This document shows positions 1 to 64,000 of a DNA stretch of 64,000 nt, one piece after another. The stretch spans positions 30,920 through 94,919 of the forward strand of contig JBNGIO010006298.1 of assembly GCA_049999805.1 (NCBI GenBank), read 5' to 3'. Positions within the stretch are counted from its first letter, which is position 1, and every line of letters starts with the position of its first letter. The notes under the pieces were generated by a model. The model searched no databases. It saw only the letters and a program-made list of their open reading frames with translations, and had not been told where the DNA came from. A program made the position numbers and the translations under genes. This DNA is from Folioceros fuciformis. Taxonomy: Eukaryota.

Positions 1-1099
1 CCGGCCGGTACAGCGCAGCAGCCGGACACGGGGACGGCGGCCTGCGATGCACCAGTCACGCAGAGGCGGGCCGCATTGCGCGCACAGCGCAGCGCAGCGC
101 AGCTCAGCGCATTCCCAGAAGAGCAGACTGGGGCTCCCTCCCGCCGCGACGGACCCCGCTCCCCAGCGGTCGGCAAGCTTGGACGAGGCGGATACCCAGG
201 CGGCGGGGCTCGAAGGCGGGGCTGGTCGGGGCAGGCCAGGGCAGGGCAGGGCAGGGCAGGTCGAGGCGATCCCGATGTGGCTGGCTATGGCAAAGGCTGC
301 GCGCAGGCGGGACACCAAGTAGGGCACAGCAAGAAGGCGGCGTAAATGGCGCAACAGGAGGCACGCTGCATGGGACGTCGGGAGGCGGGCCGAGTATTTC
401 TTGCACCCTCGTTGGAAGGAAGAGGGAATGCGTCTGGACAGTCGCCGCTGATGGAGGGTGGGCCCGCCAGCATGCCCCATCAGGATGCCTATGCCACGTC
501 AAACTAGTAGATACATGGAGGATGAAGGGGATTCGCCGCCCCCCTGAAATCGTTTCGCCGCTGCGGGGGGGCCCGGCACGAGGAATCCAGGATCCCTTTC
601 CTGCTTTCCTAGAACCACCTGGATCATGTTCACGTCGTCCAACGCCTAGGATGTAGTGTGCCACGATTGCCACATTGTCACATGCCTTTAATGCTTCCCT
701 TTCTCTCCTCTTCCAAACATACATACATGCATCTACATCTACATCTACATCTATACCTATACCTATACTAAAAATAATAATAAGCATTGACTTTATTCAA
801 GACGATATGATAAAAAAAATTGAATATTTAAACTATACGATTTAATCTGTAACTTCTCCTTGTATAACATCTTGGTGAAAACATTCACCTTTTTTATCAT
901 TGACATGATGTAAGAGGCCGATTCTTTTCTTCATGATGGGGAGTTGAATTCGTGAATCGATGTATTGATGAGATGGACTTGGGATTCGGAGTAACCTTAT
1001 CTCCGTGAAACTTGAAGTCCACTATCCAACCTAGAAAAGAAAAGTAATCATGAGATATTCTTCTTCTATAACTAATTGATTTTGTTGCACGCATTGCAA

Positions 1100-2480
1100 G
1101 AAGCAATATCATGAAAAGTCCCATCTACCCACTAAGTAGTGATACATATTAATGAAAAAAAGATGGAAAATATCATCTACATCAAAGATTGGAGATGAGG
1201 AGGACCAAACTCAAAGAAGCCAAAAGCCAAAAGAGGACTAGCTGTTTCGAATATCATTCCTAAAACTACCTATTTCTTTTCTTTTGTGATGTTCGTGATG
1301 TTAAGTAATGAAAGGCCTACTTACAACCAATGCCAAAGAAGTTGCTTGACCTTTGTATTTACAAAGTAATGGATATATGCTGCCGAAAGAAGGCTACCAC
1401 GAAGAAAAGAAATGAGAGACTCTCAATCCTGTAACTATGATACACCTCTATACACTCGGTAATATAATAGGCCATGAGAGCAAGGGAGATTGAAAACATG
1501 TTTCTTTTGCAAATGAAAATACTTATAGGTTTCAGCATTCGAACAACCCTTCGCCGCCCAAAGAGGGTTGATGACGATGTGCTTGCAAACTAAATCCCTA
1601 ATGAGAATTGGTACGACCATATTGCAACAAAAACTTGTTCCCCCTTGTGAAAAAGATAAACTCTGAACAAAACCCACTACACTATGTACATACAAGTCCT
1701 CCTTTATGAAATAAACCCACACCCCCTAGCCATAAAGAAGATAGCACCTCGAACTACATCGTGGACTATGGGAATGCCCTGTCATAAGATGACATGCCGG
1801 ATAAGACCCTAAATCAAGGATGGCAGCCCCACAACTACATATAGAAAGAGAAAAACCCTAAAGATGTTTAGGGAAGAAGTTTAGGGTTGAAGTAAGGCCA
1901 AGTAGAATCTCATTGCGGCTGCAGTTGTAAAAGTTGTAGGTGCTATTCGAAATGCCTAAATGCAAGGTTGAGCCAAAAGCCAAGAGCCCACTCCTTTTCT
2001 TGAACAAGAGTGAATATAAGCCTAAGAAGACGTTTGGATGGATGAGTCTAAGAGAAGGGCTCCTAGCACTTCAACACATTACTTTTTTAAGACGAAGACA
2101 TGAAAACCCCTCAACCCTTCCCTACAAGAGGAGATAGAGAGAAGACACTTCCTTCAGAGCCTCCAAAGCTAAAGAATCCCTTCCTTGACTATGAGACATT
2201 TATAAAGAGAAAACCCCCTCTTCAATATCTAAGATGAAATCCTCCAAAACATAGAAACCACAAGGCTAGAATTAGATTCAAGAGGGCCCAGCTATCGAGG
2301 AAGGCTACTAGGGCAGAGGCCTCCTTGGCCAAAAGGTCAACGTGCCTAAAGGTAACTAGTAAAGATGCTTCCTTCGGGGCCAAATCACCAATAGTACATG
2401 ATGTCCATGGACACCTGTATCACCTAATTTTCTAAGACTTGATAAGAAAGCCGGAGAAGGACCAACAATTTTGGCAAGAT
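1100..2480 (+). mobile_element. Possible highly degenerate non-LTR retroelement ORF1 remnant
   Basis: AT-rich and stop-riddled. Fragments such as IYIKDW, FRISFLKLPISFF and CFFCK resemble the L1 ORF1 layout. Confidence 0.25.
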
Positions 2481-2496
2481 TGCCTGGTTGCCGTGC

Positions 2497-2745
2497 AAAG
2501 TAGGAATACTTAATGCAATACCCATTTTGTGAGAGGTCCATGAGATGAGCCAAAAGTAGGAATACTTAATGCAATACCCATTTTGTGAGAGGTCCATGAG
2601 ATGAGCCAAATCTTTATCTGAAACTACATCCACAAATCGATGGACAAAATCAACAGGTCCTCGTCCACCACTCTCTACATCCACAAATCGATGGACAAAA
2701 TCAACAGGTCCTCGTCCACCACTCTCGACGTCCACCACTCTCGAC
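2497..2745. repeat. Two adjacent exact tandem duplications (56-bp and 51-bp periods)
   Basis: aaagtaggaatactt...gagccaaa at 2497 and 2553; ctacatccacaaatcg...ccaccactctc at 2624 and 2675. Confidence 0.9.
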
Positions 2746-3221
2746 GGGGAGTGATGCTTGAAGAGTCCAAACTTTGCAATTAAATAACTTCACCCTTACT
2801 CCCTCTGATTGATTAAACGACAGATCTCATGTACACCGAGCCGGCCAATGATGTGAAGCCCCATCCATACAAAGGGGATAGTGGGAGGTATTGGAAGGCC
2901 TGAGTATACTCCGATGCCGATGGGAGAAGAGTACGAGCCACAGGAGGTTCTGCACTCCACACGAGTTTGTATACTTGAGAGTGCTCGATATTAGTCCTGG
3001 AAAACCCAGATTCCCCGAGGTACAACCCTTCCGGGGCGAGAGGGGAGGGGCATATGAACTTTCCCACACCAAGGCGAGTACCTAACGATGGCAACAATAG
3101 GTGTTGAGTTCTTTCTTTCTTCCACAGAAGTCCTAGAATGATTCTTGTGGCAAAGAGTTGGGCTTCACCTGAAACTGCTTGACCGGAATCTGCATATATA
3201 CAGACAGTGTTCACCAGCGGA

Positions 3222-4806
3222 TCACAGCCTACTAGCCGGAGTTAGCTTGTGGCCGCCGTCGACTATGACCAAAACCTTGCCCAAGACTTGCCTCTGCTGT
3301 ATCGATGCAAAGGCCAAGTTGGTCTGCAAAGGAACACAGAAAGCCTCAGGTAAGCGGCACTATCAGAGCAGGAAGAAAGTTTGCGGTATCAGAGAAAGCA
3401 AAGAAACGTATGGAGTGTCATGAACACCTGAGAGAGATCGAACGTGTGGGATACGTGTACGTGAATACGCCCCTGCTCAAACCATGATATCAGCTGTTTC
3501 ATGGAGTTTCGTAACACATCAGGGCTGTGGATGTAGTGTCTTCCCCAGAACAGACCATGGACAGTCCAATTCTGCAGAGAGAACAGAATGTGCGATGAAC
3601 AACTTTTGGCAGTTGGCGAGCACTCTCGTTGCGTGTGCTGCTGCTACACATGAAGAAATGCTCACCTTTACGAGAGCGATGTTTGCTGAGATGGAGGGTA
3701 TGCCACCGCTAGCGAAACCCACGATCACAATTTGAGCTCCCCAGTTCAGTAGCTTCAAGCTGTCCTTGAATAATTCCCCCCCCACGGGATCGTAGAAGAC
3801 GTCAACACCTCTGAGTTTCCGCGACTTCAAGAAAGCCTTCACGGAGTCTATCAACTTCCCATTGCTTGGATCAACCACATAGTCTGCACCGAAGGATTTG
3901 AGAAGTGCTGCCTTCTCTGGTCCCCTGACGATGACCAACAGCAGATGTCAGGCCTGAAGTGGGCACAGGAATAGAAGGCTGCAATGCCACAAAACCAACA
4001 GTATTGGACAGTGGAGGTCAAACCTAGCAGCTGCAATCACAGTAGCCCCCAAGATCTTCCCTATCTGGACAGCAGCTAGCCCAACTCCACCTGCAGCACC
4101 TAAGACCAAAAGCACCTGGAACAGTCCACGAGCTGAGAATGAGCTTCATTCTCCTGAGGAACAATTGATGACCTTTGGGTTTTCGTGTCTGGAAGACAAG
4201 GGCGAGAGTTTGCCATCTGTCGCACATACCTGGCCTGACTGAAGATTCGCTCTGTGCACCAATCCCAGATGTGAAGTGCCAAAAGCAACGGTAAGCCCTG
4301 CTGCAGCGGCCAGGTCCACGGTCGGGGGAAGAAGGAACCTGCAGGAGCATGACATGAGCCGCCACACTCATGTGAGCTACTGCGAGTGCAATTGCAGCCA
4401 CCTTGCAAGCACTTTCACACATGACACTCATGCAGGAGGTGCAAGGTGCTCACACTCGTTGCTGGTCCACAACCACCTCCTCTGCATACGCTCCCACATC
4501 AGCAACTCCACAAACGGGATCCCCGACTTTCACCTCGGTCACATCCGATCCCACCTCCAGCACAACACCTGAGAAATCAGTGCCTGGAACAAAAGGCAGA
4601 GCTGGCTTCTCTTGATACAGTCCCCGAACCATGAGGACATTGGCGAAGTTCACGCTTGCAGCTTTCAATCCAACCCTGACATAATTGGTGGACGGCAGTT
4701 CTGTCCGGGGCAATTGGGTGATGTGCAGGGCGGAGGAGTCCGAGAAAGGAGCTGTTGGGTCTCCCAGCTTCCTGCAAACCACAGCTCTGAAAGTGCCAGG
4801 AGCCAT
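3222..4806 (-). CDS. Zinc-binding dehydrogenase / quinone oxidoreductase-like protein (MDR family), multi-exon, probably peroxisomal
   Basis: Exons give MAPGTFRAVVCRKLGDP...VNFANVLMVRGLYQEKPALPFVPGTDFSG, GVDVFYDPVGG, VGFASGGIPSISANIALVK|NWTVHGLFWG. The last exon ends VLGKVLVIVDGGHKLTPASRL* (PTS1-type SRL). GT-AG boundaries are visible. Confidence 0.9.
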
Positions 4807-5147
4807 CCCAACCGTCCTTCGAGTCTGAAAATTCCTCAAGCTCCGGGCAATGAAGTTCCCGGATCAGAAGCCTTCGCGGGCCACCAAGGCGCTGGACCCA
4901 GCTACGCTCAAGACATCACCAAAACTGGGAGCCGACGAAAGAGATTGTCCCTTGCAAATTCTTCGAATCCTGGCGCAAAATATCGGAAATCAGGATGCGA
5001 CGGGTTCAGCACGCGAGGAACGCAGTACTCACTGGTGCCTGTATTACCAACAAAATTTCTCGACAATGTAGGAAACTATTTTCCAGAGCTGGGCTGTAAC
5101 TAGACACAATTTTCCCTCGTCTCTGCACCCCAATTTTCCTGAAGGAA

Positions 5148-8826
<3,679 letters not shown>

Positions 8827-9092
8827 GCAGAACATGCCTGCCGAGATCTTCCTGACTTTGCAAGTAGCAAAACAACGTCTCTCTGGGCGGCCTACTGTAC
8901 GTTGAAACATCCAAATTCCGAATCCACACCAAGTCTCCACCACTGTACACTCATCACTGCACACCTGAGCAGGTCCTAGTTCCACAAGCTAGGGACCCGA
9001 CCCGACCCGACCCGACACCACCCGCCGATACGTCATGCCACATTTTTACTGCATGCACAACAAATCCGCATCAGCAAAGCCTGGAACGGCCT

Positions 9093-9584
9093 CTACGCGT
9101 CCCCAGGCTTGGAGCAAGGGCAGCAAGCACAACACTCTCCGCACTTGCAAACAGGCTCTCCAGTAACAGCGTTGATCCTGGGGCACGAGCAGGGGTTGCA
9201 GCTGCAGTTCCCTCCACACTTGCATGTTGTGGCACTGCAGACAAGCGATACAACAGCGGCAAGGGCAAGGGCAAGGTCAGTCTTCCCAAACCACAATTCA
9301 CGCTGCCGAATCTGCAAGTAACACGGATGCACAACACTCACATCCCCGTGCCGCCCTCCTGCGCAGTGCCGCCAGACTCGCTACACCTGCTCAAGGAAGC
9401 ACAATCCCGGGACGTGAGAGAAGTGAAAATGAACAAGCCTTGCAGGCAGGCAGGCAGGCGAAACTAACAGCCGTGACACCAATTCGCAGAAATGCAAGGC
9501 CATGGCGCACCGGCAGTTGCTTCCGCAAGGGCAAGGGTTGCCGCAGCGGCAGGTCGTGCTGCATCCGCATCCTACTGTTGCCAT
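9093..9584 (-). CDS. Type-4 (Ec-like) metallothionein, 86 aa, 3 exons (9584-9511, 9386-9342, 9234-9093)
   Basis: The spliced product is MATVGCGCSTTCRCGNPCPCGSNCRCSESGGTAQEGGTGIATTCKCGGNCSCNPCSCPRINAVTGEPVCKCGECCACCPCSKPGDA*. Both introns are GT-AG and preserve frame (74+45+142=261 nt). Three Cys clusters are present, including the TTCxCGxxCxCNPCxC motif. Confidence 0.88.
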
Positions 9585-9869
9585 CTCCCCGGCTTTGCGC
9601 AGACGCTCTTCTCCGGATCGACCAGCTGGTACGAAAGAAAGAGAACCACAGCAGCACTGAGCAGGCAGCATGGGCGGTGTCGGCTCATAAAAGCACCAGG
9701 CAGGGACAACTGGCAGTGCGTGAGGTGGCGTGCCAAAATGGTGCCACTTCATTGCCAAGTGTCCAAGCGTGCAAGTGTCCCTCCACTTCATGCAGGCATC
9801 CCAACTGTGCCACTCCGGAGGAGTCCTTTAAGAACTTCAAGGGAATTCTTCATTTTCACGCAATTGCTG

Positions 9870-10653
9870 CCTCCAGTAACGCCCCCCTTCCTTACGCAGC
9901 GTAAAAGGAAGCAACGGCCTCGAATCTCGTCTAAACACTCCGCAGCGCTCCACTTGCAATTCACTCACTCCCTCTCACACGACTCAGCACTAGGCTCCAA
10001 GTAGCCCGCCGTCCACTGACGACTCGCAGACCACCTCCTCTAGGTGCTGCTCTTTATTCCAGTTACTTACAAAAGAGTCTGGCGATCTACGCCCCACTGG
10101 CTACTGCCCTCGACTCTATCTAACAAGCTTGCTCTTCAAGCCCTCCACAGCTATGCCTCTAGGCTAGACTTCTCACTATCTGCCTCTTTGTGTATCAGTG
10201 TATCACCGTATCCTTAAGACCCTAACACTGGCCTATTTATACTCCACAGCTAAGCCACTGCTAAAACTGGGAATGATACACACCACTCATCCTAGAATAC
10301 TAGTGGTCATTACAACTCCATCCTTCTTAGGAGGTTTTGCCTGGAACACACAATTTGTTTCCAAAGGCAGCAAGAAGCATACTTGCTTCTTCATCAAGAC
10401 AGCTCTAGATTTAGCTTTCACCTTTCTACTTTTAACTTTCTTTAGCTTTCACCTTTCTACTTTTAACTTTCACCTTATTTCACTTATGCCATTACTCCTC
10501 CAACCTTTTTGTTCATTCACTTTGGTGCCTTTTTGTATTATGTTACATGATTACGACTAGGGAGAGAGGAGGGCCTCTCGTNNNNNNNNNNGTATTATGT
10601 TACATGATTACGACTAGGGAGAGAGGAGGGCCTCTCGTGCCTAGCCCCTGACA
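9870..10653 (-). mobile_element. Possible degenerate solo-LTR-like remnant
   Basis: Non-coding, with TATA-like GTATAAATAG and AATAAA on the minus strand and a TGTCAGGGG start at 10653. No target-site duplication was found, and the region is interrupted by an N gap. Confidence 0.25.
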
Positions 10654-10832
10654 ATCTGTGTCTACTTAGACACTCCAACCATGAGCGAAGGTAAATACCA
10701 TCCAGGGAGGACAGTGTCTAACCATGAGCGAAGGTAAATACCATCCAGGGAGGACAGAAGGAAACCACGTACACACCTATCCAAGCGAGACGCCGAGTAC
10801 TGGGGCTCAAGCCAAAACACAATCCAGAAATG

Positions 10833-10857
10833 TGCGGTGAGCGTGGATCGAACACGC

Positions 10858-10900
<43 letters not shown>

Positions 10901-10905
10901 CCCGC
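10833..10905 (-). tRNA. tRNA-Phe (GAA)
   Basis: GCGGGGATAGCTCAGTTGGGAGAGCGTCAGACTGAAGATCTGAAGGTCGCGTGTTCGATCCACGCTCACCGCA is a canonical plant cytosolic tRNA-Phe. An AT-rich TATA-like region and a CAA motif lie upstream. Confidence 0.97.
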
Positions 10906-10960
10906 TTTGATACACAAGTGAAGTAGTATTATTTATATATTATATATAACTGTTCCCAGT

Positions 10961-11975
10961 GCCGGAACCACCATCCAGGGCCTCTCCGGTGTCTGTGCAC
11001 TGTGGAGTGCGTGATTGATGGGGCTGCATTTGTGTTGCTCCCAATGCGAGTGAGTCAACACACGGTTCACAGAATTGGCCTGCGAGGCATCACAATTGCA
11101 AGACTCCACTGTCGGCTGCATTGCAGGAGATTAGATTGCGTGCCTGTTGAACTGCGTACGGCGCAAGTCTACGCTGCAGCTCATCACTCAATGATGCACT
11201 ATTCAGTGAGTGTGGTCATTGCTGCAGCTTGTGTGAGGCTCAGGCTGGGCTAGCGCACCATGGTCATGTTCTCTCACGCCTGGACGATTAACGTCTATTC
11301 CCTCCTACCATTGCTGCTGTACATTTTCGCGTACATCCTTCCATTGTATTTTTCGTCATCCTTGTACGCTGTATGGACATCGCTGTGAACGCGTCAGTCT
11401 GGTGCGCATTATGGGCATCGTCGTGAATGCCTTGGCCTGGTGTGCATTACGGGGATCGGATCCACTGCGGCTTCATCTCCGGGTCCACGTCCTGCGCCTT
11501 GACGTTACGATTACTGTGAGCCGGAACCAGGATCCAGGACCTGACTGTCACGAGACTGCGCATTACGGAGTAGACAATTCGTGAGCTGCCCTTGTAATTG
11601 CTCCCCTTTCGAGCAACACACTGACCCCTGAACTGCAAGTCATCACGCTGTGTGCCTCTCCATCCTGTGACGTATTGCACGGACTTGCATTGCACGACCG
11701 TAGCCCTGCCTAGGCTGCAAATCTGCACTGCTGGCCATCACCGGTACCATTCACTGAGTTTGATCGTTGTTGGCATTTGCGTGAGGCTAGGCTAGCACAC
11801 CATGTGCACGGTTCGCTCAGTCCAGCACGATTCACGTTGTGGTTAGAATCTCTCTTCCCAAAAAATACGCATCCTTGGGTTGTATGTCTCCCGAGACGTT
11901 TGCCTGTGAAGGTCTGCTGTTACTTCCAAATTAGTGTGGCCCGATGGGCATCGTTGTGAACGCGTTAGCCTAGTG
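10961..11975. repeat. Degenerate tandem duplication, period about 550 bp, with an internal 38-bp repeat
   Basis: Colinear matches: gccggaacca..atccagg (10961/11520), gctagc(g/a)caccatg (about 11249/11791), and atgg(a/g)catcg..gtgaa(c/t)gc (about 11373, 11411, 11944). Confidence 0.7.
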
Positions 11976-14502
11976 ACCTCTTGCATTTCCTTGCTTGATT
12001 CCCGGTTGACGTCGTCCCTGGTAAGAGGACTCTGGGATTCCTCTCGCGATTTATTCTGCGTGAGACCAACCTGGTCTTTAAGGAGGTAAACAGAGTCACA
12101 CGTTATACAGTTGGCATATGTACCAAAGACTGAAAAGCACAATACATGAGCGTGAGTCGAAGACGCGACCTTCACGCGTCCAGTTAGAAGGATGGGCGAT
12201 GTTTACTTAGCATTGGTGCGCTACGAGATTTACTTGCTTGGGATTGGAGCAAAAGACGAGTCTAGACGCTCCATCATGTCAGCTGAATCCTTCAATTCAC
12301 AAACGGATGGTCGACAAGAGTGAGGACGGAAAGATGACAATTGGGGAGGTTGACGTTGAGTCAGACAAAATTGAGAGTGTCTCCCGTCTCCATAGTAATT
12401 GGGAGGTTATGATGGCCGGGACGTNNNNNNNNNNTGTCTCCCGTCTCCATAGTAATTGGGAGGTTATGATGGCCGGGACGTCAGATGAGGAGATGACAGT
12501 CAACCCCCGTTAGCCTCCCCAACATTGCCCGTGTTGGCTTACCCCTCCTTCAAGGGATTTGAACACCATCCCAAAGTAGAGAGAAAGCTCCACTAAAATT
12601 ACAAATAAAAGTATATTTTTAAATAGATATATATAAATAATCTATATAATTTATATAAATATAAATAGACGTAGAGGTACATTTACAACATATATTTATA
12701 ATAATTTTTATTGTAAACTATTATGTTCCTCATGGTACATCGTGGTAGGATTGGTGTTAGTACAATTAGGAATGGTGTTAGTACAATTTCTTGCAACATT
12801 TCAACATTGTTTGCAAGGTTTTCTTCAACTTGAGGGAATAGTGAATGATCTTTTCTCCTCTTAGACTATGATGGTTTAGGTGCTATGGGTAGTCATTAGG
12901 CTTTAGGGGGTTAGCTCTATTGGTAGTCATTAGGCTTCAGGGGGTTATGGTGTATCTTCCTCCTTAGGGGTAGATAGTTTTTCCATTTTTTTCTTTTTAA
13001 ATAAATAAATTACCTATGAAGAGTAATGTACTCTTCAATACTTATGGTTGGATATCCAATAGTTGATGTTATCATGTTATCATCCATATCCTCATATGTC
13101 AGAAACACTAACCTCCTGCAATTGAGATTGGGGAGATTCAAAATCTGAGTATGCAATGACTCAGTATGAAATAAGGATCTTGTTTAGGGTCTTCCACATC
13201 ATATGGTTGCATAACATTCAAATTCAATATCTTCTACTTACAATGCTGCATTTAGAGTACTATGCCTTTGAGAATTGCTGATGGTGTGTGGACTAATATG
13301 ATCCCTTCATGCTTTCATCTAACATAACAATTCCTTATGGACATCAATGGTAGGGAAAAAAAATTATAATATTTTGAGATCAAATGATTCCGTATCCAAT
13401 AGCTAATACAAGCTAATTACATTCCAGGGTAGATAAATGCTTTTGTGACATGCAATTTATCTTCAATTTGATGACAACTCTAGCTCCATGGACACACTGG
13501 CTTGTTCCCATAAGGGGCTGTAACATTCTTTTTAATAATAAAGAAATTAAAATTCTATTTAAAGAAATAAAAAAAGAAGAAGAAGAATTATACGTTTTGA
13601 AAAAGTCTCGATTGCCATTTAGGGAATTTCCTTTGAGTCCATTTTTTAACAAAGTAAATAATTGGAAGTACGGGGGAAGGTCCATTTATGGAATTCCCTT
13701 TCTAGGGAGGGCCGACTGCACATGGGTAATGTTGGAGCCCGACAGCGGGTGACTGTCACCCGGTCTGGGACGCTATGGAGTATGCTTTGCAAAGTAAACG
13801 GAACTGGCGCCATCGCATATAAAGCCTGAGAGAGCGGCAGGCAGAGGCAGCTGGCGTGCTCTCCGCCCTGCCAACCCTGTCGTCCTCTCCCTCGTACACT
13901 TCTCCTTTCACACACTTCTCCCAGCTGCTCATTCCCGTGTAGCAGGTAGCTGCGCCTGGATCTGGAAGATTGCGACTGTTTTCACCGACCCTGGAGTGCC
14001 AAGCTTGCTTTGATTTGCACCTCCGGTGCGCACGTTTTCTACCCCGGTTTGGCATCGCATTCCGCACCTGCCTGCGAGGATTAGGCGAGAACACTACCAG
14101 TCCCTGGACGGAGAGATGGCGGACTGAGGGTCACTTCAAATCTTGCTGCCACAGCTAGTTAGTAGCATGTGTTGATGTGAGCTTGTCTCTGCCACCTCTG
14201 TGTCGCGGTTCCAGTACAGCTGTGGCCGGAATTCACCCGCTGAAGTTGTGGTTCGCAGTTGGATGGGATTATGTTATTGGCGCTATCTACGTATTGGTGC
14301 CGATTGATGATTCTACAGCGTATGCGGGTGTGCGGCAACGGAGAAATTAGGCCGACCCTTGGGTTTTCGAAGCAGGGTATGGCACTAGTGGGAGAACGAG
14401 CCTGGTGGTAGCCCCCCTCAGAAATCGTGTCGTAGGCTTGCCCACCGCTCGGTGATGCGGGCTGTCCAGTGCGAGGTTGTGGAGATTTAGCTGGTGTCGA
14501 GA

Positions 14503-26685: not shown

Positions 26686-29600
26686 ATGGCTGATCCTCCC
26701 TCAACCACGGACACTCCCAAAGCAACCTCGGCTCGCAAATCGGCGGTGCCGGCCCCCCGCAGCTCCAAATCACAGCCGGGAGCCACGACCAGCTCCATCC
26801 CGGAGGCCGGGCCTTCCAAGGTTGAGGCAGAGCCAGAGAGGGACCCCAATCGCCTGCCCCAGACTGCCGCTCGCCTCCTGCATTCCTTCGGCTTGGAGGT
26901 GTTCTAGAGTGGTTTCAATGGCTCAGCTCAGCTTTCGCTTCCAGTTCTTGTGCCTTAGGTCACATCTGTGTAAACGTTCGTTTGCCTTTTCAGGGAAGCC
27001 GGAGGAACAATGTGTGCTACATTTCTGAGAATGTGCTCCAGTATTCTGCTGGAAATGCTGTGCACTTTTTTAATGTGAAAACCAAGAAGATCGAAGCCTA
27101 CCTCCCTGTGAGTCCTCTGTTTGCCTGCCTCGCGACAAGCAAGCACCTGAACCGGGCAAAGATCAATGTTACACACGTTTTGCATGGTCGCAGAGTGTAG
27201 AAGGACATGGAATTGGAGCAGTCTGCGTTCACCCTACCAAAAAGTATTTTGCAGTCTGCGAGAAAGGACACAACCCTGGCATATATGTCTACGAGTACCC
27301 ATCTCTGAAATTCAGCAAGGTCAGTGACATCCAGGCTCAGCGGTATTTTTTCCTGCCCCGGTTGTTCATCTCAGATGACCAGGTCAAGCAGGAGCTGTAT
27401 CAAGGGTCAGTTTGCTACACACCTGATCCTGTTGTTGGAGCGGACATGCAGATTTCAAGGCTAATGAATTCTGTTTCTGAGGATGCAGCAACTCCATGAC
27501 GGGACAGAGAACCAATACACCGCCGCAGCATTCAGTCCAGATGGAACTCAGCTAGCAACAGTAAGTTAGCTGTGGCAAGCATATATGGATCAGTCCCGTG
27601 GCAGCTGGAATGCTAAGGAGAAGTCCTGTTTAATGTAGGTCGGCGGGTACCCGGATTACTGGCTCTCAGTTTGGGACTGGTCTGGAGAGTCTATCATTCT
27701 CCGATCTAAAGCATTCTCGCAAGATGTGTTCCAGGTAAAGCAGTCCACCTTCTTTGGCATTTCATGTTCTCGGTTCACGCAAGGTCCTCCACCACCCTTT
27801 GAACATAAAATGTGATGTCCGGGATCGACTGATAGCTGACTGCTTCAAATGCTTCATAGGTTTCATTCTCAAGGGTGCTTCCAGGCACCCTCATCACCTC
27901 GGGCGTTGGCCACATTCGCTTCTGGAAGATGGCTGTCACTTTCACCGGGTTGAAGCTTGAGGTGCGAAGTTGCAACTTGCGTCTTCTTCCTATTCCAGGA
28001 CGTTCAATAGTTGCCTGATCTCTCAGTTCGCGTGCAGGGTCAAATAGCAAAATTTGGCACGGTGCCTATCTCTGACATTGCTGGATATGCTGAGCTGAAA
28101 AATGGCAAAGTAAGCCGGACACCCGATTTTGCAACATACTTGGTGTGTCCAAAGACCACCCCAGATTTGCAAGTTTCTTAACCTTGTGGGCACAGGTGAT
28201 ATCCGGGACAGAGGTGGGAAGTATCCTCTTGTGGGATGGCGGTCTTGTCAAGTGTCAGCTGACAAGACCGGCTGGAGCTCCGTGCCATGATGGGATGATT
28301 GAAGTCCTGCTGCTGGACGAGGCTCATGGTCAGATGATCACAGCTGCAGCTGATGGCTTCGTTCGATTCTGGGGACTTGAGGTGATGGTTTATGCTCTTT
28401 CTTGTGCACCTCTCTGCAGCTGTCTTCACATCGTTGGCAGCAATCGTACTAGTGTGCAGTAGTGCTCTTGTCTGCCTTTGTGTCCATGTGAGAACACCTT
28501 TGATAACCTGAAAAACTGTGAAGTGGCTGGAACAAGCTGACGACGGAGATGATAAACTAGTTGTTGAAATAGTCCCTCGCCGCGAAGTGCAAGTTGATAA
28601 GAACTGCAAAATAAAGGGCATCCTGTTTGAAGCAGATCATTGGATCATTCAGGTTTTGATCTACCTTGCTCATGTTTTCATACATTTACAACGTGGCTGA
28701 AAAGATCTGTTGAAAGTGCAGCTGGTAGCATAGCGAGTTGCGAGTCCTTCTACAATGCGCCCATATGTGCAGGATGAGGGTGGAGCCATTTGGAAAGTGC
28801 ACACACCTTCTTTCGACATTGAGAAGATATTTCAGTTCCACGCCTCGTCCATAACAGGCGTTGCAAGCTCTCCCAGCACCTACTTCATCGCCAGTGGCGG
28901 TTCAGATGGCTCCGTAAGCACTAGCATGACAATCAGTGTGATAATGCACTTGTGGTGTTCATGGCTTTTCTCTGAACCACAGTGGACTAAGCACTCTCTT
29001 CAGGTAAAACTTTACAATTACAAGGAACCACATCAGATCCAGTCGCGGACATTCTCGACAGCAGTGACTAGTCTGCTGTGGCTGCCACTGCGTTTGGATC
29101 CATCTAGCTGCACCATAATTGCTGGATTTGCTGATGGGGTTATCAGAATATTGCAGCAAACTGTGACCAATTGGAGACTCCTACAGGCTCTGAAGCCTCA
29201 TAAGGTAGACAGCTCACCGACTTTTGACTTGTCCCACGTTCATATTGAGTCGAAGTACTTTCTAATATTCTGCGCACAGGACAACTATTACAAAGCTCGT
29301 ATTTCTGGCTTCAGATGGACGTGACTGCCATGCGACTGACTCCAGATGCAGAGATTTTAGCCACAACTTCCACGGATACCAGTGTCTTTTTCTTCCACAC
29401 GGTTGAAAACTATAGACCAATCGGGTGAGCACTCTTCTGCATCTTTGTCCAATCAGTTGACCCTTTTGTCTGGTCCTCGGCCTGATGTTGCATCATATGA
29501 TCTGGGTCAGATATGTGATGGGTCCAGGGCAGATCACATGCGCGGACTGGTCACCAGACGGGAAAGGCTTTCTTATGGGCTGCAGTAATGGAGTAATTTC

Positions 29601-32600
29601 TCACCTGAATCGCCCAGGCAAGTTCTCGTGTTCTGAAAAGCGTACTCCTTGACATGATTCATTTGCTTCAACAGCCTGCCGTCTGCCTGTTTCTGTACTT
29701 ACAGATCTGCACCCAGATACCTCTGTCACCTTTGAGTTGAAGCCGCCTCTCAAAAGCTTCACCTATCGCCTCCCCAAGCCGCCGAAAAAGATTGAGCTAG
29801 TCGTGGAGCCACCTCCGGTTTGCTCATAGCAGTTCCATTCACTTGATTTGATTTGCTCATATTTCTGCACAACGATCTTAAGAGTTCAGTTGCCCAGAAG
29901 CATGCTCTTGATCTCCTTCTCAATTCCTAGGAGATGTAGGTGCCAGTTTCGCCTGAGGTGGCCACCAGCGGGGATGCCACAGGTGACCAAGCTAAGAAAA
30001 CTGAGGAATCAGGTGAAGGAGGAGGCGTAGAGGAAGCAGAAGAGAAAGAAGGAGCAGAAGGAGGAGAAGAGGTAGCAGATGGTAAAGAGGTACCCCCAGC
30101 TGCACCAGCTCCTGAAGTTCCTGCGCCTCCTGAACCAGAGCCAGAGCCAGAAGAGGAACAGCCAATTTGTACTCTCCCAGTTCGGGCAATCTTGTACACG
30201 AATGGCACCTTATCCACATTCTACATCGCCATAGAGGTGAGCTGAAATCCACCGCACATTTGATCCATTCATTCTCGCATGGCATTCCCCAATGGACATC
30301 ATACTTGTGCGTGCAGGGGAAGGGAATGGGATATCTCTACGAATGCAGGCTGGATTCCAAGGAGGTTCTGGGCACCGCCAAGTGGCTTGCCACTTGTGTT
30401 AAATGCCTGGGGTGGGTGTGAAGGTCTGCACCTCAAGCCGATGTCAACCCAAGACCAAACAATTCTGACATTGATTCACACTTGCAGATACTCTCCTGGT
30501 AAAGAGTACCTGGTTTCAGGATCAGACGACGGCGTTGTAAGAATACATGCAGCACCCGTGCCTGGCGAACTCCAACACTCTGATCAGCTGAGCTACTGGG
30601 AAGGCGCGATACATGATGGGTTTAAAGGAGTTGTCGGTGGAGCCGTGCTTAGCTTTGATAACATGTATCTGGTAAGAACACGACGCCCATTGTCCTCGCC
30701 GACAGCTTACGAGGACGAGGCTCACTTCAGCAGATGACTGTGCTATGTTAGGCAAGCGTGGGGTATGATGGGAGCTTCTTTATTCATTTCCTGGATCTGA
30801 AGATCTACCCTGACAAGGAGGGCAAGCCAATTAATGCCGTTAAAGGTGCGAACTAGGTGATGGAGAGATGCTACGGTGTTGAGAACTCCCCTCTGAAATC
30901 AACGAGCGTGCATCAAGGCACCAGTGTCATGCCGACAGAGATGCACTGTCAGATATTTGACTCATTCTCTTGTGCACCTTTGTGAAAACAGCGAAGCCTG
31001 AAGCTCAGCCCGAAGCTGCTGACTTGGGTGCCGGTGTTTACAGCATCGAGGAAGCTAAGCAGAAGGCAGAGAAAGACAGGCAGCTAATTCTAGCTCTTCA
31101 AAAGAAGGCTTTAGTGCTGACCCATGTTGAGGCCATCAGGAAAGCACTGTCTGATCTCATCAAAGAGAACGAAGCTAAAACCGCAATCGAGAAGTTGGAT
31201 ATCTCCGAGTTCGAAATAGACCCTCACCTGAGAGTGTATGTCTGGAGTTCGTTCAAAGGCTGTTAACAGTCTGAATACAAGTTTCTTCTCAAAGTGCCAA
31301 ATATCATCTGTACTTAATCTTTGTTGTGGCGCGCATGTGATCTTTCTCCATGTGATCTCTCTCCAGCATGATTCAGGCTGAGACTGAGGCAAATGTTGAC
31401 ATGGCTCACAAGGAGCTCCAGTACGAAAGTGAAAGAAGGAATATCGCATTGAGGAAACTCCGGGCTTACTTCCTGGATGACATAGAGGTAAGGACGGCCA
31501 AGGTCAAGGTGTGAGCTCAAGTTCAACTGATATTTGTTGCTGGTCGGCTATTCAGAACTTCAGTCTGCGAATGCAGGTCGAACATATCGTCTTGCATGCT
31601 TTCCATTCTGGCAAAACTGTATCAACTTTCCGGACTGCAAGATTGTCACAAGAGATATTGGTACGGTAGTTCTTCTTAGGAGTGTTCTCCTAGCAACGAA
31701 AGCACTCTTAAATGTTTGTGCTAGGTTCCGCAGCCAGTTGAGCAACTCTTACAACTGATGATGGCTTCTGACAGGATCTCATAGAAGAAGCACGTATACA
31801 AGTACAAGGGTTGAAGCGGCCGGTGAAGACTCCGGTACTTATCAGGAAGGAGATTCATCAGCCTGGGGATGAAACCAGGGTGAAAACAGATGAAGATGAG
31901 GTAGCAATCAATACTCTTGACGCAGCGCATCTTCATTTTGGAGCAAGATTGTGGCTAGTAACATGGAGCTGGCCAGAAATGCAGTCGCTTTCTTCTATCA
32001 AAATTATAGATGCAATGTACGGTACACGACTCAGGAGAGAAAGGAATTGTGAGATTCTGATCTTGCGAAGCTCCGCAGGGCATTTTCAAAGTAGAGCATC
32101 CCGTCGGGGACACCATGGAAGACAGAAGGCTTCTTATGAAGAAAAGAGAAAGAGAATGGCTCACATTCTTGAAATCCAAGCCGGACGAGGTAAAATTCTA
32201 TCCAGTTGTCCAAGGATTAGGAATTGTCTGCATACCAGCCATTCCCGTGAAAATGTGGAGGAGAACTGGCGCTGTGTCTTCCTTTCGGATATTTCCAGAC
32301 GTACGTAAATCAAGAAGATGCTCTCGCCATCAAATGGGCAGAAGAGAACAAGGGAGACTTCAAACTGAAATCTGATCCAGATTACCGAGCGCCGGAGGAG
32401 CTGGAGACAAATGCCACGAGGAAACGAAACGAGATGTTGTTGTTCGTAGAAGCAGTTCACAAGGCCAAAATGGAGTACAATGCAAAATTCTTGGCCTTGC
32501 GGGTGAGAAAGAAAGAAATTGAAGGCCAAATCATTCGAGGAAATGCGAGAATCAAAGAAATCAATGGTCTTCTCAAGTATTGCTTTGGAACAGTGAACTG

Positions 32601-35600
32601 TCATGACAGAGATGAGTATTGTTGGAGGCCACCAATCAGAGGTTGCTGACTATCACAGTTGTATGCATCCTCAGAGTGAAGGACGAGGTGTTATTCGTCC
32701 CCCAAAAGTTCAGGGATGAGACTCCAGAAGACCGGGAAATTGTGACACAGCAGGTGAGCTTGATGAGAGTCAGGCGCAGCCATGTCACATACCTCATATC
32801 CTATACCTGACCAGGTCCTCTCATTCTGTAGGAAATGGACGATCTTGTCGCAAAAAGAAAGGCTGCTGAAGAAGCAGCGAAGAATGTATGACGTATTGAC
32901 CCTGATAGCAGCAAACTGCTGCTATCACAGTAGCAGGGTGACACACTGATGACTCCACAACCTCACACTATCTAGCTTTTGCAGGAAGGAAAATCAAGCG
33001 GATTCACGTCGGGCTTGGGGGCAGCCAAAGAAGGAGCAGACAAAGACGGCTCCTTGAGAATCGGTCGCAGGTCGGTATCCCCGCAGCAGAGGAAACGCAC
33101 ACCAGAGAAAGCAGGCCCGACACCAGTCAGGGTTTACCCACCCTCAGCTCTGGAGGTGAGTGGCGGGAAACGATCGGTGTCAGCCTCGCTGGCGAAAACT
33201 GACGGGTGCTTAAACTGACATCAAGTGCTCCTCAAACCTTGCTGAATCCAGCGTTCATAATTTGCGCAGCTGGCGGAGCAAGAAGCAGCTCAAATCAAAC
33301 TGAAGTACGAAATGGAGAAAATTCTGGAGAAGATGGAAATTGCCGTCAATAACTTCGACCACGCTTTGGAGGAGCTGCGGCAGACGAAGATGAGGACAGA
33401 AATCAATATGAACATGGCTGCGCAAAAGTTTCTCTTCCTGTTCGAGGCAAACAGCTCATCCTGTGCAACTTTGTTTCCACACTTGTCAAAAGACGGACTC
33501 GTCTCTCTTCACGCATGCGCGTGTCATGTCCTATCATATCATGTGTTGCAATGTCTTCCGAGACCTGCAGGAACTGCGGCTCCTCAAAGTCCTCACTCCG
33601 ACAGAAGAGGCACTCAAGATTCGGCACGCTCAGAAAGTGAAAGATGTGACTGACTTCAAGGTACTCTCCATGAACTCCCACGGTATGCCTGAAATACACG
33701 TTACCTCCGACTCATCCCCCTCGCCTCGCTGGTTGGCATGGCAGAACAAAGTCCAAGAGCAGGAGAATGCGATCGAGAACAACAAGCAGCAGACCTACCA
33801 GTTTCATGAAGTCACCAAGAAGGTAAAGAGGTTGAAGCATGTGCGCATGTGGGCATGCCTATTGTGCCCACGTGGATGACTGTTGGGCCATGTTAGCGAT
33901 GGGTCATGAAGCTCATGGCCTGGACACGGGGAAATTTTGTCCTGTCAGGTCTTGTGTCGTGTCGGGAGCCTCGGTCCGGTACGCAAAGCACTGAGAGGCA
34001 AAAAGTTGTGCAAGAATCCCGGCCGGAATTGCATTGCGATTGCCATTGCTATGGCTCGGCGCTGGGCGGCCTGAATTGGGCCGTCCCCTCCCGCCCGTCT
34101 GGGTAGCTGGAATCGCTGCCATTGCCAGCATCCAGCACGCTGACGGCGAGAGCGGGCGGCGGATCGGGCAACGCTGCGTCCTCCGCGCTGGAAGGGGCCA
34201 GGGCCCGGCCATTGGTCGTCGCTCCCTGAGGAGAAGGAGCCTGCACGTCGGTGCGGTGGAGCAGCGGGAGCGGGGACGGGAGCGGGAGGAAAGTGCTACC
34301 GCACAGCAGAATCTGTAGGGCTGATTTGGATGGCCGGTAATTGGCAGCAAGGCTTGCTCTTGCCATTTGGCTGCGGGCTGGGAGTGGAATGGGATGGATT
34401 GTTGACAGTCTGCTGGATTGCGTCTGCTGATTCCGTCTGTAGCAACTGCTGCGAAGTAATGTGATTGCAACATTTTTGAATTGCTTCGGCGCGGGTCTGA
34501 GAGCATGCGTAGGAGCAGGAAGGAGGATTTCATCAGCTCAGCATCCAGTCTGCGACTGAGGAAGGAAGTGGGAGTTCGGGTGTGAGCTCACTGCTTGTGC
34601 ATGGCTTGTGACGAAGATTCGGGCGCCTGATCAGGAAGACCATGACATCCAAGAATCAGACCCACAATTCCTGCCAGCATCTGCTCGACTACAAGGCCAG
34701 GCACGGATTGCGTGGCTTCCGGGTGCTGCAAAAATGCTTGTTGACGGGGCCGTCTGGGAAAGCTCGAATCAGGAGGGAGGCCAAGGAGATTCCGAGCTGT
34801 GCCGTCTGTGGGAGGCCGCACGGGAGACTGTACGCCTGTCTCATTTGTGCCACCATTGGCTGTTGGAAGCTTCCAGATCCACATGCAAGCCGGCACGCGC
34901 AGACTCATCCGGGGCATGACCTGGCTGTGGATGTGGATCGAGCTGAGCTCTTCTGCGTCGTGTGTCATGACCAGATCTATGACCCTGACTTCGATCGGGC
35001 GGTCATCTGTGCGCAGAGTCTGGTCCGGCTGCAGGGCAGCGGGGCGGAGGAAGGGGGTCATGGTCATGGGAATTGTCACGGGAATGGGAATGCCATGTCC
35101 AACGGGGGAGAGGGGAGGTGGAGCAACAGCAAGGATTCTGGGGATGTCAAGGTGGGCAGTAATGACAGCCCCTCGTCCTCTGATGCCAAGCGTCAGCTCA
35201 AGGGCAACAACAGCAAGAAACGGGATGCGTCTGGTGGCCTTAACAAACGGCGCAGTGCGAAGGACTTGACCAACGGGAGAAAGTTTTCGGATTCTACTAG
35301 CACCAATACAGTCAGTAGCAGAGCCAGTAAAAGTGACCAACTGCCGCAACTGCATGTGAGCAAGAAGAGAAAGGCTGCACAGTACAGACCCTGGGTTCCC
35401 ACACCAGCTGAGCAATTGGCTCTCAGTCAAGGGTCTACACCCTTGACAGAGGACTCGGGCCTGCCATCAGGGCTCCGAGGACTGAACAACCTTGGAAACA
35501 CGTGCTTCATGAATTCGGTTTTGCAAGCCCTGTTGCATACTCCTCCTCTGAGAAACTATTTCCTCAGTGACCGGCACAACCGTGTCTTGTGCCAAAACCG

Positions 35601-38600
35601 GGCGTCCCATCTCTGCCTTGGATGTGACATGGATACCATTTTCTCTGCTGCCTTTTCAGGAGAAAGGACACCCTATAGTCCTGCGGAGTTCCTTTACAGG
35701 TGGTCATTCTTGGGTGAATTTGCAGCTCAGCTCACCTAATTTTACTTCCATGCATGTCTCGTTTTTAGATTTTGAATTTCGAATGTGTGTTAAGTTTCTT
35801 TGTGATTCTGGTGACCGATCAGTTGGTGGCGACACGCAGCAAACCTCGCAGGCTATGAGCAACAAGATGCACATGAGTTTTTCATATCCACTGTGGATGG
35901 TATTCATGCTAATTCAGGCACCACATCTCCACGAGCCAGGCGCTCACAAAATGCTGGAAGGTAATGCTGGTGGGGAAGGTTTTTTCTTTTCACTTTGTAA
36001 CAAGCCGCCTAGTCTGAATGATTTGACTAGCGATGCTACCTGGACAGTAAACCTGGAAGGACGGATGGTTAGGTTGTAAAGAAAAAGCGCTTTTGTGTGT
36101 AGGGTCCAAATTCCATGTTTTCGCTTGGACAATGACTTTGAATTGTCTGCATACAGGGCGGGCGATGTCGATTGTCAATGCATTGTACATCGAGTGTTTT
36201 CGGGTGTTCTCCGTTCTGATGTAACCTGTACAGTCTGTGGATTCACATCCACAACCCATGACCCTTGCGTGGACATTTCCCTGGACCTGGAACCTGATAC
36301 AGGTGACTTCAGCTCCATCAATGGAGAAAGCCATCACAGCAGATCAGCTTCTGCAGGAAGCCATGGTTCTGGTTCTAGCCTGTTGGGATGCTTGGACCGG
36401 TTCACCAGGCAAGAGCGTCTTGGAGCTAATGAGAAGTTCTACTGCCAGAAATGTCAAGTTCGGCAGGAGTGGATTAAGCAGATGTCCATCCGGAAGCTTC
36501 CTCTGGTGCTGTGCTTTCACATTAAACGCTTCGAACACTCTACCACGAGGAATACTTCACGAAAAGTTGATCGGTACCTGCAGTTCCCAATTCATTTGGA
36601 TATGGGCCCTTATCTGTCATCATCTGTTGTGAGACTAAGGCTTGGCAACAGGATGTTGGTGATGGACAGTGAAGAGGTGGGCCAGTCCCTGGATAGGCCA
36701 CCCCCTCAGTTTGAGCTTTTTGCAGTCGTGACACATTCTGGGAAGCTTGACTCTGGTCACTATGTTTCCTACCTTCGCCTTGGTGGCCAGTGGTACAAAT
36801 GTGACGATGCATGGGTAACACGAGTCAGTGAAGATGTTGTGAGGGCTTCGCAAGGCTACATGTTGTATTATGTCCAGAAGAGGCTGGCATACAAGGCTAC
36901 TGAGTCCTTGGATGCTGACAACAATGGCAACCATGGGGATACTGGATATGTTTCAACTGTTTCTCCATAGCCAAACATTTGCAACTGCCATTGTGTGTTG
37001 AGCTGCAGCAGCTGTCCACTGTGAAGCGCAATGAAAAGGTGGTGTGCTGATATTTGTAAAAGGCTCTCAATGAGTCATATCAGGCCCTGTGGACGGATTC
37101 TTTGCTGAGATGCAAAGAGAGTTGTAGTGAGGCTTCGAATTGCTCTGGCTCCTTCCATTGTTGCCTCTTGCGTTTCCGCCTTTTCATGCAGAGGGAGGCA
37201 TTCTGCTTGAAGGATCTGTCCAATTTTTTCTTAACACCGATAACTTTAACCATTAACCACACTCGTGTTGGTCTAACTGTGCTTCAAACTTTCTATGTGT
37301 TATCTGCCGTCTAATTTCGTCCGCTACAGGGTCCATGGAACTATGGGATGTGACAATCTCAAAAACAGGTGAAGTATAGTTCTGTTTTTCATGGAAGAGA
37401 ACTGTGTCCCGCAAATCCGCAAACACACCACGGCAATATGAGATTCGCAACAAATGTAGTTGCCATGCTTGTCACTGTCATCACCAAATACGTGGGAGGC
37501 ACTTCCACACAGAGCCTCCCACATAGCTGATGTGTCTTGTCGCATACATTTCAACTTTGATTTTGTGTGACGTATATTATTAGCCGTTGCTCGTAATTTG
37601 ATATTCCTCGTTCGCTTGCATGCCGCTGTCTAGGATTTTAGCTGAAATAACTGGCTGCCGGTTGCCATCAAGATAGGACCCTGATCCGTGTTTTGTTTGT
37701 TAGTTACTGGTTGACTTCGAAGCTCTGATTGGGGAGGAGAACCCACATGAAGCGGTTCTTCGTAAATTGTACCTGAAAAAAATCAAGCGCATCAAGAAGA
37801 AACAGGGTGCCGATGATGGTGATTCAGATGAATCAGAGGAGGAGGAAGACGATGATGATGATGACGACGATCTAGAGGAAGATGATGTATGTTTCTTAAA
37901 AATTTCGTTTGCTTTATATCATTTGCTCGAACTTCTTCGGAATAAAAAGGTGTTGTGGAAGTTGTGTTGTGGTGTCACGAGGCTGTGCTTTCTGTTTTCT
38001 TGCCAGGAACCTGAAGTTTGCCCTCCTGGTGTAAAGGAGGAGTTGTACAATTCAGTAATGGCCCTAAGGATAAAACGCATGGAGCAATACTATGGAATAA
38101 AGGATAATAAAGTCTTCTTAGATGGTAAGTATAACAACTTAGGTTATACAACAACTTAACAGAGTAGTGGTTCCTCCTCTCATCTCGTTTGCATCCTTCT
38201 CGGGGTCCAACAGCTATGGTTAGGGAGAAAGAGAGTTTGTTGAAGAAAAAAAAGAACGTTGATGCTGCGCTGGATTCGATTGAGGAGGAAATGGATCAGT
38301 TCCTAGTCTCAAAGCAAGACGCTTTGAACAAAGTTGACATTTGCCTTACTCTCAAAATGCATCAGGTCTGACATGAAGCTGCTGTTCAAACTTCTCTGCG
38401 TCCTTTCAAGTGGGTAACAAATTGTTCCATTGTTGACTTACCCTGAGATAATCCCTCGTGGTGCATTGCCTTATCTTCTGAAGGTTGAGTATTTGCAAGA
38501 AGGAGCTGTGCCCCAAAACCTTTCAGGCGCTTTAGTGTTCAGCAACATATCTTTGCAACAACTGAAAGGAAGGATTGACGAGCTCGCTCAAGAGAGAATT

Positions 38601-39657
38601 GCTCTACGGAAGTTGCAGAAAGAGCTTTGGAAGCAAAATCAGGGTCTGTGCCGCGAGAGGAAAGCAAATGAGGCTAAAGTTGCAGAATGGGAGATGAAGG
38701 TTATTGACATTCAGATGTTGAAGTTTGGCCAGGTTTTATTCTGACCTCCAGACATATACAGGGCTCTAATCTGTGAACGCACATGGCCAACATCCTTGCT
38801 CACTATGTCTCTACTCCTTCCTTAGGTCATCGATCTGGATGCTCTGGACTCGATTAGTGTCCAAACAGGGTCAGAAGACCTGAAGGAGAAACTAAAAATC
38901 CAAGAGGAGAAGAATGCAGCTGAGTTAGCTGCCCGAAACAAAAAGATTCACCAAGCAACGGATGAGCTTTCTAGTAAGCCTCGTGATATAATCTGGTCCA
39001 GAATACCAGTAAATTACTCAGGGTTCGAAGTCTCATCGTTTCGCCCTCGCCTTAGGGTTGATAAAGGAGAATGCTGCTTGTTTGAACTGCATTGCGGACA
39101 TAAAGGAGAAGCAGATGGACATCTCAAAGGTACATTGTCCTGGGAATCGTTCTGTTAAGACATCTTGATGTGAAGGTGCAGGTTTGTAGTTCACGAACAT
39201 GCCAGGGGGCCTGAACCTCAGCAATTCACATAGTGCGAAACGGTTGTTTGCCCACACAGAACATGAAAGGAAGAGCAAGTGGAACTGTTTTGGATCCGCT
39301 GTTGGAAAAGAAGAAAGAGGAAGTGGAGTACAGACGCTNNNNNNNNNNNNNNNNNNNNNNNNNNNNNNNNNNNNNNNNNNNNNNNNNNNNNNNNNNNNNN
39401 NNNNNNNNNNNNNNNNNNNNNNNNNNNNNNNNNNNNNNAACCCGCCTCCTCCTCCTCCCAACCCCCCCTTTTATCTGGACAAAGATCTGAGTCTACCAAT
39501 TTTGTGGCACGAACGTTGCCTTTTGCAGATAGTTCACGAACATGCGCAAAAGATTGACGATTTACGGAACCGGCTGCGACAGCTGAATACCGACAAGCTC
39601 ACTGTTTATCCGTACCAGACATCAACCACGATAGTGCACAGCAAAAACCAGATCTAG
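26686..39657 (+). CDS. CFAP44: Cilia- and flagella-associated protein 44 (WDR52), more than 40 exons, with a 3.9-kb intron 33823-37703
   Basis: WD40 N-terminal half: [98 protein letters not shown]. Coiled-coil half: [33 protein letters not shown] plus an acidic tract, [30 protein letters not shown]. Confidence 0.9.
34642..36970 (+). CDS. UBP22: Ubiquitin-specific protease 22 (SAGA DUB module; zf-UBP + USP domain), exons 34642-35699, 35823-35960, 36157-36970, nested in the CFAP44 intron
   Basis: zf-UBP CAVC...RLYACLIC...HASRH...[27 protein letters not shown], Cys box [39 protein letters not shown], and His box GHYVSY...WYKCDD. Confidence 0.95.
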
Positions 39658-40262
39658 CGCAGAGCGATTTGGTGAGCCGCTAGATGATCTCGATTACATT
39701 GCGGCATGTCATTTTTGGCTAGCAGGATCCTGAATTGCTCTCGCGTTTCCGCGTCCGCCAATCCTGCAGGGAGTATCAACTCCTCAAGCGGCACGTCGAG
39801 GTCCTTGTAAATCTGTTCAAGCTGTTCAATTTGCAGCATTATCCTGCGCTGGTCTTCCTCTATCTGTTGAGTCCGAATTTCCAGCTCCTTGTCCAGCAGG
39901 TGGATGCGCGACATCGTGCCAGTACGGTCCTGGTAATCGAGCTTCTCCTCCCAACGATTGAGGAAAGCCTTGCATTTCTCTCTCTCTTCCACAGCACGTC
40001 GATGCTGGGCCTCCACAGACCGACGGACATCGGAAACCACAGGCTCCAACTTGGAAGGCCAATTGCGGAGAGTCGCAGCCGATGACGAGTCTCTGCTTTC
40101 GTCGTACTCTTTCCACTCACTCTTTTTCTCAAATGATAGCCGGCAAGGCGTTGCGGCCATCCTAGTGCTTCCTCTCCAAGGGGTTCTTTTGTCCTCGTTT
40201 GCACGTGCACTTGCTCGGCTCTCTTGTGCCCTCACCCTCCAACGCCCGCCACGGGACGACAT
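39654..40262 (-). CDS. Orphan intronless coiled-coil protein (up to 202 aa), unknown function
   Basis: A 609-nt open frame with protein-like E/K/R/Q/L heptad composition (LLDKELEIRTQQIEEDQRRIMLQIEQLEQIYKDL). No family recognised, and the start is uncertain. Confidence 0.55.
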   Translation of the reverse strand: MSSRGGRWRVRAQESRASARANEDKRTPWRGSTRMAATPCRLSFEKKSEWKEYDESRDSSSAATLRNWPSKLEPVVSDVRRSVEAQHRRAVEEREKCKAFLNRWEEKLDYQDRTGTMSRIHLLDKELEIRTQQIEEDQRRIMLQIEQLEQIYKDLDVPLEELILPAGLADAETREQFRILLAKNDMPQCNRDHLAAHQIALR

Positions 40263-40890
40263 CCGAGATGACAGGCAAAGCTACCAGCAGGTGCGGAAGT
40301 ACAACTCCTATCAAGAACAAGTATCCCTAACCACCTCAAAGAATTTTCAAGCAAGAGTTTCCCACGGGAGGAGGCATGGATCATCGTCTCCCATTCATTT
40401 TGCAATCAAGATTCAAGAACGGCTTGCACACATATGTCCTGTATGGATGTACTTAAAGAAGAGCGAATATACGCTACTGTGGAGCACATGTTCACATAAG
40501 AAAGTGGCCAGCCAGGCCAAGAGTGAGAACTTGGAACCTTGTTAGCAACCCAAATAGATCTCTTCCCGTCCATGTAACAATTAGTCGATTGGTTAATTAA
40601 AAATACATGATATACATGGCAGTCTCGCTGCCACCCATCAAAATCGGGATCGCAATCCTGACATGGTTTCCGACTAAGGAATGTTAAATCTGCAGCCAGA
40701 CTGCAACACACGAGTCAAGCAAGTCAAGGTCCCCTGTAGGCAGAGTATCGTGACCCATCTGTATCAACAGCTTATCTTGCGAGGAACAGTTCTGCTGCTT
40801 CTCTGAGACTTGCCAGAGCGCAGAGTCAATAAAAATGATAATTTCCACCCACGTTCCACCGAAGAATGAAGAACCTCCCACGAGAAAATC

Positions 40891-42405
40891 TTAAATGTCC
40901 CATCGCTTCTTTAATCTGAAAAGCACTATGGCTTCTTTCACATTATCCTGTGGCACTTGAACCATCAACTGAAGTTTGCACTTCCTTGGGGCTTGTTTCG
41001 CACCAAAGTCCTCTTTACCAATCTGATGTACGCATGAGTCCAACGAGTACGAGTCAGCTAAATGAGAAGAACAAAAAGTTTCCTCAGGACCAAGCAATTT
41101 TAAGAAGCCTGAATCAATGCTTACCCATAGGGACCCCCAACAAAGCCGGACTTCAGAATCATAACCGAGTTTCACTTTAAAATCCTCGTTCGGTTTATGT
41201 TTCAAGACGGCGCTCCATGCCGTGCTATCAAAATTGTAGACATAGCTGAGCCAAAGAAGAAGTAGAAGGTGAGACCAATCATGATGATGCGTGGACATCC
41301 GAAACCCATCATGGTAATGTGTGGACATCCGACAAAATTGCAATATACCTCCTTCCACAACAAATATTAATGCCTCTTTGCAACTCACCTCAGCTTATTC
41401 GCTCTTGTGAACTGTCTCTTAAAAGCAACGGACAGGGTTTTGGATGGCCACGAGACTTGGGGAGTGAGAGTCATCTCATCGTCCTGCGAAAGCAAAACCA
41501 TGCTAAGTTGTCCGGATGGCCGTGACAGACGATCAAAGGCGTCGGAAGAGAAATGGCAGAGTGTACCGGGACAGACGTCGTTCTACATGATGTGCCAAAT
41601 TCACCAACGCACCTTGAAGGTGTACTTGAAGTTGAGATTCTCCTCTCTATACTCAGCTACAAGGAGGCCATTCAGTGCTGAGCCTCCCACAAAGCCACTG
41701 ATAGAGAGGGCCTTGTCACTCTCCTCCTTCGACAAATCATCCTCGATCTTGATCTCCCCGTTCGGAAAAGAGAGGACCGCTTTGGGCTGGCCACACGAAG
41801 TCGGATCAAGCGATAAGCAACGCACAATGGCGAGTAGAAGCAAGGCTGCGCGAAGACAAGATGTGAAGACTTGCTCACCAATCCAGCTGGTGGGATGTCA
41901 CATGAAATTTCCGACTTGTACTTGAGATCGGCCGAGTTAGCGAACATTTTCAATTCTCCCTGCTGCGCCTGGGAGGAGGGAATCAAAATGCAAGAGGATG
42001 AGCCGAAAGGCACAAGATCCACACATTCATAACCCGTGGTATGGTCCCAGGGTTTGAGCAGAAACGAAAAAAAACATCTCGAGGAGCACTCACTTTGACG
42101 TCCCTCATGTATTGGAAACGCAGGTTGCGGCCGGTTTGCGCAGACACTGTCACAAGCGCGTTCCTGTCCTCGTGATCGTAGAGCACCGACAAGTACTTGG
42201 TCACAACTCCAAGAAGTGGGTAGCGGAAGTCTCCCGACGGCTCCCGCTGGAAGGAAGCCTTAAGCTTAGCGAGTCCGTTCAACACCTGCGCCGAGATCTT
42301 GTTCACAAACACGTTGTTTTCACTGTCATACTCGGTGGAGACCTTCATGGGAGGCACCTTCCTCCAGTGCAGGCCTGCTTCCGATCCCGACCTTCCCCAT
42401 GTCAT
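40891..42405 (-). CDS. OEP37: Chloroplast outer envelope pore protein 37, multi-exon
   Basis: PPMKVSTEYDSENNVFVNKIS...GLAKLKASFQ, DVK|AQQGE, PKAVLSFPNGEIKIE, LNFKYTFK, FKVKLGYDSEVRLCWGSLW, and the C-terminus KLQLMVQVPQD...LFRLKKRWDI*. Confidence 0.9.
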
Positions 42406-43616
42406 GGTTGCAGGCAGGCAGGCAGGCCCGCCAGGGAGGAAGGAAGGGAGCGAGGATGCCTGTTCTGCTCTGTCCTGTCCTGCCCTGCCCTTTCCTGCCC
42501 TGTACTGCGCTGTGATCAGAGCAGCCAATGTAGCATCCTTTCACACCGCGCTCCCCGCGACTGCCGCGTCCATCAAACTGCTGCCGCCGCGGCCATCTCC
42601 AGGGCAATGCGGTGTGGGGCGAGGCAGGGCAATGCCGTGCGGGCGGTGATCACACACCGCCGGTGCCACTGCCGCGAATACGCTGCTGGACGCAGTGCAG
42701 ACGCGGGAAACAGGGAAAGGAGGGTAACAGAGGCGAGCCAAAGCGGGAGCCAATGGCAGACAAAGGACCAGGGCAGAGGAAGAGCGGGAGGTGCAGCCCC
42801 GGGCAGTTCATGTGAAGAGCATTCAAAGGCTTTTCAAGGGGTAAGGGGTCAGTAAGGTGCAGGCTTTAGACGCACGGACGTCCACTGCGAGATGCTGACT
42901 GGCCCAAGATCCACTACGTTCTAAACCCTGTCTGCCTCCCGCCTTCACCGGCTCCATTTCCGACCTAGTTTTATTCCTCCACAGCGGCTGGCTGGTCTCC
43001 CGCCATCCATGCATTCTAGGATGTTGGTCTATATGGTTACACAACATACTAGGTCGACTTTCGTTTTCTCCTACATTCTGATGATGCTGACCCTACTCTT
43101 GTTCCTCTGTTGATGCCAGACGCCAGAAGTTGCCATAGCTACTCTCTTGCAGTAACGTGGTGCCATGGCATAGCTCGCACTGGCTGGCGGGAAGGAGAAG
43201 AACCCATGTGCTTCACATCACAGAAGCTCATCACACCACAACTCCCCACACGCTTACAACAAGCCTCCTCCCTGGAAGCCTTGGATTCCAAGCTCGTCTC
43301 AAGCTTAGTCCTAGAGAACTCGAGGTTAATGAGCCTGCTGTTTCATCCACGGCACTGGAATTGCAGGTGAACAGTTTCAATTATTTTACTGCTTCACTCT
43401 TCCTGCTATGGACGAATATATGGTGGAGGAAATTCCAATGATGTCCCTTGAAAATCTTGGATCATGGATAGAATGCTTGTACGTACCCTGGAAGGGATGC
43501 AGAGCCTGTGCTCGATACCGAGATTCAAACCATGCAGCTAGCTCGTTGTCCAATGCTTCAAGGGAGGGTGACCTTAACCACGCTATATTGTAACTACAAT
43601 ACATGTGTACAATTGT

Positions 43617-46600
43617 CTACAATTCAAGAGGTTCAAGAGCAAGCGCATGGCCTCCCTCAGAAACAGGGGTGAAAAGAAGTCTCTTGGCATGCTCCATGGG
43701 TGGGAGGGGTGTGAAGCCAGCGTGATCTCTGTAGAAGAAATGTATGGTCCTGGCCATGTGGAAAAACAGGTTCTTGTACGCGTGGGGACCGTTCGACCGT
43801 TGGCTCGTTATGCTTGCTTGTGTCAGCTCCTGCATGTTTGCATCTATTGTGTTGCGAAGATACTCCATCACCTCGTCTTCTGTCTTCTCAGGATGATTCC
43901 TCATGTAGTTGACAACGCTGTTGCTCCTCTGTGACACGGTCGGCTCTCCCTGCACAATGTCATGTAGAATCCTCATCAGGGTTCAGCTCATGAATCGAGA
44001 TTGCAGGGAGCAAACAAGCATCCGCTAGCCTGGGAAACGACTTTCAGTCGGAGAGCAGGAACTGTGGTTTGGTCATCAACCTGTTTGTAGGCACTGATGT
44101 CCTCAAGCAGGCGGCCAACAGCATTCAATTTTTGCGTCAGCGCCTTGAACTCGTCTCCTTCCAACACATCATCGCTCAACTCGTCACCCACAAAGAACAT
44201 GGCTGGCAGTACAACACGTGACAGACCGATTGCTGACTCCGCATTTCTTATGTATTCCGACCATTGGGGAACTCTGCCAGCTTTGGTCCACTCCAACTCC
44301 AACAATGTTGCCTCAATCCAGCTTTTGTACTGAAACCAAATTGGCCCAAGCAAACGTACTACCATCAGCATTTGACAATTTGTGTGACCGTAGCTAAGTC
44401 TCCAACTCGAGAAAAATGTGGACACGCAGGTACAAGTGTGAGGGTCTTACAGGGCCAATCAGATGCTGTGTGATGTCCCGGCCCTGCGTGACAAATGCTT
44501 CGGCTGCCATGGCGTTGATACTGGAGTGTAGACCCTTGAATATGATGCTTTGTCGCTGGTTTCCGATGTCGATGAGGGATGGATCCCAGCTGGGCACAAT
44601 ACGTCCGAGGCAACAAGGCAAATTAGTCTCTCAACACTACCATCACCTTACGAAGGGAGAATGCATTGACGAGGCTGCACCTGTCCACAGCAGCTTGGAA
44701 TTGCCGGAGCTCCTCGATGCTAATGTTTGTGTGGAAGTAATCGTACAGCAGGATGCCGGTGAGTACTCCACACTGGGCCCACACTCGGCGGGCGCTGCTA
44801 AGCTGAGGCTCATACATGTTAGCGGCCGCCGAGAAGAAGACCACCATCAGCCTTTCCTTTGAGACAGACACCTTCTCAAAATCGTGCTCCAAGCTCCAGC
44901 TGCATGCATGCAACAAGATAAAGGGGGATTCGTCAGAAAGAATGAAGAACGCCGACTGCCTACCCGATTGCAGATTCTCAGATGTTTGCCAGTACCGGAC
45001 AAGTTGCTCAAGCTCCTCCCGGTACTCCTGCTGCCGCAACAGGTAATCGGCCTTGGCAAGGGCCAGGAACGTCTCATTGTGAACATACGGCATCCTAATT
45101 AATGAATGCCAAATCCAACGTCGTCAGCACTCGAACCTCCACGAATTCGGCATGCTATCCTCAATCATGCCAGAACTGCAGGGTCACTTACTTGTACAAG
45201 GACTTGCCGATCCAAATATCATCGCTCCCGTAGTGATCGAGGTAAGCTCGCGTCTCAACACGGGGCAAGCTGGCATAGAAGGGGTACGTCAAAGCATACT
45301 CCACTTCCCCTGGAAGGTCCTTGGTGATGATCCACTTGTCGGAGATGTCGTTGGCCCTCCATTTCTCCTCAAGGAAGTTGCGTGTAAAGCTCCGAGCCGA
45401 CTGCAGGAGAGCCTCTCCAGGAAGCATCATCTGGGAGGCTCGGTGCAAATTGAACATGCCCGTGACTGCTGAATCGCTCTGGCCAGCAAAGCAGAAGAAC
45501 TCATCGTCCTTGTGGAAGGGCAGGAAGACGTCAGATGAGACGTCGTATCCGTGTTGGCGCAGGAGACGAAAGCCCATGGCCGTGTCATCCACGTCGCTAA
45601 TCACAGCCTCTCGAGCCCAAGCGATGCCGTTGGGTGCCCAGTTCTGGCACACGTAGTCCAGGCACACTTTGATCTCCTTCTGGAAGTAGTGTGCGATGCC
45701 CAGACGCTGAAGCCTGTCCACGATCCACATGTGCTCGAACAAGTCCACCGGGTACACATTTGGAACTGCACACACACACCCAGCACAGGGAGCCAGTGAG
45801 TCGATCCACCACTGGCTAAAAAAATGCAGGCGACGCAGCGATTCGATCATGATGATCAGCATAGTTCTACGCATGGGTTGAATCTGGTGATTGATGAAGA
45901 ATCGCACCTGCATTGTCAAATTGCTCCAGCACGTTGTTGAGATATTGGAGACATTTCTGGTCCCCAGTGTACATGAGCGCACAGGCGGTGGACGCAGGGG
46001 AACACAGGAAGGAGCCATCCTTGGATTGGAGCTTTAGAAGACGGTTCCAATCCACCAGGTCGCGGAGGCCCTCCAGGGAGTGCAGCAAAGTGCTAGGATA
46101 TTCATGCACAACCTCCATCGGGATCCTGATCAACACCAACAAATCATACCCCGCATTTAACCTTTGCATGCACTTGGCGAGCAGGAAAAGTTAAAATGCT
46201 GAAAAACAGAGCACACACACTAGACTCACTTCTTAAGCTTGCGCTCTCTTTCCACCAGGATTCTGTGTGTCATTGGGTGATCGTAAGGAAGGTCCAGTCC
46301 CAGCTTCTTGGCATCCTCCATCATGGCGGGAAAGACGATTTCGAATCCTATGGGCATGTGATCCTCTGGCTCGTCGGCAATCTTGTGAATGTTGTGAGTG
46401 ATGAATTCGCAGCCTGGATTGAGCTCACAGACAGCACCAGAATTGAGGTGAGGAAAAAACAAAGACATTTTGTGGCGTTCTCAGATGCGGATCTAAGTTC
46501 GTTTGTGTCATGAGTGAGTGACGATGCGACATGTTCACTGACCTCTCGTGACATTGGGAGCACCGATGTTCCAGGTCTTGAGCGCCACTACGCAGGCCAC

Positions 46601-47461
46601 CGTGTTCACGACACGATCGTAAGCAGAGAAGAGATCGAGCTCCCCCCAGGAGCCGTCGGCGATCTGGTTGTTCATGATCCACTCCAGAGACCTGGGGAAC
46701 TGCGGCTTCCCGGACCCGTCCAACGCCGGCACCAAAGCCACCCAGGCTGTGTCGTAGGCGCTGACAGATATCTGCCCGTCCCCCATGTTCCTGAACATGT
46801 CGCGGACAGCGGAGATACATTCCTCCACAAACTGAGGCGAGGGACACGACTCGGTGCGTAGGGCAAGGGAGGCCACGGAATTCTGCAACGACTCCTCATC
46901 ATCGACGGCCCGCCCGGAGCGCGATGCCGAGTCCGGGACTTTGGAGTCCAGCAGAGAAGATGCAGCTGCTACAAGCACATCGGCAGACAAAACCCAGGTA
47001 AGCCGCGCATCCTTCCAAGCGTGCCGACGAATTCCAAAACGTAAGGACTCGCTCAGCAGCTCGGGAGCCCCCGTGGCTACTCACCTGACGTCACCGGAGC
47101 GGCGTGCAGCTGGAAGCGCTTGGAGATGGATTCATCACCTGCGAATGCAATGTCAGTCAGCAGCAAGTGAACAACGGGATCGAAGCCCCAGGCTCCAAAT
47201 CATGGACATCGCAGCCGAGCGACCGAGCGAAGCATCAACGGCACAGAAATTAAGCACGGAAATACCTGCAGCTAGCTGTGCTGCCACTTGCTTGATTGCA
47301 AGACGCAGACGACGTGCCAGTTCCGGTGCGTTGAAGCTCCCGCGGCGGGTTCCGGAGGTGACCTTCCGCAAGCCGCTTTGGTAAGGCAGCGAGCTACCCT
47401 GATCATGAGCGTGTGGGGTGAGGAGTCCCGAGGCCCGCGCTGCTGCTGCTGCTGTTGCCAT
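43617..47461 (-). CDS. Diterpene synthase (gamma-beta-alpha domains), class II copalyl diphosphate synthase-like
   Basis: Transit peptide, ISVSAYDTAWVALVP, NQIADGSWG, HMPIGFEIVFP, LLHSLEG, QSKDGSFLCSPASTA, PNVYPVDLFEH, an intact DVDD (DxDD), and KWIITKDLPGEV. The class I DDxxD position reads YDYFH. Confidence 0.9.
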
Positions 47462-49009
47462 TGCGACAGCCGAGCTTCTCTTTTCTCCTCTCCTCTTCCT
47501 CCCCTCTCCTCTCTTGTCCTGGCTTCCTCTTGGAGCAGAAGAAGAAGAAAGATCTGATGGAAGCAACGATTGGGCCAGGCACTGCCGTACACACTCCGCT
47601 GTACAGTCTAGACAAGTAGCGGAGGGAGGAGCACGCGATGTGATGGCTGGCAACGGGCGCCGGGCAATTTTGCTCGGGCTCTTAGATTTGTACAGTTGGG
47701 CCTGAAGGATGCTTACAAACGGGCGCTCCTCTGCTGTCGGACCTGCGCGTGATGCTCCGAGGTCTGAAGCTGGTATGTGCGGTCTTGCTCTCCTGGACCC
47801 GTCTGCGGCAAGGATCCTCGCCCCTTATATACGCCAGGTCACGGTAGATGCCAGCCACCAACTTTGTCGAACGCCAATCATGCCACCTGCTCGCCTCTTG
47901 CCCTAACATTTCCTCGCATTGGCCACTGGTTTTCGCGCCAATCAGTATTTACCGGCGTCAAACGGATGGATGTACGTACAGTACTCGTAATTTTGTGGGC
48001 ACTGCAGCCATGTGTGGATCCAGTGTCCCAAGACTTGCTTCACGCACGTCCCTTGCGCACTAGCTCGGGATCGAAGTACGCATATACATTGCCCTCTCGG
48101 TGAATCTCCTCCACTCGGGTGTGTCGGTACATGGCTTACTTGTGGAACTCTTTGTTCTCAGGAATCACCATCGAGGAATTCTTCAGTTTTTGAATGCGAA
48201 AAGCCTTTAGCGCGAGTGCTTCTGAGGATTGCATCATCCTAGACCCAACGGGACCAGTCACACATCATGCTGAACACATCCTTTTTCAGCATCTATCACA
48301 TCACTTCACTACAAGACACCCAGATCCACATAGCCAGTCGCGTTCAAGCCAAAGGGTCCCTTGCGAAGGTCAAGCATGAATGGTTTCTTTACAGAAGAAG
48401 GGGTGCCCTCCTTCTCCAGCCATGGACATTCGTCATAGAAAACAAGGGGAGACAACCTGGGGAAGGCAGATTGAGAAGAGATGCATGAAAACCAAGCCGC
48501 ACAAAATGAATTCATTTGGAACAAGAAAACAAAAGGACATCAAGGACAAGTCTATATACTACGCACAAGCACATGGTTATTGGCACGGAAGGTAATTTTC
48601 TAAGGGGTGCGGGTTGATGGCATCCACTTCTTTCACGTTCCCACAGAAGCTGCTGCCGATTACCGTCTTGCTAGAAGACTGTAAGTACATACATCAGGAC
48701 ATCACCATAGGAACGATGGGCGACGAGCCGGACACGCTGTCAGCTGCTACGCCTCGGGCTCGTACAATTCAATTGCTTTTTGTTTATTTCCCTTCAATGA
48801 GAACTGCGATCCCGGCCCGGGTCCACGGGATTGACTGACGATTTAATCTTGCCGTCTTGAACACATGAAAATATTCTACACGCGGCATTTGCAGCTTGGG
48901 CGGCGCATGACCGCTCACCGGCCTGGACTATCTGACCGGCCAGGAGCATGCGCGGTACAACAACCTGGGCGCCGGTCTGATATGGTCGAACAAGCGCGAT
49001 CGCATCCCC

Positions 49010-51102
49010 TCAACCGGCCCTGCTCTTGGCCTTCAGTTGCTTCCGATACTCCCAGGGCGGCTGAGGGTCCGGAGAGGACCATAATCCCGCGCCCGACCGT
49101 CTGGCTTCTTGCTCCCACTGCAAATGCAAATGTGCCCTCAAAGAGTGTGTTTTCTGGGATCCTACTGGAGGGTGCTCAATCGCTGAGAACCTAGGGCACT
49201 GAAAAGAGGGTTTCGGCCTATGATCCCCAAAGCTCGTGGATATGCCGGACCGAAGGATCGCGCCTTCGCCTCCGGATGTGACGTAAAGGAACTTACTTGA
49301 GAAAATTCAGGTCGTTTGTCGTAGGCGACGTAGTGCCACACCCACCCCTTGCGCAGCAGAGCTTCCTGCATCGTCCCAGGGTCAGGAAAGGACACTCCAA
49401 GTCGCGGTGCATGTGCAATGACCTGAAACACCAGTACCTGGAGGAGCATGTTGTTGGCGTAAACGTCTGCCACGACTCGACCGTATTGGTCTGTGTTGTA
49501 TACTAACACTTCTAGTGGTTTCCCTGCCACAAGATCGGAAAAATATTGCTTCGATTGTAGCCCAAAAGGCATAGTCTTCTCAGGAGCGTCCACTCCCCTG
49601 CATGCCAGCAGCACCGTGAAATGAAGGCTGTGCGTTAGCATCCCACACCATCAGGCATGCACACGTTAGGCAGTGTGACCACCTTAGTCGAACTCGGTAC
49701 TTGTGGGCTAGAACCTCAGCCTGGCCAGCTGTGGAATCGAACACCCTGTCTCGGACCGTACCAAGATATTAGTGACCACAGGACCACATGAAGCATGATG
49801 GTTTTTCTTCTGTTGTTCAGCGGACAAGCAGGAAGACTACCATGGCTGGAAAGGGGTGAGGAAACCGACTTGTAGCCTGCTTGTTGTATTTGCTTTTGGG
49901 TGGCTTTCAGCGTCTGGAGGTCATTCTGCATCTGTGCTGTTCGCCTTGCAGCCACTGCCTGGAGAACGTTGTTTGGGACTGCTCCACTGGCGACGTCATT
50001 CTTTGCTTCGACGTAGACGGTCAGGGTGTCGCCATCTGTGACCTGGATGCTGTCAATCTGCACAGAATGGGGACTTGGGGATAAGGTATCTCAGATGTAC
50101 TCGCTGGTGCATCTTTACAGCCTGATGATCACACAAGCATAAAGCCCAAAACCTGTGCCTCACCGGGAGAGTGATGAGCTCATACTTCACGCCAGGTGGC
50201 AGCTGTCTGGGAGAGGGGGCAATGAAGGAGGGAAAGGAGGGAGCTGGTGCGGGCACCACTATGGTCGGGGCAGGAGGCTCCAGAGGTGGTGGAGAGTAGG
50301 GCGGAAGCGCATAGTATGCCAAAAGTCTCTGCCAGGCCAACAAGGCTGAGTGACTCATAACTTGAGGAGCAGTCTGCCAGCCCGAATTATGCCTATACAA
50401 ACAGCAGCAGCCGATGTCACCCATGGGTGAAGTATGCACTCTAGCCTCGCAAAATACCTGCAAATCAGCTCGACGATGACCTTGCAAAGTTTGCAGAATG
50501 AGACGTGATGCTTCTGCCGAATCACTGGGGGGTGGTTTGGACGACCTCCAGGCCACCAGTAGCTTTCCATACCTGCAAGGCCTGCACTGCTCAGTAAAAC
50601 TGCTGTAACCAAGATCTCGGAATGAGGATGGTACCCACACACTAGCTCATTACCAGAGAGCTTGAGCTTTCTTGCCTACTCTCACATGCTGACCCAGGCC
50701 CTCAGGCACCTGCAGTCAGGGACCACAAGAGGTGAGGGGGTCAGAGAACTGAGGAGCTTCAACATCTTGCTCTACTTGAAAGCACATGCACAAACAGCTG
50801 GAACACGATGCAGGAGTCATGGATTGTTCCATTCCATGCACCGAATCGTGGGGAACTGTCCCTCACTCAATGCGGACAACCTTACTACTACTGTCAGTCA
50901 GAAACTAGAGGATAGGAAGCAACACCGTGCCAGTCGCTTCAAAGTGAAAAAGATCCCTGGCAAAGGCTGCGAAGCCTGCTGTCTCGAGAGTCACGCCATG
51001 TGCCCCTACAGATCCCGCCTGGTGCATTGCGGCCCCTCCTTGGGGCCATGAAATCTTTTCACCCGAATGTACATCTTCTAGTCGTCTAAAGCAATTACCC
51101 AT
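49010..51102 (-). CDS. Ca2+-dependent staphylococcal-like nuclease (CAN1/CAN2 type)
   Basis: MGNC myristoylation/palmitoylation start, HGV...ARDLFHFE|VPEGLGQHV...KKAQA, VTDGDTLTVYV, RGVDAPE..MPFG, DQYGRVVADVY, GWVWHYVAYDKRPEF, and WEQEAR...GLW...PQPPWEYRK. Confidence 0.92.
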
Positions 51103-52939
51103 TCCACAATGTGTTTCTCACAGAGATCCCGTCAGTCTTTGTGCACTGTCCCTCCCCACATTCTAACCAGGCAAGGCAATGGCTACCCAGTCACTGTGTC
51201 ACATTCCTTAAGTCATCCCTCTGCAATGAATCGATCCTGTGAGTCAAATTCGGCAAAGCTCAGCCTATGGTCATAAAGATACGTGGAGGGGGGAATTGCG
51301 CTTAACTGGGAGCTGGGTTGACAGAAGAAGTTGCTGGGACATGACACAAGACATTGGCTAGCCGCCTTCTGCTCAGGATTTCAGAACGACGAGGGCCTGC
51401 TACAGCCCACAAAAAAGCAGCAAGTCCATTAGGCTCCATCGCCATCTTAACAGCTTGCCCACATTTTCCAAACTGCAAGGCGAATGTCGGATGGCGATCT
51501 CACGCAACAGCTCCGGCTAGCGCGATCCACCTGTCACCCGCCCGAAAGCTACCTCACCTCGCATTTGCCTCCCGTTGTGTCCTACCAAGAACCGATAAGG
51601 GGCCAACCAGGCAGGAACACTTTCCACAAATTTAAGCATCCCCCATTCAGGGAGTACGAAAAATGAGGACATTGTTAGATCTTTTCTTTGTAAACTAATT
51701 GAGCCTACGAGGGACATAATGGAAACCGAGAGATTGGTTGATATATCACTTGTAATTTACTCATAAGAATAGATCCATCTCCTCCTGTCAAATAGGGTCA
51801 TATACATACTTAGGACTTATTCATTTGCAAGAGGACATTCATAGAATTCTTCTTGCTACTAATAGGGATCAAGAAACCATTGAGTCTTCATTCTCTCTAT
51901 GCTAAAAGCAAAGCACATAATAGCTTAGCCAAGAGAAGCACAAATAAGCTTAGCTCATTGTGGACATTCTTCCTCTATTATTATTGCGAATCAAAATAGT
52001 CATAATCAAAGATGCGAATGAAAATGGTGGGAGTCAAAGCTATCAAGGAGCTAGCCCTCGCACAAGGTACACTCACTCTGACCTTGGCATATGTGATAAA
52101 TTGGACACAAGGTAGCACAATGGCCTAAAGTGAATGCTTATGGTGACAAATATGTTCTATTGAACCAGAAGAACGTGAAGCTCTAACATTATGGAAACAT
52201 TACCCACAAAGTGGAGCAATTTTGTGCTTATAAGGTTACACTTCGGGCCTCGTTGGACAAGTGATTACACATGTGCACCTTCCGCACTAGTTTTCTTTCT
52301 CTTCAAACTACTTCTCTTTCCTAGGCACAGTTTGACCCAAGGGCACCTAAGTGTCATTCTCAATGTCTTCAATTAAGTCTTTGGCCAGCCCTAGTTCAGC
52401 CCGAAGGACCTTCTCCTCCTCTCTATCGTTGAAACAATTGAAATTTCCCCTAGATAGGGAAAAGGTAGGGAGTCGAACTTAATGGCAATAACCAATCTTG
52501 GCACAACTTGCAAGTCTCCTACTGACATGACATCGATGGGTGATGATTTTGGCCCAATAATGACTTTTCCTTATGCATCCCATGGAGCAAAATGAGCTTC
52601 ACACTATTTGCCAAATAATTAATTTTCTAAACCAACATGCGGTTGATGATCATGTGTGCTACTACCCTTATCCTTTGGTCCAGTATATTGTGCATTAGCC
52701 ACATATTGGTAGCCTTGGTGGCCCCTAGCTGAAGTATGGCAACTCAAGCTTACTAAGTCAACTTAGTCCTCAACGATGGAGGGCATGTTACAACAACTTT
52801 GTTTCGTTGCAACTTCAGCACCAACTCTCTCAAGTCTAGTATCCTACAATCTTCAAGCATGTTCCTTAATTATTGTGGGGAATTGCTTGTGCATGAAGAT
52901 AACATTGGGCTATTTGGAATTTAAGGAGGAATATGAACT

Positions 52940-53330
52940 GGTAACTAATCCTTATTTTGAGTTTCAACGTTATGGGTGGTAAGGCATCTATCACCAAACT
53001 AGAAGAATTTGTGAACAATTTGATTGATGATGACCCTGTGTATGTGCACATTTTGAAGGATGGTTCATTTCAAATTAAGTTGAAGTCTATTGAGTAGGTA
53101 GATACTTTGGTGAGCTCGAATGGGTTGTTCAAGGATCATGTCCTTTAATCATTGAAAAGTGGGAAGCCCAAACTCAGCTAGATCGAGATGAACTTCGAGT
53201 GATGGTTTGTGTGGGTTTGACTACCTTGCCTCCACCCTCAATAGGGCAAAGGAGATGGTCGTGCAATTGGCTCGAGTTATTGTGACTCCAAATTCAACGT
53301 TGGCCTTGTACATGTCTCGCCCACTATGAT
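52940..53330 (+). mobile_element. Degenerate L1-type LINE ORF1 (DUF4283-like) remnant
   Basis: Broken translation VYVHILKDGSFQIKLKSIE*VDTLV / WVVQGSCPLIIEKWEAQ...VMVCVGLTTLP, with a stop and a frameshift, inside an AT-rich intergenic island (about 51650-54300). Confidence 0.5.
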
Positions 53331-54817
53331 GGGGCGTCAAAATCAAGTCATGTAGTAGGCCTTTTCAGGATAGGGAAAACTGGGCTAGCATGAGGCCCTC
53401 ATGGCACAACAATTACAAAGGGACTCTCGGCATCAATGGTAGTTGAAGAAATGGTCTTTAGCACTAGCCCTACACCATTCCCTCATGAACGCAATTCCAT
53501 GTACAATGTATCAGCCAAATGTTCTATTTGGTCTGCAGCCCAGCAAGCCAGATTGATTGCTAAGAAGATCATGGTGGCCTCCTCTTTGGAGTGTTACATT
53601 GTTTGGACTATGGTGAAACTAAATGAGAGTTGCGTATGGTTTGCTCAGTCCTTCTAGGAAAGTCATTTTATTTGTTGTCTAGGAAGTATTAGCTTTTGCT
53701 GGTTTAGGTTTAGTGGCTCGTAGGCCTTAGAAATTCAAGTTAACACAGTGGAAGGAGCCAAGTATCATCTATGGAGATGGAGGGGCTTCTATGGAGATGG
53801 AGGGGCTTACTGATTGCTATTTGCCTCTAGCTTCGAGAGAGATCAAACTAGTCCTGCTTCAATGTCTCTTGTGACTTAGCATGGAGAACAGTTGGTAGCC
53901 CACCACAACCAAGAGCCAAATCTGCTCCCGTTGTAAGTGAATAAATTGTACATATTGGGGAATTATTGAATCACCAAGGCTAGGATAGAGACAAGATTAG
54001 TGCATTAGGCCTAGGGGTTTAGGCTAGTTGGCTAGGTTGCCCTAGCATATAGTGGAGAAGCCTAGTATTATGATACAAGTAGTGAATGAACTCGAGATCT
54101 CACACTAGAAAAAAAATCCAAACACTATCTTCTAACTAAAAGGTCAATAAATCACATGTTCCAATTTCGGCAGGTCAGCCGATGTCTTTTAAGACTTCCT
54201 ATTTTGAGACCCCTCCTTTTCTGGTTGTCCTCAACAAGATGGGCTTTTAGCTCTGCTTTTCTTCAAATATTACTATGACAACGATATATTATTTTCATTA
54301 AGAATTCGTGAACACATCCATGCCGTAAATCTCGAAGCTTTCACAACCTTAACTTTCTCGTTGTCTCGAAGAGAAAAGGCTAGCCAGAACTATTCACATC
54401 TCCCTGCTTCATTTGCCAAATTTGGCACAAGCATCGTCGCACGTATTATAGACAGAGGAAGATAGGCAAAGGCCAACCGAATCGCAGGCTTCGGCGCCAT
54501 CCGAAACTGTTAGGGTAGCATGGTGCTTCCTTAGAGGAGGCTCCTCACACAGACCACCGTTGACTGCACAACTTCGATCCTGCAGAGGACGACGAAATGG
54601 TCCCGTTGCTCACAGCATTACTTCTTGGATCAATTTTGGATTCCGATTGATGATTTGTTTGATCACACCTGAGACAACGAGGACATCAGTAGCAAGATGC
54701 GACCGTTAAGAGGCAATGCAGTAGACTGTCCGCCAACCACTTGCCAGCAAAAAAACACCTGTTGCTGATGAGATCATCCTCCGAGGGAAATGTGAACTTG
54801 TCGTTGCTTAACTCCTA

Positions 54818-64000: not shown

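Follow-up and report, generated by a model that had tools for sequence, protein, structure and literature searches.

A probable same-strand nesting of a three-exon UBP22 gene within a CFAP44 intron of Folioceros fuciformis

In the initial annotation of the locus studied here, nested genes of plants are described as usually antisense to their hosts. Nested genes that share the host's strand and carry introns run the greatest risk of mis-splicing and transcriptional conflict. According to a Drosophila survey (PMC3814207), about 10% of genes belong to nested structures, 71% of the nested ones are oriented opposite to their hosts, 72.5% of the same-strand ones are single-exon, and intron-bearing same-strand nested genes are depleted in flies. 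At the mouse H13/Mcts2 locus (PMC13309782), experiments have demonstrated imprinting-dependent interference and intronic polyadenylation.

Here we describe an arrangement of this kind in a 64,000-nucleotide stretch of Folioceros fuciformis DNA (the window). On its plus strand, a UBP22 gene (34642-36970; three exons, 669 codons, zf-UBP and UCH domains) lies wholly between adjacent CFAP44 coding exons of the same strand (33822|37704), in a gap of 3,881 bp. Our main reading, to which we give a probability of about 0.75, is that of a genuine same-strand nested pair, with an autonomous, ordinary three-exon UBP22/Ubp8 orthologue housed by a 3.9-kb intron in a CFAP44 gene that is intact apart from this and has small introns. 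The nesting is real but fairly ordinary, a fresh example of an already known gene arrangement. Like the nested pairs in the Drosophila survey (PMC3814207), it places a complete expressed gene in a single host intron far above its neighbours in size; unlike most of the nested genes reported there, UBP22 shares the host's strand and contains two introns. It also differs from the fly pairs in that the nested gene is old and of housekeeping type, the host is tissue-restricted, and the setting is a spore-bearing land plant whose introns measure about 100 bp. As at H13/Mcts2 (PMC13309782), a nested gene with an active promoter sits in a host intron, host transcripts have to pass through it and conflict is expected; in the mouse the evidence is experimental, whereas here it consists of bridging RNA contigs. 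In another host/nested system, host RNA likewise runs into the nested-gene intron, as in X17 record 7 described below; there, premature host transcript ends were mapped and reproduced with minigenes, whereas CFAP44/UBP22 is known from contigs.

UBP22, Ubp8 and USP22 are the deubiquitinase of the SAGA deubiquitination module, where they act on H2B alongside SGF11/ENY2 partners. The coding exons of the nested gene (34642-35699, 35823-35960 and 36157-36970, all plus strand) join to 2,010 nt, comprising 669 codons and a stop, without an internal stop. Exon 1 encodes a zf-UBP domain (PF02148, E 3.1e-13, residues 53-116), a low-complexity linker and the Cys box NTCFMN with Cys288; exon 2 is defined by the open joined frame and RNA joints; and exon 3 holds the remainder of the UCH domain, the His box SGHYVS with His600 and the stop TAG. 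The UCH domain (PF00443) was matched in both exon 1 (E 3.5e-14) and exon 3 (E 2.8e-31), and we take Cys288 and His600 to be the catalytic residues. A search with exon 3 yielded 385 proteins at E<=0.001 among 2,147 candidates; in the best 120 of these 385, identity was 68-73% for bryophyte proteins and 62-67% for angiosperm UBP22-like ones. Among solved structures, SAGA Ubp8 chains match best (E 8e-35 to 6e-34), followed by the USP2 family at 9e-24. By sequence comparison, plant UBP22 and yeast Ubp8 are the nearest relatives of the nested gene, ahead of other USP subfamilies. Like Arabidopsis UBP22, yeast Ubp8 and animal USP22, it combines a zf-UBP with a USP/UCH domain; unlike them, it has a low-complexity linker of about 150 residues that separates the zinc finger from the catalytic domain.

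The UBP22 leader (33944..34641, plus strand; extent taken from RNA contigs) measures 698 nt, with 60% G+C and 7 upstream ATGs, and its G+C content reaches 63-66% at 34000-34399. The 3' flank up to the host acceptor (36971..37703, plus strand) is spanned in three of the four runs by unbroken RNA contigs that continue into the host exon, and contains neither AATAAA nor ATTAAA; the relatives lack 37494-37681 within it. Across 33400-38100 there were no direct-repeat families and just three weak inverted pairs, all inside UBP22, and hence no sign of a transposon or a target-site duplication. Searches of 33000-38500 for Rfam families and tRNA genes came back empty. The initial annotation had proposed a complete same-strand UBP22 gene in CFAP44 intron 33823..37703, with a GC-rich leader and a three-exon coding sequence with intact Cys and His boxes, and all of this is confirmed at those coordinates.

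The host exon directly upstream of the big intron (33745..33822, plus strand, 26 codons) ends in ...QFHEVTKK in phase 0, and the one directly downstream (37704..37886, plus strand) has 61 codons. Between them, the intron that contains the entire UBP22 gene (33823..37703, plus strand, 3,881 bp, GTAAAG...TTTGTTAG) reads ...CATGAAGTCACCAAGAAG|GTAAAG at its donor border 33822|33823 and ...TGTTTTGTTTGTTAG|TTACTGGTT at its acceptor border 37703|37704. It is in phase 0 on both sides and has consensus GT..AG ends: the donor reads AAG|GTAAAG, and a U-rich tract precedes the AG. The downstream host frame opens exactly at the acceptor, where a TAG at 37701-37703 supplies the AG, and its first ATG occurs only well inside the following exon. 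The joined host model of 749 residues spanning the junction is open. Both borders and this frame agree with the exon end HEVTKK|GTAAAG, the phase 0 and the in-frame exon at 37704 described at the outset. In 11 of 12 homologues the HSP covers junction residues 460|461 of the joined host protein, and 10 of the 12 align gapless over it, so that no host exon is missing. Counted from the exon start at 32299 to the junction, the window encodes 309 residues, compared with 313 in human, 316 in 9d2f_Z and 344 in Chlamydomonas. The claim that this intron is far longer than the other CFAP44 introns also holds, at 3,881 bp versus 53-399 bp (median 98.5; 36 introns of the draft model); fourteen nearby introns, set by RNA joints or frame, are 78-178 bp long. 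All four cross-splices between host and nested gene are out of frame and meet a stop within about 6-22 codons; only the pairing 33822->37704 yields a protein.

The draft CFAP44 model spans 26660..39657 on the plus strand as coding exons, with an uncertain 5' start and an assembly gap (39339-39438) in its last intron. It comprises 38 exons, 5,322 nt and 1,773 codons without an internal stop, and ends with a TAG at 39655-39657; its 5' half is a rough exon-chaining draft in which some intron-derived residues visibly remain. Three full-length homologues used as tblastn queries gave colinear matches from 26692 to 39114. The N-terminal region contains WD40 (Pfam), is colinear with CFAP44 and matches the CFAP44 chains 8j07_i7, 9d2f_Z and 9fqr_H9 in the PDB; single HSPs link the draft N part to residues 33-876 of the homologue P0125 and 22-908 of P0146. 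In PDB searches, host exons upstream of the big intron match human CFAP44 493-544 and 1155-1227 and FAP44 1429-1504. Exon 37704..37886 matches 9d2f_Z 1458-1514 (E 2.6e-5), human 8j07_i7 1469-1525 and FAP44 8glv_Do 1775-1835, and a further downstream match covers FAP44 1928-2010 (E 8e-17). Searched alone in the PDB, host exons 33571-33822 and 33270-33446 gave chance-level matches without CFAP44, and the CFAP44 assignment of these two nearest upstream exons therefore rests on the joined alignment. Conserved segments of the C-terminal coiled-coil part keep their order, and nine homologues each align in a single HSP of about 740 residues; among them P0146 bears the name CFAP44. Exon 38484-38732 retrieved 118 homologues in a full HMMER search, and none at E<=0.001 among 80 longer candidate proteins. 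Judged by homology to chains in axoneme structures, the CFAP44 encoded by the host would belong to the axonemal tether complex of motile flagella, here those of sperm. CFAP44 is needed only for sperm flagella.

RNA contigs came from four runs (X1, X2, X3 and X17; the same organism and three relatives), the RNA type being guessed for all 22 candidate runs. All contigs used skip GT..AG introns, indicating an origin from plus-strand RNA, and 44 of 45 contigs from X1 share at least 99% identity with the window. In all four runs both UBP22 introns were removed (joints 35696->35820 and 35958->36155), many small host introns were confirmed by spliced contigs, and X2 record 10 (3,182 nt) contains UBP22 alone, without a host exon. 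UBP22 thus has transcription and splicing of its own. A UBP22 start site is weakly suggested by contigs from X1 (record 5) and X2 (record 10) that both begin at 33944-33947. An X2 contig end at 37392, followed by 55 unlike letters, was considered as a poly(A) site and rejected as evidence. An X1 contig has a loose end of 30 letters at 37511 that finds no match in the window at <=3 mismatches.

Other contigs tie UBP22 to its host. X1 record 5 (33947-35696, 36155-37886) connects UBP22 to downstream host exons, with joints 37886->38007, 38123->38213 and 38363->38482 seen at its depth; X3 record 16 (34296-35696, 36155-37494, 38482-38730) and X17 record 7 do the same. Unspliced passage from the UBP22 3' flank across 37703|37704 into the host exon occurs in three of the four runs (X1, X3 and X17). 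At the upstream border, X17 record 7 is unbroken over 33743-35696 and runs unspliced through 33822|33823 into the UBP22 leader. These crossings show transcription through the nested gene and, in these bulk samples, an unspliced form; removal of the big intron is inferred. The contigs that bridge both borders agree with the initial annotation, which required host transcription to pass through UBP22. Contigs built from short words may merge overlapping RNAs, drop rare variants, and do not extend to single molecules, ends or levels; cover is lacking for about 37448-37703 in X2, 33695-34129 in X3 and most 5' host exons in X2 and X17. Contig depth rises along the host gene, and depth cannot rank genes or parts.

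These bridging contigs also bear on the possibility that CFAP44 is effectively split, with 5' transcripts that stop at 33877-33879 and end with UBP22, 3' exons that form a read-through tail of UBP22, and halves that are never joined, the gene being either dying or in two pieces. Besides the unspliced crossing of the donor and acceptor borders, it is favoured by the absence of 33822->37704 among the 15 RNA joints listed of 44 (four runs) and by the stop at 33877-33879, 19 codons past 33822, that retention of the big intron introduces. However, we consider a split unlikely: the phase-0 junction with consensus splice signals, the downstream frame starting right at the acceptor with no early ATG, the gapless alignment and the possible colinear, stop-free 1,773-codon model all speak for an intact host. 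Moreover, among the substitutions listed for host exons 32151-33410 (17 of 538 rows), 10 of 17 are synonymous, a synonymous excess, and the RNA contigs show the CFAP44/UBP22 layout kept in three relatives at 90-95% identity. Rare variants are also lost from contigs, and in some of them retention extends to other host introns (32577-32674 in X17 record 6).

Alternatively, hybrid host/UBP22 read-through RNAs might be regulated products rather than intermediates, such as a UBP22 isoform with a long UTR or a CFAP44 truncated to its WD40 part. The recurrence of bridging contigs in three of four runs, from three organisms, would suit such a role, which we nevertheless regard as a slim prospect: contigs may fuse overlapping RNAs, every cross-spliced frame stops early, and poor translation would be expected of a UBP22 ORF that follows 7 upstream ATGs and a long host ORF. 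An assembly artefact that misplaced UBP22 between two CFAP44 exons, named earlier as a possible refutation, is very improbable and is contradicted by the data, for although the window, a scaffold, is interrupted by five N runs (10582-91, 12425-34, 24805-904, 26190-289 and 39339-438, the last inside the same host gene), 33823-37703 is free of N, X1 record 5 matches 33947-37886 with no differences across the downstream border, and contigs from relatives span the upstream (X17 record 7) and downstream (X3 record 16) borders.

The nested pair appears to be lineage-specific. A metagenome scan with a UBP22 alignment gave 51 loci. Twelve CFAP44 sequences, comprising 2 window models and 10 homologues, were used as tblastn queries and gave no hit at E<=1e-3 in any of them. 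Long flanks exist only at two loci, L004 and L005 (8.3 and 6.5 kb upstream, 10 kb downstream), the others being short or from seed plants. These two loci, probably of one lineage, are moss-like and 79-84% identical to Sphagnum UBP22. One moss-like locus shares with the nested gene the three-exon layout and the intron position (residue 352|353). Unlike the nested gene, L004 and L005 have no CFAP44 within 6.5-10 kb, which points to nesting as a lineage-specific feature. Seven ORFs in the L004 flanks have no Pfam match. The synteny comparison called for at the outset thus found the nesting absent at Sphagnum-like moss loci and present in three relatives. We found no publication on CFAP44 together with UBP22 and nothing on plants in the literature on CFAP44 and spermatozoids; the term 'nested genes' was absent among the matches listed for bryophyte or lycophyte nested genes.

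The pair may have arisen in this lineage by insertion of a UBP22 DNA segment into a short intron that was already present. A full-length CFAP44 mRNA would require polymerase to cross the UBP22 promoter, body and 3' end, and the spliceosome to pair the donor at 33823 with the acceptor at 37703, bypassing the four splice sites within UBP22. The big intron would probably be removed in sperm-forming cells, and the bridging RNAs may represent host pre-mRNA, intron-retaining or read-through forms. A further, improbable step is that UBP22 transcription gates CFAP44, such that vegetative host transcripts stall, stay unspliced or end early and full-length ones arise only in sperm-forming cells. If this were true, the bridging contigs would be the trace of such transcripts, UBP22 initiation or 3'-end formation would be damped in sperm-forming cells, and the nesting, kept in at least four related species, would help to keep a flagellar gene within the male germ line.

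Our analysis leaves knowledge of the UBP22 and CFAP44 proteins themselves unchanged, and it identifies an annotation hazard, as CFAP44 is liable to be cut in two at UBP22. The pair is compact (a 3.9-kb intron versus about 100 bp), joins a broadly needed chromatin enzyme to a gene for the sperm flagellum only, and is retained in several related species. These features make it a convenient natural test, set in a non-seed plant, of how host transcription copes with an active promoter inside the gene, competition from four splice sites and a 3'-end signal.

We find that UBP22, a deubiquitinase gene, lies on the same (+) strand inside an intron of the flagellar gene CFAP44. This supports the structural claim of the initial annotation, since the borders are exact, CFAP44 sequence stands on both sides and 10 of 12 homologues align without a gap at the junction. 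Read from the plus-strand sequence, the intron occupies exactly the coordinates first assigned to it, 33823-37703 (3,881 bp), between a donor at 33822/33823 (CAT GAA GTC ACC AAG AAG/GTAAAG) and an acceptor at 37703/37704 (TGTTTTGTTTGTTAG/TTA CTG GTT GAC). Both borders are in phase 0, and the donor AAG/GTAAAG and the acceptor, with its U-rich tract and TTAG, match those of neighbouring introns in quality. The intron had been called oversized, and it is: the 36 other introns of a draft host model measure 53-399 bp (median 98.5), the one of 399 bp containing a 100-N gap, and the 14 junction-flanking introns fixed by RNA joints or by frame measure 78-178 bp. None of the five runs of N in the window falls within 33823-37703, and searches in and around it for direct repeats, marks of transposons, Rfam families and tRNAs all came back empty.

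The nested gene proved complete, as had been proposed: its three coding exons (34642-35699, 35823-35960 and 36157-36970, all +) join into an open frame of 2,010 nt that codes for 669 residues and meets its first stop codon at the end. Pfam places a zf-UBP domain at residues 53-116 (E 3e-13) and a UCH/USP domain on exons 1 (E 3.5e-14) and 3 (E 2.8e-31). The catalytic boxes are intact (NTCFMN with Cys288, SGHYVS with His600), and the leader is GC-rich, with 63-66% G+C over 34000-34399, both as initially described. A protein search with exon 3 gave 385 proteins at E<=0.001 among 2,147 candidates; in the best 120 of these, the closest are bryophyte (Sphagnum 73%, Ceratodon 71%, Calypogeia 70%, Riccia and Marchantia 68%), followed by many angiosperm 'ubiquitin C-terminal hydrolase 22-like' proteins at 62-67%. 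Solved structures are led by the Ubp8 chains of SAGA (E 8e-35 to 6e-34), and USP2 follows as the next family (9e-24). Judged by these comparisons, the nested gene is an orthologue of UBP22/Ubp8, and its predicted role is the one described for that family, deubiquitination of H2B within SAGA. In one moss-like metagenome locus the gene is likewise built of three exons, and its first intron falls at residue 352/353 as in the window. Given this shared layout and the UBP22/Ubp8 matches, UBP22 here is an ordinary gene rather than a retrocopy.

Both flanks are, on homology, CFAP44, with no host residues predicted to be missing at the junction. In single-exon searches of solved structures, upstream WD40 exons match the human chain 8j07_i7 at 493-544; exon 32299-32574 matches Chlamydomonas FAP44 (8glv_Do 1429-1504, E 1.7e-11) and human 1155-1227; exon 37704-37886 matches the CFAP44/FAP44 chain 9d2f_Z at 1458-1514 (E 2.6e-5), human 1469-1525 and FAP44 1775-1835; and exon 38484-38732 matches FAP44 1928-2010 (E 8e-17). 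The two exons directly upstream of the junction gave no CFAP44 match alone in these searches. With RNA-supported splice sites, the stretch from 32299 to the junction encodes 309 residues; its counterparts are 313 (human chain), 316 (9d2f_Z) and 344 residues (Chlamydomonas) long. A spliced host model over 31356-38990 (749 residues, open) was compared with 12 homologues from a full HMMER search (118 matches): an HSP runs over junction residues 460/461 in 11 of them and is gapless there in 10, while the alignment of P0130 stops short of the junction and P0121 aligns poorly, with a 4-residue gap. Three full-length homologues match the window colinearly from 26692 to 39114, and the draft whole-host model has 38 exons and 1,773 codons without a stop before the TAG at 39655-39657, its 5' half being crude exon chaining that retains some intron-derived residues. 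The protein collections searched cover organisms other than that of the window, and the best CFAP44 match in them is a lycophyte fragment (58%). P0121 is a lycophyte annotation, a 'hypothetical protein' of 394 aa and a CFAP44 fragment; its N-terminal part consists of pieces matching window exons 32079-32189 and 33571-33660, followed by C-terminal exons. Exons seem to have been passed over in this annotation, an example of how readily CFAP44 can be mis-annotated.

In our reading, 33823-37703 is spliced out as an intron, because its splice sites are good, both sides are in phase 0, the frame opens at the acceptor and homologues align straight over the junction. The host frame downstream begins precisely at 37703/37704, since an in-frame TAG contributes the AG, and in the spliced model no start codon occurs downstream of the junction until the next exon, which also argues for removal. 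Further support comes from substitutions in the host exons of relatives: of the 17 listed, a small part of 538 rows, 10 leave the residue unchanged and 11 affect the third position of a codon. All four conceivable cross-splices (host donor to either UBP22 acceptor, either UBP22 donor to host acceptor) shift the frame and run into a stop within ~6-22 codons, and plain retention meets one after 19 codons; thus only the long splice 33822->37704 would yield protein, and mis-spliced products would be truncated. This joint is not among the 15 of 44 joints listed for the four sequencing runs used.

None of the listed runs is recorded as RNA; the contigs of all four used here (X1, X2, X3 and X17) skip GT..AG introns on the plus strand and are therefore RNA-derived. 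X1 comes from the organism of the window itself (>=99% likeness in 44 of 45 contigs, no differences listed), and the others represent three relatives at ~90-99% likeness. Both UBP22 introns are spliced out in all four runs, and many small host introns are spliced as predicted, for example at joints 33153/33268, 37886/38007, 38123/38213, 38363/38482 and 38730/38824. One X2 contig (record 10, 3,182 nt) carries UBP22 without any host exon, and one contig each in X1, X3 and X17 ties it to host exons. The X1 contig (record 5, 4,142 nt) covers 33947-35696 and 36155-37886 without a difference, and so spans the UBP22 stop, the 3' flank and the acceptor without interruption and reaches into exon 37704-37886; the three host joints that come next occur at its depth. 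The X3 contig (record 16, 3,926 nt) joins 34296-35696, 36155-37494 and host exon 38482-38730. The X17 contig (record 7, 3,884 nt) comprises 33743-35696 unbroken, 36155-37263 and 37681-37887; it begins within the upstream host exon and passes the donor 33822/33823 unspliced. RNA continuous across both borders of the intron thus exists, in contigs that do not resolve single molecules, ends or amounts. Contiguity of the DNA at both borders in several organisms follows from these bridging contigs, which rule out misassembly of UBP22 into CFAP44. Unspliced host RNA is present in the samples anyway, since other host introns are also retained in some contigs: X17 record 6 covers 32297-32751 with the 98-nt intron 32577-32674 retained. 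X3 record 15 ends at 32576, just before that intron.

Contigs from two studies, X1 and X2, both start at 33944-33947, ~120 nt beyond the host donor, a weak hint of a putative UBP22 start site. Measured from that point up to the ATG, the leader comprises 698 nt (60% G+C, 7 upstream ATGs), and the 733-nt 3' flank contains neither AATAAA nor ATTAAA. At 37494-37681, 186 nt are absent from the relatives X3 and X17, an indel and not an intron because the joint has GG..CC ends; in them the UBP22 3' region adjoins the host acceptor, to within ~20 nt. Additionally, one contig of X1 agrees with the window from 37511 on, preceded by >255 letters foreign to it; 30 of these letters gave no window match with up to 3 mismatches, and this start may reflect a chimera, repeat sequence or an exon that lies elsewhere.

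Besides the window's organism, at least two relatives share the nested arrangement, as the bridging contigs of X3 and X17 show; X2 has the same UBP22 and host exons and no bridging contig. A metagenome scan with a UBP22 alignment gave 51 loci, none with CFAP44-like sequence at E<=1e-3 (12 queries). Informative among them are only two moss-like loci, L004 and L005, whose flanks extend 8.3 and 6.5 kb upstream of UBP22 and 10 kb downstream; their UBP22 is 79-84% identical to that of Sphagnum, and they are probably one lineage. With no CFAP44 over those distances, nesting is not a general feature of bryophytes. The two halves of the host represent ancestral CFAP44 in its usual order, and the simplest origin would be insertion of a UBP22 DNA segment into a pre-existing CFAP44 intron.

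Several features of the surrounding sequence were also observed. Host intron 33447-33570 has a GC..AG border demanded by the frame (TTCGAG/GCAAAC...CCTGCAG/GAACTG), and the end of exon 33270-33446 sits as a 27-letter loose end just before 33570 in X3 and X17 contigs. Intron 33661-33744 (84 nt, within ORF 33412-33879) is a multiple of three and stop-free, so its retention would add 28 residues. A sequence of 16 letters (TAGTTCACGAACATGC) occurs after AG both at 39187-39202 and at 39530-39545, on either side of the 100-N gap 39339-39438 in the last host intron; the copy before the gap runs into early stops and the copy after it opens the last CFAP44 exon, which suggests a local duplication or an assembly problem. 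On the minus strand, a 208-residue open frame (39654-40280), rich in coiled-coil-like sequence and without a Pfam match, ends right at the CFAP44 stop codon; it probably represents the final exon of a neighbouring gene convergent with CFAP44, the two 3' ends adjoining or overlapping. Also on the minus strand, a terpene synthase gene (43600-46200; Terpene_synth N-terminal domain E 3e-45, metal-binding domain E 1e-12) encodes DVDDTAM, presumably the DXDD motif of class II diterpene cyclases, which would be consistent with an enzyme of the copalyl-diphosphate or kaurene synthase type.

In animals, nesting of protein-coding genes is common; according to PMC3814207, nested genes make up ~10% of Drosophila genes, 71% of them lie on the opposite strand, 72.5% of same-strand ones are single-exon, and this bias is taken as selection against mis-splicing. 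Against these figures, the CFAP44/UBP22 pair, same-strand and intron-containing, is of the rarer sort, and it occurs in a plant with very short introns. Among the matches listed, a literature search, mostly of journals outside subscription, returned nothing on nested genes in bryophytes or lycophytes, and it found no paper mentioning CFAP44 together with UBP22. At H13/Mcts2, premature host termination driven by nested transcription has been demonstrated (PMC13309782). The regulatory ideas of the initial annotation, namely cell-type control, interference and hybrid isoforms, are putative and fit the bridging contigs.
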